The position numbers and the translations under genes are program-made. Source: a virus (lineage: Duplodnaviria; Heunggongvirae; Uroviricota; Caudoviricetes). From it: a stretch of DNA of 8,380 nt. Below the pieces are notes generated by a model. It searched no databases, was not told where the DNA came from, and worked only from the letters and a program-made list of their open reading frames with translations. Where the stretch lies: positions 1 through 8,380 of the IMG/VR virus record IMGVR_UViG_2684622669_000009; one strand, 5' to 3'. Positions within the stretch are counted from its first letter, which is position 1. Each line of letters opens with the position of its first letter. This document shows, piece by piece, positions 1-8,380 of this stretch.

Positions 1-232
1 CCAATTTATCCCTCAGGATCCTAAAGCGGTACTTTGGCGTCCAGACTATGGGATATTTGCAACGCCAATATACATGTGATGAACTTCTGTAAAGCCCCAT
101 GTCAGTTTGTTTCCTTTTACTTGTGGTGAGTAAGCAGAGATATTCCGACATGGGCATTCTTCAGGCTATAGCCTTACAGGATCAATCACCACCTCCCCAG
201 GAGGTGGTTTAGGGATAACAACAAAAAAACCC

Positions 233-256
233 GCAGTTACGCGGGCTTAGAGGTAC
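233..256 (-). terminator. Intrinsic (rho-independent) terminator downstream of the lysis cassette
   Basis: Stem cccgc (240-244) / gcggg (251-255) with a 6-nt loop; on the minus strand it is followed by a run of 7 T (plus-strand A-run 233-239). Lies about 165 nt downstream of the Rz stop. Confidence 0.6.
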
Positions 257-420
257 TTTACTGCTTTTACGTACAGGCTGTTGCCAGACGCGAAATCATT
301 CCCACTCAATTATTTACGACAACCATAACCAATTGAGTGATAACATTTTTCCAAAACCTCATTTTTCCCATACCGTTTTATATACCGTCACCGGAAATCA
401 GTACCATGAAAAATGCCATG

Positions 421-903
421 CTATCTGGTCAGGGTGTCGTACTGTTTTTCACAGACTCTTCCGGCTTCGGCTGCCCGGTCAGCATACTCTGCCAGTTGTC
501 TGTTTCTCTCGAGAGATTTGCTGAGCAAGTCGGCAAGCAAAACTCCGGTGTCTGCGGCTGACGCCCCAGCGCCGACAATGGCGTTATACTGCCTGAGCTG
601 CTCACGGATGGCAACGAGCTGTTGCTGCAACCGGCCAGCGCGAGCGGCAGCATCAAGAGCATCATTGCGCGCCTGGTCGATCCTTTGCTGAGCTTCACGT
701 TCATTGGTAGCTTTCTCCTGTTCGTAGTGCTGACGAACTATCTCATCTTCGGCTTTGCGATCTTCCTTCGCCTGCGCATACCCGGCTTCGTACTGACGAC
801 TGCCGTATGCATTCCAGGCTACAACTCCTGATATGACCAGAACAGCAAGCATCGCCATGATAACCAACTGTTTACTGTATGCTTTTGCGAATGCCCAGAT
901 CAT
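421..903 (-). CDS. Rz: Rz-like i-spanin (inner-membrane spanin subunit)
   Basis: 160 aa; N-terminal transmembrane segment (LVIMAMLAVLVISGVVAW) followed by a long charged, Q/A/E/R-rich predicted coiled coil. Its ATG overlaps the endolysin stop as ATGA (900-903), indicating translational coupling; it contains the embedded Rz1 frame. Confidence 0.85.
   Translation of the reverse strand: MIWAFAKAYSKQLVIMAMLAVLVISGVVAWNAYGSRQYEAGYAQAKEDRKAEDEIVRQHYEQEKATNEREAQQRIDQARNDALDAAARAGRLQQQLVAIREQLRQYNAIVGAGASAADTGVLLADLLSKSLERNRQLAEYADRAAEAGRVCEKQYDTLTR
429..704 (-). CDS. Rz1: Rz1-like o-spanin (outer-membrane lipoprotein), embedded out of frame inside Rz
   Basis: 91-aa ORF lying wholly inside the Rz ORF in another frame. 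N-terminus MNVKLSKGSTRR + hydrophobic AMMLLMLPLA + lipobox LAG|C is a typical lipoprotein signal peptide; the mature part is short and proline-rich as in lambda Rz1. AGGAGA Shine-Dalgarno about 9 nt upstream of the ATG at 704. Start could instead be the internal Met at 665 or 662. Confidence 0.75.
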   Translation of the reverse strand: MNVKLSKGSTRRAMMLLMLPLALAGCSNSSLPSVSSSGSITPLSALGRQPQTPEFCLPTCSANLSRETDNWQSMLTGQPKPEESVKNSTTP

Positions 904-1529
904 ACCGCCAGCACCTTACTGGCAGTGATGTACCGCGCGCGTCTGTCGTCGATTCCGTTCCTGCCACCATTGATAATCAGAGTTACACGTACAATATCTC
1001 CGGTATACTTCATGCAGCCTTTACTGGAGAAGAACCACGCCGCGCTACGAGCCGCGTATTCGTCCTGCGCCAGCAGTTCAGGACTCTCCAGCAGGTCAAC
1101 TTTCAGGCCGTTTCCGCAGTCACGATAGTTATTCAAACCGGTAATCTGGATAAGTCCGCGTCCTCGGTAATTCCAGCCATCACCAGGGGCATTGTTCCCC
1201 ATGCGTTTGCTGTACACCAGATTTGCAATCGCGCGCTGGCGCTCTAGTGGCAATGGTGGTTCACCAGCACGGCGACCCAGTGCATTAGCCTGTCCTTGGG
1301 TGAGACGCCCAGCCCGAACGAAGTTAGCCAGTCCGGTGACGCTGTAGTTGAAATTCTCCTGCAACCGGGTGAGGCCACCAGACTCATGCCCGACCTGAGC
1401 AATAAACATTGCTTGATCTTCGGCTTTGCTGATACCAAACTCTTTCATCGCAGAAGTTATATGCGAGAACCAGCGTGCAGCAAGCACCTCGCTAATACCA
1501 GCAGCTAGCTGGAATTGTTTAATCTCCAT
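900..1529 (-). CDS. Phage endolysin, glycoside hydrolase family 19 (chitinase-like lysozyme)
   Basis: 209 aa carrying the motifs I associate with GH19 phage endolysins: AQVGHESGG, PGDGWNYRGRGLIQITGLNNY, SPELLAQ, SAAWFF, INGGRNGIDDRR. Sits between holin-like genes and Rz/Rz1. Confidence 0.88.
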   Translation of the reverse strand: MEIKQFQLAAGISEVLAARWFSHITSAMKEFGISKAEDQAMFIAQVGHESGGLTRLQENFNYSVTGLANFVRAGRLTQGQANALGRRAGEPPLPLERQRAIANLVYSKRMGNNAPGDGWNYRGRGLIQITGLNNYRDCGNGLKVDLLESPELLAQDEYAARSAAWFFSSKGCMKYTGDIVRVTLIINGGRNGIDDRRARYITASKVLAV

Positions 1530-1830
1530 GTTTAAATCTCGTTATTTTGAAAATCTGAACGACGTTACCGCGCGTTTTAATAACCGCAGCAAGCATGACA
1601 GCGTTGATAATGACCTCAGATAAATCCACAGCCATTGGCGTGCGTAACCAGATTGCATAAACAACACGAACTGGAATACTGGCCGCAGCAACAATCAGGA
1701 AATAAGCAATCCACCCACCCCATCTTCGGTGTTGGGATCCGTTACGCTGGAAAGTGACAACGCGAATTGCTATGCCAGTACAAATAACCGCATTGGTGAT
1801 CAGCAAAAAAAGCTCATGAGTTACCATCAT
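1519..1830 (-). CDS. Holin-like small membrane protein (holin or antiholin) of the lysis cassette
   Basis: 103 aa with 2-3 predicted TM helices and a charged C-terminal tail (KTRGNVVQIFKITRFKHGD). GGAG-type Shine-Dalgarno upstream of the ATG at 1830. Overlaps the endolysin start by 11 nt and the upstream membrane-protein gene by 17 nt. Function is from position and topology, not recognised homology. Confidence 0.6.
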   Translation of the reverse strand: MMVTHELFLLITNAVICTGIAIRVVTFQRNGSQHRRWGGWIAYFLIVAAASIPVRVVYAIWLRTPMAVDLSEVIINAVMLAAVIKTRGNVVQIFKITRFKHGD

Positions 1831-2218
1831 CTTTTCTCCCCGGAATTAACTCGCGTGGATTATCTGAACGGTGATAGAGCCATATACCAATACGCACAGC
1901 GACAATTGCTGATACAAATGCACCGGCAGAAAAGACGACTCCTTTTTCGAATGATTCCTGCGTGATTGTTGGAATCAGGCTGGCTATGCCGATAAGAATT
2001 AATGCTGCTGGCTTGTAGAAAAGAAGACCACATAGAAAACTTAGTATCGATAAAAGAACACGACGACGAACAGGATACTCTACCGCTGAGGTAACAAAAA
2101 TTACCGCGCCCGCTAGTGCACCTAAAGCAACTTCTGGCGGCACACCAGCGACCACAGACATTAGCGCGCTCATGCTAAGCCCCTGATTCAGCGACCCTGT
2201 AGTTAATGTGTGCGACAT
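1814..2218 (-). CDS. Holin-like membrane protein (3 predicted TM helices), first gene of the lysis cassette
   Basis: About 134 aa from the ATG at 2216-2218 (GGTGG Shine-Dalgarno 5 nt upstream); the ORF track's start at 2227 is a GTG with no Shine-Dalgarno. Three hydrophobic segments and a charged C-terminus (YHRSDNPRELIPGRKDDGNS). Assigned by position and topology only. Confidence 0.6.
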   Translation of the reverse strand: MSHTLTTGSLNQGLSMSALMSVVAGVPPEVALGALAGAVIFVTSAVEYPVRRRVLLSILSFLCGLLFYKPAALILIGIASLIPTITQESFEKGVVFSAGAFVSAIVAVRIGIWLYHRSDNPRELIPGRKDDGNS

Positions 2219-2317
2219 AGAGACCACCGTTTAATGTGCATAAAGTCACCCCCCTTAGATGATGAGTCCATCATACACAATAAACCATATTGGGTTCAAA
2301 GAATCATAAAAATGCTC

Positions 2318-2347
2318 TTAACGAAATTACCTTAAAGGTGATATGAT
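2318..2347 (+). promoter_or_regulatory. Candidate sigma70 promoter for the acyltransferase gene
   Basis: TTAACG (2318-2323), 18-nt spacer, TATGAT (2342-2347), about 30 nt upstream of the ATG at 2378, in the AT-rich divergent intergenic region. Motif-level guess only. Confidence 0.3.
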
Positions 2348-2377
2348 AAATAAAATGATTCATGGTAGATATATAAA

Positions 2378-3472
2378 ATGTTCATTACTAACACTGATGT
2401 TTTTACCTTTCTTTTCTTAGCTATATCATTAATAGCGGCTATTTTTGTCAAAAAAATAATCCCATCAACCGTAATAAATGTACATAATGACACAACCTTA
2501 GAAGGTTTAAGAGGCATTGCATGCTTATTTGTATTTATAAATCATGCTTCATATAGCATTCATCACATCGGAATACAAAATTGGCAAATGATGGGTGATT
2601 CACCATATACCGGGAGAATGGGAGCTTTCGGAGTGGAGATATTTTTCTGTTTGACAGGGTACTTGTTTGCAAAAAAGATTCGCAAAGGAGATATAGACTT
2701 GTCATTTTTTGAAAAAAGAATCAGGAGGCTTGCTCCTGCATATATATTTGTATCATTTGTAGTTTTTATATATTTCGTATTTATGAACTATAATGTTATT
2801 CGTGGTTACTACGATATATCGGCTTTGATCCAACAAATTTTCGGATTCGGTTTCTTTGGGAATAGAATATCTGTAAACGGTATGGTGGATACATCATTGA
2901 ATGCTGTTGTGTGGACGCTTCCTTATGAATGGAAGTTTTATGCAATAGTCCCCTTCGTAGCGGCTATTTATAAGCTAAGAAGGCCTATCCCTCTACTTAT
3001 CGCATTTGGAGTAGCGACTGTTTGCATTGACTATTGGTCGAAAATGTTCTTGTGGGGGTTTTTCGTAACCGGATTCATTGCTTCATTCGTTGGTATTTTA
3101 GAAAATAGATATCTTAAGTATATCTCATATTACATAATGCTATTCCTATTTGCATATGCATTTAAGGGATCATTTGATATTCATGGTTTCCAAATGTTTG
3201 TCGTAGTATCTTTATTTTTCATAACATTTATTGCGGCAAGACCTAAGATATTCTCCATAGGAGTATTTGTTTACCTTGGAACTATAAGCTATAGCATTTA
3301 TCTACTACATCAGGTAGTTACAACGGTTTTCATGAAATTAATCTCTGGGGTAATCGATCTACTTACCATAAATATGTATGAATACTTAATGGTCTGCATC
3401 ATACCAATATCACTTACAATTTACTTATCATCTATTAGTTACAATAAAATAGAGAAAAAATTCATCAGATAA
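2378..3472 (+). CDS. Acyltransferase family 3 integral membrane protein; probable O-antigen / surface-polysaccharide O-acetyltransferase (lysogenic conversion gene)
   Basis: 364 aa, hydrophobic throughout (about 10 TM helices), with AT3-type motifs LEGLRGIACLFVFINH, FGVEIFFCLTGYL and SYSIYLLHQ. Markedly AT-rich compared with its neighbours (estimated by eye at roughly 30% GC). Opposite strand to the flanking phage genes. Confidence 0.85.
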   Translation: MFITNTDVFTFLFLAISLIAAIFVKKIIPSTVINVHNDTTLEGLRGIACLFVFINHASYSIHHIGIQNWQMMGDSPYTGRMGAFGVEIFFCLTGYLFAKKIRKGDIDLSFFEKRIRRLAPAYIFVSFVVFIYFVFMNYNVIRGYYDISALIQQIFGFGFFGNRISVNGMVDTSLNAVVWTLPYEWKFYAIVPFVAAIYKLRRPIPLLIAFGVATVCIDYWSKMFLWGFFVTGFIASFVGILENRYLKYISYYIMLFLFAYAFKGSFDIHGFQMFVVVSLFFITFIAARPKIFSIGVFVYLGTISYSIYLLHQVVTTVFMKLISGVIDLLTINMYEYLMVCIIPISLTIYLSSISYNKIEKKFIR

Positions 3473-3475
3473 ATA

Positions 3476-3507
3476 ATATTGGAGGGTTACTACCTCCAAT
3501 ATGTTTT
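3476..3507. terminator. Bidirectional terminator hairpin between the convergent acyltransferase and tailspike genes
   Basis: Perfect 10-bp stem atattggagg (3476-3485) / cctccaatat (3493-3502) with a 7-nt loop, followed by GTTTT on the plus strand and an A/T-rich stretch on the minus strand. Sits 4 nt after the acyltransferase stop and 13 nt after the tailspike stop. Confidence 0.7.
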
Positions 3508-3519
3508 GACTGCACTGTT

Positions 3520-5742
3520 TCAGCCGTTCGAGATTTTACCAGATATCCTAAATCTTAGCGCTCCAGATTTGATGTAATTGTATGTGAGGAAAGTTCTTGT
3601 GCCATCAGATGCCACGGCATAGAACTGAATCTTTGTGAAGTCTGTAGCTCCTGTAGGAATAAATCCAATAACATCGACAGTTCCTGCTGGTAATGCATTC
3701 CCAAGCGCTGTCCTGACCTCTATCTCGCATCCTGCCCCTGGATAAAAACCAAGCCCTCTGGGAAGGGTGATTGTGATATTTCCTGTACCGCCTGTTGTTC
3801 CTGTAACATTTATACTTACATGCAAATCAACATGCTCACCATCCCTCCTTGCAGTATATGTGCCAGTTTGTGTTACAGCTGTAGTATCATCGAAACCGAT
3901 ACTTCCAGTTAAGGCCGCATTAACCTGTAGTTCAGATTTAAATCCGCATATATTATTTCTCCACGGAATCGTTGGTTTATCACCATCCCATGTGATGGGT
4001 TGCGATGAAAAATGAGTTGTTTTATTACCAAGAAATTTTAAATTAAACAAGTTGTTATTTATATCGCCAACAAGATAAGCAGCATAAAAAGGTAGCCCTC
4101 CAGTAACAACCTGTTCATTGTGAGAAGTTACAACAGCATCGTGTATAGTATTGCTGGTTGAGCGAATCACAAACCCATAACCACCATTATCCATCGTTGC
4201 GCCAGAATCTGGATCTAATTTTGCAACGCTATCAGCATATGGTCTATAAAGTGTATGCCCACCAGATATCAATTCAAAACCGATTAACATTTGCCTGTTA
4301 GGATATAAATCATCTGATGTTTTAGGATGTCCCCATGGATGAGGATCTACAAGAGTATTCGATCCGGTACCAGAAATGCGAATGCCTATTGGATAATCTA
4401 TCGTTATAGGGTTTACAAAATGGCTATCACCAGTGCGAATCCACAATCCAACTACCGACTTGCTTTCCCATTTCATAATTCCAAAGCAACTATGCATAAT
4501 TGCGATTTCATAACCTATTGAAGGAATACCACCAATATCTGCCCCGCCTCTTAGCATCCCCCACGTTTCCATCTGACCTACCGTAACACCAGCTATATGC
4601 GTCATCAGAACACCAATTGCATCAACATGTTGGTAATATACGGTTCCCCAGTCAGTATTCTGCGTATGTCGTATGTGAATTCGTGGAATATAGGTACGCT
4701 TATCGCTATATGTGGTCGTTGGTGACATAATGTGATAGACAGCCTTATAGCTATTTCCTGCGGCATCTACTGTTTGGAAATCACCAGTTGGATCTGCCCA
4801 TATAACACCAGTCTGCAATACGCTAAGCCCTGCCAGATGCTTAATTGATGATTTAACCCGATAGACATTTGGCAGCCAAACTGTTTTGTTATTCTCATAA
4901 GCATAGTCATACGCATCCTGAATCATCACAGCCCAGTCAGTTTCTCCTGGATGATTTGCATAGAACTGCTCAGGTGTAACAAACTGCGAACGCGCAAATA
5001 GATCGTTTAAATCTGTTTGCACTGTACCGCTGGACATCGTGCCTATCAAACAACTTCCTGTTGGCTTCGCTAGTTCTATGAGAACATCAGCAGCAGAACC
5101 AGATTCTGGTAGTAGCATGATTGGGTTACCATTATCATCCATGCCTACAATTTTGTTTTTTCTCAACTCAACTGGTGGTAACTGCGGGATCATTTCTGCC
5201 GTGCGTAACGTTCTGCTAAAGAGAAGATCCGTATGCGAAGTGTTTCCAGCGCTAAGTGAGTCAGCATAATTCTTTGTCGCTGCATCCTGAGGGCGAATAG
5301 GGTCTCTTAAGTTTCTAATGTAGTTGTTTAGTGCGTCGTAATAATTAGCCACGAACGACGGCTTTCGCAGAACAAGGCTAAACCAACTACGCACTTGCTG
5401 GATCAGCATCGTCAGCTTATCGAACGCGTCTTCATGCACCTCAGCGAAAAACTTTCCCTGATTGCGCAGATCAGTTTCCTGCGTAACCGGTAGCTCTCGT
5501 GATATAGAAATCTGATAACCGTTAGCCAACGCCTTCGACAGAATTACATTACCGCCGTTATATCCTCCAGCTCCGGTAACTGTATAATCAGTATCAAGAG
5601 TCAGCACAGCAATATTTTCGTTAAGGTCAGAGACCTGAACAACCAAGTCGGATTTTTTGAAAATACGGAAGGTATACGGAAATGATGTCGTAACACCGTT
5701 ACCGGTGTATTCGTTGTGGTCAACTTCGGTTGAGACCGTCAT
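3520..5742 (-). CDS. Tailspike / tail fiber protein with putative polysaccharide depolymerase (beta-helix) receptor-binding domain
   Basis: 740 aa. The N-terminal ~150 aa (YTGNGVTTSFPYTFRIFKKSDLVV...LTLDTDYTV) follow the pattern of the T7 gp17 N-terminal particle-attachment domain. A downstream segment TPEQFYANHPGETDWAVMIQDAYDYAYENNKTVWLPNVYRV matches the signature at the start of pectate-lyase-type beta-helix tailspikes. Gly/Thr/Ser-rich C-terminus. GGAGA Shine-Dalgarno 6 nt before the ATG at 5742. Confidence 0.88.
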   Translation of the reverse strand: MTVSTEVDHNEYTGNGVTTSFPYTFRIFKKSDLVVQVSDLNENIAVLTLDTDYTVTGAGGYNGGNVILSKALANGYQISISRELPVTQETDLRNQGKFFAEVHEDAFDKLTMLIQQVRSWFSLVLRKPSFVANYYDALNNYIRNLRDPIRPQDAATKNYADSLSAGNTSHTDLLFSRTLRTAEMIPQLPPVELRKNKIVGMDDNGNPIMLLPESGSAADVLIELAKPTGSCLIGTMSSGTVQTDLNDLFARSQFVTPEQFYANHPGETDWAVMIQDAYDYAYENNKTVWLPNVYRVKSSIKHLAGLSVLQTGVIWADPTGDFQTVDAAGNSYKAVYHIMSPTTTYSDKRTYIPRIHIRHTQNTDWGTVYYQHVDAIGVLMTHIAGVTVGQMETWGMLRGGADIGGIPSIGYEIAIMHSCFGIMKWESKSVVGLWIRTGDSHFVNPITIDYPIGIRISGTGSNTLVDPHPWGHPKTSDDLYPNRQMLIGFELISGGHTLYRPYADSVAKLDPDSGATMDNGGYGFVIRSTSNTIHDAVVTSHNEQVVTGGLPFYAAYLVGDINNNLFNLKFLGNKTTHFSSQPITWDGDKPTIPWRNNICGFKSELQVNAALTGSIGFDDTTAVTQTGTYTARRDGEHVDLHVSINVTGTTGGTGNITITLPRGLGFYPGAGCEIEVRTALGNALPAGTVDVIGFIPTGATDFTKIQFYAVASDGTRTFLTYNYIKSGALRFRISGKISNG

Positions 5743-5898
5743 GTTAAATCTCCAGATAGTCGCAGCACCCGTTGCGCCGCATATCCGGTTATTCTATTAC
5801 CTGAAAAACCATATATGGATAGGTAACCCATAAATACGAACAGATATTACCTTTCAGGTAATTTGCAAAACGTGCTGGATAGCAAACAAATTATTTGA

Positions 5899-5918
5899 TA
5901 CTGTATATTCATACAGTT
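5899..5918 (+). promoter_or_regulatory. LexA (SOS) box overlapping the putative promoter of the 85-aa gene / Bro-N operon
   Basis: TACTGTATATTCATACAGTT matches the E. coli LexA consensus TACTGTATATATATACAGTA at 17 of 20 positions, with the CTGT-N8-ACAG core intact. It lies 20 nt upstream of the ATG at 5938, with a possible -10 TATATT (5904-5909) inside the box. Confidence 0.6.
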
Positions 5919-5937
5919 ATTGCATGGAGAAGATAAG

Positions 5938-6195
5938 ATGCAGCAGTATCACTATCCACTGGAAGACGGATTTACCGAAAGGATTCACACGCCGGGAGGC
6001 GTCAGGTCACTGGTGGAGGGATCGCACTTGATGAAATTACTCCGGGATCTCGATAAGGATGGATTTAATGTCGATGGCCCACTTACCGAACTGACTGCAC
6101 TGATTAACTACGTCACCAGCTCACAGATGTCTATGCAGGAGCTGCAAACACATCTCGACTATTGTGCCGAACAATTACGAAAGCAAACCAGATAA
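5938..6195 (+). CDS. Small protein (85 aa) paralogous to the C-terminal domain of the downstream Bro-N antirepressor; candidate SOS-induced antirepressor or modulator
   Basis: ATG at 5938 preceded by GGAGAAG. Aligns over its whole length with the last ~78 residues of the Bro-N protein (shared YxxPLxxG[FY]xxxIH[ST]PxGV...SxLMxLL...DGxxVxG...ELT...QTHxxY). The ORF-track start at 5920 is a TTG; the ATG with a Shine-Dalgarno is preferred. Confidence 0.7.
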   Translation: MQQYHYPLEDGFTERIHTPGGVRSLVEGSHLMKLLRDLDKDGFNVDGPLTELTALINYVTSSQMSMQELQTHLDYCAEQLRKQTR

Positions 6196-6333
6196 GGTTT
6201 GCAATTACCAAGCGGAGTGCTTATATTTACCTTTGCGGTAAATTTACATCGCACTCCTCTTGTGCCATAGTGATCAGGCACTGGCAAAATCCAGTGCCGG
6301 GATTGGCGTCCCGGATTACTAAAAGGCGCATTC

Positions 6334-6353
6334 ACCGCGCAAGCGGTTTTTTT
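6334..6353 (+). terminator. Candidate intrinsic terminator / attenuator between the 85-aa gene and the Bro-N gene
   Basis: 5-bp stem accgc / gcggt with a GCAA tetraloop, followed by a run of 7 T (6347-6353). The short stem suggests partial termination. Confidence 0.45.
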
Positions 6354-6510
6354 ATGCGTATAGCACGGTCACATTCGTATTATGGTGGGCTGTGTGGGGG
6401 CACCGAAAGGTGCGCCGGGTCCTTTTAGCCGGTTACGCCAACCCTGCACAGTTCACCACCAACCGATTGGCGTCGGTAGTGGTGATTAACCAGACTAAAA
6501 GGTAACCACT

Positions 6511-7197
6511 ATGACTGCTAACGTAACCCCATCTGTTTTTCATTTTGAATCAGAAGCAACCATTCGAGCCATTGTTATTGATGGAAATCCTTGGTTTGTT
6601 GCCAAAGACGTTATTAAAGCTCTTCAACTGACAAACCCCACTATGTCAATAAAATCTCTTGATGATGATGAAAGGGCTAAATTTAACTTAGGCCGTCAAG
6701 GCGAAACCAATATTATCAACGAGTCAGGCCTCTACACACTGATCCTCCGCTGCCGCGATGCGGTGACACCAGGCACTATCCCCTACCGCTTTCGTAAATG
6801 GGTTACAGGTGAGGTTCTTCCTCAGATCCGCCGCACCGGAAGTTACATTAAAAACTCGCTCCCGCAGGAAGAACGCATAAAGATGGTTGCCGACCAGGTA
6901 GCCAACGCCACAGCATCAGCAGTGATGCAGGCAATGAAGATAGAGAACAAAACCTACAGCGCCCCACTGAAGCCCGGCTACCGCAGTCTGATTCATTCTC
7001 CGTCTGGTGTTCTCGGCTTGACGGAGAACTCACTGCTGATGAATCTGCTGAACCGGTTACAGGAAGACGGGCACGACGTATCGGGCGCGGCGGCGGAGCT
7101 GACCACCATGTTCTGCTACATCGTCGGTGTGAGCAAATGCCTGCGTGATATCCAGACACACGCGGAGTACATCAACGACAAAGCAGGGTTCTTCTGA
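6511..7197 (+). CDS. Bro-N domain phage antirepressor-like protein
   Basis: 228 aa. N-terminal ~110 aa fit the Bro-N pattern (FHFESEATIRAIVIDGNPWFVAKDVIKALQL...ESGLYTLILRCRD). The C-terminal ~78 aa are paralogous to the upstream 85-aa protein. Confidence 0.85.
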   Translation: MTANVTPSVFHFESEATIRAIVIDGNPWFVAKDVIKALQLTNPTMSIKSLDDDERAKFNLGRQGETNIINESGLYTLILRCRDAVTPGTIPYRFRKWVTGEVLPQIRRTGSYIKNSLPQEERIKMVADQVANATASAVMQAMKIENKTYSAPLKPGYRSLIHSPSGVLGLTENSLLMNLLNRLQEDGHDVSGAAAELTTMFCYIVGVSKCLRDIQTHAEYINDKAGFF

Positions 7198-7204
7198 CGG
7201 CGGC

Positions 7205-7223
7205 GGCACAGGGATGTGCCTTT
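7205..7223 (+). terminator. Weak candidate terminator hairpin after the Bro-N gene
   Basis: Stem ggcaca (7205-7210) / tgtgcc (7215-7220) with a GGGA loop, followed by only TTT then AAA. A weak terminator at best. Confidence 0.3.
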
Positions 7224-7313
7224 AAATAATTCTGTACAGATTGCAGGTGAATAGCTTACTATTACCTCACGGGTGATCCATAGCGATTAGGCACCGATAC
7301 AGGAGGAGCCCAC

Positions 7314-7346
7314 ATGAGAAAATTTGACGAGTACGAAGGCGTTTAA
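7314..7346 (+). CDS. Mini-ORF (10 codons, MRKFDEYEGV) with a strong Shine-Dalgarno; candidate leader peptide
   Basis: AGGAGG (7301-7306) lies 7 nt upstream of the ATG at 7314; stop TAA at 7344-7346. An in-frame stop just upstream rules out a longer ORF. A hairpin follows 18 nt downstream. Tiny ORFs are often chance, so confidence is low. Confidence 0.25.
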   Translation: MRKFDEYEGV

Positions 7347-7364
7347 CATTCGGATAGTTTAATG

Positions 7365-7387
7365 ACGGGGCCATTAGGCCCCGTTTT
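7365..7387 (+). terminator. GC-rich hairpin (terminator or attenuator) immediately upstream of the 179-aa gene
   Basis: Perfect 8-bp stem acggggcc (7365-7372) / ggccccgt (7377-7384) with a 4-nt loop, followed by a short T-run (TTT then CAT). The downstream gene's Shine-Dalgarno starts only 8 nt after the hairpin, so the hairpin must lie in that gene's 5' leader unless the gene is read through from upstream. Confidence 0.45.
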
Positions 7388-7405
7388 CATGTCTGGAGAC
7401 AGTTT

Positions 7406-7945
7406 GTGTTAAGTGAAGAAATGCAATTTGCCATGGCTGTAGCTCAAATCGTAAGTGCAGTCGCGGTTTCGCTTGGCTTGTTCATAGCTATCGCTACTAT
7501 TATTTATAATGTAAATACAGCGAGAAAAGTACACACTTCAGTATTCCTTGGTGAAAGCAGGTTTGATGTAGATTATAAGAAAGGCCTATCTACTATGCGC
7601 CGCATTCACGAATCGAACAAATCATTCCGCTCTTATATGTATCCAAGCAATGGGCAGGCTGATCTTACGGATGAAGAAAAGACAGAGAAGAGAGAAATAA
7701 TTTACTGTCTAGGTTTCTACGAACGCATGGCTGTGAGCGTGAAGCGGAAAACTTATGATGAGACCATGATTAAGGAAGTATTTTACAGCTCCGTTGTAAA
7801 TAACTATCAGATTGCGCTACCTCTTATACAAGCCATTAGAGAAAAAGAAAACATAAACACATATTTTAAAGAATATGAATGGTTGGCCACACGATGGAAG
7901 GATTGCCCATTGAAGGATAAATCCCCGTGGTACAAGTTTTGGTAA
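7406..7945 (+). CDS. Membrane-anchored protein of unknown function (179 aa); candidate superinfection-exclusion / abortive-infection effector
   Basis: GTG start at 7406 with GGAGA 6 nt upstream (alternative ATG at 7421). One N-terminal TM helix (FAMAVAQIVSAVAVSLGLFIAIATIIYNV) then a ~140-aa charged soluble domain rich in K/E/Y. Lower GC than its neighbours (estimated by eye at roughly 40%). Followed directly by a strong terminator. I recognise no family for it. Confidence 0.7.
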   Translation: MLSEEMQFAMAVAQIVSAVAVSLGLFIAIATIIYNVNTARKVHTSVFLGESRFDVDYKKGLSTMRRIHESNKSFRSYMYPSNGQADLTDEEKTEKREIIYCLGFYERMAVSVKRKTYDETMIKEVFYSSVVNNYQIALPLIQAIREKENINTYFKEYEWLATRWKDCPLKDKSPWYKFW

Positions 7946-7966
7946 GCCCGCGCTGCGGGCTTTTTT
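7946..7966 (+). terminator. Intrinsic terminator after the 179-aa gene
   Basis: Stem gcccgc (7946-7951) / gcgggc (7955-7960) with a 3-nt loop, followed by a run of 6 T (7961-7966). Begins one nucleotide after the TAA stop. Confidence 0.75.
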
Positions 7967-8038
7967 GTGGACGAAACAAAAGTCAGTGCTACACTCATTG
8001 ACGCCACATTGAGGTGGCTTATAGATGGAAATTTCACA

Positions 8039-8200
8039 ATGAAAAAAGCATTTGCTGCACTGTTCGTTTTGTTGTCTCTGGTAGCTTCAACTCAGGCTTT
8101 TGCCGGTCGTTGTCAGCACGACAGCGATACTGCTGCTGACGGCTCCCGCTGCGGTGGGCGTTCTGCGGACTCCCGCCCGGGCGGCGGTGGCATTCGTTAA
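8039..8200 (+). CDS. Possible small secreted peptide (53 aa) with an N-terminal signal peptide
   Basis: ATG at 8039. MKKAFAALFVLLSLVASTQAFA looks like a Sec signal peptide with an AFA cleavage motif; the predicted mature part (~31 aa, Gly/Ser/Arg-rich, two Cys) is low-complexity. No clear Shine-Dalgarno, GC-rich region with ORFs in several frames, and a 5-codon upstream ORF (8025-8042) overlaps the start as ATGA. May be spurious. Confidence 0.3.
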   Translation: MKKAFAALFVLLSLVASTQAFAGRCQHDSDTAADGSRCGGRSADSRPGGGGIR

Positions 8201-8222
8201 AAACAAGGCCGCGAAAGCGGCC
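8197..8222 (-). terminator. Intrinsic terminator on the minus strand, downstream of the partial minus-strand gene
   Basis: Perfect 6-bp stem ggccgc (8207-8212) / gcggcc (8217-8222) with a 4-nt loop; on the minus strand it is followed by TTGTTTTTAA (plus 8197-8206). Sits 10 nt after the candidate minus-strand stop at 8232-8234. Confidence 0.6.
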
Positions 8223-8231
8223 TGTGACATG

Positions 8232-8380
8232 TCACGTCCCTTTTCTGAATGATATCCATTCGAAAAATGATGACATTCCACCGCAGACAACAGCAAAGAT
8301 GATCCCACCAAAGAAGAGAATGCCAGCCTGCCACCACTCCCACCGCCATACATCCACAGCGCCAACCATACCAACAATCG
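8232..8380 (-). CDS. 3' end of a minus-strand gene for a hydrophobic, Trp-rich small or membrane protein; partial, continues beyond the window
   Basis: Hand translation of the minus strand in the frame that stops at 8232-8234 gives ...IVGMVGAVDVWRWEWWQAGILFFGGIIFAVVCGGMSSFFEWISFRKGT*, which ends cleanly just before the minus-strand terminator. The overlapping ORF-track frame (8087..8377) would run through that hairpin and is low-complexity. A complete 46-aa protein from the ATG at 8367-8369 is also possible. Confidence 0.3.
   Translation of the reverse strand, partial: IVGMVGAVDVWRWEWWQAGILFFGGIIFAVVCGGMSSFFEWISFRKGT

Follow-up and report, generated by a model that had tools for sequence, protein, structure and literature searches.

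What does an acyltransferase gene do in a prophage where it separates tailspike and lysis genes and runs opposite to both, and how did it come to stand there? The question is raised by the stretch of viral DNA analysed here, 8,380 nucleotides in length and referred to below as the window. A sequence-only reading of it had proposed that an acyltransferase-3 (AT3) gene had been inserted into the late region as a horizontally acquired moron, and that its product converts the serotype of the host by modifying the very receptor that the neighbouring tailspike recognises. The answer offered below keeps the enzyme and much of its suggested role, and revises the account of how the gene arrived and of the promoter proposed for the lysis genes.

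The conversion slot and its exchangeable contents

The sequence identifies the window as the right end of an E. coli prophage of the epsilon15/phiV10 type (Uetakevirus). Its flanks are 87–92% identical at the DNA level to phiV10, TL-2011b and related phages, and the att core ATTGAGTGGGAATGATT, which is the attP of phiV10 and epsilon15 (PMC9782041), is found at 294–310. The AT3 gene (Table 1) lies on this prophage backbone next to the tailspike gene (3520–5742), with which it is convergent across a gap of 47 nt, and is flanked on its other side by a cassette of holin-like, holin, endolysin and Rz genes (421–2218), which is the arrangement of the Uetakevirus conversion slot. Tailspike and lysis genes are both on the minus strand, so the antisense position ascribed to the AT3 gene stands. 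The first gene of the lysis cassette matches Pfam Phage_holin_8 (E 1.5e-12) and PHROG 198 (holin), and is annotated at 134 aa in all relatives. Its start is accordingly more likely ATG 2218 than GTG 2227, and because of this the divergent region, previously placed at 2228–2377, is treated here as 2219–2377.

Table 1. Features of the locus, in window coordinates
Feature	Position	Strand	Remarks
First lysis-cassette gene	1814–2218	−	Encodes a 134-aa holin-like membrane protein; AT3 gene divergent
Lysis-side promoter-like site	2270–2299	−	TTGAAC, 18-nt spacer, TATGAT (promoter scan)
Palindrome AAACCATATTGGGTT	2282–2296		Overlaps lysis-side promoter-like site
AT3 promoter-like site	2318–2347	+	TTAACG, 18-nt spacer, TATGAT; extended −10 TGaTATGAT at 2339–2347
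Operator-like palindrome ATTACCTTAAAGGTGAT	2326–2342		Overlaps AT3 promoter spacer and extended −10
AT3 gene	2378–3472	+	364-aa ORF between tailspike gene and lysis cassette, antisense to both
Codons of extra N-terminal TM helix	2390–2458	+	Residues 5–27, ahead of the canonical first helix
Hairpin	3476–3502	both	ATATTGGAGG-gttacta-CCTCCAATAT; terminator-like in both directions
Tailspike receptor-binding (C-terminal) part	3520–5082	−	About residues 221–740; in cassette with AT3
Tailspike particle-binding N-terminal part	5083–5742	−	Backbone, outside cassette

The slot is filled in most members of the genus, as judged from its contents in seven relatives. In Salmonella phage epsilon15 it holds genes 21 and 22, which are antisense to the late genes as the window AT3 gene is, and which encode an O-antigen polymerase-family protein and a small polymerase inhibitor rather than an acetyltransferase; an annotated rho-independent terminator follows them before the tailspike gene, in a position comparable to that of the window's hairpin, and the upstream intergenic DNA is conserved and the same as the window's. 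In phiV10, the antisense gene at this point, with the tail fibre gene on one side and the lysis cassette on the other, is oac. Tyrion, SPN1S and SPNIS2 have acetylase genes antisense in the same slot, the slot of SPN1S also having a gene named GtrA, and in the K1-specific phage ZX5 the slot is empty. On this comparison the slot is the standard, ancestral conversion slot of the genus, at which alleles are swapped, and not the site of a one-off insertion. The antisense arrangement of a conversion gene is already well known; what is new here is only an uncharacterised variant of the gene, and the findings overturn nothing in current understanding. We regard this allele as rare, because a search at megablast sensitivity did not find it in 5,426 complete E. 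coli genomes, though it is present in at least four draft assemblies.

The AT3 gene had been described as far more AT-rich than everything around it. Its GC content (0.331, with GC3 0.318) is indeed well below that of the rest of the window (0.460), as is typical of a moron, but the description was slightly overstated: GC3 is 0.311 in the receptor-binding, C-terminal part of the tailspike gene, against 0.441 in its N-terminal part, and the intergenic region 2219–2377 has a GC content of 0.321. The low GC3 common to the AT3 gene and the receptor-binding part (0.31–0.32) is matched by the way in which the locus departs from its relatives. Similarity to phiV10 breaks exactly at 2347 and resumes only at 5084, and dS relative to the closest allele is 0.78 and 0.95 for the AT3 and receptor-binding parts, compared with 0.30 for Rz. 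These breakpoints and distances delimit an exchanged unit of approximately 2348–5083, which comprises the AT3 gene and hairpin together with the segment of the tailspike gene that encodes receptor binding. Despite the atypical composition, a description as an inserted moron is misleading: the slot is ancestral and swaps its alleles, and the exchanged unit takes in the receptor-binding domain of the tailspike as well.

That hairpin had been taken for a perfect 10-bp bidirectional terminator sealing the AT3 gene from the convergent tailspike gene. A terminator scan finds it on both strands, with a perfect 10-bp stem containing 4 G–C pairs and a 7-nt loop, and the folding energies of its surroundings are −19.0 and −18.4 kcal/mol, with z scores of −5.1 and −3.8 relative to shuffled sequence, but its U-tracts are weak, reading GUUUUG on one strand and UAUUAUUUAU on the other. 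In eight of nine related loci this position also has a strong hairpin, of unrelated sequence; the exception is phiV10, which, unlike the window, has no hairpin between its convergent genes.

The acyltransferase and its characterised relatives

The family assignment is secure. The AT3 protein matches Pfam PF01757 (Acyl_transf_3) with an E value of 2.2e-28 and a score of 99.7 bits, against a gathering cutoff of 31, over residues 41–350 and profile positions 4–324 of 326, and it matches PHROG 3333 ("O-acetyltransferase") with an E value of 9e-41. All of the residues defined as invariant from a 41-sequence alignment of the AT3 subfamily are kept (R45, H56, F89, F90, R114, R117, W179, E184, H311 and E359). 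Four of these make up two motifs, R45-X10-H56 in the first canonical transmembrane (TM) helix and R114-I-R-R117 (RXXR) in the next loop; R/K-X10-H and RXXR comprise essential AT3 residues (PMC9558356). The AlphaFold model (pLDDT 88.8, pTM 0.89) is all-helical and, together with the hydropathy peaks, agrees with the polytopic membrane protein of about 10 helices that is expected for the family. At 364 aa, with no fused SGNH/GDSL domain and with the Pfam match extending to residue 350, the protein has an AT3-only architecture, unlike the longer products of the slot genes in Tyrion (624 aa) and PAS61 (618 aa). The gene is intact and, with a dN/dS of 0.09 relative to its 87% and 82% relatives, evidently under purifying selection.

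An extra N-terminal TM helix had been noticed ahead of the RG...H motif, and the analysis confirms it. Residues 6–24 have a Kyte-Doolittle hydropathy of 2.33, AlphaFold places a helix at residues 5–27 (block pLDDT 85–96) before the canonical first helix (residues 39–58) that carries R45-X10-H56, and the hydrophobic segment is kept in 39 of the 41 aligned subfamily members. Since a Foldseek search of the model against the PDB returned no informative match (all E > 0.09, with human HGSNAT as the best related entry at rank 28 and TM 0.30), confirmation of this helix is all that structure adds to the Pfam result. No NCBIfam model matched the AT3 protein or the tailspike, and PADLOC returned no match for AT3 or the neighbouring accessory genes. 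The gene product is, as predicted from these features, an inner-membrane AT3-only acyltransferase with one TM helix more than the canonical AT3 fold.

How far the function of characterised enzymes can be extended to this protein depends on how closely it resembles them. Experiments have shown that phiV10 oac acetylates O157 and prevents reinfection, so that carriers are immune to phiV10 (PMC11854483, PMC9558356), and the AT3-only proteins of the Shigella flexneri phages Sf6 and Sf101 acetylate O-antigen and in doing so hinder the phages' own tailspike endorhamnosidase (PMC9558356). PhiV10 Oac (PhiV10p26) has the same genus, slot, antisense orientation and AT3-only architecture as the window AT3, and an operator-like site and an extended −10 element precede its gene as they do in the window. 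It differs in being 338 aa long and in being without the extra N-terminal helix, and the receptor-binding domain of the phiV10 tailspike is unrelated to that of the window. Characterised O-acetyltransferases had been suggested as a check on the sequence-only reading. BLASTP against phiV10 Oac gave E 0.52, which is not a significant pairwise match, and hhalign gave a probability of 73% over 87 N-terminal columns; Sf101 OacB, the sole tblastn match among 50,697 phage records, showed 28% identity over 52% of the protein. Sf6 Oac and Sf101 OacB are also AT3-only and have the RXXR and R/K-X10-H motifs in common with the window AT3; they belong to P22-like phages, whose arrangement differs from that of the window in that int and the tailspike gene flank the acetyltransferase gene. 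We know of no report of an extra N-terminal helix in either protein. We assign the window AT3 to an AT3 subfamily separate from phiV10 Oac, of which it is not an ortholog, and its similarity to the characterised phage O-acetyltransferases of Sf6, Sf101 and phiV10 is at the level of the family. Because pairwise similarity to characterised Oac proteins is weak or absent, we transfer function by family and context and not by orthology.

Pairing with the tailspike gene and a proposed role

The context in question is a nearly constant neighbour, a tailspike gene. In every one of 10 genome loci that we examined, the relative of the AT3 gene is convergent to a tailspike gene, as it is in 17 of 21 IMG/VR loci (at least 30% identity), and the 10 IMG/VR neighbours that were sampled are, without exception, PHROG tail spike or fibre proteins. 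The pairing is seen in epsilon15-like, siphovirus-type and myovirus-type prophages from six enterobacterial genera (Escherichia, Salmonella, Citrobacter, Proteus, Hafnia and Morganella). Uncharacterised prophage AT3s (P0001–P0030) belong to the same subfamily, with 27–87% identity and the same N-terminal helix, and are likewise convergent to a tailspike gene; they differ in residing on other backbones (podo-, sipho- and myo-type) and in facing other tailspike receptor-binding domains. Gene order across these loci demonstrates a constant convergent pairing of the AT3 subfamily with a tailspike gene.

We also considered a stricter form of the relationship, in which the AT3 and the receptor-binding domain co-vary. 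In a P22-like prophage, a receptor-binding domain of 74% identity stands beside an unrelated AT3, and the AT3s of 42–43% identity in Salmonella and Proteus face unrelated domains. Since strict co-variation fails, the claim is narrowed to the statement that the gene is always next to a tailspike gene. Because members of the subfamily almost always face a tailspike gene tail-to-tail, irrespective of phage morphotype, a single genome sequence may yield both a tailspike and the enzyme that would defeat it, as a matched pair for receptor studies.

The tailspike itself is a composite. Its N-terminal part is 80% identical to residues 1–227 of the phiV10 tail fibre and matches PHROG 1640 and related tail families, and its receptor-binding domain is found elsewhere fused to N-termini of the P22, Tail_spike_N and epsilon15 types. 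The claim that it has a depolymerase-like domain was examined by structure prediction, because a sequence search against the PDB matched the N-terminal adaptor alone. The best Foldseek matches of the receptor-binding model, which is of moderate quality (pLDDT 70.9), are the tailspikes of Det7 (gp208, E 1.5e-9) and HK620, both of them O-antigen-specific. From this model we infer a beta-helix spike with putative O-antigen specificity, its target probably being O-antigen rather than capsule.

Given these observations, we think it most likely, with a probability of roughly 70%, that the AT3 enzyme O-acetylates the sugar coat bound by the prophage's own tailspike and thereby blocks reinfection. The gene would be transcribed rightward from the extended −10 element, with a start predicted near 2354 and an end at the hairpin. 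Its product would take acetyl groups from cytoplasmic acetyl-CoA, by way of R45-X10-H56 and R114-X-X-R117, and place them on the O-antigen repeat at the periplasmic side; the acetylated O-antigen would escape binding or cleavage by the prophage's own beta-helix tailspike, and the lysogen would acquire both a changed serotype and resistance to reinfection by phages with the same spike, as described for phiV10 and Sf6 Oac. Serotype conversion beside a tailspike, as first suggested for this locus, is strengthened by the position of the gene in a known conversion slot (epsilon15, phiV10) and by the pairing with tailspike genes, the acetylated substrate itself being presumptive. If this reading is correct, the prophage alters the O-antigen of E. 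coli, which would bear on serotyping, on phage susceptibility (in therapy and detection) and possibly on immune recognition.

Putative control elements and competing explanations

Upstream of the AT3 gene, the promoter scan identifies a site with 9 of 12 consensus matches in which the TG is present, and TGnTAnnnT is kept in every relative with an antisense conversion gene; consensus match and conservation make this the candidate rightward promoter of the gene. The extended −10 is conserved but lies in backbone DNA, outside the exchanged cassette. The palindrome ATTACCTTAAAGGTGAT has one mismatch to the epsilon15 repressor operator consensus ATTACC-N5-GGTAAT, four instances of which are annotated as repressor binding sites in the epsilon15 RefSeq record, and matches to this consensus number three in the window against 0.02 expected by chance. 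Because of that annotation and these motif statistics, we assign the palindrome as a putative operator. The motif stands upstream of every antisense conversion gene and is missing from loci whose slot is vacant or holds a co-directional gene. Taken at face value, an operator-like palindrome over the AT3 promoter argues against strong expression in the lysogen. Operator and promoter together offer a lead on the timing of conversion.

Masking of the tailspike receptor in the established lysogen has one competitor that turns on this timing. Direct control by the immunity repressor would produce a burst of AT3 expression after infection or induction and weak or absent expression in the stable lysogen, and the main role of the enzyme would then be less to maintain a standing conversion than to keep adsorbing phage away from infected or lysing cells and their debris. 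We judge this unlikely, even though the only good rightward promoter has its extended −10 overlapped by the 17-bp match to the operator consensus, the same pairing of operator and promoter recurs throughout the genus before antisense conversion genes, and the other two operator-like sites of the window precede further rightward accessory genes, one of which is a small antirepressor-like ORF with a LexA box that is expected to be repressed in lysogens. Classically, epsilon15 lysogens keep antigen 15. The phiV10 prophage has the same operator-like site, yet is reported to prevent phiV10 binding (PMC11854483). One half-site is also mismatched (GGTGAT) in most phages, so that occupancy of this putative operator may be partial. 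Two readings that reach past the textbook picture strike us as doubtful. In one, the AT3 gene, hairpin and receptor-binding domain form a self-contained "recognise-and-mask" cassette that travels as a single unit among podo-, sipho- and myo-type prophages of the Enterobacterales and plugs in downstream of the phage-backbone promoter. In the other, this promoter is gated directly by the immunity repressor through the operator-like site, and O-antigen acetylation would peak in the minutes after infection or on induction and be throttled in the stable lysogen.

A second competitor concerns the substrate. AT3-only proteins have many substrates, and AT3 proteins also acylate capsule, enterobacterial common antigen (ECA), peptidoglycan and other glycans (PMC9558356), and the window AT3 might act on another envelope glycan (K-antigen or capsule, colanic acid, ECA or LPS core), with a tailspike that targets that glycan or none in particular. 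Some Uetakeviruses do target capsule, ZX5 having an endosialidase tail protein (PMC9782041), but the empty slot of that K1-specific phage argues the other way, as does the fact that the characterised or named slot genes of the genus (the epsilon15 polymerase and inhibitor, phiV10 Oac and SPN1S GtrA) act on O-antigen. The tailspike gives a similarly mixed picture. The Foldseek matches of the receptor-binding model include a colanidase, that of Phi92, and capsule depolymerases of Klebsiella and Acinetobacter, and residues 180–319 of the tailspike have a weak match to the PHROG "colanic acid degradation"; against this, the top structural matches are tailspikes specific for O-antigen. On balance, we consider action on another glycan quite improbable. 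The atypical composition and the fragmented acetylase genes in the SPN1S and SPNIS2 slots might suggest that the gene is functionless today, either as passive cargo or as a remnant in decay. Such a view is very hard to reconcile with an intact frame of 364 codons, all of the invariant motifs, a low dN/dS, a protein that recurs with 100% identity in at least three further assemblies of E. coli, and a promoter-like site and hairpin that are both conserved.

Finally, the sequence-only reading had held that the lysis cassette needs its own promoter because of the insertion. The motif is there: the lysis-side −10 is conserved in all relatives (as TATAAT in phiV10), and in 9–10 of 12 loci CCATATATGGTTT recurs 71–78 nt upstream of two start codons, those of the tailspike gene and of the first gene in the lysis cassette, with five matches in the window against 0.34 expected. 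The reason given does not hold, since the lysis-promoter motif is also present where the slot is empty or contains a co-directional gene. The conserved leader of the lysis cassette contains an RNase III site according to the epsilon15 record, and RNAalifold predicts that it folds into a long stem taking in the −10 region, with a compensatory change in 1 of 21 pairs among nearly invariant sequences. The stem is neutral with respect to read-through and processing as an alternative to a dedicated lysis promoter. We suggest that the lysis cassette would form a separate leftward unit, with a start predicted near 2263, read from a conserved late-type promoter (the CCATATATGGTTT palindrome and TATGAT) resembling that of the tailspike gene, and the occurrence of CCATATATGGTTT before both provides a lead on the switching-on of late genes in Uetakevirus.

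An acyltransferase gene in a known conversion slot

The open reading frame between the lysis genes and the tailspike gene encodes a member of the acyltransferase-3 (AT3; PF01757) family, matching Pfam Acyl_transf_3 (E 2.2e-28) and PHROG 3333, "O-acetyltransferase" (E 9e-41). In this, and in its position on the strand opposite the tailspike and lysis genes, the sequence-only reading was right. The facts it listed stand with two corrections: ATG 2218 is the probable start of the holin-like gene, giving 134 aa as in every relative, and the AT-richness of the AT3 gene is real (GC 0.331 and GC3 0.318, against GC 0.460 in the remaining window), but its low GC3 is not unique, since GC3 is 0.311 in the tailspike gene's receptor-binding part. 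The perfect 10-bp stem it placed between the convergent genes was also found; the sequence around it has a predicted folding energy near -19 kcal/mol (z -5.1 on one strand and -3.8 on the other), but the U-tracts are weak.

Features of the locus, in window coordinates
Feature	Position	Strand	Remarks
Rz/Rz1 spanins	421-903	-	
GH19 endolysin	900-1529	-	
Phage_holin_3_7 holin	1519-1830	-	
Phage_holin_8-like membrane protein	1814-2218	-	
Promoter-like site TTGAAC, 18-nt spacer, TATGAT	2299-2270	leftward	faces lysis cassette
Palindromic motif AAACCATATATGG(TTT)	2282-2296 and 5806-5821		upstream of first lysis gene and tailspike gene
Promoter-like site TTAACG, 18-nt spacer, TATGAT	2318-2347	rightward	best rightward site; extended -10 TGaTATGAT
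Operator-like site ATTACCTTAAAGGTGAT	2326-2342		1 mismatch to ATTACC-N5-GGTAAT; overlaps rightward promoter-like site
AT3 ORF, 364 codons	2378-3472	+	between lysis genes and tailspike gene
Perfect 10-bp hairpin, 7-nt loop	3476-3502		in 47-nt gap separating convergent stop codons
Tailspike gene, 740 aa	3520-5742	-	
Perfect operator-like palindrome ATTACCTTTCAGGTAAT	5846-5862		precedes ORF 5920-6195
Near-consensus LexA box TACTGTATATTCATACAGTT	5899-5918		precedes ORF 5920-6195
Small ORF, 91 aa	5920-6195	rightward	37% identical to C-terminus of neighbouring Bro-N antirepressor-like protein
Third operator-like site ATTACCTCACGGGTGAT	7261-7277		precedes DUF4760 gene

The flanks identify the element as an epsilon15-like (Uetakevirus) prophage: they share 87-92% identity with the Escherichia phages phiV10, TL-2011b, HEMP4 and phiv142-3, and approximately 80% with epsilon15 and SPN1S of Salmonella. 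At 294-310 lies the att core, ATTGAGTGGGAATGATT, a sequence reported as attP of phiV10 and epsilon15 (PMC9782041). Several E. coli draft genomes carry near-identical copies of the prophage (99.84% over 293-8380) adjoining yfgI-yfgH-yfgG-pdeF-ppx-ppk. Positions 1-237, which abut the att core, are the terminal part of an IS200/IS605-family element and match copies annotated tnpA at 96-98% identity; where near-identical prophages occur in other E. coli assemblies, the host yfgI gene takes its place.

The position between tailspike gene and lysis cassette is a conversion slot known from epsilon15, phiV10 and other relatives, so the AT3 locus is an instance of a well-described architecture, and the idea of an unusual insertion does not hold. 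The epsilon15 slot carries the classical conversion genes, which run antisense to the late genes and encode an alpha-polymerase inhibitor and an O-antigen polymerase-family protein; an annotated terminator follows them. The phiV10 slot holds oac, also antisense and annotated for O-antigen acetylation and superinfection immunity; cloned oac modifies O157 and abolishes phiV10 plaque formation (PMC11854483, PMC9558356). Antisense acetylase or GtrA genes fill the slots of Tyrion, SPN1S and SPNIS2, those of PAS61 and TL-2011b contain an acetylase gene co-directional with the tailspike gene, and the slot of the K1-capsule-specific ZX5 is empty.

The interpretation of the gene as an O-antigen-modifying conversion gene survives in substance, resting on its family, its integrity, its slot and its tailspike linkage, all of which, like the cassette boundaries, are direct observations; substrate, phenotype and expression pattern we infer. 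Most probably, the protein is made from its own rightward promoter, inserts into the inner membrane and transfers acetyl from acetyl-CoA to the O-antigen repeat. Acetylation would mask the receptor that the prophage's own spike recognises; the serotype would change, and the lysogen would be protected against phages carrying that spike. The window AT3 is an uncharacterised representative of a well-known type of system, and the parts most worth following up are the tailspike-linked subfamily to which it belongs and the two conserved regulatory motifs.

The AT3 protein, its tailspike partner and their exchange

The defining residues of functional AT3 enzymes are all invariant across an alignment of 41 relatives: R45-X10-H56, located in the first canonical helix, F89-F90, R114-X-X-R117, W179, E184, H311 and E359. 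A review of the family names the R/K-X10-H and RXXR motifs as essential (PMC9558356). An AlphaFold model built on this alignment is confident and all-helical (pLDDT 88.8, pTM 0.89). The additional N-terminal transmembrane helix that had been proposed is well predicted, spanning residues 5-27 before the canonical first helix (39-58), and the hydrophobic segment is kept across the subfamily, distant Bacteroidota members included; it is therefore a subfamily trait, and this conservation rules out a mis-called start codon as its source. A dN/dS of 0.09 against the 87% and 82% identical alleles indicates strong purifying selection. Since the protein has no fused SGNH domain, it is an "AT3-only" enzyme, an architecture shared with the Shigella phage Oac proteins.

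The window AT3 and phiV10 Oac are not orthologs: BLASTP gave no significant match (E 0.52), and just 87 N-terminal columns align in a profile comparison. The sole tblastn match among 50,697 phage records was Sf101 OacB, with 28% identity across half the length, and at megablast sensitivity the AT3 DNA was not found in 5,426 complete E. coli genomes. Relatives of the protein form a subfamily, with members in E. coli (87, 82, 51 and 34% identity), Citrobacter freundii (62%), Proteus terrae (43%), Salmonella (42%), Hafnia paralvei (38%) and Morganella (31%). At all ten loci whose gene context we examined, the prophage-borne AT3 gene lies tail-to-tail with a tailspike gene, and the carriers range from epsilon15-like podoviruses through siphovirus-type prophages with GpJ and tape-measure genes to one myovirus-type prophage with baseplate genes. 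A convergent ORF of at least 580 aa is present in 17 of 21 IMG/VR loci (AT3 identity at least 30%, enough downstream DNA); ten of these ORFs were scanned, and each is a PHROG tail spike or tail fibre protein, the N-terminal adaptors varying between them. Most loci have a hairpin of unrelated sequence between the two genes.

No Pfam domain was matched on the C-terminal 520 residues of the window's tailspike. Its AlphaFold model is moderate (pLDDT 70.9) with many short beta-strands, and the best Foldseek matches are Det7 tailspike gp208 (E 1.5e-9, TM 0.40-0.47) and the HK620 tailspike, with the Phi92 colanidase and capsule depolymerases ranking next. These results support the depolymerase-like character that had been suggested, as a beta-helix tailspike for which O-antigen and capsule are both candidate substrates.

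DNA similarity to phiV10 ends at 2347, where the -10 hexamer in front of the AT3 gene finishes, and resumes at 5084, near tailspike residue 220, the junction of the particle-binding and receptor-binding domains; the conserved particle-binding domain is 80% identical to that of phiV10. Elsewhere, receptor-binding domains of the window type are fused to P22-type head-binding, Tail_spike_N-type and epsilon15-type N-termini. Relative to the closest allele, dS is 0.78 for the AT3 gene and 0.95 for the receptor-binding part, against 0.30 for Rz. Because of these breaks and fusions, the similar dS and the GC3 common to both parts (0.318 and 0.311), the natural exchange unit is the AT3 gene, the hairpin and the receptor-binding domain together. 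Their co-variation is not strict. In a P22-like prophage at argW (tRNA-Arg) of E. coli 23CRST032 (NZ_AP045802.1 1494332-1497397), a tailspike gene with a 74% identical receptor-binding domain converges with an AT3 gene of unrelated lineage (343 aa), and thus two acetyltransferase lineages are paired with one receptor-binding type; a 69% identical domain is present in a phage without any AT3.

Candidate promoters, operators and antirepressor genes

The lysis cassette had been predicted to need its own promoter because of the AT3 insertion. A conserved leftward promoter-like motif is indeed present: its -10 is conserved genus-wide, and its -35 and spacer region form a palindrome, CCATATATGGTTT in relatives and CCCAATATGGTTT in the window. 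Since phages with an empty slot or a co-directional slot gene have the element too, its existence is not owed to the AT3 gene. The same palindromic motif, written AAACCATATATGG(TTT), lies 71-78 nt upstream of the first lysis and tailspike start codons in 9-10 of 12 loci, with 5 matches in the window against 0.34 expected. These patterns support the lysis cassette as a transcription unit of its own and suggest that the motif is a candidate late-promoter or common late-gene regulator site of the genus. Alternatively, tailspike transcripts may read through into the cassette and be processed by RNase III, a route implied by the RNase III site that the epsilon15 record annotates in the lysis leader. 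The leader (2205-2300, minus strand) is nearly invariant across the genus. Its predicted stem of approximately 20 bp takes in the -10 hexamer and the Shine-Dalgarno region; a covariation test on these nearly invariant sequences gave one compensatory pair only.

On the rightward side, TGnTAnnnT is kept in every relative with an antisense conversion gene. In the RefSeq record of epsilon15, four sites with the ATTACC-N5-GGTAAT consensus carry a repressor-binding annotation; the window has three operator-like sites against 0.02 expected by chance, the second and third both upstream of other rightward accessory genes. Such a site precedes the slot gene in all phages with an antisense slot gene and is absent in ZX5, PAS61 and TL-2011b; its distribution thus follows the promoter of the conversion gene and not that of the lysis genes. 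That the repressor directly controls the AT3 gene, confining its expression mainly to a burst after infection or induction, is a reading based on the putative operator overlapping the rightward promoter-like site, and we think it unlikely.

The small ORF beyond the tailspike gene probably encodes a small antirepressor controlled by both the repressor and LexA, an arrangement reportedly the same as that of the SPC32H Rep/Ant/LexA switch. A third, weaker AAACCATATATGG(TTT) copy lies at its end (6185-6200). Just upstream of the Bro-N antirepressor-like gene (6511-7197), Rfam matches above the gathering score stand in tandem on the plus strand: the Hfq-binding sRNA isrK (6278-6353, 77.9 bits) and a C4 antisense RNA (6378-6463, 77.7 bits). 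This order suggests P1/P7-type antisense-RNA control of an antirepressor inside an epsilon15-like prophage. The DUF4760 gene (7406-7945, plus strand; GC 0.39, rather AT-rich) is a rightward accessory gene amid leftward late genes, with no PADLOC defence-system match. In two prophage relatives that are otherwise 99.8% identical, an IS3-family insertion sequence (HTH_Tnp_1 and rve domains; 6074-7302 in the coordinates of those loci, which extend past the window's right end) separates the virion structural genes from the accessory-gene block; a third prophage does not carry it.

Follow-up and report, generated by a model that had tools for sequence, protein, structure and literature searches.

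The window, 8,380 nucleotides of viral DNA (IMG/VR record IMGVR_UViG_2684622669_000009, positions 1 to 8,380), is a Uetakevirus (epsilon15/phiV10-like) prophage of Escherichia coli. It holds a tailspike gene, an acyltransferase gene (2378-3472), lysis genes and a Bro-N module; the features of the tailspike region are collected in Table 1. The tailspike gene originally predicted at 3520-5742 was confirmed as an ATG-initiated minus-strand frame of 740 codons, with GGAG found 8 nt upstream of the start codon. Its product matches PHROG 1640, 'tail protein', at E = 1.6e-152. At least four E. coli assemblies encode an identical 740-residue protein (P0001), so the gene can be taken as real and conserved. 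Carriers of P0001 and of the protein P0002 are GCA_019368345.1, GCA_040721795.1, GCA_020416765.1, GCA_053671075.1 and GCA_047444455.1.

The tailspike gene lies at the prophage end, flanked by a gp19-like/antirepressor module on one side and by the genes for conversion and lysis on the other. This arrangement had been thought unusual for a lambdoid late operon, but the phage is epsilon15-like and exactly this layout is shared by epsilon15 and phiV10. In epsilon15 a gp19-like ORF is followed by the tailspike, a terminator, one or more convergent O-antigen conversion genes, and then a membrane protein, holin, endolysin and Rz/Rz1; TL-2011b and eight related E. coli loci also have the shared gene order. 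Nor do tailspike and conversion gene form a single leftward unit, as had been supposed: the acyltransferase is encoded on the plus strand, convergent with the tailspike and beyond a bidirectional terminator-like hairpin, and a terminator is annotated at the equivalent position in epsilon15. The two genes are not co-transcribed.

Table 1. Features of the tailspike locus (nucleotide positions refer to the window, residues to the tailspike)
Feature	Position	Residues	Strand	Basis or details
Cassette exchanged in comparison with phiV10 (acyltransferase gene and all of the tailspike past residue ~220)	2348..5083		.	blastn
Gene for an AT3-family acyltransferase (364 aa, integral membrane protein); candidate for O-antigen acylation (seroconversion)	2378..3472		+	PF01757, PHROG 3333
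Bidirectional terminator-like hairpin between convergent tailspike and acyltransferase genes	3476..3502		.	10-bp stem, 7-nt loop, T-rich tails on both strands
Tailspike gene	3520..5742		-	ATG-started ORF, 740 aa plus stop codon at 3520-3522
C-terminal beta-sandwich domain	3523..3915	610-740	-	Largely beta strands in the model (pLDDT ~70-92)
Helical cap and right-handed parallel beta-helix; putative polysaccharide-binding/depolymerase domain	3916..5007	246-609	-	
Helical neck/linker with recombination junctions and ELAKPTGSCLIGT junction motif (residues 223-235)	5008..5352	131-245	-	PDB and DNA comparison
Virion-anchoring N-terminal domain (beta-sandwich and first helix), epsilon15 gp20 type	5353..5742	1-130	-	Sequence and profile matches

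The virion anchor and its relation to T7 gp17

The N-terminal part of the protein is the lineage-wide anchor, of about 220 residues, of the Uetakevirus gp20-type tailspikes. Residues 1-130 are 89-92% identical to epsilon15 and phiV10 (89% for epsilon15 gp20), and residues 1-219 share 76-84% identity with the tailspikes of phiV10, TL-2011b and E. coli Uetakevirus-type prophages, the figure for the tail fiber (p25) of the E. coli O157 phage phiV10 being 82%. Uetakevirus tailspikes with this degree of anchor identity bear unrelated C-termini. Epsilon15 gp20 is about 64% identical over residues 1-320, but past about residue 320 its receptor-binding part is unrelated in sequence. A HMMER library search with residues 1-165 matched 29,619 representatives at E ≤ 1e-3 and, among the matches listed, at least 150 clusters at 50% identity have an anchor that is largely at least 78% identical.

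The closest solved relative of the anchor is the homologous D1 domain of Dpo31 from Cobetia phage Carin-1 (PDB 28lx), whose residues 1-131 are matched with E = 9e-27 and which has been described as a beta-sandwich sited at the virion base. Further downstream, neck residues 135-237 match residues 145-248 of the Klebsiella KN1 depolymerase (9m4d; E = 3e-10), a segment that sits directly after the T7-type anchor of that protein. An AF2 model of residues 1-250, made with 38 close homologues, had a pLDDT of 41.6, too low to be used. The beta-sandwich (residues ~8-100) and the helical neck (to ~245) would together dock the tailspike onto the tail.

The original prediction likened the N-terminus to that of T7 gp17, and the likeness holds as a remote relationship visible by profile-profile comparison. 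With hhalign, a profile of 14 diverse anchors matched a profile of nine T7-type anchors with a probability of 90.6% (E = 1.3e-6), residues 8-102 aligning with gp17 residues 7-98 across 87 columns, co-linearly over the whole beta-sandwich. The register was unchanged with a single-sequence T7 target, for which the E-value was 0.0078. Simpler methods gave weak results: BLASTP of the anchor against gp17 gave E = 0.79 (residues 12-53 against gp17 11-50), hhalign with a shallow profile gave a probability of 1%, phmmer searches of the PDB from the tailspike and from gp17 produced no cross-match, and the diverse-anchor profile reached T7 gp17 in the PDB only at E = 0.26-0.76. In Smith-Waterman comparisons with shuffling, 29 of 1000 shuffles scored at least as high as the observed alignment. 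The Pfam family PF03906 (Phage_T7_tail) matched the tailspike at 16.5 bits (E = 0.0071) over residues 11-56 only, below its gathering threshold of 25.2 bits, and gave no match when residues 1-130 were scanned alone; three of the 14 diverse anchor relatives match it, at best with E = 6e-5.

The pairwise and single-profile tests are thus each insufficient, and the two-profile hhalign comparison alone is convincing. As judged from these profiles, the anchor and the T7 gp17 N-terminal domain (PF03906; PDB 7boz, 7ey9, 8e4g) appear to belong to one superfamily at the level of remote homology, and the anchor would have a T7-like fold. Like the gp17 domain, the anchor would attach a trimeric fibre or spike to the tail of a podovirus, although its nearest solved relative is Dpo31 D1 rather than gp17.

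The beta-helix and its likely substrate

In the predicted structure, a monomer model, the C-terminal part of the tailspike contains a right-handed parallel beta-helix with the pectin-lyase fold of tailspike depolymerases, in line with the pectate-lyase-like domain first proposed. The peptide cited in that proposal, TPEQFYANHPGETDWAVMIQDAYDYAYENNKTVWLPNVYRV, maps to residues 256-296 (window positions 4855-4977). Pfam gave no match on residues 200-740, whether to PF12708, PF13229, PF05048 or any other family, and an NCBIfam scan of the tailspike returned zero matches; just one of 33 members of the beta-helix family matches PF12708 (E = 1.2e-4). Since the beta-helix itself is covered neither by a Pfam or NCBIfam family nor by a sequence match to a solved structure, its activity and chemistry, hydrolase or lyase, cannot be read from sequence. 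For the C-terminal beta-sandwich domain (residues 610-740), the family profile matches the C-terminal residues 434-542 of the Det7 gp208 tailspike (6f7k; E = 6e-9). This protein is one of the tailspikes of the Kuttervirus group (Vi1/CBA120/Det7-like), together with the tail protein of phage 241 and CBA120 TSP2 (6w4q/5w6p). Their solved beta-helices have 13-16% sequence identity to the present tailspike, and they differ from it in carrying a Tail_spike_N (PF18668) attachment domain and in sitting in the branched multi-spike assemblies of myoviruses.

The beta-helix family is small, comprising about 29 clusters at 90% identity, and diverges to 24-40% identity. Its conserved polar residues are D269, E412, D439, Y450, H468, W470, Y502, D504 and K508, among which D439, D504, E412, H468, W470 and Y450 are invariant or nearly so. 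Conservation makes D439, D504, E412 and H468 candidates, at the level of a guess, for catalytic residues.

Other enterobacterial tailspikes bind and cleave host surface polysaccharide, and in other tailspikes C-terminal beta-sandwiches play a part in trimer assembly or receptor binding. The present tailspike would be a trimer, and its cap and beta-helix (residues ~250-600) most likely, by analogy, bind and cleave host O-antigen or another surface polysaccharide. A non-catalytic adhesin, binding the receptor with a depolymerase activity lost or never acquired, would be compatible with the lack of any recognisable catalytic motif or Pfam glycosidase or lyase signature, the candidate residues having been drawn from conservation only. 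We think it quite improbable, since the six near-invariant residues are typical of an active-site groove and the structurally closest tailspikes are nearly all enzymes.

The beta-helix might otherwise be directed at a capsule or exopolysaccharide such as a K antigen or colanic acid, perhaps as a lyase, with the acyltransferase acting on either that capsule or some other glycan. This seems unlikely in view of the nearest sequence relatives, the Kuttervirus, P22-like and epsilon15-like tailspikes, which are typically O-antigen users. Furthermore, an AT3 gene beside a tailspike is the classic O-antigen seroconversion arrangement in temperate enterobacterial phages.

Module exchange and the neighbouring acyltransferase

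By blastn, DNA homology to phiV10 is confined to 294-2347 and 5084-7207, where the backbone is 85-87% identical on both flanks of the cassette. The breaks at 2347/2348 and 5083/5084 imply that the exchange took in the convergent AT3 gene and all of the tailspike past residue ~220. Within the neck, homology ends at 5084 (~residue 220) for phiV10 and at 5261 (~residue 160) for TL-2011b. The GC content of the cassette is 33% (acyltransferase) and 42%, against 49% in the backbone. Like the present prophage, phiV10 has an AT3 acyltransferase convergent to its tailspike, but its beta-helix part and its acyltransferase are both without significant match here, so the receptor is not expected to be O157.

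Two other anchor types, P22 Head_binding and Tail_spike_N (TSP-N), carry the same beta-helix module at 68-85% identity. In P22-like prophages (a P22-type carrier is GCF_059719415.1), homology begins at residue 223 and the beta-helix and C-terminal domain are 74-85% identical from there on, but the anchor is the P22 head-binding domain (Head_binding, PF09008). The proposal that the receptor-binding part was swapped in by recombination is therefore upheld, both by the phiV10 breakpoints and by the occurrence of the module on P22-type and TSP-N-type anchors. A low-GC cassette, comprising the AT3 gene and the tailspike from about residue 220, would have been inserted into a conserved backbone through recombination in the neck region. 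Among 5,426 complete E. coli genomes the cassette is absent save for one partial P22-type match, and the AT3 matches in the same search are weak.

The acyltransferase matches Acyl_transf_3 (PF01757; E = 2.2e-28, residues 41-350) over the whole multi-pass membrane protein, and PHROG 3333, O-acetyltransferase, at E = 9e-41. It is always found beside this tailspike. Across the Uetakevirus relatives, the paired identities of tailspike C-terminal part and AT3 are 90.6/86.5, 37.6/51.2, 36.2/41.5 and 24.2/41.1%, with neither matching in the remaining case, while the anchor stays at 76-84% throughout. By these values, AT3 identity broadly follows beta-helix identity within the group, and it is plausible that the specificity of the tailspike is matched to the adjacent acyltransferase.

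The P22-type prophages complicate this picture. Their tailspikes also adjoin an AT3 gene and an integrase, as in Sf6, but where the beta-helix is 76-79% identical the neighbouring AT3 is unrelated (21% identity), and DNA homology spans only 3591-4989, within the tailspike gene. Co-transfer of the AT3 gene with the beta-helix to these prophages was considered and rejected on the same two grounds. The matching of AT3 and tailspike could then be mere linkage, with two functionally unrelated genes brought together at a standard moron slot between tailspike and lysis genes. Such a slot is filled in epsilon15 by different conversion genes, an O-antigen polymerase and an inhibitor rather than an AT3 acyltransferase, and TL-2011b has its AT3 gene in the opposite orientation. 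We nevertheless find this reading doubtful, if deserving of serious consideration. The graded co-variation of AT3 and beta-helix stands against a near-constant anchor, two phage lineages have independently recruited an AT3 gene beside this beta-helix, and there are experimentally demonstrated precedents: phiV10 Oac modifies the receptor O-antigen and confers immunity, and Sf6 Oac provides a second case of exclusion.

On the functional pairing that we favour, the acyltransferase would, in the lysogen, probably acylate the polysaccharide recognised by the tailspike and so keep the same phage or its relatives from adsorbing. Overall, we consider it likely that the gene encodes the tailspike of an E. 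coli prophage of the epsilon15/phiV10 type, in which a conserved anchor is joined to a beta-helix and C-terminal sandwich, these forming an exchangeable cassette with the AT3 gene.

Biological implications

The tailspike is an ordinary mosaic of a familiar type: phage mosaicism is well known, this is no new kind of system, and the current view of tailspike architecture and phage genome organisation is unchanged. What the locus adds to the known enterobacterial tailspikes is one more, fairly rare, receptor-binding module. It is also a worked example of how anchor and receptor modules move between podo-, myo- and P22-like phages and of how, inside a single lineage, a seroconversion gene is exchanged along with the receptor module. 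Any practical use, in serotyping, reporter phages or depolymerase tools, would come only once the target polysaccharide is identified.

A more speculative view, to which we attach rather little weight, starts from the small size of the beta-helix family and its lack of a Pfam model or sequence-similar structure, and for these reasons allows that its glycan specificity or cleavage chemistry may be uncharacterised. The two unrelated AT3 proteins, in Uetakevirus and in P22-like prophages, could then be a case of convergence, in which one tailspike specificity has gained two separate receptor-masking partners. If true, the system could be used to map the O-antigen positions whose acylation blocks one defined enzyme.

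The tailspike gene and its surroundings

The open reading frame predicted at 3520-5742 is real, its coordinates, strand and start matching exactly the ORF listing of the window, in which it encodes 740 residues from an ATG preceded by GGAG, 8 nt upstream. The peptide originally quoted from it maps to residues 256-296 (window 4855-4977). The identical protein P0001, recorded as 'hypothetical protein', is present in at least four Escherichia coli assemblies, and a fifth has an 88%-identical copy. In a megablast search of phage genomes, some 46-49% of the window is matched at 89-92% by phiV10, TL-2011b, HEMP4, phiv142-3 and vB_EcoP_ZX5, which identifies it, by sequence similarity, as an epsilon15/phiV10-like (genus Uetakevirus) prophage.

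Genes of the window
Feature	Position	Strand	Source
Rz (DUF2514)	421-903	-	Pfam
Lipoprotein ORF embedded in the Rz gene, different frame	429-704	-	ORF listing; signal …LALAGCSNSS…
GH19 endolysin	900-1529	-	Pfam
Two holin-family membrane proteins	1519-1830 and 1814-2227	-	Pfam
AT3 acyltransferase	2378-3472	+	Pfam
Tailspike	3520-5742	-	
epsilon15-gp19-like small ORF	about 5938-6195	+	
Bro-N antirepressor-like gene	6511-7197	+	Pfam
DUF4760 gene	7406-7945	+	Pfam

The gene order, originally described as unusual, is instead canonical for the Uetakevirus lineage, since the annotated records of phiV10, TL-2011b and epsilon15 share it; in epsilon15, gp19 and the operator region precede tailspike gp20, after which come a terminator, the convergent O-antigen conversion genes, gp23, holin, endolysin, Rz/Rz1 and attP. 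Nor does the acyltransferase gene lie in the leftward unit of the tailspike, as had been supposed: the two are convergent and set apart by a hairpin at 3476-3502 that is terminator-like on both strands. The ORF embedded in the Rz gene is assigned as the Rz1 o-spanin, in agreement with the phiV10 and epsilon15 annotations. Blastn finds no phiV10 or TL-2011b DNA homology left of 293/294 (window 1-293), and the next genes at this end in E. coli contigs are yfgI/yfgH/yfgG-like, a MASE1-EAL gene, ppx and ppk, which places a prophage/host junction near 294. Integration at the 3' end of guaA has been reported for a related phage.

Just past the right end of the window, two E. coli assemblies having the identical tailspike (loci L004/L005, 6074-7302) carry an IS3-family element (HTH_Tnp_1 + rve) between the gene of an 824-aa virion protein and the DUF4760 region, and their prophage may be defective at this insertion. 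A small ORF at 7967-8200 is kept in relatives (53 aa in the gene calls of loci L004-L006); the 53-aa form (MKKAFAALFVLLSLVASTQAFAG…) begins with a signal-peptide-like N-terminus, and the TL-2011b counterpart is annotated 'putative transmembrane anchored protein'.

The divergent gap between the tailspike and gp19-like genes holds the operator-like palindromes TTACCT-N18-AGGTAA (5797-5826) and ATTACCT-N3-AGGTAAT (5846-5862); the epsilon15 record has a repressor-binding site annotated in the equivalent gap. A LexA/SOS-box-like palindrome, TACTGTATATTCATACAGTT, with one mismatch to TACTGTATATNNATACAGTA (chance expectation 0.01), occupies 5899-5918; the gp19-like ORF, which the Bro-N gene follows, has its probable ATG (5938) around 20 nt further downstream, and the palindrome suggests SOS-controlled expression of an antirepressor module. 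The ORF listing starts the gp19-like frame at TTG 5920 (5920-6195, 91 aa), while gene calls at four related loci give 85 aa, that is ATG 5938, with a GGAG-containing ribosome-binding site. The product matches PHROG 450, where no function is assigned, and its C-terminal half is weakly like anti-repressor C-termini; it shares a C-terminal motif with the Bro-N protein ('...LLRDLDKDGFNVDGPLTELTALINYV' vs '...LLNRLQEDGHDVSGAAAELTTMFCYI').

A widely shared anchor

Over residues 1-219 the protein shares 76-84% identity with the tailspikes of phiV10, TL-2011b and further Uetakevirus-type prophages of E. coli, the C-termini of which are unrelated; with epsilon15 gp20 it shares 89% over residues 1-130. 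HMMER, run on the whole library with residues 1-165 as query, retrieved 29,619 representatives at E<=1e-3. Of these, the 150 with the best scores, 175-979 aa long and with anchors largely at least 78% identical, each belong to a separate 50%-identity cluster, so that one anchor serves very many different receptor modules.

The only sequence-similar solved structure found for the anchor (phmmer, PDB) is Dpo31 of Cobetia phage Carin-1 (28lx; E 9e-27, residues 1-128), whose D1 domain is a beta-sandwich (residues 8-87) seen at the virion base by cryo-EM (PMC13317679). The neck, residues 135-237, matches residues 145-248 of the Klebsiella KN1 depolymerase 9m4d, a segment coming directly after that protein's own T7 gp17-type anchor (residues 24-172).

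The proposed likeness to T7 gp17 stands as remote homology and not as membership of the Pfam family, PF03906 scoring 16.5 bits against a threshold of 25.2. BLASTP of T7 gp17 with the tailspike gives E 0.79, and phmmer against the PDB produces no cross-match between anchor and gp17 in either direction. Among 14 diverse anchors (from BPP-1, BcepC6B, Pelagibacter, Vibrio, Xanthomonas and other phages) scanned singly, three match PF03906 (best E 6e-5), and the profile of all 14 reaches T7 gp17 chains in the PDB at E 0.26-0.76 only. These tests are weak singly; the two-profile comparison is not, hhalign aligning the diverse-anchor profile with nine T7-type anchors at a probability of 90.6% and E 1.3e-6, co-linearly over residues 8-102 and gp17 7-98. 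An AF2 model of residues 1-250 (pLDDT 41.6) is too poor for a fold check. On the profile evidence, remote homology to the gp17 N-domain is accepted at the superfamily level.

The beta-helix module and its exchange

Residues ~250-610 have no covering sequence match in Pfam, NCBIfam or PDB, and a word-indexed search with residues 241-740 finds only 29 clusters. Modelled by AF2 from 33 family members, residues 200-740 reach a mean pLDDT of 82.8 (central region mostly 86-96, its last rungs lower), and the model comprises a helical cap, a long series of short strands and a C-terminal beta-sandwich, with a low-confidence linker at residues ~600-609. Its top Foldseek matches are the Det7 gp208, HK620, phi92 gp150, Sf6 and P22 tailspikes and, in BFVD, viral 'pectate lyase superfamily' and tailspike models. 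Listed beside it are the Geobacillus virus E2 pectin-lyase-like spike (7chu, 25.8), CBA120 TSP2 (6w4q, 25.0), an alginate epimerase/lyase (8ja4, 24.8), K5 lyase (2x3h, 22.5) and several polygalacturonases (about 21). The family profile also matches the Det7 gp208 C-terminal domain by sequence (E 6e-9). Because of the model, the structural matches and this profile match, the predicted pectate-lyase-like beta-helix is supported at the fold level; 'pectate lyase' names here a fold, not an activity. The family is small, with neither a Pfam model nor a sequence-similar solved structure, and is standard in fold and context. D269, E412, D439, Y450, H468, W470, Y502, D504 and K508 are invariant or nearly so and are candidate groove residues; with lower probability, the module may have capsule/lyase specificity or be a non-catalytic adhesin.

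The suggestion that the receptor part was swapped by recombination is upheld by DNA comparison. Blastn homology extends to phiV10 at 294-2347 and 5084-7207, and to TL-2011b at 293-2290 and from 5261 on; the replaced block, 2348-5083, comprises the acyltransferase gene and the tailspike from about residue 220. GC content is 33% in the former, 42% in the tailspike C-part and 49% in the flanks. The same beta-helix and C-terminal module is found on P22-type Head_binding domains (74-85% identity, homology to P22-type tailspikes beginning at residue 223, within ELAKPTGSCLIGT) and on the Tail_spike_N (PF18668) domain, both in an uncultured siphovirus-like contig (68-71%) and in Kuttervirus phages 241, pSC20, AV101, A221 and UAB_1 (35-39%). 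Tailspike receptor modules are classically exchanged horizontally in this way, and PDB 2v5i even bears the title 'a podoviral tailspike in a myovirus'. The cassette of acyltransferase and receptor part is rare: of the 5,426 complete genomes of E. coli searched, none contains it and only one has a P22-type copy (72% nucleotide identity).

The linked acyltransferase

In the E. coli loci with the identical or 88%-identical tailspike, the AT3 gene always accompanies it.

Identity to the window's proteins in related phages and prophages
Tailspike	Anchor (1-219)	Beta-helix + C-domain (240-740)	AT3
P0002 (Uetakevirus type)	83.6%	90.6%	86.5%
P0008 (Uetakevirus type)	79.0%	37.6%	51.2%
P0011 (Uetakevirus type)	76.3%	36.2%	41.5% (truncated, 91 aa)
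P0018 (Uetakevirus type)	79.9%	24.2%	41.1%
P0013 (Uetakevirus type)	80.4%	26.3% (partial)	none
phiV10	82.2%	none	none
TL-2011b	78.1%	none	29.5% over 156 aa (E 0.004)
P22-type prophages (L012, L035)	no match	76-79%	about 21%, unrelated

Among the Uetakevirus-type relatives the anchor is near-constant and AT3 identity broadly drops with beta-helix identity, P0013 and TL-2011b breaking a strict ranking. Such co-variation is compatible with a functionally matched pair exchanged together and also with plain physical linkage. Linkage alone, the less probable reading, is in line with the P22-type prophages, where the module stands beside an unrelated AT3 and DNA homology ends inside the tailspike gene. 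A further reading, in which the module has an uncharacterised specificity or chemistry and a second, unrelated AT3 enzyme was recruited by convergence to mask the same receptor, seems to us unlikely. The predicted match of tailspike specificity to the adjacent acyltransferase is plausible and mildly supported by the co-variation.

Of the AT3 relatives found in complete genomes of E. coli, the closest (locus L036, 8956-11923, E. coli GDSC2BY4G; part of the gene is 68.7% identical in nucleotides) again faces a convergent tail fiber/spike gene, here within a siphovirus-like prophage of TipJ type. Phages of very different types thus share this pairing.

Precedents exist for receptor modification: phiV10 Oac acetylates the O157 receptor and stops infection, and Sf6 Oac blocks the Sf6 endorhamnosidase (PMC9558356, PMC11854483). 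Modular enterobacterial tailspikes form a known class, to which this one belongs, and its phage genus is likewise known. As a trimer the tailspike would dock onto the tail via its N-terminal beta-sandwich and neck, and its beta-helix would bind host O-antigen and most likely cleave it, as a hydrolase or lyase, giving the virion access to the outer membrane; in the lysogen, the AT3 protein would acylate the same polymer, and homologous phages would be excluded.

Follow-up and report, generated by a model that had tools for sequence, protein, structure and literature searches.

The DNA analysed here (the window, meaning the whole stretch of 8,380 nucleotides) is part of a phiV10/epsilon15-like prophage of the genus Uetakevirus, the relatives of which number at least 451 in IMG/VR. 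It carries lysis genes, an acyltransferase-3 gene, a tailspike gene, a gene for an 85-aa protein, a Bro-N gene with its associated RNA elements and a DUF4760 gene, and a candidate LexA (SOS) box lies between the divergent tailspike and 85-aa genes (Table 1). Positions 1-237 belong to the terminal part of an IS200/IS605-family element and are 96% identical to the tnpA regions of many E. coli genomes; the element has been inserted by the prophage end, just beyond an Rz-like gene, and in E. coli genomes the matches to the prophage start only at 293. This element shows a past insertion, and the prophage might be defective. A weak Rfam Trp-leader candidate at 221-337 (32.7 bits, below the gathering score of 41), which overlaps the end (237) of the stretch matching the IS200/IS605 element, was dismissed.

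Table 1. Features of the window considered in this work, in order of position
Feature	Position	Strand	Evidence or remarks
Lysis genes	421-2227	-	
Acyl_transf_3 gene	2378-3472	+	33% G+C
Tailspike gene	3520-5742	-	
Rep-operator-like palindrome TTACC-N5-GGTAA	5847-5861	.	Exact match; tailspike/ant divergent region, upstream of the ant promoter
Predicted ant promoter	5876-5904	+	-35 TGGATA 5876-5881, 17-nt spacer, extended -10 TG 5896-5897 and TACTGT 5899-5904
Candidate LexA (SOS) box TACTGTATATTCATACAGTT	5899-5918	.	Consensus match, PWM score, SPC32H alignment, conservation in orthologous loci
Shine-Dalgarno GGAG of ant	5926-5929	+	Invariant in the 11-phage alignment; 8 nt before ATG 5938
ant, 85-aa antirepressor, SPC32H Ant ortholog by sequence	5938-6195	+	PDB 5D50_E match, 85% identity, synteny
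Promoter-like TTGCAA-17-TATATT (6199-6227) and abutting Rep-operator-like palindrome (6227-6241)	6199-6241	+	Promoter scan, motif search
Second exact Rep-operator-like palindrome TTACC-N5-GGTAA	6227-6241		Abuts the promoter-like site before the IsrK/C4/Bro-N unit
IsrK-like RNA with C4 targets a1 (6303-6309) and b1 (6319-6326) and intrinsic terminator (6334-6353)	6278-6353	+	Rfam, terminator scan, complementarity
C4-type antisense RNA with loops b' CCTTTTAG (6421-6428) and a' ACGCCAA (6435-6441)	6378-6463	+	Rfam, fold, complementarity
C4 targets a2 (6467-6473) and b2 (6495-6502)	6467-6502	+	Complementarity, covariation
Bro-N protein with Ant-like C-terminal domain (residues 147-223)	6511-7197	+	Pfam, PDB match, PHROG
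DUF4760 gene	7406-7945	+	39% G+C

When the 85-aa protein was compared with the PDB sequences (phmmer), a single one was matched, chain E of entry 5D50 ('Anti-repressor protein'; E 6e-46, residues 2-84), which is the Ant protein of Salmonella phage SPC32H and is 85% identical to it. In the GenBank record of SPC32H, the gene at the orthologous position, flanked by the tailspike and virion genes, bears the annotation 'ant: anti-repressor protein'. The window protein has both the small size of this type of Ant (about 86 aa) and homology to the SPC32H protein. No Pfam, NCBIfam or PADLOC family matched Ant, its PHROG family is one of 'unknown function', and both RefSeq E. coli genomes and the majority of phage records list the gene as a 'hypothetical protein'. 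A tblastn search of 50,697 phage records revealed Ant-like sequences only in 35 Uetakevirus-like GenBank records, often two per genome. Judged by its sequence, the 85-aa gene is the E. coli-type ortholog of the crystallised and functionally characterised antirepressor Ant of SPC32H, and the practical value of this result is in annotation, as it gives an identity to a 'hypothetical protein'.

Directly upstream of ant, the plus strand reads TACTGTATATTCATACAGTT, which is identical to the gammaproteobacterial LexA consensus TACTGTATATATATACAGTA, our reference for mismatch counts, at 17 of 20 positions (3 mismatches). An exact CTGT-N8-ACAG occurs only once in the 8380-base window, at 5899-5918, and this is also the sole window site with three or fewer mismatches to the 20-mer consensus; not one of 200 dinucleotide-preserving shuffles contained any. 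The degree of match and the half-site geometry claimed in the sequence-only reading are therefore borne out, as is a position immediately in front of the gene, although the gap to the ATG at 5938 is 19 nt instead of the 20 nt given there. Scoring with a LexA position weight matrix (PWM) had also been proposed in that reading. We used a symmetrised matrix compiled from 26 known SOS boxes of E. coli (Lewis 1994; Fernandez de Henestrosa 2000), and TACTGTATATTCATACAGTT reached 27.0 bits, exceeding 25 of these 26 boxes (scored leave-one-out), while the runner-up 20-mer in the window scored 9.9 and the best of 300 shuffles 20.3. The site thus combines CTGT-N8-ACAG, an AT-rich spacer and a PWM score within the range of validated boxes, as gammaproteobacterial SOS boxes do.

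The tailspike-ant intergenic region of the window was aligned with those of ten relatives (phiV10, SPC32H, SPC32N, epsilon15, Tyrion, BUCT554, and four Klebsiella phages), and the box of the window coincides in every column with that of SPC32H, TACTGTATGTTTATACAGTG. Within the same region SPC32H and its clear-plaque sibling SPC32N differ by one base, which turns ACAG into AAAG in the right half-site, so that the CAG half-site holds the difference of SPC32N in the aligned region. A change of one base in the LexA site is said to make Ant expression constitutive in SPC32N. Among GenBank phages, five GTDB genomes, and 80 IMG/VR contigs, 66 orthologous ant genes had enough upstream sequence, and 64 of these also have a LexA box that lies 17-20 nt upstream of the ATG. 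The scan of GTDB genomes with the Ant alignment gave 5 loci and that of IMG/VR gave 80 near-identical loci, which are informative for box variation and not for deep divergence. Among the relatives CTGT and ACAG are kept with N8 spacers as different as ATATTCAT, ATAAATAT, ATATTTAT, ATGTTTAT, ATAAGCAT, ACATATAT, ACATAAAT, and ATAAACAT, and a left half-site ATGT is found only in the Klebsiella/Superficieibacter clade. Constrained half-sites around a free spacer are the pattern predicted by selection for LexA binding. The two exceptions are devoid of the left half of the box. In contig L054 (23-54) the end of the contig consists of Nextera adapter, AGATGTGTATAAGAGACAG, joined directly to the box, which is an assembly artefact, and in contig L021 (2456-2480) unrelated sequence is joined inside the left half-site of the box, a breakpoint that could represent a rearrangement making ant LexA-independent.

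The same 11-phage alignment contains invariant columns, TGGA(T/A)A (5876-5881) followed after 17 nt by TG-n-TA-n-TGT (5896-5904), which can be read as a promoter with an extended -10 element whose putative -10 hexamer, TACTGT, would be the left LexA half-site itself. A generic sigma-70 scan called no promoter over the LexA box, with the hexamers matching at 8 of 12 positions, so the assignment of the ant promoter is based on the conserved columns. The overlap of box and -10 element claimed in the sequence-only reading is plausible from the conserved TGGATA-17-TGnTACTGT, but the generic scan lends it no call. TATATT at 5904-5909 is an alternative -10 that is not conserved among the relatives. 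Transcription is predicted to start at about 5911, within the LexA box, and with either choice of -10 LexA would occlude both the -10 and the start region of ant. In SPC32H, the LexA site reportedly overlaps the ant promoter.

The repressor against which Ant would act is represented here by relatives only, as rep lies outside the 8.4-kb window. SPC32H Rep is chain A of PDB 5D50, the phiV10 homolog (phiV10p40) is 42% identical to it, and a further homolog is present in an E. coli prophage next to guaA. Both SPC32H Rep and its phiV10 homolog have HTH domains and lack a Peptidase_S24 domain, a composition consistent with a non-cleavable repressor. We have also found a palindrome, TTACC-N5-GGTAA, which has two exact copies in the window (Table 1) and one-mismatch copies at 2080-2094, 2327-2341, and 7262-7276 (5 observed versus 0.28 expected; none of 200 shuffles reached 5). 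The copies lie in the intergenic control regions of tailspike/ant, IsrK/C4/Bro-N and lysis/acyltransferase and upstream of the DUF4760 gene. The one at 5847 is kept in all 11 aligned phages and is annotated in epsilon15 as 'protein_bind repressor / lysogeny'. In SPC32H the palindromes cluster around rep, with three just downstream of it, another two between rep and the cro-like gene and a further pair beyond the replication gene, and in phiV10 they are likewise clustered around rep. Because of this clustering in both phages and of the epsilon15 annotation, TTACC-N5-GGTAA is most likely the Rep operator. The 5847 copy, some 55 bp upstream of the LexA box, could control the divergent tailspike promoter or co-control ant. 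As regards the copy at 6227-6241, a palindrome is located about 35 nt after ant in four relatives too (L005, L007, L008, and L009).

Downstream of ant lies a Bro-N gene preceded by RNA elements of the IsrK and C4 types, which together form a complete riboregulatory module at 6265-6510. The Rfam scores were 77.9 bits for isrK (gathering score 50), 77.7 bits for C4 (gathering score 45) and 45 bits for c4-a1b1, the last against a gathering score of 46.7. Loop a' of the C4 RNA is complementary to TTGGCGT at 6303, in the IsrK region, and at 6467, before Bro-N, and loop b' is complementary to CTAAAAGG at 6319, in the IsrK region, and at 6495; this last target, b2, spans the ribosome-binding site of Bro-N, with its end 8 nt ahead of the ATG. 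In nine relatives the loop and both sets of targets covary (AGACCAA/TTGGTCT, GTCTCAA/TTGAGAC, CCTTTGTAG/CTACAAAGG, and CCACTTAG/CTAAGTGG), which suggests that several immunity specificities exist. The Bro-N domain is recognised by Pfam (E 5e-20) and the PHROG matches of the protein are anti-repressor families, while no PADLOC or NCBIfam match was obtained for it. Its C-terminus matches 5D50_E (E 1.9e-13) and is 35% identical to the neighbouring 85-aa Ant, so the phage in the window appears to encode two Ant-type domains under different controls. As SPC32H, epsilon15, and BUCT554 have ant and are devoid of the whole IsrK/C4/Bro-N module, the module is an accessory insertion.

An a1/b1-c4-a2/b2 arrangement has reportedly been described for the immI loci (c4 antisense RNA, icd, ant) of phages P1 and P7 (Citron & Schuster 1990), in which c4 regulates ant. 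The Bro-N unit resembles these loci and the isrK-(STnc1160)-anrP locus of Gifsy-1 in having a C4-family RNA flanked by a1/b1 and a2/b2, with loops complementary to targets repeated upstream and at the antirepressor ribosome-binding site, the latter covered by b2. An upstream IsrK-family RNA with its own terminator and a repressor-operator-like site at the promoter are common features as well. However, the Bro-N unit has no ORF like icd or orf45 coupled to Bro-N, differing in this from the isrK-orf45-anrP locus of Gifsy-1 (Hershko-Shalev et al. 2016, PMC4825925). It has only a 24-codon ORF (MRIARSHSYYGGLCGGTERCAGSF) at 6355-6429, which starts immediately downstream of the IsrK terminator, in an orf45-like position, shares sequence with the 5' half of the C4 RNA and ends 81 nt before the Bro-N ATG, making translational coupling unlikely. 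The Bro-N unit is also set apart from P1 immI and Gifsy-1 by the SPC32H-Ant-like C-terminal domain of its protein and by its location directly downstream of an ant gene predicted to be under LexA control. Most probably, the Bro-N protein is an anti-immunity antirepressor of the P1 immI kind, gated by an antisense RNA.

It could be argued that the LexA-like palindrome is just a chance or vestigial piece of AT-rich promoter sequence without LexA regulation, as the intergenic DNA around it is indeed AT-rich, or that it serves the tailspike gene, which shares this divergent control region and has its start codon at 5742 on the minus strand. Chance is contradicted by the shuffles (0 of 200 with such a site), by a PWM score that equals those of the strongest SOS boxes, and by half-sites that stay conserved across genera although the spacer drifts. 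Regarding the tailspike, the box keeps its fixed distance of 17-20 nt to the ant ATG and is 157 nt away from the tailspike start, and the best promoter-like site for that gene is elsewhere (about 5791-5819), as a counterpart of TTCATA-17-TAGAAT in SPC32H. We have rejected both versions, which together seem to us hardly credible, and consider that, with high probability, the site serves as LexA operator for the ant promoter of this phiV10/epsilon15-like (Uetakevirus) prophage.

The identity of the gene that this operator controls deserves separate consideration, because the sequence-only reading attributed induction to the 85-aa protein, the Bro-N protein or both. Bro-N proteins are widely annotated as antirepressors and the Bro-N gene lies downstream of the box on the same strand, so one might suppose that LexA-dependent induction works mainly through Bro-N, with the 85-aa protein as an accessory. 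However, the box and Bro-N are separated by the strong intrinsic terminator at 6334-6353 and by a C4 RNA directed against the Bro-N ribosome-binding site, there is no LexA-like site before Bro-N (no other window site exceeds the PWM score of 9.9), and the SPC32H and epsilon15 loci keep the LexA box and ant without a Bro-N gene. We have therefore rejected Bro-N as a direct LexA target, and its being the main inducer appears very improbable. With its own promoter-like site, operator-like palindrome, terminator and C4 RNA, the Bro-N gene is a separate unit and not simply LexA-driven. The 85-aa half of the earlier attribution is the one that stands, and the data support the 85-aa protein, rather than the Bro-N protein, as the probable LexA-controlled antirepressor.

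A less direct connection between both genes can also be envisaged. In the E. coli/Enterobacter/Klebsiella branch ant would be physically, and perhaps transcriptionally, coupled to the IsrK/C4 module that gates the Bro-N/Ant-like antirepressor: the LexA-controlled ant transcript would read into a1/b1, and this decoy RNA would titrate C4 and unlock Bro-N/Ant-like translation in a second, amplifying tier of antirepression. Downstream of the ant stop (6195), no canonical intrinsic terminator was found before that of IsrK, the interval having only a structured hairpin without a U-tract; the C4 loops are complementary to a1/b1 as well as to a2/b2, with b2 on the Bro-N ribosome-binding site; and the C-terminus of the Bro-N protein is homologous to Ant, Ant-like domains being restricted to these phages among the GenBank phage records. 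There is also a precedent in Gifsy-1 (PMC4825925), where the short form of IsrK switches on translation of anrP, an antirepressor-like gene lying downstream, and where IsrK has a part in prophage induction. Against this, the module is equipped with a promoter-like site and an operator of its own, and the hairpin at 6209-6265 (z-score -3.05), which contains the operator palindrome, could stop or pause transcription. Moreover, ant is present without the module in SPC32H, epsilon15, and BUCT554. LexA-controlled induction by Ant is reported to occur in SPC32H, which means that the LexA/Ant switch can do without the module. We offer read-through from ant only tentatively and regard it as rather unlikely; if it were true, the LexA damage signal and the C4 RNA immunity-specificity system would be joined in one induction/anti-immunity circuit against the same Rep family.

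For the direct control of ant by LexA, the following sequence of events can be proposed. In an undamaged lysogen, host LexA bound at 5899-5918 would cover the -10 and the start site and keep ant off. Upon DNA damage RecA would be activated, LexA would cleave itself and ant would be transcribed. Ant would then bind the HTH repressor Rep of the prophage, which is predicted to have no self-cleaving peptidase domain, and strip it from the TTACC-N5-GGTAA operators, and the removal of Rep would allow the prophage to enter lytic growth. Nothing in the window speaks against this model. For this E. coli-type phage we infer LexA binding, SOS induction, the Ant-Rep interaction and the exact promoter from the work on SPC32H. 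In that phage, Rep reportedly remains uncleaved during the SOS response and is inactivated by the small Ant. The regulatory logic put forward in the sequence-only reading (a LexA-repressed antirepressor, a non-cleavable repressor and SOS induction) is supported by the 85% identity of Ant, the SPC32H annotation and the aligned box.

The SPC32H Ant/Rep system (Kim & Ryu 2013, J Virol 87:11775; Kim et al. 2016, PNAS 113:E2480; PDB 5D50, 5D4Z) belongs to the same genus, Uetakevirus, with ant likewise between tailspike and virion genes. The window shares with it the Ant homology, a LexA box at the ant promoter (with a predicted -10 overlap), 19 nt before the ATG, a Rep-operator-like palindrome upstream and a Uetakevirus context in which ant is divergent from the tailspike gene. 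A Rep like that of SPC32H, without an S24 peptidase domain, is found in relatives of the window, the repressor of this prophage itself being encoded outside the sequence. The differences are that the host of SPC32H is Salmonella while the window phage is of E. coli type, that the N8 spacer of the box is ATATTCAT in the window and ATGTTTAT in SPC32H, and that the IsrK/C4/Bro-N-Ant-like module and the DUF4760 gene, both absent from SPC32H, are inserted after ant in the window. In a passage of PMC7380047 Kim & Ryu 2013 is cited for LexA-controlled Ant, and a passage of PMC9638917 describes that an Ant tetramer breaks the Rep tetramer. The SOS-triggered LexA/Ant switch is thus already known for the ortholog in the same phage genus, and no new principle is involved here. 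Even closer relatives are phiV10 (PhiV10p24), TL-2011b, ZX5, and HEMP4, whose Ant proteins are 95-98% identical to that of the window and which have the same intergenic region and position of the LexA box; in phiV10 and other E. coli Uetakevirus prophages the IsrK/C4/Bro-N module follows downstream, as in the window, and ant is annotated only as 'hypothetical protein'.

Coliphage 186, with its protein Tum, is reportedly another case of this kind (Shearwin 1998). The logic that 186 Tum and GfoA, GftA, and GfhA of Gifsy-1/2/3 share with the window combines a repressor that is not cleaved with a small antirepressor whose gene is located outside the immunity region and has a LexA box at its promoter. 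The Gifsy antirepressors GfoA/GftA/GfhA are under direct LexA control (Lemire et al. 2011, PMC3121763). These phages are of other types, P2-like Myoviridae or lambdoid Siphoviridae, unlike the Uetakevirus of the window, and the restriction of tblastn matches to Uetakevirus-like phages argues against a close homology of Ant to Tum or GfoA. Accordingly, the likeness to 186 and Gifsy invoked in the sequence-only reading holds for the regulatory logic, whereas the true relative, SPC32H Ant, was not named there. For a widespread group of E. coli prophages these results imply induction through LexA-controlled antirepression and not through repressor cleavage, and some members of the group carry O-antigen-modifying genes, such as phiV10 in O157:H7.

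Concerning the rest of the window, the acyltransferase-3 gene resembles an O-antigen acetylase moron like oac of phiV10, and the N-terminus of the tailspike is of epsilon15 type. Compared with the complete E. coli genomes searched, both the tailspike and the acyltransferase are different in every case, and no single match there covered at least 80% of the window. As the best coverage there was only 55-61%, the acyltransferase/tailspike region is probably a rare receptor-specificity cassette. The DUF4760 gene may be an accessory or moron gene; its protein had no PADLOC or NCBIfam match and falls in a PHROG family of unknown function. This gene is located after the Bro-N gene and has a Rep-operator-like site in front of it.

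Follow-up and report, generated by a model that had tools for sequence, protein, structure and literature searches.

The window (8,380 nt, the whole stretch of viral DNA that was analysed) contains four open reading frames of interest, encoding an 85-aa protein, a Bro-N protein, a mini-ORF product and a 179-aa protein, all on the plus strand. A preliminary description had read them as a single SOS-controlled transcription unit; every feature it listed, including the shared orientation, was found in place. The first group of features surrounds the 85-aa gene:

5847-5861, operator-like palindrome TTACCTTTCAGGTAA, an exact TTACC-N5-GGTAA in the divergent control region of the tailspike gene and ant
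5880-5885 and 5904-5909, -35 (TAGCAA) and -10 (TATATT) of the inferred ant promoter
5899-5918, LexA box (SOS operator) TACTGTATATTCATACAGTT, overlapping that promoter
5938-6195, plus strand, ant, encoding an 85-aa small antirepressor of the SPC32H type, by homology to SPC32H ant
6214-6257, plus strand, long hairpin in the ant 3′ UTR, enclosing the operator at 6227-6241 and followed by UCUUGUG
6227-6241, second exact operator palindrome TTACCTTTGCGGTAA, abutting the -35 of an isrK-type promoter

The LexA box contains an exact CTGT-N8-ACAG at 5901-5916, the sole one in the window, matches the 20-nt consensus at 17 of 20 positions, and has a core that is invariant in 6 Uetakeviruses. The promoter that it overlaps is the best manual fit (TAGCAA-18-TATATT, 8/12 matches). 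The 85-aa frame is preceded by GGAG 7 nt before its start, and its product is 85.5% identical to that of the SPC32H gene annotated ‘ant’ (tblastn), matches PDB 5D50 chain E, ‘Anti-repressor protein’, over residues 2-84 (phmmer, E = 6.4e-46), and matches PHROG 450 (E = 1e-46). By homology, the gene is thus an orthologue of the LexA-repressed Ant of Salmonella phage SPC32H. Control of the 85-aa gene by the LexA box, as proposed previously, is well supported: the orthologous site in SPC32H is the ant operator, and the constitutive mutation of SPC32N, a C to A change relative to SPC32H, maps to the ACAG half-site at the equivalent of window position 5914 in the alignment. In SPC32H-type Salmonella phages, LexA self-cleavage leads to Ant synthesis and Ant breaks the Rep tetramer (reviewed in PMC7380047 and PMC9638917). 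In the window, DNA damage would likewise remove LexA from the ant promoter, the 85-aa Ant would be made, and, as shown for its SPC32H orthologue, it would be expected to take the phage repressor Rep off its operators. The rep gene lies outside the 8.4-kb window and is encoded by the relatives phiV10 and ZX5.

The palindrome at 5847-5861 is conserved in all relatives compared, and its epsilon15 homologue carries the annotation ‘protein_bind: repressor’. At 6227-6241, the half-sites are invariant and the N5 spacer variable in 9 relatives. With one mismatch allowed, TTACC-N5-GGTAA gave 5 matches in the window (0.28 expected), 14 in phiV10 (0.72 expected) and 11 in positions 17000-39672 of the epsilon15 record (0.35 expected), and the matches coincide with ‘repressor’ binding features of the epsilon15 record. 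From this depositor annotation and the genome-wide placement, the palindromes are considered putative Rep operators. The hairpin around the second palindrome (fold -22.5 kcal/mol, z = -5.2), which has counterparts with differing arm sequences at the same 3′ UTR position in Klebsiella and Tyrion relatives, is possibly a weak terminator or a stabiliser of ant mRNA.

Between ant and the end of the Bro-N gene region lie:

6243-6271, plus strand, sigma-70 promoter of an isrK-C4-Bro-N unit, TTTACA-17-TGcCATAGT (promoter scan and homology; predicted start at about 6278)
6278-6353, plus strand, IsrK-like sRNA (Rfam RF01394, 77.9 bits, gathering score 50)
6378-6463, plus strand, C4 antisense RNA (Rfam RF01695, 77.7 bits, gathering score 45, full length 1-87)
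6467-6473 and 6495-6502, plus strand, C4 target sites b2 and a2, exactly complementary to the C4 loops
6511-7197, plus strand, Bro-N antirepressor (Pfam PF02498, 72.3 bits, gathering score 25.6)
7205-7223, plus strand, hairpin just past the Bro-N stop codon, a weak terminator (-10.1 kcal/mol, UUUAAAU tail)

Within the 315 nt that separate ant from Bro-N, a conserved sigma-70 promoter is thus followed by an IsrK-like sRNA and then by a C4 antisense RNA; together with Bro-N, they make up a module of the P1 immI/Gifsy-1 isrK-anrP type. The two non-coding RNA genes were absent from the preliminary description. Both hexamers of this promoter have aligned counterparts in the Gifsy-1 isrK promoter (TTGACA/TATATT) and at the equivalent sites of Stx, APSE and SfV phages, with divergent flanks, and TTGTGCCATAGT is invariant across 9 Uetakevirus loci. 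By this conservation, the RNA genes are predicted to have their own upstream promoter. The Gifsy-1 isrK promoter has been shown experimentally to drive anrP transcription (PMC4825925), and IsrK and STnc1160 were highly transcribed under every condition tested in a Gifsy-1 lysogen (PMC7067206).

Two decoy sites, b1 (6303-6309) and a1 (6319-6326), lie within the IsrK-like sRNA, which ends in a terminator of its own, the hairpin at 6334-6353 with a 5-bp stem and U7; the c4-a1b1 model (RF03163) scored 45.0 bits here, just below its gathering score of 46.7. The C4 RNA (fold -45.6 kcal/mol, z = -4.7) presents loops a′ (6421-6428) and b′ (6435-6441). Loop a′, CCTTTTAG, pairs with CTAAAAGG at 6319 (a1) and 6495 (a2), and loop b′, ACGCCAA, pairs with TTGGCGT at 6303 (b1) and 6467 (b2); site a2 overlaps the Bro-N Shine-Dalgarno sequence. 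Three-way covariation of a′/a1/a2 and b′/b1/b2 was found in 5 other lineages (phiv142-3, APSE-8, Klebsiella, Tyrion and ETEC4090). A 37-aa GTG frame at 6392-6505, which ends 6 nt before the Bro-N ATG and whose ZX5 counterpart is annotated ‘ash family protein’, is a possible counterpart of the small icd/orf45-like ORF that is translationally coupled to the antirepressor gene in such modules; it had no Pfam match and could instead be no more than the C4 gene misread as coding sequence. Transcription from 6243-6271 would yield IsrK, stopping at the leaky terminator 6334-6353, and read-through past it would give the C4 RNA and the Bro-N mRNA. The a′ and b′ loops would then pair with a2 and b2, masking the Bro-N ribosome site, and the a1 and b1 sites of IsrK would serve as decoys for C4.

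The Bro-N frame, borne out by its Pfam match, encodes a protein that also matches PHROG 130, ‘anti-repressor Ant’ (E = 2.6e-56). Residues 147-224 share 37% identity with the 85-aa Ant (E = 3e-18) and the C-terminus matches PDB 5D50 chain E (E = 2e-13); by these alignments, the last 80 residues form a second Ant-like domain. The earlier designation of the two proteins as an antirepressor pair therefore holds, as both share the Ant domain and both match the same PDB chain. Because Bro-N carries this second Ant-like domain, it probably targets the same Rep as Ant. The protein is 82% identical to ZX5 ORF4, overexpression of which lowered lysogeny (PMC9782041). The hairpin at 7205-7223 recurs in relatives, and in Klebsiella an A-U pair is replaced by G-C, a compensatory change.

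Downstream of Bro-N, the following were found:

7233-7262, plus strand, candidate cargo promoter, TGTACA-18-TACTAT (8/12 matches)
7262-7276, operator-like site TTACCTCACGGGTGA with one mismatch, overlapping the candidate cargo promoter
7314-7346, plus strand, conserved leader mini-ORF of 10 codons, MRKFDEYEGV, behind a strong Shine-Dalgarno sequence, AGGAGG
7364-7387, plus strand, GC-rich hairpin and U4, an attenuator-like terminator between the mini-ORF and the DUF4760 gene (-18.4 kcal/mol, z = -3.9)
7406-7945, plus strand, gene for a membrane-anchored helical DUF4760 protein of 179 aa (PF15956, 107.5 bits, gathering score 25, residues 19-164)
7944-7968, plus strand, intrinsic terminator with an 8-bp stem and T6, in a conserved flank common to relatives with other cargo
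8039-8200, plus strand, gene for a 53-aa signal-peptide protein, a separate accessory gene beyond the range described previously (PHROG 14503, ‘membrane associated protein’, E = 2e-40)
8206-8223, bidirectional terminator after the 53-aa gene

The mini-ORF with its AGGAGG and the 179-aa frame with its N-terminal transmembrane helix were both confirmed. A mini-ORF precedes DUF4760 in 16/16 distinct loci examined, with a peptide ending in D-E-[FY]-[DE]-G-[FVLC], and the entropies at codon positions 1, 2 and 3 are 0.14, 0.21 and 1.25 bits, compared with 1.76 bits past the stop codon. By this pattern of substitution, the peptide is under purifying selection. A comparable GC-rich hairpin occurs in most of the 16 loci, mostly followed by a U-tract, with stem sequences that differ. 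The 179-aa protein matches PHROG 2284, and its AlphaFold2 model (pLDDT 85.8) has one long N-terminal helix and a helical bundle, with no significant fold match; the PADLOC-DB defence-system models gave no match at E ≤ 0.1 to the four proteins of the region.

Taken together, these features are best explained as a row of separately controlled modules in a phiV10/epsilon15-like E. coli prophage rather than one DNA-damage operon, the region being the accessory arm of phiV10-like E. coli prophages (genus Uetakevirus), with the tailspike gene on one side and virion genes on the other. From the sequence comparisons, this reading is given a probability of about 0.7. The modules are probably three: a LexA-controlled antirepressor, a second antirepressor controlled by an antisense RNA, and a mobile cassette that encodes a membrane protein and has a conserved leader peptide of its own. 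The original proposal, in which one LexA-repressed promoter (5880-5918) would produce a polycistronic mRNA of ant, Bro-N, mini-ORF and DUF4760 that ends at 7944-7968 and is attenuated only in part by the three internal hairpins, agrees with the co-orientation of all the genes, with the short stems or poor U-tracts of those hairpins, and with the recurrence of the order ant, Bro-N, DUF4760 in Klebsiella prophages. It is nevertheless very improbable in light of the promoters and of the distribution of the modules among relatives.

As to promoters, the LexA box had been taken to mark the only strong promoter-like element, but a uniform sigma-70 scan (threshold of at least 9/12 hexamer matches) returned no promoter at the LexA box and flagged two sites between the 85-aa gene and Bro-N, TTGCAA-17-TATATT (6199-6227) and TTTACA-17-TGcCATAGT (6243-6271). 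The second has a conserved counterpart in the Gifsy-1 isrK promoter, which was mapped experimentally, and Bro-N is in addition under C4 antisense control. A further candidate lies at 7233-7262, where this phage group has a portable promoter-like element and operator before the cassette. One promoter thus probably does not account for the set, and the window has no second LexA box.

The gene set is also not inherited as a unit, each module being present or absent independently across relatives. Alone, as a one-gene unit, ant occurs in SPC32H, epsilon15 and BUCT554, and the homology of the window ends exactly at the ant stop codon (6195); ant is accompanied by Bro-N in Tyrion and phiV10, and by cargo without Bro-N in BUCT711. 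In TL-2011b, a 1.1-kb insert on the opposite strand separates ant from isrK. DUF4760 is found without ant in Yersinia, Pantoea and Enterobacter; its cassette is seen both in prophages of unrelated kinds and in non-phage chromosome, where neither ant nor LexA boxes accompany it.

All four hairpins (6334-6353, 7205-7223, 7364-7387 and 7944-7962) fold as had been described, and the reading of the internal ones as weak or partial terminators agrees with their features (a 5-bp stem with U7, a poor U-tract, and U4 only, respectively), so some read-through is possible. Since the internal hairpins look leaky and no element with a strong U-tract lies between the ant stop codon and the IsrK terminator, LexA-dependent read-through to IsrK and further downstream is physically possible. 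Co-induction of the downstream genes by SOS may still occur, but through Ant and Rep. Putative Rep operators are present at the promoter region of each module, flanking or overlapping the promoters of modules 2 and 3, and Ant would free both from Rep. Because Ant would inactivate Rep, SOS most likely reaches modules 2 and 3 indirectly, probably by a predicted cascade from LexA to Ant to Rep and not by one transcript, perhaps helped by read-through from ant, which may add a minor contribution to downstream expression.

An RNA-level coupling can be set beside this cascade: LexA-controlled ant transcripts that pass the 3′ UTR hairpin and stop at the IsrK terminator would form, on SOS induction, an ant-IsrK RNA whose a1 and b1 sites titrate C4 and so permit Bro-N translation in a feed-forward manner. 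The exact complementarity of a1 and b1 to the C4 loops is consistent with it, as are the lone hairpin, poor in its U-tract (UCUUGUG), that separates the ant stop codon from IsrK, the ant-isrK spacing of ~82 nt kept in E. coli, Klebsiella and Tyrion, and the activation in trans of orf45-anrP mRNA translation by Gifsy-1 IsrK (PMC4825925). However, the junction is not universal, since inserts separate ant from isrK in TL-2011b and Kp4865-1 and isrK is missing from SPC32H, and the conserved 3′ UTR hairpin may end most ant transcripts. The coupling is proposed only tentatively; it is compatible with the modular explanation, as an extra layer.

Under the modular explanation, the third module would comprise a weak promoter with an operator, a translated 10-aa leader, a terminator-like hairpin, DUF4760 and a terminator. 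Mini-ORF, hairpin and DUF4760 gene occur as a group across 16 distinct loci, not all of them within prophages; the sites include Enterobacter chromosome, an island in Pantoea and, in Yersinia, a lambda-like tail region. The cargo promoter region aligns with TTGACG-16-TAAGAT and the exact operator ATTACCGTATTGGTAAT in Klebsiella prophages, and the same promoter-operator element sits directly 3′ of ant in phage BUCT711. From 7945 onward, the window is again homologous to TL-2011b and phiv142-3, and in relatives the slot holds unrelated cargo (YafO toxin, DUF2335 or a 211-aa protein). The cassette could accordingly be an ordinary lysogenic-conversion moron whose own promoter drives it in the uninduced lysogen, independently of SOS and Rep, the operator-like site being non-functional. 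Its presence at moron positions in other prophages and at chromosomal sites, the exchange of cargo in this slot, and the mismatch in the window's own operator all fit such a moron. Against it, Klebsiella, TL-2011b and phiv142-3 retain better or exact operators here, over the -10/+1 region, and an exact operator accompanies the cassette in Enterobacter too; this interpretation is regarded as rather unlikely.

Speculative, and of fairly low probability, is the idea that the 10-aa leader sequence, with the hairpin 18 nt downstream, gates transcription and/or translation of DUF4760 across Enterobacterales, and that in the window the gated cassette ends a two-antirepressor cascade. The mini-ORF would then be a previously undescribed sensory leader or attenuator with the consensus end D-E-F/Y-D/E-G-F/V-stop, and SOS-made Ant, possibly with a C4-sponging ant-IsrK read-through RNA, would unlock the second antirepressor and then the cassette. 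No description of the mini-ORF leader was found in the literature searched, where DUF4760 scarcely figures, and this leader peptide is apparently the sole undescribed item in the region.

The arrangement had been thought not to correspond to a described system, but its two regulatory modules, LexA-ant and isrK-C4-Bro-N, are of already known kinds. Among the closest of these is the Ant-Rep lytic switch of SPC32H (Kim and Ryu, 2013, J Virol 87:11775; Kim et al., 2016, PNAS 113:E2480; PDB 5D50; summarised in PMC7380047 and PMC9638917). The window resembles SPC32H in its Ant (85/86 aa at 85% identity), in the position of the gene divergent from the tailspike gene, in the LexA box, including the base mutated in SPC32N, and in the operator palindrome upstream. 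In SPC32H, ant directly precedes a bidirectional terminator, whereas the window adds ~2 kb of modules downstream, among them a second protein with an Ant-like domain.

The immI region of P1/P7 comprises the c4 antisense RNA, icd and ant. As in immI, the a′ and b′ loops of C4 pair with a2 and b2 at the ribosome site of the gene leading to the antirepressor, a copy of a1/b1 lies upstream, C4 is co-transcribed with its target, and a repressor operator is found at the promoter. The window differs in that its antirepressor is a fusion of Bro-N to an Ant domain, not P1 Ant1/2, and in that its phage, a podovirus, has another antirepressor, under LexA control, next to it. Gifsy-1 isrK-orf45-anrP (Hershko-Shalev et al., 2016; PMC4825925) shares the IsrK with a leaky terminator, the downstream C4/STnc1160 homologue, the Bro-N-type antirepressor and homologous promoter hexamers, with ~72% nucleotide identity that is limited to the RNA genes. 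The Gifsy-1 unit lies after antQ in the late/nin region, whereas that of the window follows a LexA-controlled ant and bears a Uetakevirus Rep operator.

The Gifsy/Fels antirepressors and Tum of coliphage 186 are also LexA-controlled (Lemire et al., 2011; Shearwin et al., 1998; cited in PMC7380047) and share the logic in which LexA cleavage leads to an antirepressor that inactivates a non-cleavable repressor. They belong to a different family: PHROG and Pfam gave no family-level match of the window proteins to the Gifsy/Fels antirepressors or Tum, and placed them with SPC32H-type Ant and Bro-N. The third module resembles prophage morons and leader-peptide attenuators in being a self-contained insert at moron positions, with a leader ORF, a terminator-like hairpin and a terminator. 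Unlike in amino-acid attenuators, the conserved part of its leader is an acidic-aromatic C-terminus and not a run of a single codon.

The window corresponds to the right arm of an E. coli prophage of the phiV10/epsilon15 type (genus Uetakevirus), and the new SOS operon posed for it in the preliminary description, a single LexA-controlled unit (5895–7966) running through genes for an 85-aa protein, a Bro-N protein, a mini-ORF and a 179-aa membrane protein, largely dissolves into known biology. Every feature of that description was located at its given position: its ORFs are genuine reading frames preceded by plausible ribosome sites, and its four hairpins fold as described. The 315-nt gap 5′ of Bro-N contained two RNA genes absent from its list. 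Parts of the plus-strand block were matched in 1025 of 5426 complete E. coli genomes (phiV10-like prophages, ~1/5), and its DUF4760-bearing version in ~41 of 5426. Features were as follows.

Features of the window
Minus strand: spanin, endolysin and holin genes
2378–3472, plus strand: O-antigen acyltransferase gene (Acyl_transf_3)
3520–5742, minus strand: tailspike gene
Next after the tailspike gene in window coordinates, plus strand: block under study
5938–6195, plus strand: ant, encoding the 85-aa protein
6278–6353, plus strand: IsrK-like sRNA (77.9 bits, gathering score 50)
6378–6463, plus strand: C4 antisense RNA (77.7 bits, gathering score 45)
6511–7197, plus strand: Bro-N gene
7314–7346, plus strand: mini-ORF
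7406–7945, plus strand: DUF4760 gene, encoding the 179-aa protein
8039–8200, plus strand: gene for a 53-aa signal-peptide protein (PHROG 14503, "membrane associated protein"), then a bidirectional terminator (to 8223)

An Rfam Trp_leader match on the minus strand (221–337), adjoining a terminator-like hairpin near the prophage end, scored below threshold (32.7 bits, gathering score 41) and is probably due to chance.

The LexA box TACTGTATATTCATACAGTT (5899–5918) is the sole exact CTGT-N8-ACAG within the window, and scanning of the window gave no acceptable second box near Bro-N or DUF4760; a GC-rich, one-mismatch LexA-like match inside C4 was rejected. The 85-aa protein was 85.5% identical to the product of a gene annotated ant in Salmonella phage SPC32H and matched PDB 5D50 chain E ("Anti-repressor protein", E = 6e-46). 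The region upstream of ant was alignable with SPC32H, epsilon15 and phiV10, with the LexA core invariant. A single base separates SPC32H from its clear-plaque sibling SPC32N in this region, a C-to-A change in the ACAG half-site (equivalent to window 5914), and Kim and Ryu are said to have described this change in 2013 as the mutation making Ant constitutive. In these phages, Ant is made once LexA has cleaved itself, and Ant breaks the tetramer of the phage repressor, Rep (reviewed in PMC7380047, PMC9638917); by close homology, LexA would repress ant in this prophage and Ant would disable Rep.

In each of SPC32H, epsilon15 and BUCT554, ant forms a unit by itself, closed by a bidirectional terminator, and homology of these phages to the window ends exactly at the ant stop codon (6195); 6196–8200 is therefore added material relative to their layout. 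The ant 3′ UTR contains a strong hairpin (6214–6257, z = −5.2) followed by UCUUGUG. When folded separately, the Klebsiella and Tyrion relatives each formed a hairpin of other sequence at the same spot, while fixed-register pairing failed in both (stem shifted by one base in Klebsiella, other arms in Tyrion), and because of this the comparison is suggestive only; the hairpin may terminate or stabilise ant mRNA.

The LexA box had been taken for the only strong promoter-like element, but a uniform sigma-70 scan detected nothing at the box and flagged two sites between ant and Bro-N, including TTTACA-17-TGcCATAGT (6243–6271). The −35 and extended −10 hexamers of this isrK-type promoter align with those of the Gifsy-1 isrK promoter, with diverging flanks, and its TTGTGCCATAGT was invariant in 9/9 Uetakevirus loci. 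In Gifsy-1, the isrK promoter drives anrP transcription and the IsrK terminator is leaky (PMC4825925); in the lysogen, IsrK and the C4 homologue STnc1160 were highly expressed in every condition tested (PMC7067206). Given this conserved, Gifsy-1-like promoter and the RNA expression in the lysogen, the isrK promoter would be active on its own, and transcription of Bro-N is very probably driven by a promoter of its own, independent of SOS, with gating at the level of translation. A single transcript from the LexA box is at odds with the conserved internal promoter, with modules that are present or absent independently, with the inserts that TL-2011b and Kp4865-1 carry between ant and isrK, and with the DUF4760 cassette being found outside this context. 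Some LexA-dependent read-through from ant into IsrK is possible and, if true, would be interesting, since it would deliver C4 decoys.

The order isrK-C4-Bro-N recurs in Gifsy-1, Stx phages, SfV and APSE phages. C4 loop a′ (CCUUUUAG, 6421–6428) is the exact complement of both a1 (6319–6326, inside IsrK) and a2 (6495–6502, over the Bro-N Shine-Dalgarno), and loop b′ (ACGCCAA, 6435–6441) matches b1 (6303–6309) and b2 (6467–6473). The C4 loop and both of its targets co-vary in phiv142-3, APSE-8, Klebsiella, Tyrion and ETEC4090. Such covariation is typical of a functional RNA-RNA interaction whose pairing sets its specificity. On sequence and covariation, C4 masks the Bro-N ribosome site and IsrK carries decoy sites. 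A 37-aa GTG ORF (6392–6505), labelled "ash family protein" in ZX5 and with no Pfam match, overlaps the C4 gene and ends 6 nt 5′ of the Bro-N start; it may be a coupling ORF of the icd/orf45 kind, or merely the C4 gene misread as coding sequence.

In the Bro-N protein, an N-terminal Bro-N domain is joined by a C-terminal stretch of 80 residues that was 37% identical to the small Ant (E = 3e-18) and matched 5D50_E. The whole protein was 82% identical to ZX5 ORF4, overexpression of which reduced lysogeny ~1000-fold (PMC9782041). The antirepressor pair of the preliminary description is therefore real, with one Ant domain in the 85-aa Ant and another in the Bro-N C-terminus; both are probably aimed at the same Rep, under two different controls. 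At the DNA level, the segment encoding the Ant-like domain of Bro-N (6964–7219) was 96% identical to TL-2011b (locus L002, 5449–5705, minus strand), where it forms the 3′ end of a different, P22-type "anti-repressor Ant" gene adjoining an Arc-like repressor, which indicates shuffling of antirepressor domains. In phiV10, a 3-nt deletion (locus L001, ~3005–3015, alignment A8) removes the TTTACA −35 of the isrK-type promoter and the Bro-N gene is shortened; the isrK/Bro-N module may be decaying in this phage.

Palindromes corresponding to a putative Rep operator, TTACC-N5-GGTAA, occurred five times in the window (0.28 expected), exactly at 5847–5861 and 6227–6241 and with one mismatch at 7262–7276, 2327–2341 and 2080–2094; the last two lie upstream of the O-antigen acyltransferase gene. 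There were 14 in phiV10 (0.72 expected), at the rep/cro-like divergent region and most other intergenic promoter regions, and 11 in the scanned part of epsilon15 (record positions 17000–39672; 0.35 expected), 5 of which coincide with features entered by the depositors as "protein_bind: repressor". The half-sites next to the isrK promoter were invariant in 9 relatives while the 5-nt spacer varied, a pattern that would be expected for a protein site. Rep is predicted to bind at three places: next to the region that controls ant and the tailspike gene, on the −35 side of the isrK promoter, and across the cargo-promoter start. These operators would tie the isrK-C4-Bro-N module and the DUF4760 cassette to Rep, so that DNA damage would act there via Ant rather than via one mRNA.

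Comparison with relatives delimited a variable slot (~7275–7944), which carries a YafO-family toxin in TL-2011b, small ORFs in phiv142-3, a 211-aa protein in ETEC4090 and DUF2335 in BUCT711, and is empty in Tyrion; the other cargo proteins, the 211-aa one of ETEC4090 included, had no Pfam match. The conserved segment 5′ of the slot includes hairpin 7205–7223, in which Klebsiella shows a compensatory change, and a promoter-like element that shares its −10 with an operator (TTGACG-16-TAAGAT + ATTACCGTATTGGTAAT in Klebsiella, TGTACA-18-TACTAT + TTACCTCACGGGTGA in the window). In BUCT711, which is without Bro-N, this element is directly 3′ of ant. The window and SCEC020022 (L011), the other DUF4760-bearing E. 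coli prophage examined, have 7 nt fewer than TL-2011b, phiv142-3 and ETEC4090 in the candidate cargo-promoter spacer (7241–7256, alignment A3), and this deletion alters the choice of correctly spaced −35-like hexamer. The 53-aa gene, preceded by TTGACG-15-TATAGA and located 3′ of the terminator ending the DUF4760 cassette, borders the slot as a conserved element in many relatives and seems to be an accessory gene in its own right.

The DUF4760 protein was confidently modelled as one long N-terminal membrane helix and a helical bundle (pLDDT 85.8), with no significant match by Foldseek in PDB or BFVD; the best PDB hits, EDS1/PAD4 helical domains (E = 0.5, TM 0.49), were not interpreted. Neither PADLOC nor NCBIfam returned anything of use for the four proteins, and for DUF4760 there was no informative fold, defence-system or literature match. 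The last 73–77 nt of the gene (7868–7944) survive, unannotated and at 89–97% identity, in ~50 E. coli genomes that are without the rest. Two such remnant loci were inspected (L013 and L014); both have a dinD (DNA-damage-inducible protein D) gene nearby, and only L013 keeps the 53-aa gene, with the remnant just upstream of it.

The mini-ORF is not due to chance. A mini-ORF of 10–15 codons with a strong ribosome site (MRKFDEYEGV in the window) was present in 16/16 distinct DUF4760 loci examined (L015–L037), which came from eleven genera, inside and outside prophages, with settings that included a Yersinia lambda-like tail region, a Pantoea island and a plain Enterobacter chromosome. The peptides end in D-E-[FY]-[DE]-G-[FVLC], and identity among the DUF4760 proteins was as low as 42%. 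Across the six core codons, entropy at the first, second and third position was 0.14, 0.21 and 1.25 bits, compared with 1.76 bits just 3′ of the stop; this three-periodic conservation shows that selection clearly acts on the peptide. Most of the 16 loci have a GC-rich hairpin of varying sequence, usually followed by a U-tract, just 5′ of the DUF4760 start. In the window, 7349–7356, directly after the mini-ORF stop, is able to pair with the DUF4760 ribosome site; inspection by eye gave no convincing conserved antiterminator alternative to hairpin 7364–7387. Leader and hairpin would form a further gate on DUF4760. The same mini-ORF segment (100% over 85 nt) precedes the 211-aa cargo gene of ETEC4090 (L012, 2501–2660), with an exact TTACC-N5-GGTAA in place of the hairpin; identity before other cargo places a recombination joint right after the mini-ORF, at ~7359.

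A temperate podovirus would in this way stack two different inputs onto one repressor, DNA damage via LexA and the small Ant, and an antisense-RNA immunity circuit via C4 and the Bro-N::Ant fusion, with accessory cargo placed behind operators of the same repressor. For annotation, the "hypothetical" 85-aa gene of phiV10-like prophages becomes ant, and the gap 5′ of Bro-N becomes IsrK and C4; for SOS regulons, a LexA box beside co-oriented genes does not make an operon. The DUF4760 leader peptide, which appears undescribed, gives a small but testable entry point to a protein family not yet characterised and, with the possible ant-IsrK coupling, is worth experiment. As far as found, no prior analysis covers both antirepressor circuits on one Rep, the ZX5 paper (PMC9782041) covering only ORF4. 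The phage group is well known, and the ant and isrK-C4-Bro-N modules are members of described systems: the order isrK-C4-Bro-N is the design of P1 immI and of Gifsy-1 isrK-orf45-anrP, and the operators scattered over phiV10 and epsilon15 resemble the scattered C1 operators of P1.

Follow-up and report, generated by a model that had tools for sequence, protein, structure and literature searches.

An Ant domain encoded twice, alone and fused to Bro-N, probably provides two differently controlled antirepressors at one epsilon15/phiV10-like prophage locus

In the window analyzed in this study (the whole stretch of 8,380 nucleotides, positions 1 to 8,380 of the Caudoviricetes record IMGVR_UViG_2684622669_000009), we found the same Ant domain encoded by two neighboring genes, once as a stand-alone 85-aa protein and once at the C-terminus of a 228-aa Bro-N protein. 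These results make it probable that this epsilon15/phiV10-like (Uetakevirus) prophage segment encodes two antirepressors, which share a repressor-binding Ant domain, obey different controls, and address one repressor. The reading draws on observed homology, RNA elements, covariation, a LexA box, distribution, and selection, and the genes and domains concerned are as follows.

5899-5918, plus strand: LexA box TACTGTATATTCATACAGTT before the short ant gene, with one mismatch to the 20-nt consensus
5938-6195, plus strand: ant, predicted 85-aa stand-alone antirepressor and SPC32H Ant orthologue ("type A"), assigned from PDB 5D50_E and tblastn
6511-7197, plus strand: broN-ant, putative 228-aa antirepressor comprising Bro-N, a helical linker, and an Ant-like "type B" domain
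6562-6822, plus strand: Bro-N domain (PF02498) of broN-ant, aa 18-104, with a Pfam score of 72.3 bits against a gathering cut-off of 25.6
6949-7182, plus strand: Ant-like "type B" domain of broN-ant, aa 147-224, assigned against 5D50_E

The 85-aa protein matched the "Anti-repressor protein" chain 5D50_E over residues 2-84 against 3-85 (E=6.4e-46), and was about 85-88% identical (85.5% by tblastn) to Ant of Salmonella phage SPC32H. By sequence, it is therefore an orthologue of this antirepressor, which is reported to be a tetramer and was crystallised with its repressor Rep (PDB 5D50, 5D4Z; Kim et al. 2016 PNAS). A review citing Kim & Ryu 2013 (J Virol) states that Ant proteins under LexA control act on the repressor by protein-protein interaction and thereby inactivate it. 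These results support one option raised in an earlier note on this DNA, namely that the short form could be the actual antirepressor. The short gene is usually annotated as "hypothetical", a label that we correct to putative SOS-trigger antirepressor, and the only Pfam match of its product, to DUF724 at 18 bits against a cut-off of 38, was noise. Its start is preceded by a GGAG Shine-Dalgarno motif 8 nt 5' of the ATG, and its dN/dS was 0.05-0.07 against the Salmonella and Enterobacter copies. The gene adjoins the tailspike gene, as SPC32H ant does.

The LexA box, for which 0.01 matches were expected by chance, aligned with the SPC32H box TACTGTATGTTTATACAGTG and occupied the same position as in SPC32H. 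Among 11 epsilon15-like ant loci fetched, 10 (L001-L004, L007-L011, and L016) had one copy of CTGT-N8-ACAG at the homologous position, and the Klebsiella locus L005 had no exact match to this motif. The LexA box scan identified a box before the short gene only and none ahead of the long gene, and the hexamers of the ant promoter fell below the pass level of a simple promoter scan. In the proposed mechanism, LexA would occupy the box until its cleavage after DNA damage, upon which Ant would be made as the SOS trigger. Ant may then bind the non-cleavable two-HTH Rep of the phage and dismantle its DNA-binding tetramer, as reported for SPC32H and as the 85% identity and the identical locus layout suggest for the window. 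The cognate Rep of the window phage is predicted from near-identical relatives, its immunity region lying outside the window; the phiV10 repressor is homologous to SPC32H Rep (5D50_A, E=1.9e-41), and locus L015 also encodes a 194-aa HTH repressor.

Residues 2-79 of the short protein aligned by BLASTP with residues 147-224 of the long protein, with 29 of 78 positions identical (37%), 56% positives, and no gaps (E=3e-18). The residue-by-residue correspondence over about 78 aa claimed in the earlier note is thus ungapped as described, but the identity is slightly under the 40-45% that it gave by eye; it remains above the limit of about 20% that the note had set for the formal pairwise alignment it proposed. 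The two proteins also matched PHROG 450 (E=1e-46 for the short and 1.5e-35 for the long protein) and the same PDB chain, 5D50_E, which the C-terminal domain of the long protein matched over residues 147-223 against 3-79 (E=1.9e-13). Together with the Pfam match to Bro-N, these data bear out the claim that the domain is encoded twice, alone and in fusion. The C-terminal module has no Pfam family and was identified through 5D50 as the small SPC32H Ant fold; NCBIfam gave no useful match and PADLOC gave none. In an AF2 monomer model of the 228-aa protein, pLDDT exceeded 80 in the Bro-N part only and was below 50 in the C-half.

The low nucleotide similarity noted earlier was also found, with 46% identity over the aligned 234 nt and saturated synonymous sites (pS 0.86). 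The divergence is accordingly old, and dN/dS is low in both copies (0.08-0.24 for the long C-domain, at saturated dS), so that the age and the selection proposed in the earlier note hold, but a local duplication does not. A recent tandem duplication was rejected on this divergence, on the lack of the cassette in SPC32H and epsilon15, and on the presence of its RNA part in Stx phages. Types A and B formed clearly separated subfamilies with 35-40% identity, each conserved internally. An exhaustive profile search further showed that the same Ant domain is C-terminal in AntA, Rha, and ORF6N proteins; this search was needed for the fusions, as a word-indexed search started from the short protein yielded close stand-alone copies only. 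Because the domain also ends these proteins, Bro-N would be an interchangeable, generic N-terminal module, and the shared C-terminal domain would be the module matched to an epsilon15-type Rep.

The long protein was 82% identical overall, and 99% in its C-half, to ORF4 of phage ZX5, overexpression of which (plasmid, GST construct) changed the prophage titre from 1e9 to 1e6 and lowered lysogeny. Such promotion of the lytic outcome is antirepressor behaviour. The ZX5 "anti-repressor" studied by experiment is thus the second copy, not the SOS trigger.

The following elements were identified between the two genes.

6199-6227, plus strand: sigma-70-like promoter TTGCAA-17-TATATT directly 3' of the ant stop codon, candidate cassette promoter
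6265-6353, plus strand: a1/b1 target element, an isrK-type RNA with intrinsic terminator, from Rfam and a terminator scan
6302-6309, plus strand: b1 AUUGGCGU of the a1/b1 element
6319-6326, plus strand: a1 CUAAAAGG of the a1/b1 element
6334-6353, plus strand: intrinsic terminator of the isrK element
6378-6463, plus strand: C4 antisense RNA, with a' CCUUUUAG at 6421-6428 and b' ACGCCAA at 6435-6441
6466-6502, plus strand: a2/b2 targets of C4, with b2 AUUGGCGU at 6466-6473 and a2 CUAAAAGG at 6495-6502

The isrK family (RF01394) matched positions 6278-6353 with 77.9 bits (gathering 50), and the C4 family (RF01695) matched at full length (model positions 1-87) with 77.7 bits (gathering 45), while c4-a1b1 (RF03163), at 6265-6317, reached 45.0 bits, just below its gathering value of 46.7. 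The C4 loops showed complementarity to the broN-ant Shine-Dalgarno region: CUAAAAGG is the partner of the a' loop, and a2 constitutes this region, 8 nt before the ATG. Across five loci, the C4 loops covaried with both the upstream (a1/b1) and the downstream (a2/b2) targets, cognate loop/target duplexes were the most stable or tied, and the C4/target sequences covaried between phages in at least four specificity types. C4 also lay 5' of the long gene in L002, L005, L007, and L011, was missing from SPC32H, and recurred together with isrK in four other genera or loci. The promoter hexamers were kept in Tyrion (TTGTAA...TATTAT) with a diverged spacer. No icd-like leader ORF was found between the C4 end (6463) and the long-gene start (6511). 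Some annotations place ORFs over the C4 RNA.

These elements indicate that the "operon" of the earlier note was an oversimplification, as the short gene has its own LexA box, and a promoter-like site, an isrK/a1b1 terminator, and C4 precede the long gene; a single plain operon was rejected on the same promoter-like site, terminator, and intervening RNA. In the proposed mechanism, the 228-aa protein would be a second antirepressor carried on a cassette of the P1-immI/Gifsy-1-isrK type. Transcription from the promoter after ant would pass the a1/b1 (isrK) terminator element and yield a processed C4 RNA. Since a2/b2 are the partners of its two loops, and the Shine-Dalgarno of the gene coincides with a2, C4 would hold translation of the long protein off while the cognate C4 is present, and the existence of specificity types would be as expected for an immunity determinant.

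The adjacency of the genes raises the alternative that mixed tetramers form from the two proteins, one of which modulates the other, which would accommodate the decoy or dominant-negative role suggested earlier. Both proteins contain the homologous domain, the characterised family member is a homotetramer, and co-transcription by read-through after SOS induction would be possible because the terminator scan identified none from the ant stop codon to the isrK element. Nevertheless, the separation into two internally conserved subfamilies, the separate controls of the two genes, the ability of SPC32H Ant to work alone, and the lytic shift of ZX5 upon overexpression of the long form alone make such mixing very unlikely. 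A decoy or dominant-negative role also finds no support in the lytic effect of a homologue with a 99%-identical C-half.

Two separate antirepressors, as we propose, are further consistent with the distribution of the cassette. SPC32H and epsilon15 have the short gene only, without the cassette of RNA and long gene. The RNA cassette is common to Stx phages (81% nucleotide identity), where it precedes an unrelated ORF6N+P22_AR_C antirepressor. From these two observations, the long gene would have arrived as part of a mobile cassette. The viable temperate phage phiV10, with about 95% nucleotide identity to the window at this locus, has the cassette, and its long gene is frameshifted within the Ant-like domain. 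This frameshift and the lack of the gene in SPC32H and epsilon15 indicate that the long form is dispensable for SOS induction. Relatives of phiV10 carry O-antigen-modifying genes. No complete E. coli genome covered more than 61% of the window.

The same frameshift and absences, together with 5'-truncated remnants in degraded prophages such as L012, would also fit a long gene that is a decaying passenger, either a moron or what is left of an immI-like cassette acquired earlier, and that currently has no function here. This appears highly improbable, given that broN-ant is intact and under purifying selection in the window and in E. coli, Enterobacter, Klebsiella, and some Salmonella relatives, that its dN/dS is low even at saturated dS, that C4/target covariation is maintained, and that overexpression has a functional effect. 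"Stand-alone type B" proteins of Raoultella and Klebsiella (P0128) were considered and rejected as such; their linker coding sequence runs on 5' of the called start, and they are 5'-truncated remnants of long genes.

Among 50,697 phage records searched, the 35 that matched the type A query were also the 35 that matched type B; those inspected or named were all epsilon15-like, and no record without type A was seen to have a type-B-like second copy. This distribution bears on the question of whether the shared domain serves chiefly for oligomerisation (tetramerisation), in which case the long protein would act as a DNA-binding Bro-N regulator in tetrameric form or as an antirepressor for another target, such as the repressor of a co-resident prophage, rather than for its own Rep. 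SPC32H Ant is a tetramer, DNA binding is the role ascribed to Bro-N and its relatives, Salmonella prophages provide documented cases of cross-acting antirepressors, and the long form is dispensable in phiV10. The positions invariant in both types include many hydrophobic residues, among them I16, L25, L35, V45, and Y58. At 37% identity, the residues common to both types could mainly reflect the tetramer core. However, polar surface-type positions (H17, D41-G42, E51, and H72) are invariant too, and the sequenced phages with type B are all epsilon15-like and also have type A, as well as a Rep homologue in those checked. The C-domain found with this RNA cassette in lambdoid Stx phages is P22_AR_C instead, which indicates that the C-domain tracks the repressor type, and ZX5 ORF4 pushed ZX5 itself to lysis. 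A role in oligomerisation alone or against another target is therefore unlikely. Our preferred reading is that the long protein binds the phage's Rep through its C-domain; this binding and the timing of its expression are predictions.

Additionally, operator-like palindromes were found around both genes.

5847-5861, no strand assigned: operator-like palindrome TTACCTTTCAGGTAA (TTACC-N5-GGTAA), about 54 bp 5' of the LexA box
6227-6241, no strand assigned: operator-like palindrome TTACCTTTGCGGTAA, overlapping the -10/+1 region of the cassette promoter
7262-7276, no strand assigned: third operator-like palindrome TTACCTCACGGGTGA, 3' of broN-ant

The TTACC-N5-GGTAA palindrome had 13 matches in the window against 0.84 expected. 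In SPC32H, three copies lie between rep and cro and three more downstream of rep, and likewise in phiV10, and the half-sites at the cassette promoter are identical to those clustered around rep in these two phages. The position of the palindrome upstream of the LexA box was conserved in all relatives. The palindrome at 6227-6241 preceded the isrK match by exactly 51 bp in the window, L002, L005, L007, and L011, with a variable spacer, and a palindrome was also present 3' of the gene in L007, L016, L004, and L012-14. The presence of these sites in front of ant, at the cassette promoter, and behind the cassette suggests that the locus is also wired to Rep, which may bind them; at the cassette promoter, this would resemble the Op51-type control of P1 by the primary repressor. 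Repression of this promoter by Rep, if it occurs, would leave little C4 in lysogens, a poor fit to P1-style superinfection immunity.

A more speculative extension, which we regard as rather doubtful, is a two-stage circuit. LexA-gated Ant would first hit Rep and thereby derepress the cassette promoter, and Bro-N-Ant, possibly tethered to DNA by Bro-N, would then provide Rep-gated positive feedback and make induction irreversible, with co-transcribed C4 setting the threshold and defining epsilon15-like heteroimmunity classes. In a variant of this circuit, the short and long forms could also mix into hetero-tetramers.

Taken together, these results link a previously unannotated C-domain of widespread enterobacterial "Bro-N/AntA/Rha/ORF6N antirepressors" to a solved structure (PDB 5D50) with Rep as the known partner, and support modular antirepressors with repressor specificity in the C-domain. 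Many epsilon15-like prophages of E. coli, Klebsiella, Enterobacter, and some Salmonella would join LexA-Ant logic and P1-type C4 logic in one 1.4-kb locus for one repressor type, offering a tractable system for why a phage keeps two antirepressors. The Ant side is already known from SPC32H, and the new element is the second, diverged Ant domain on Bro-N under a C4 lock at the same locus.

In the SPC32H studies, the small LexA-controlled Ant reportedly releases Rep from DNA. This system resembles the short gene in orthology, tailspike-side position, and LexA box, and a Rep homologue is present in close relatives, but SPC32H has the stand-alone Ant only, whereas the window adds the diverged domain on Bro-N behind an RNA cassette. 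The immI locus of P1 and P7 comprises the c4 antisense RNA, the a1/b1 and a2/b2 targets, icd, and ant1/ant2, and is related to the P4 CI RNA and the CA RNA of N15 immA. As in the window, a C4-family RNA is flanked by a target pair on either side, the 3' target covers the antirepressor-side RBS, and loop and target sequences vary among related phages. Unlike P1 immI, the window lacks an icd-like leader, its C4 targets the Shine-Dalgarno of the antirepressor gene itself, and the antirepressor combines Bro-N with an SPC32H-type Ant domain in an epsilon15-like podovirus. N15 similarly has a LexA-controlled antirepressor (antC, SOS regulon) and an immA anti-immunity operon under a small processed RNA; however, these are two loci apart with no shared domain reported, whereas those of the window are adjacent and paralogous in the effector domain.

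The isrK-orf45-anrP-isrJ region of Gifsy-1 is also comparable, as its isrK-type RNA has a leaky terminator and is followed by STnc1160, a processed and stable RNA, and by a gene resembling antirepressors. According to Hershko-Shalev et al. 2016 (PMC4825925), IsrK acts in trans as a translational activator of the message further downstream, and antQ is driven by AnrP, whereas the anatomy and covariation in the window fit a repressive C4 model, and no orf45 equivalent was identified there. The split tum of Fels-2/PSP3 and the fused Tum of 186 exemplify the same function in split and fused forms, as in the window. Finally, modular antirepressors joining Bro-N, AntA, Rha, ORF6N, or KilA-N to ANT/KilAC, P22_AR_C, or other C-domains share with the window an interchangeable N-module and a C-module, but in the window the stand-alone and fused versions of the C-module coexist at one locus.

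The window covers part of an epsilon15/phiV10-like (Uetakevirus) prophage, with spanin, endolysin, and holin genes on the minus strand and the following genes:

2378-3472, plus strand: O-antigen acetyltransferase (Acyl_transf_3)
3520-5742, minus strand: tailspike, 740 aa
5938-6195, plus strand: short ORF (ant), 85 aa, beyond the tailspike
6511-7197, plus strand: Bro-N ORF, 228 aa, after a 315-nt gap
7406-7945, plus strand: DUF4760 ORF, 179 aa (Pfam 107.5 bits; PHROG 2284)

Region 5750-7400 was 94-97% identical to phiV10, TL-2011b, vB_EcoP_ZX5, the O157 typing phages, and others, and 78% identical to Enterobacter phage Tyrion (megablast). The DUF4760 gene, located downstream of the antirepressor cassette and a third operator-like palindrome, looks like a moron, and its product gave no PADLOC match. 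Additionally, Rfam placed the Trp operon leader at 221-337 (minus strand) below its threshold (32.7 bits, gathering threshold 41, E=0.001), a match probably due to chance.

The paralogy of the short and long proteins, proposed in the earlier note from strings and coordinates that were correct, is real and now largely explained. Residues 2-79 of the short protein aligned without gaps to residues 147-224 of the long protein (29/78 identical, 56% positives, E=3e-18, BLASTP), confirming the residue-by-residue correspondence, although at 37% identity, slightly below the 40-45% estimated by eye. The low nucleotide similarity was also borne out (46% across the aligned 234 nt, with synonymous sites saturated), and both proteins matched PHROG 450. 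The alignment separated two subfamilies sharing 35-40% identity, type A (stand-alone, SPC32H-like) and type B (C-terminal domain of the long proteins), with Y4, I16, H17, G21, L25, S29, L35, D41, G42, V45, E51, Y58, and H72 invariant in both. Our literature search found no paper describing this short/long paralogy.

The short protein matched a single PDB sequence, 5D50 chain E ('Anti-repressor protein'), over its whole length (E=6.4e-46), and was 85.5% identical to the annotated ant of Salmonella phages SPC32H and SPC32N (tblastn). According to a review citing Kim & Ryu (2013), LexA cleavage in Salmonella prophages of the SPC32H kind permits production of the antirepressor, which inactivates the repressor by protein-protein interaction. 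A LexA box, TACTGTATATTCATACAGTT, was identified at 5899-5918, the position of the SPC32H box, with one mismatch to the consensus (0.01 expected by chance). One CTGT-N8-ACAG occupied this position in 10 of the 11 fetched epsilon15-like ant loci, and an exact match was absent there in the Klebsiella phage locus. The phiV10 repressor and the SPC32H repressor Rep are homologous (5D50 chain A, E=1.9e-41), indicating that the Ant partner is present in this phage group; the window itself stops short of the immunity region. Selection on the short gene is strongly purifying (dN/dS 0.05-0.07). As shown in SPC32H, the short Ant of the window phage would act as a LexA-gated trigger inactivating Rep.

The palindrome TTACC-N5-GGT(A/G)A had 13 matches against 0.84 expected, including the following:

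2080-2094 and 2327-2341: in the interval that separates the O-acetyltransferase gene from the holin-side operon
5847-5861: 54 bp upstream of the LexA box
6227-6241: overlapping -10/+1 in the cassette promoter, with isrK always 51 bp further downstream
7262-7276: downstream of the long gene

In SPC32H, three copies of the motif separate rep from the divergent gene and another three lie immediately downstream of rep, and the layout in phiV10 is similar. Judged by position, these palindromes are putative Rep operators; if so, the cassette promoter would be under Rep control, like the C1-controlled promoter of P1 immI, which is compatible with the long form acting once Rep has first been inactivated. 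The two distal sites suggest that the same regulator may also act near the O-acetyltransferase gene.

The gap between the two genes harbored an RNA cassette:

6199-6227: sigma-70-like promoter TTGCAA-17-TATATT, immediately 3' of the ant stop codon
6265-6317, plus strand: 'a1,b1 targets of C4', overlapping isrK (Rfam 45.0 bits, just below gathering threshold 46.7)
6278-6353, plus strand: isrK RNA (Rfam 77.9 bits, gathering threshold 50)
6334-6353: intrinsic terminator, end of the isrK element
6378-6463, plus strand: full-length C4 antisense RNA (Rfam 77.7 bits, gathering threshold 45)

The promoter hexamers were conserved in Tyrion, with a divergent spacer. C4 loop a' (6421-6428) is complementary to a1 (6319-6326) upstream and a2 (6495-6502) downstream, and loop b' (6435-6441) to b1 (6302-6309) upstream and b2 (6466-6473) downstream; a2 coincides with the Bro-N gene's Shine-Dalgarno region, with the ATG 8 nt further on. 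Loops and both sets of targets co-varied over five loci, the four others of which also carried isrK and C4 upstream of the long gene. The cognate pair had the best or tied duplex energy in every comparison. Both RNAs were absent from SPC32H.

C4 loops and targets in the five loci
Window: b' ACGCCAA; b1=b2 AUUGGCGU; a' CCUUUUAG; a1/a2 CUAAAAGG
E. coli prophage L007: b' CGCCAA; b1=b2 AUUGGCGU; a' CCACUUAG; a1/a2 CUAAGUGG
Tyrion and Klebsiella phage: b' AGACCAA; b1=b2 AUUGGUCU; a' CCUUUGUAG; a1/a2 CUACAAAGG (Tyrion a1 is CUACAGAGG, a G·U-compatible change relative to CUACAAAGG)
Salmonella prophage L011: b' GUGCAAA; b1=b2 AUUUGCAC; a' CCUUUGUAG; a1/a2 CUACAAAGG

By analogy with P1/P7, translation of Bro-N-Ant may be locked by its cognate C4 RNA. 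Diversification of C4 and its targets, as the covariation shows, defines specificity classes. Mechanical ORFs cross the isrK/C4 RNAs at 6162-6428 (plus strand, 88 aa) and 6159-6335 (minus strand, 58 aa), phage ZX5 has an 'ash family protein' CDS annotated across its C4 RNA (L016 1944-2057), and in many metagenomic gene calls the Bro-N protein reaches 279 aa by running through the C4 region; such calls are probably mis-annotations of the RNA region.

In the long protein, the Bro-N domain covers residues 18-104 with a confident AF2 model, and residues 147-223 matched SPC32H Ant (5D50 chain E, E=1.9e-13). Pfam has no family covering this C-terminal part, and the domain of the long antirepressors is annotated here for the first time. 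An exhaustive profile search recovered just 65 family members among 1.84 billion representatives, some stand-alone (82-98 aa) and others forming the C-terminal domain after Bro-N, AntA, Phage_pRha, or ORF6N. The type-B domain is also under purifying selection (dN/dS 0.08-0.24). The ZX5 short protein was 98% identical to that of the window, and its long protein (ORF4) 82% overall and 99% from residue ~70 on. The first ~70 Bro-N residues are mosaic, divergent between window (6511-6720) and ZX5 (L016 2063-2280) before near-identity downstream, which suggests recombination within the gene. When ORF4 was overexpressed during ZX5 infection, total and free phage stayed at 1e10, while prophage copies fell from 1e9 to 1e6 and repressor transcription by 75% (PMC9782041). 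That paper terms ORF4 'the' antirepressor, without mention of the short ORF, SPC32H, or LexA. Bro-N-Ant is probably a second antirepressor, which would bind Rep through its homologous domain.

Type-A and type-B queries matched the identical 35 of 50,697 phage records; those inspected or named were all epsilon15-like phages of Escherichia, Salmonella, Klebsiella, and Enterobacter. A single copy is present in Salmonella phages SPC32H, SPN1S, epsilon15, and similar phages, against two in most E. coli, Klebsiella, and Tyrion records; in SPC32H, a terminator directly follows ant, and then virion genes. The short gene-gap-long gene arrangement also occurs in E. coli and Salmonella prophages. In phiV10 (L001 4259-4938, phiV10p23 and p22), the long gene is frameshifted within the Ant-like domain into ORFs of 194 and 29 aa, so this reference phage has no intact long form; O157 typing phages 9 and 10 apparently also lack one. 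The isrK/C4 cassette of Stx phages (81% nucleotide identity) instead precedes an ORF6N+P22_AR_C antirepressor, indicating that the RNA cassette is generic and that the C-terminal protein domain tracks which type of repressor the resident phage has.

Other layouts were observed. Klebsiella phage ST512-KPC3phi13.3 carries a pair of 85 and 65 aa, HicB/HicA-like by eye, between the short ant and isrK/C4 (L005 3346-3804), and in TL-2011b an insert of ~1.1 kb (L004 3280-4368), its sole annotation 'similar to hypothetical protein' on the opposite strand, separates the short ant from the Bro-N gene. An epsilon15-like E. coli prophage encodes a stand-alone type-B domain (L015 5001-5294, P0122, 97 aa, 91% identical to the window C-domain) at the end of the early-left operon, overlapping the methyltransferase stop codon and adjoining int; this gives the Ant domain a third genomic position.

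The locus does not represent a new type of system. The anatomy of its RNA cassette matches that of the Gifsy-1 isrK locus and of the P1/P7 immI (c4) system, except that the window has no intervening icd-like ORF. The combination of the SPC32H Ant domain both stand-alone (LexA control) and fused (C4 control) in a single locus is undescribed. The nearest precedent is N15, in which one phage has an SOS antirepressor and an RNA-controlled antirepressor locus, although, unlike for the short/long pair of the window, no common domain is known for the two N15 loci.

Follow-up and report, generated by a model that had tools for sequence, protein, structure and literature searches.

IsrK and C4-type RNAs in the spacer upstream of a Bro-N antirepressor gene: a probable immI-type leader in a phiV10/epsilon15-like prophage

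Introduction

The immI operon of phages P1 and P7 (c4-icd-ant; Citron and Schuster, 1990) is regulated by an RNA. Repression by the P1 C4 RNA via the sites a2 and b2 as well as its processing by RNase P have been demonstrated. In phage P4, the CI RNA controls termination via seqA and seqC. The phiV10/epsilon15-like phages, with which we are concerned here, include O157-typing and serotype-converting phages.

In the Gifsy-1 prophage of Salmonella, transcription of the isrK-orf45(STnc1160)-anrP locus depends on the isrK promoter, and experiments have documented read-through, activation by IsrK in trans, which raises anrP translation more than 100-fold, and pairing between a1 and a' (Hershko-Shalev et al., 2016; PMC4825925). 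The same authors regard IsrK as a structural homologue of the P4 SeqA RNA (PMC4825925). For the APSE phages of Hamiltonella, a' and b' have been matched only to the region upstream of the Bro-N gene and to a distant polymerase gene, and IsrK was not treated as the carrier of a1 and b1 (Rouil et al., 2020; PMC7313666). The literatures on Gifsy-1 "IsrK" and on P1 "c4" can be linked, because both describe the same module. In our literature searches no paper describing IsrK/C4 RNAs in Uetakevirus phages was found; the paper on phage vB_EcoP_ZX5 covers the Ant protein only.

Here we describe the spacer upstream of a Bro-N gene within a window of 8,380 nucleotides, the whole stretch of phage DNA that was analyzed. 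Coordinates are those of the window, and features lie on its + strand unless stated otherwise.

Results

The spacer is bounded by the stop of an 85-aa gene at 6195 and the start of the Bro-N gene at 6511. A first-pass annotation of the sequence had called it unusually long and had listed a series of hairpins, all of which are present. The nested hairpin has exact outer arms (GGAGTGC 6214-6220/GCACTCC 6251-6257) and exact inner arms (ATTTACC 6225-6231/GGTAAAT 6237-6243), and it is followed by a hairpin with an 8-bp stem at 6277-6298 (GGCACTGG/CCAGTGCC), a terminator at 6334-6353 (ACCGC-GCAA-GCGGT and then T7) and a GNRA-loop hairpin at 6400-6413 (GCACC-GAAA-GGTGC). The direct repeat GATTGGCGTC occurs as two exact 10-bp copies, 164 bp apart. 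The first copy is found at 6301-6310 as annotated, whereas the second spans 6465-6474 and not 6464-6473, a difference of 1 nt.

Three checks that had been suggested for these structures, folding, covariation and a search of Rfam, were all run. The region 6278-6530 folds with -103.6 kcal/mol, compared to -82.6 ± 5.3 kcal/mol in 200 dinucleotide shuffles (z = -3.95), none of which folded equally well, and the upstream part of the spacer, 6196-6277, has a z of -3.46. The structure of the spacer is above chance level. In 51 distinct homologues, 93.3% of the cells at the proposed pairs hold standard base pairs, as opposed to 84.2% in column shuffles and 38-46% when the partners were slid against each other. 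Compensatory changes are seen in 36 of the 59 pairs, a number reached by none of 500 shuffles. Two Rfam covariance models match the spacer over their full length with scores above the gathering cutoff (E = 7e-16 and 2e-14), which establishes the identities of the RNAs: the small regulatory RNA that had been proposed is in fact two, IsrK and a C4-type antisense RNA. Nearly all hairpins and repeats of the spacer are accounted for by known elements.

IsrK, the equivalent of the a1b1 leader of C4 systems, is located at 6278-6353 (RF01394; 77.9 bits against a gathering score of 50, model positions 1-77). It is composed of hairpin 1 (6278-6297), hairpin 2 (6298-6313), which presents a1, a single-stranded b1, and an intrinsic terminator with its stem at 6334-6347 and a U-run up to 6353, in agreement with a terminator scan. 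Helices 1-3 are 94.1%, 97.3%, and 93.3% paired in the 51 homologues, with compensatory changes in 7/7, 3/5, and 2/5 pairs, respectively. As in Gifsy-1, IsrK is found upstream of a short ORF overlapping C4 and of an antirepressor gene. A role of the spacer in attenuation had also been put forward, and by homology with Gifsy-1, where this was demonstrated by experiment (PMC4825925), the terminator at 6334-6353 is probably an attenuator-like point that has to be read through to reach the Bro-N gene. The c4-a1b1 motif (RF03163; Weinberg et al., 2010; PMC2864571), which belongs to the same clan as C4, covers the -10 region, the first two IsrK hairpins and a1 but stops before b1 and the terminator, both of which are included in the isrK model. 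It matches the window full-length at 6265-6317 with 45.0 bits (E = 2.5e-10), 1.7 bits below its gathering score of 46.7, and scores 51.0 bits in P1 and 48.1 bits in Gifsy-1.

The predicted isrK promoter spans 6243-6271 and consists of the -35 element TTTACA (6243-6248), a 17-nt spacer and the extended -10 element TGcCATAGT (6263-6271). The site was picked up by a promoter scan, the 5' part of the c4-a1b1 model aligns to its -10 region, and the -35/-10 pair has the same position across all homologue classes. The predicted transcription start, G6278, is position 1 of the isrK model. P1 has a second constitutive promoter, P51b, whereas a search of the window gave no clear counterpart and only a weak TTGCAA-17-TATATT candidate at 6199-6227.

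The C4-type RNA is located at 6378-6463 (RF01695; 77.7 bits against a gathering score of 45, model positions 1-87). By homology with the annotated 77-nt C4 of P1, the mature RNA is predicted to extend from G6384 to C6460 and thus to be 77 nt long. Its closing stem of 17 bp (6383-6399/6442-6458) is 98.8% paired in the 51 homologues, with compensatory changes in 9 of the 17 pairs. Hairpin 1, which is the GAAA-loop hairpin at 6400-6413, is 99.6% paired with compensatory changes in all five pairs, and hairpin 2 (6414-6433) is 94.9% paired and nearly invariant. The loop of hairpin 2 holds b' (CCUUUUAG, 6421-6428), an anti-Shine-Dalgarno element and variable address. The second address, a' (ACGCCAA, 6435-6441), is a single-stranded junction that is unpaired in the minimum-energy fold and corresponds to C159 and C162 of Gifsy-1.

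Each of the two addresses has two complementary sites. The "identical TTGGCG loops" noticed in the first-pass annotation are a1 and a2, the sites targeted by the C4 junction ACGCCAA. In IsrK hairpin 2, site a1 (UUGGCGU, 6303-6309) lies in the loop and on the 3' side, and it makes 7/7 Watson-Crick pairs with a'; its counterpart is Gifsy-1 nt 26-32, including the functionally mapped G28 and G31. Site a2, with the same sequence (6467-6473), lies in the loop of a small hairpin, CCGA/UCGG (6463-6476), just 3' of C4 and likewise pairs with a' at 7/7 positions. Site b1 (CUAAAAGG, 6319-6326) lies in the single-stranded linker of IsrK, and the identical b2 (6495-6502) contains AAAGG, the Shine-Dalgarno sequence of the Bro-N gene (ATG at 6511); both make 8/8 pairs with b', those of b1 being Watson-Crick pairs. 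The sequence CTAAAAGG, which fits the C4 loop, has copies at 6319 and 6495 and nowhere else in the window.

Across the 51 distinct loci, a1, a' and a2 co-vary three ways, as do b1, b' and b2, and at least 25 address combinations are found. There are 22 types of b' loop, each matching its own b1 and b2, and at least 13 types of a' junction, each matching its own a1 and a2. For a1-a', 98.6% of the homologue cells are paired, with double-sided changes in 5/7 pairs, and for a2-a' 97.8% are paired, with compensatory changes in 4/7. The b sites are only 54-73% paired column-wise in the MAFFT alignment, as loops of unequal length are hard to align; when duplexes were searched for without an alignment, cognate and non-cognate b sites separated clearly. 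Duplexes of C4 with the ant leader have a mean energy of -23.3 kcal/mol when cognate and -12.8 kcal/mol when non-cognate, and those of C4 with IsrK -24.0 and -13.2 kcal/mol, an advantage of about 10 kcal/mol for the cognate partners. On one contig, four modules lie in tandem, and each is orthogonal to the other three. In 49 of the 51 homologues the best duplex of b' with b2 stops 6-9 nt short of the start codon. Both the complementarity of the sites and their co-evolution are thus established. When C4 was cofolded with the ant leader, or IsrK with C4 (RNAcofold), no meaningful intermolecular pairs were predicted, but this nested-only model excludes loop-loop and junction contacts, so the result says nothing either way.

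Upstream of IsrK, the inner stem of the nested hairpin is the palindrome ATTTACC-TTTGC-GGTAAAT (6225-6243, no strand assigned), whose right half abuts and overlaps the -35 element of the isrK promoter. Its core, TTACC-N5-GGTAA, has 5 copies in the window where 0.28 are expected and 14 in phiV10 where 0.58 are expected. Of the phiV10 copies, 12 are intergenic, a class making up 6.5% of the genome, and they include the repressor/cro-side region. The palindrome is an instance of the motif ATTACC-N5-GGTAAT, which in the epsilon15 record is annotated as "protein_bind: repressor (lysogeny)". The half-sites are invariant in the homologues and the 5-nt spacer varies. Given how often the motif occurs and how it is annotated in epsilon15, 6225-6243 is probably an operator of the prophage repressor. 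The earlier suggestion that the spacer holds operators therefore stands insofar as a candidate operator appears to be present, but the element is this palindrome and not GATTGGCGTC.

The outer inverted repeat GGAGTGC/GCACTCC (6214-6257) surrounds the operator and may be a 3' hairpin of the transcript of the 85-aa gene. No U-tract was found after it. In homologues with a different upstream gene the left arm is replaced, while the right arm, which is promoter spacer, stays. As the left arm is not kept in these homologues, we rejected the outer stem as a conserved RNA element. In phiV10, the counterpart of the whole outer element is a perfect 18-bp palindrome.

Downstream, ant (6511-7197) encodes a Bro-N antirepressor of 228 aa, the regulated output of the locus, which matches Pfam Bro-N (E = 5e-20) and PHROG "anti-repressor Ant" families. 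It starts 48 nt past the Rfam C4 match. The DNA of phage vB_EcoP_ZX5 matches 81% of window positions 5850-6900 at 97.9% identity, and overexpression of its annotated Bro-N antirepressor has been reported to bring lysogens down about 1000-fold. The sole ORF between C4 and ant is a 35-codon leader ORF (6382-6489), which overlaps C4 and is the counterpart of Gifsy-1 orf45. Its AUG is part of the conserved 5' end of C4, UUAUGGUGG. In the 51 homologues the ORF varies from 14 to more than 48 codons with shifting frames, and it stops 13 to 84 nt before ant or is in frame with ant. Its only family match is a weak one to a PHROG, and it is probably not a conserved protein.

The 85-aa gene (5938-6195) is a free-standing paralogue of the Ant C-terminal domain: its product is 37% identical to Ant residues 147-224 over 78 aa (BLASTP, E = 3e-18), and both proteins match phrog_450. 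Neither NCBIfam nor PADLOC gave a match for the 85-aa, Ant or DUF4760 proteins. A LexA box, CTGTATATTCATACAG, lies 22 nt upstream of the ATG (5901-5916, no strand assigned). It is a perfect match to CTGT-N8-ACAG, keeps its distance from the gene in 20 of 23 homologues, with a center that varies, and is also present in epsilon15. Judged by these sequence signals, the 85-aa gene with its LexA box is a neighboring unit under separate control. The proposal that the spacer tunes the ratio of the 85-aa protein to Bro-N is unsupported, because the two genes have separate control signals, the LexA box and the isrK promoter.

Parts of the 1,051-bp region at 5850-6900 match 998 of 5,426 complete E. coli genomes. 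In the records that we inspected, the spacer is annotated only with a terminator or with hypothetical proteins.

Discussion

We conclude that the spacer most likely serves as the leader through which an antirepressor operon of the immI type is regulated in a phiV10/epsilon15-like (Uetakevirus) prophage, built as an IsrK/C4 switch. Transcription would start near G6278 from a sigma-70 promoter (6243-6271) whose -35 element is overlapped by the probable repressor operator (6225-6243). Most transcripts would end at the terminator (6334-6353) and yield a 76-nt IsrK displaying a1 and b1. Transcripts reading through would carry the C4-type RNA (6378-6463), which by homology with P1 would be excised as a stable RNA of about 77 nt. 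Its a' would bind a2 (6467-6473) and its b' would bind b2 (6495-6502), both within the ant leader, and, since b2 is the Shine-Dalgarno sequence, this pairing would block translation of the Bro-N antirepressor and keep the prophage quiescent. IsrK shares both addresses with the ant leader and so could act as a decoy that competes for a' and b' and relieves the block. Ant would then be made, inactivate the prophage repressor and promote induction. Both the operation of this switch in the present prophage and the binding of repressor at 6225-6243 are what we infer. The region is real and functional, but phage immunity switches of this kind are known, and no new mechanism is revealed by the locus.

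The annotated immI operon of P1 (NC_005856) has the same order: an operator (Op51) over the -35 element of the promoter, to which the probable operator at 6225-6243 would correspond, then a1, b1, C4, a2, b2 over a ribosome binding site, and the antirepressor. The P1 C4 is homologous to that of the window (68.8 bits on RF01695), and the P1 leader matches the isrK model (35.1 bits, E = 9.5e-6), although the RNA sequences of P1 and the window are only about 60-70% identical. Heteroimmunity through changed a and b addresses, as in P1/P7, is the principle of the co-variation described here. In P1, b2 masks the ribosome binding site of icd, to which the translation of ant is coupled, whereas the window has no icd between C4 and ant, and b2 would mask the ribosome binding site of ant directly. 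The Ant families differ as well, with Bro-N in the window and another family in P1. The APSE phages, which are also podovirus-like temperate phages, have isrK and C4 with a' and b' annotated by the Bro-N gene in their records, but their sequences are only about 70% identical to the window and the addresses differ.

The Gifsy-1 locus is collinear with the window at nearly every nucleotide. It has the same succession of promoter, IsrK and its terminator, a C4-family RNA under a short ORF and a Bro-type antirepressor. Its orf45 region belongs to the C4 family (69 bits), its a address (UUGGCGU/ACGCCAA) is that of the window, and the published pairs G28/G31-C162/C159 fall exactly in a1/a'. The b address differs (CUAAAAGG in the window, AUCACCG... 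in Gifsy-1), as does the leader ORF, which in the window is 35 codons long and stops 21 nt short of ant but in Gifsy-1 is 45 codons long and overlaps the start (AUGA). The window belongs to a podovirus with the cassette between tail-fiber and late genes, whereas the Gifsy-1 cassette lies next to antQ in a lambdoid nin region. The window also lacks a downstream isrJ and is set apart by the repressor-operator-like palindrome on its promoter.

The model published for Gifsy-1 does not need a free, processed C4, as its authors invoke an intramolecular a1b1-a'b' helix and coupling to orf45; moreover, co-expressed STnc1160, the C4 part, left IsrK toxicity undiminished (PMC4825925). According to this model of a cis-acting RNA switch, the read-through mRNA is silenced by its own pairing of a1/b1 with a'/b' ("structure A"), IsrK in trans displaces the helix, the leader ORF is translated, and the ribosomes open the ant start. 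We consider it possible but doubtful that the window works in this way. The model has direct mutational, native-gel and toeprint-type data in Gifsy-1 (PMC4825925), and in the collinear window the AUG of the leader ORF is kept at the same place. On the other hand, neither the length (14 to more than 48 codons) nor the frame of this ORF is conserved, and in the window it stops short of the ant ATG. The model also gives a2 and b2 no purpose, yet these sites co-vary with a' and b', and b2 lies on the Shine-Dalgarno sequence in 49 of the 51 loci. Finally, a1+a' double mutants of Gifsy-1 regain part of the repression, with 224 and 327 compared to 4 Miller units (PMC4825925); partial restoration is what we would expect if a' also pairs with the unmutated a2. 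The cis-acting switch and a C4 acting in trans are not mutually exclusive.

P4 immunity resembles the proposed IsrK/C4 switch in that a processed small RNA, CI, pairs with repeated sites up- and downstream of itself (seqA/seqC), but it controls transcription termination of replication genes and not translation of an antirepressor. If the window followed P4, a C4-like RNA bound to nascent a1/b1 would set read-through of the IsrK terminator, and control would fall mainly on this step and not on translation. The position of a1/b1, 8-30 nt upstream of the terminator stem, would suit such a mechanism, and the Gifsy-1 authors, noting the likeness of IsrK to seqA, raise the possibility (PMC4825925). 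We regard it as unlikely, as constitutive STnc1160 failed to weaken the effects of IsrK in Gifsy-1 (PMC4825925), the window has no terminator after a2/b2, and the coincidence of b2 with the Shine-Dalgarno sequence in nearly every homologue speaks for control of translation.

The first-pass annotation had compared the spacer to the control of P22 ant by Arc and Mnt. This comparison survives as a loose functional analogy: immI of P22 (Mnt, Arc, sar RNA) is a secondary immunity region that silences an antirepressor and involves an antisense RNA, as here. The homologous systems, however, are P1/P7 immI and Gifsy-1 isrK, and the window shares with P22 neither arc/mnt genes nor an overlapping convergent antisense promoter nor any sequence or structural homology; no arc/mnt-type ribbon-helix-helix ORFs were found in or next to the spacer. 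That the GATTGGCGTC repeats and hairpins are DNA operators of a phage repressor, like those of Arc/Mnt at P22 ant, is in our view very improbable, even though the two copies are exact and repressor control is common for phage ant genes. Both copies lie within the transcribed leader and are complementary to a' on the same strand, they change in step with a', of which at least 13 types occur, the P1 annotation gives the homologous sites as RNA targets, the spacer has no Arc/Mnt-like small repressor genes, and a different motif, the palindrome at 6225-6243, would account for an operator. The repeats are instead the RNA sites a1 and a2, which co-vary with the C4 junction.

It is equally improbable that the spacer is protein-coding: an 88-aa ORF (6162-6428) and a 35-aa ORF with a weak PHROG match (6382-6489) do exist, and the records of phiV10, Stx phages and others annotate small CDSs, "hypothetical proteins" or protein similarities here, but the ORFs have no Pfam or NCBIfam family match, indels between homologues are not multiples of three and shift the frames, and conservation tracks base-pairing rather than codons.

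For the probable IsrK/C4 switch, the locus shows how induction is probably gated in a common E. coli prophage family. Recognizing IsrK, C4 and the four target sites corrects the existing annotations, and it pinpoints testable nucleotides with which prophage induction and cross-immunity could be engineered or predicted. More tentatively, the locus might belong to an antirepressor circuit with three inputs that is undescribed as a whole, namely the repressor at the isrK promoter, the RNA address code and the LexA-controlled copy of the Ant C-terminal domain, with the addresses as an RNA-level heteroimmunity barcode. If this were true, the a/b addresses, with their at least 25 combinations and with up to four mutually orthogonal isrK-C4-ant modules in tandem in one phage, would insulate the antirepressors of co-resident prophages from one another. 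IsrK would in such a circuit be a natural decoy, or anti-antisense, for the C4 RNA.

Two known RNA families account for the structured spacer

When the whole window was scanned against Rfam, two matches and no more exceeded the gathering thresholds; both are full length and lie within the spacer between the 85-aa gene and the Bro-N gene (ant). These are isrK (RF01394) at 6278–6353 with 77.9 bits and C4 antisense RNA (RF01695) at 6378–6463 with 77.7 bits. A more permissive Rfam scan also returned the c4-a1b1 motif (RF03163, "a1, b1 targets of C4 antisense RNA") at 6265–6317, with a score of 45.0 bits that is slightly below the threshold of 46.7. The definitions of the c4 and c4-a1b1 motifs come from Weinberg et al. 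(2010; PMC2864571). The first-pass annotation had listed several inverted repeats and a direct repeat here, all of which we found in the sequence; both copies of the direct repeat GATTGGCGTC exist, but the second lies at 6465–6474 and not at 6464–6473. Its 8-bp hairpin is IsrK hairpin 1, its first "TTGGCG-loop" hairpin is IsrK hairpin 2, the terminator-like hairpin with a T7 run is the IsrK terminator, the GNRA hairpin is C4 hairpin 1 and the second "TTGGCG-loop" hairpin is a small stem-loop directly 3′ of C4. Its suggestions of a small RNA and of an attenuator were right, the first in view of the isrK and C4 matches and the second in view of the IsrK terminator.

Folding of 6278–6530 gave z = −3.95 (0 of 200 shuffles equally stable), and folding of 6196–6277 gave z = −3.46 relative to shuffled sequence. 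We conclude that the structure is real and non-random, and that it is accounted for by RNA families already known, in the arrangement found in P1 immI and Gifsy-1 isrK. The window holds an unannotated isrK-C4-ant locus, a new example of a known system. Less expected are how far the addresses have diversified, the occurrence of orthogonal modules in tandem and, next to the locus, a paralogue of the Ant C-terminal domain under LexA control. In public records the leader is labelled 'hypothetical/putative protein', 'Ash family protein', 'similar to SF0880' or merely 'terminator' (phiV10 NC_007804 20336–20415; Stx phage P27 KU238067 17807–18143; Hafnia phage yong2; several others), and none of the E. 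coli RefSeq hits carries an ncRNA annotation at this place. isrK and C4 are already annotated beside a Bro-N gene in APSE phage records.

C4 is complementary to IsrK and to the ant leader

Following P1 nomenclature, the C4 junction carries a′ (ACGCCAA, 6435–6441) and the loop of C4 hairpin 2 carries b′ (CCUUUUAG, 6421–6428). Exact complements of a′ are found in IsrK (a1, UUGGCGU, 6303–6309) and downstream of C4 (a2, UUGGCGU, 6467–6473). The exact complement of b′, CUAAAAGG, was found only at 6319–6326 in IsrK (b1) and at 6495–6502 (b2), where it contains the Shine-Dalgarno sequence AAAGG of the Bro-N gene (ATG 6511). The idea that the repeats are protein operators was mistaken, as they are RNA target sites complementary to the C4 junction.

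A search pattern anchored solely on C4 hairpin 1 retrieved 120 IMG/VR loci, and nhmmer gave ∼75 homologous leaders, of which the 51 distinct over the core were used as alignment. The internal helices of IsrK and C4 are paired in 93.3% of cells overall, with compensatory changes in 36 of 59 pairs, and neither column shuffles nor slid-partner structures came near the observed pairing or compensation. This is strong comparative support for the helices within both IsrK and C4.

The three copies of each address vary in step among the homologues. Examples are ATTGGCGTC/ACGCCAA, ATTGGAACC/GTTCCAA, ATTTGCACC/GTGCAAA, ATTGGTCTC/AGACCAA, TTTAGCAGC/CTGCTAA and CTTCGCATC/ATGCGAA for the a sites, and CTAAAAGG/CCTTTTAG, CTAGTAGG/CCTACTAG, TGCATACGG/CCGTATGC and GTCAACGG/CCGTTGAC for the b sites. 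Pairing is seen in 97.8% of cells for a′–a2 and 98.6% for a1–a′, with double-sided changes in 4–5 of 7 pairs. In an alignment-free comparison, the mean duplex energy of a′ + b′ with the leader was −23.3 kcal/mol for cognate and −12.8 for non-cognate partners; with IsrK the values were −24.0 and −13.2. No non-cognate matched the cognate partner at 39 of 51 loci (leader) and 46 of 51 (IsrK). In 49 of 51 loci the best b′–b2 duplex stops 6–9 nt short of the start codon, and therefore covers the Shine-Dalgarno sequence.

In some viral contigs, two to four isrK-C4-ant modules follow one another in tandem, ∼850 bp apart, each with a different a′/b′ address pair (L114, IMGVR_UViG_2806310672_000003, 2288–5099; also the homologous loci L098, L103, L045, L068, L119 and L116). 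For the four modules of L114, the 4 × 4 duplex-energy matrix of C4 against downstream a2 + b2 is clearly diagonal (cognate about −23 to −26 kcal/mol, non-cognate −7 to −16), while non-cognate energies reach −19 kcal/mol in the matrix of C4 against IsrK. In a large class of homologues (L007, L010, L033, L057, L086 and similar) a conserved AUG inside C4 opens a 47-codon ORF that runs in frame into the ant start. ORF callers consequently report an 'Ant' of ∼283 aa, the N-terminus of which is really C4 RNA.

Comparison with P1 and Gifsy-1

The P1 record has its parts in the same order as the window: Op51 operator, a1/b1, c4, a2, b2. As annotated, the C1 operator Op51 overlaps the −35 of P51a and is followed by the a1 and b1 sites and the 77-nt c4 RNA; downstream of c4 come a2, b2 over the icd RBS, icd and ant. 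The P1 leader scores 51 bits against the c4-a1b1 model and 35.1 bits against the isrK model, the latter over its full length including the terminator, which makes IsrK a homologue of the P1 a1b1 leader.

In the isrK-"orf45"-anrP locus of Gifsy-1, Rfam finds isrK, c4-a1b1 and C4 (69 bits); the 'orf45 / STnc1160' region (L127 34131–34214, minus strand) is a bona fide C4-family RNA. There, anrP transcription starts at the isrK promoter and passes through the terminator, the resulting long RNA is silent in translation, IsrK supplied in trans raises anrP translation >100-fold and the orf45 region yields a stable processed RNA, STnc1160 (Hershko-Shalev et al., 2016; PMC4825925). The pairs verified there by experiment, G28-C162 and G31-C159, map precisely to a1 and a′. 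Gifsy-1 also has an a2 site (transcript nt 192–198) and a b2 site over the anrP Shine-Dalgarno sequence, which play no part in the 2016 model (PMC4825925).

We propose that the isrK promoter is probably limited by the prophage repressor, and that most transcripts would terminate as IsrK, with a read-through fraction giving the C4-type RNA and ant mRNA. C4 would then mask a2 and b2, including the Shine-Dalgarno sequence, and so prevent Ant synthesis; this follows the P1 paradigm and is supported here by the co-variation and the position of b2. IsrK, bearing both addresses, would compete either for C4 itself or for its segment in the long RNA and thereby turn Ant on; such activation by IsrK has been demonstrated in Gifsy-1 (PMC4825925).

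The published Gifsy-1 model emphasises instead a cis helix between a1b1 and a′b′ and coupling via orf45 (PMC4825925). The window has a counterpart of orf45 (6382–6489), which ends 21 nt upstream of the ant ATG. Among homologues neither the frame nor the length of this ORF is conserved (14 to >48 codons), whereas a2/b2 are conserved and co-vary with a′/b′; both points speak against a mechanism whose conserved core is translation of the ORF over C4. Repression was only partly restored in Gifsy-1 a1 + a′ double mutants (224 and 327 vs. 4 Miller units; PMC4825925), as would be expected if a′ must pair with a2 too, and this agrees with a2 having a role.

A putative repressor operator adjoins the isrK promoter

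The upstream nested hairpin does seem to contain an operator. Its inner palindrome ATTTACC-TTTGC-GGTAAAT (6225–6243) adjoins the −35 of a promoter-like site (TTTACA-17-TGcCATAGT, 6243–6271) that is correctly spaced for a start at IsrK position 1. In homologues the half-sites are invariant and the spacer is variable (TTTGC, TTTAC, GCAAA, TCACA, others), a pattern better suited to a protein-binding site than to an RNA stem. The core TTACC-N5-GGTAA occurs five times in the window (2080–2094, 2327–2341, 5847–5861, 6227–6241 and 7262–7276) vs. 0.28 expected, and 14 times in phiV10 (L124) vs. 0.58 expected. Twelve of the 14 are intergenic (intergenic DNA makes up 6.5% of the genome); two sit in the gap separating the repressor gene from its divergent neighbour, and another two on the repressor gene's other side. 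ATTACC-N5-GGTAAT sites are labelled "protein_bind: repressor (lysogeny)" in the epsilon15 GenBank record. The pattern points to a P1-C1-like repressor with putative operators spread genome-wide, including ahead of the late, lysis, int and oac units. In phiV10-like phages the core marks nearly all intergenic or promoter regions.

The outer arms GGAGTGC/GCACTCC occur only where the upstream neighbour is the 85-aa gene, and in phiV10 (L001 about 4350–4420, homologous to window 6214–6257) the nested hairpin is a perfect 18-bp palindrome, GGAGTGCTTATATTTACC-GCAAA-GGTAAATATAAGCACTCC. For these reasons the arms may serve as a 3′ hairpin for the 85-aa gene. Compared with the window, phiV10 has the central 5 nt of the hairpin inverted and has lost the −35 TTTACA; its isrK promoter may depend on the extended −10 alone.

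Genomic setting

The window comes from a temperate podovirus or prophage of the phiV10/epsilon15-like type (genus Uetakevirus). It carries lysis genes (424–2227, minus), an O-antigen acyltransferase gene (2378–3472, plus), a tail-fibre gene (3520–5742, minus) and, on the plus strand, the 85-aa gene (5938–6195), the Bro-N antirepressor gene (6511–7197) and a DUF4760 gene (7406–7945). Phages of the phiV10 group and many E. coli chromosomes are 95–98% identical to 5850–6900, and Enterobacter phage Tyrion is 78% identical. DNA of vB_EcoP_ZX5 matches 81% of this region at 97.9% identity, and overexpression of its Bro-N antirepressor lowered lysogen numbers ∼1000-fold (ZX5 paper).

The 85-aa protein shares phrog_450 with Ant and is 37% identical to the Ant C-terminal domain (78 aa, E = 3e-18); by this similarity its gene is a stand-alone paralogue of that domain. 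Upstream lies a perfect LexA box (CTGTATATTCATACAG, 5901–5916), whose position at −37/−40 is retained in 20 of 23 homologues with varying box centres. The product is probably an SOS-induced small antirepressor, and as such can be likened to Gifsy GfoA or 186 Tum.

The DUF4760 (phrog_2284) gene downstream of ant has its own operator-like site (7262, in the interval 7198–7405) and may be a moron; phiV10 shows just a 30-aa ORF plus a terminator there. A PADLOC scan of the DUF4760 protein gave no match.

Epsilon15 (L126 5560–5933) retains the 85-aa gene homologue, gp19, with a LexA box and repressor site, and wholly lacks the isrK-C4-ant cassette. Because of this absence, the cassette would seem to be a mobile element inserted in the phiV10 lineage. 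In Stx phages it is located in the nin region.

Follow-up and report, generated by a model that had tools for sequence, protein, structure and literature searches.

A short ORF, a terminator-like hairpin and a DUF4760 gene in an epsilon15-like prophage

The window (the whole 8,380-nt stretch of DNA that was analysed) is part of an E. coli prophage that resembles epsilon15, phiV10 and TL-2011b. Its features are as follows.

421-2227, minus strand: lysis genes
2378-3472: acyltransferase gene
3520-5742, minus strand: tailspike gene
6278-6463: P1-type immI region, with an isrK-like RNA and a C4 antisense RNA (cmscan)
6511-7197: BRO-N antirepressor gene (ant), with its stop codon at 7195-7197
7205-7231, plus strand: hairpin GGCACA-GGGA-TGTGCC followed by TTTAAATAATT, directly 3' of the ant stop codon (from the sequence)
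7233-7262, plus strand: putative sigma-70 promoter, TGTACA (7233-7238), an 18-nt spacer and TACTAT (7257-7262) (from the alignment of relatives)
7262-7276: operator-like palindrome TTACC-TCACG-GGTGA, with one mismatch to TTACC-N5-GGTAA
7301-7306, plus strand: Shine-Dalgarno AGGAGG of the mini-ORF, with a 7-nt spacer to the ATG (from the sequence)
7314-7346, plus strand: mini-ORF encoding MRKFDEYEGV (ATG AGA AAA TTT GAC GAG TAC GAA GGC GTT TAA)
7347-7364, plus strand: 18-nt spacer between the mini-ORF stop codon and the hairpin
7364-7388, plus strand: intrinsic-terminator-like hairpin, with a GC-rich stem of 8-9 bp and the loop ATTA, followed by TTTT
7395-7398, plus strand: Shine-Dalgarno GGAG of the DUF4760 gene (from the sequence)
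7406-7945, plus strand: DUF4760 gene, 179 aa, GTG start (Pfam PF15956, E 8e-31)
7944-7968, plus strand: strong intrinsic terminator, AAGCCCGCGCTGCGGGCTT followed by TTTTTGTG, at the end of the module (terminator scan)
8039-8200: ORF of 53 aa

The stretch from the antirepressor gene to the 53-aa ORF is a cargo hotspot; in related prophages a YafO-family gene, DUF2335 or unrelated hypothetical genes take the place of DUF4760. The hairpin at 7205-7231 is kept in loci with different cargo genes, where it is part of the conserved left flank of the slot, and it probably serves as a weak terminator for the ant transcript.

A preliminary description of this DNA had placed AGGAGG 7 nt ahead of the ATG of a ten-codon ORF encoding MRKFDEYEGV, a GC-rich hairpin with a short T-run 18 nt past that ORF and the Shine-Dalgarno of the 179-aa gene shortly after the hairpin, and we found each of these elements in the sequence. 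The mini-ORF starts with the ATG at 7314 and ends with the TAA at 7344-7346, and there is no PGAP annotation under it. The core of the hairpin, ACGGGGCC-ATTA-GGCCCCGT, spans 7365-7384, and a wobble pair between G7364 and U7385 can lengthen the stem to 9 bp; TTTT occupies 7385-7388 and the next base is C. The isolated hairpin was assigned a folding energy of -18.4 kcal/mol (z = -5.1) that was equalled by none of 200 shuffled sequences. Note that its T-run is short, with four T residues where homologues often have five to eight, and that the hairpin is absent from the list returned by the consensus terminator scan. The DUF4760 gene begins with the GTG at 7406. Only 21 nt lie between the hairpin and this GTG, and no promoter-like site was found among them, so the hairpin must sit in the leader of the DUF4760 gene, as had been argued from the sequence before. 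Because there is no room for a promoter of its own, the gene must be reached by read-through. A search of Rfam with cmscan at E values up to 1 returned no match at 7263-7405; the only matches in the window were at 6265-6463 and 221-337.

The DUF4760 protein belongs to phrog_2284 of the PHROGs collection, a family with no assigned function. Its start codon is backed by the pattern ATG-x-L-S-E in homologues, its AF2 model is all-helical (pLDDT 84.6), and the N-terminal helix can be read from the sequence as a transmembrane anchor. Five basic residues are invariant (R52, R75, R107, K123 and R145). Searches of Pfam, PADLOC and PHROGs with DUF4760 returned no nuclease, no PADLOC match and no annotated function, and a search of the available literature on DUF4760 and on the peptide strings found nothing functional and no earlier description.

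A putative promoter that overlaps a putative repressor site

Relatives with a 7-nt insertion have TTGCAG-N17-TACTAT at the position of the putative module promoter. The consensus scan gave the site at 7233-7262 a score under its threshold, and the promoter scores of the modules as a group barely exceed those of shuffled sequences (8.33 versus 7.73); the promoter call is therefore based on position and operator geometry and not on statistics. The relevant geometry is as follows. The palindrome at 7262-7276 begins on the final T of the -10 element. A palindrome at 6227 begins, in the same way, on the last T of the predicted -10 element ahead of immI (predicted promoter 6198-6227), and it is because the -10/operator geometry is the same at 7262 as at 6227 that we infer the promoter TGTACA-N18-TACTAT at 7233-7262. 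The motif TTACC-N5-GGTAA has five matches in the window, where 0.28 would be expected by chance, and equals the sites that are annotated 'repressor, lysogeny' in the GenBank record of epsilon15 (ATTACCTAAAAGGTAAT and ATTACCAAAACGGTAAT). Moreover, the palindrome at 7262-7276 is kept upstream of all of the cargo variants.

Judging from the sequence and from the annotation of that other record, the module promoter is probably controlled by the phage repressor, in which case the unit would be expressed mainly upon derepression or infection and not in a quiet lysogen. (We also considered that the palindrome, as TTACC-N5-GGTGA, might form a 5' RNA hairpin, since two variants are wobble-compatible; this reading was dropped given that the motif is identical to the annotated epsilon15 repressor sites and lies over the -10/+1 region.) The best explanation of positions 7233-7968 is that they form a single small transcription unit within the variable cargo slot of an epsilon15/phiV10-like prophage, and the analysis also maps the putatively repressor-controlled cargo slot of epsilon15-like prophages.

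The mini-ORF accompanies DUF4760 and varies in the manner of a coding sequence

The segment with the mini-ORF is present in 52 of 5,426 complete E. coli genomes and is nearly identical throughout, so that those genomes are uninformative on selection. Diversity was instead drawn from IMG/VR contigs, from contigs with more distant DUF4760 proteins and from pattern scans. (A pattern scan returned only two genuine loci together with three chance matches, and a protein-based scan of species-representative genomes returned no relatives.) Conservation of the mini-ORF in relatives, which the preliminary description had named as a check, was borne out at every DUF4760 locus examined. Each has the same order of elements, namely a Shine-Dalgarno, an ORF of 10-13 codons, a GC-rich hairpin with a T-run, a second Shine-Dalgarno and the start codon. 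This linkage extends over more than 40 unique upstream regions with DUF4760 protein identity down to 33%, and was seen in E. coli, Klebsiella, Pantoea, Erwinia and Yersinia, in contigs from IMG/VR and in enterobacterial phages. An SD-like core was found in each of the 37 unique modules linked to DUF4760, and in the homologues the position of the DUF4760 Shine-Dalgarno is conserved at 4-10 nt past the T-run. That the mini-ORF and hairpin are conserved with DUF4760 places the arrangement beyond chance. The module follows ant in some loci and lambda-like tail genes in others, and elsewhere it is flanked by chromosomal PTS and decarboxylase genes; this variety of genomic contexts argues that it moves as a unit.

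The ORF of the module ends in [DE]-E-[FY]-[DE]-[GWL]-[FVL]-stop. Among the DUF4760-linked peptides are MKKFDEYEGV, MEKFDEYEGV, MSKFDEYELV, MRKFDEFEGF, MKKFDEFDGF and MKKVFDEFDGF, as well as MRKMFDEFDGF, MKKMYDEFDGF, MRINEEFDGF, MIKFIRDEFEGF and MKKIIHDEFEWV. What is conserved is the C-terminal hexapeptide; the N-terminal part varies both in length and in sequence. Across 35 unique ORFs, the third position is variable in all six of the last six codons, the first position in two and the second in two, and the number of distinct pentapeptides is 7 in frame versus 23-25 in the other two frames. Leucine in the ORF is encoded by TTA and CTG alike, and the stop codon is TAA in 32 of the 35. Mean pairwise identity is 0.75 over the last 18 nt of the ORF versus 0.28-0.37 in the flanks. 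Moreover, the same decapeptide, MKKFDEFDGF, precedes DUF4760 proteins that are just 38-62% identical to one another. By this pattern of variation the mini-ORF is a genuine coding sequence that is selected at the level of the peptide.

A conserved terminator-type hairpin with no evident switch

We scored a hairpin as present where it had at least 6 bp and a folding energy of at most -10 kcal/mol, was followed by a T-run and lay within 60 nt of the stop codon. A single such hairpin with a T-run separates the mini-ORF from the DUF4760 gene in 46 of 48 unique modules, compared with 1 of 240 shuffled sequences. Both exceptions represent one recombinant E. coli lineage in which the mini-ORF is 100% identical and the terminator and DUF4760 have been lost; here what comes after the mini-ORF is a second operator-like palindrome together with an unrelated gene of 211 aa (phrog_1349). 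The stems differ by clade (CGGGGCC, GGCGGG, AUCGGAGG and GCGGAGCC), and compensatory changes are found within the clade of the window. The sequence of the spacer is unconserved (mean pairwise identity 0.31), yet 36 of 47 modules have a spacer of 16-20 nt; this clustering of lengths despite randomised sequences hints at a constraint in cis. In these 47 DUF4760 modules the distance from the stop codon to the hairpin ranges from 13 to 47 nt.

The preliminary description had gone on to propose that translation of the mini-ORF could modulate termination or read-through at the hairpin, which would make the leader a candidate attenuator. What stands of this proposal is a selected ORF preceded by a Shine-Dalgarno, a conserved terminator and the need for read-through; what does not stand is the switch. 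With RNAalifold applied to 11 diverse leaders, the terminator hairpin alone was conserved and no antiterminator appeared, nor was one found by eye. By inspection, a 4-bp CCUC:GAGG pairing in one clade could encroach on the base of the terminator stem; it is weak and limited to that clade, and no mechanism can be built on it. In the MFE fold of the window, positions 7349-7356 pair with 7390-7397 to form an outer helix that encloses the terminator and covers the Shine-Dalgarno of the DUF4760 gene. Across the 47 modules, however, the spacer paired with the post-terminator DUF4760 Shine-Dalgarno no better than shuffled spacers did (mean z +0.25), and for this reason, and because the helix is unconserved in RNAalifold, we rejected it as a general feature. 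Furthermore, since a ribosome is estimated to cover about 10 nt past the stop codon, one that sits on the stop codon would miss a hairpin that is 13-47 nt away. Within the list of peptides we found no regulatory codon runs, as in attenuators of the trp, his and phe type, and recognised no known stalling motif, as in the drug-dependent erm, msrD and bmrCD type. Thus a classical or switchable attenuator is not supported, because there is neither a conserved antiterminator nor a conserved SD-masking helix and the hairpin lies outside the footprint of the terminating ribosome. A structure that is remodelled by the ribosome, which is what defines attenuators of this class, was looked for and not found. 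Note that in several contexts that lack DUF4760 the hairpin starts 0-7 nt past the mini-ORF stop codon, and there a terminating ribosome could block the hairpin and so exert an effect in cis.

The same micro-ORF in other phage contexts

IMG/VR was scanned for DEFDGF-TAA in all of its synonymous spellings, with the scrambled DFEGDF-TAA as a control. At least 120 viral stretches matched DEFDGF-TAA and one matched DFEGDF-TAA, an enrichment of at least 120-fold. Among the matches listed, DUF4760 is missing downstream in 84 of 113 newly fetched loci; the open frames at these 84 loci are of at most 82 codons, with ORFs mostly of 8-14 aa (for example, MKDEFDGF, MYDEFDGF, MLDEFDGF and MKKKRMNDEFDGF), and, again among the matches listed, they comprise 26 synonymous variants of the 21-mer in 54 unique downstream contexts. 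In a further control, in which DEFDGF is followed by D or E, most of the matches listed were Walker-B-like motifs inside long ATPase or terminase ORFs, which indicates that it is the short ORF that is diagnostic, and not the hexapeptide string alone.

The contexts of the hexapeptide ORF are diverse. In epsilon15 itself, a trailer copy overlaps the stop codon of a 121-aa gene by the terminase, with a convergent gene beyond it. One hexapeptide ORF is located between two terminators, and one contig contains two copies, one as a DUF4760 leader and the other as a trailer (loci L031 and L225). T4-like Karamvirus phages have a 21-aa ORF, PG7_053 ('hypothetical protein'), between a-gt.2 and gp47, and in P2-like phages the mini-ORF follows a small ClpX-zinc-finger-like gene. 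There are also multi-unit forms (MKDEFEWCDEFDGF, MLDEFEGFDEFDGF, MFDEFDGFDEHPDF and MFDEFDGFDEFDGF), which make sense as a binding motif and not as an arrest signal at a stop codon. Many hexapeptide ORFs, for example the trailers and the ORF between terminators, have no same-strand gene to regulate. The hexapeptide ORF is a portable unit.

A possible trans-acting micropeptide

The reading that we prefer, at a little less than an even chance, is that the peptide is a functional product that acts in trans through its acidic-aromatic C-terminus. A transcript would start at the promoter at 7233-7262, which is overlapped by the repressor operator at 7262-7276, and its first cistron would be the strongly ribosome-bound 10-codon ORF. 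The terminator at 7364-7388 would end most transcripts after about 120 nt, so that their RNA encodes the peptide alone, whereas a minority of polymerases would read through to DUF4760 and stop at 7962. With most transcripts ending at the terminator, there would be much peptide and little DUF4760, and the terminator would serve as a fixed leaky valve and not as a switch. The product would be a free cytoplasmic micropeptide with a conserved acidic-aromatic hexapeptide at its C-terminus (DEYEGV here; DEFDGF or DEFEGF in most relatives), and it may act in trans, with either a conserved protein of the host or the cytoplasmic DUF4760 domain as its target. To our knowledge, unmodified cytoplasmic peptides of 8-13 residues with a function in trans are rare among bacteria. 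The earlier suggestion that the peptide itself is functional is favoured by the wider data, that is, by the portable, trailer and tandem forms, to the same nearly even degree.

A broader form of this reading, which we regard as somewhat unlikely, is that free micropeptides encoded by enterobacterial phages form a widespread family that has gone unrecognised and act as stand-alone short linear motifs. Members of such a family would be 8-14 aa long, with one to three DE-x-x-[GD]-F units and an acidic-aromatic C-terminus, and would span temperate epsilon15-like, lambdoid, P2-like, virulent T4-like and possibly jumbo phages. Their targets would be a host hub (e.g. the readers of SSB-type or clamp tails) or phage partners such as DUF4760, and MRKFDEYEGV would be one member, which the internal terminator would keep far more abundant than DUF4760.

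The strongest alternative, a serious one although fairly unlikely in our estimation, is that the mini-ORF is a ribosome-arrest leader, in which ...DE[FY][DE]G[FV] halts the ribosome on or close to the stop codon, either constitutively or in response to a ligand or to translation stress, and the stall alters termination at the hairpin, the stability of the mRNA or the translation of DUF4760, as in a sensing attenuator. Much about the leader is as one would expect of such an element: the six conserved residues adjoin the stop codon, which is TAA in 32 of the 35 unique ORFs; a terminator always comes next, ahead of a gene that lacks its own promoter; spacer lengths are concentrated at 16-20 nt; and in some other phage contexts the hairpin lies 0-7 nt past the stop codon. 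Conservation of this kind, at the end of the peptide and behind a variable N-terminal part, is the pattern of termination-blocking arrest peptides such as TnaC, SpeFL, MsrDL and PepNL (PMC11890864), and the precedents there are that short conserved upstream ORFs usually encode cis-acting arrest peptides. However, no conserved antiterminator or SD-masking structure was found with which a stall could interact, and at 13-47 nt the hairpin is beyond the roughly 10 nt that a ribosome is estimated to cover past the stop codon. Moreover, an arrest leader does not account for the 3' trailer with its convergent gene, for the ORF between terminators or for tandem units that place DEFDGF away from the C-terminus.

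One subform of the trans-acting model, which we consider improbable, is a pair of the toxin-antitoxin kind, in which an abundant, short-lived decapeptide keeps membrane-anchored DUF4760 inactive, the terminator keeps the peptide mRNA in excess and loss of peptide synthesis frees DUF4760. Among the loci examined, DUF4760 never occurs without the mini-ORF, whereas the mini-ORF does occur without DUF4760; the order of small product, terminator and effector is like that of ToxIN; and the invariant residues R52, R75, R107, K123 and R145 could bind an acidic peptide. Weighing against such a pair, hexapeptide ORFs also have many unrelated genes as neighbours and occur in T4-like phages, which are virulent, with no DUF4760 at those loci, and DUF4760 gave no PADLOC match. 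In addition, the operator suggests repression in the lysogen, which fits poorly with a standing guard that acts by abortive infection. Finally, that the ORF arose by chance or is a relic, with a hairpin that does no more than terminate the ant operon, as the location of the hairpin downstream of ant and the absence of a PGAP annotation would allow, is exceedingly improbable given the strong codon-periodic conservation, the separate hairpin that ant owns at 7205-7220 and the fact that mini-ORF, hairpin and DUF4760 travel together into contexts that lack ant (tail genes; PTS/decarboxylase genes).

If the peptide acts in trans as we propose, it would be among the smallest unmodified gene products of conserved function in bacteria or phages, a whole gene that amounts to a binding motif and has been overlooked by gene callers, and it would provide a handle on a host target that is addressed by very different phages. 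If it acts in cis, it would represent a ribosome-arrest sequence of a new kind, one that needs no RNA switch of the usual sort. In both cases, the DUF4760 family (phrog_2284) gains a fixed partner and a defined expression logic.

Comparison with known systems

The module resembles the trp, his, phe and pyrBI attenuators in having a promoter, a leader ORF, an intrinsic terminator and a promoterless structural gene. Unlike those attenuators, it has neither regulatory codon runs nor mutually exclusive 2:3 and 3:4 hairpins, and the amino-acid sequence itself is selected, beyond codon identity. With TnaC, SpeFL, MsrDL and PepNL the module shares a very short upstream ORF with conserved C-terminal residues by the stop codon. 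That peptides so short can act is documented for MsrDL (6 aa) and PepNL (14 aa) in PMC11890864, and MsrDL is reported to control an intrinsic terminator (PMC10314930). In contrast to these arrest peptides, the module has no conserved structure for a stalled ribosome to remodel, its terminator is 13-47 nt away, and its ORF is also found as a trailer and in tandem units. A further case is toiL-topAI, which Baniulyte and Wade are said to have described in 2019, where a tiny upstream ORF controls a gene on a prophage-like element; antibiotic-induced stalling on toiL reportedly relieves Rho termination and opens a ribosome-binding site. Nothing comparable to this RNA logic was found in the DUF4760 module.

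ToxIN, which Fineran et al. reportedly described in 2009, is said to consist of a small upstream product, an internal Rho-independent terminator through which that product stays in excess and an effector that is reached by read-through, and to occur on mobile or phage-related elements. Whereas its upstream product is a repetitive RNA and its effector an endoribonuclease, those of the module are a translated decapeptide and a helical protein with a predicted membrane anchor. The module thus has the architecture of type III toxin-antitoxin systems and neither their RNA repeats nor their endoribonuclease.

Acidic tails that end in an aromatic residue are known from SSB (...DFDDDIPF), RB69 polymerase (...LFDMFDF) and T7 gp2.5 and gp4. 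Like these tails, the peptide family has several acidic residues, an internal aromatic residue and, mostly, a C-terminal Phe with a free carboxylate, and the multi-unit forms suggest multivalent binding. The D-D-D-[IL]-P-F of the SSB C-terminus and the clamp motif QL[SD]LF are absent from the peptide family, however, which has in common with them its acidic character and a hydrophobic C-terminus and no more; the window peptide ends in Val; and each of the tails belongs to a larger protein, while the mini-ORF encodes the motif and little else. The module departs in a defining respect from each known family with which it was compared. We describe it as a leader micro-ORF with an internal terminator, and there is a substantial chance that its peptide belongs to a family of stand-alone motif peptides.

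Retention of the mini-ORF at loci that lack the DUF4760 gene

In a recombinant E. coli lineage (L002 2673-2776; also L053, L054, L062, L065, L075, L076 and L083), the 10-codon mini-ORF is retained at 100% identity, with a junction that corresponds to window position 7363/7364. In place of the terminator and the DUF4760 gene, these loci carry a second operator-like palindrome, TTTACCCTAATGGTAAA, together with a 211-aa gene that belongs to phrog_1349, a family of unknown function. The DUF4760 gene is also missing downstream of the related mini-ORF MKKM[YH]DEFDGF in some contigs (L260, L281 and L231), where foreign sequence interrupts the 3' arm of the terminator that comes after it (the terminator reads ...TGCTCCC and is then followed by ATAAGCGCTAACTTAAGGGTTG). 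This interruption may represent either an insertion or a deletion junction.

Comparison of loci L001-L006 indicated that the slot between the antirepressor gene ant and the 53-aa ORF (window 7198-8038) is a hotspot for cargo genes. The slot has conserved flanks on both sides, the left one containing the putative promoter and operator. Its content varies: some loci have DUF4760 and others DUF2335, hypothetical genes, or a toxin of the YafO family preceded by an ORF that is not annotated. The right flank is as follows:

8039-8200, + strand, 53-aa ORF (MKKAFAALFVLLSLVASTQAFAGRC...), conserved; WP_000708858.1 in several genomes

The product of this ORF has a tail rich in Gly and Arg and, judged by its sequence, looks as though it carries a signal peptide; no Pfam family was found for it.

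Putative control elements in the window and in related loci

Upstream of the mini-ORF (window 7239-7256), the 7 nt ACTGGGG that lie between TTGCAG and TACTAT in some relatives are absent from the window and from other relatives, a difference that moves the likely -35 element from TTGCAG (N17) to TGTACA (N18). The epsilon15-type repressor operator TTACC-N5-GGTAA occurs five times in the window, when compared to 0.28 copies expected by chance:

2080, operator copy
2327-2341, operator copy
5847-5861, operator copy
6227-6241, operator copy
7262-7276, operator copy

Copies precede the unit formed by the mini-ORF and DUF4760, the acyltransferase gene and the 91-aa ORF at 5920, and one lies at the immI promoter. 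A P1-type immI control region occupies window 6265-6463 (+ strand), upstream of the BRO-N antirepressor gene. Matches to RNA families were found here and at one other position:

6265-6317, + strand, a1/b1 target, score slightly under the gathering score
6278-6353, + strand, isrK-like RNA, 77.9 bits
6378-6463, + strand, C4 antisense RNA, 77.7 bits
221-337, - strand, weak Trp_leader match near an Rz-like lysis gene, 32.7 bits against a gathering score of 41, E 0.0011

The Trp_leader match is probably due to chance.

In one clade of DUF4760 loci (L131 and L142-L168), UUUUAUGGAUGAAA...GGAUG is conserved 3' of the T-run, placing two GGA-containing motifs around the Shine-Dalgarno sequence and start codon of DUF4760. 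These motifs resemble CsrA binding sites.

Related mini-ORFs in other phages

In epsilon15 (L289 2264-2700; about 2110-2546 in the coordinates of the epsilon15 record), a reverse-oriented gene of 121 aa adjoins the terminase, and its stop codon is overlapped by a DEFDGF-type mini-ORF, ending in a hexapeptide related to that of the window's mini-ORF. Downstream of this mini-ORF come the 12-bp palindrome GTGACATGTCAC, which is kept across relatives, and a terminator. In P2-like and other phages (L189 82-320; L177), MKKKRMNDEFDGF overlaps the 3' end of a gene for a 64-aa protein and is followed by a hairpin and then by a 174-aa gene of unknown function. The C-terminal part of the 64-aa protein (...YICNECVDLCNEII...) resembles the N-terminal zinc-binding domain of ClpX.
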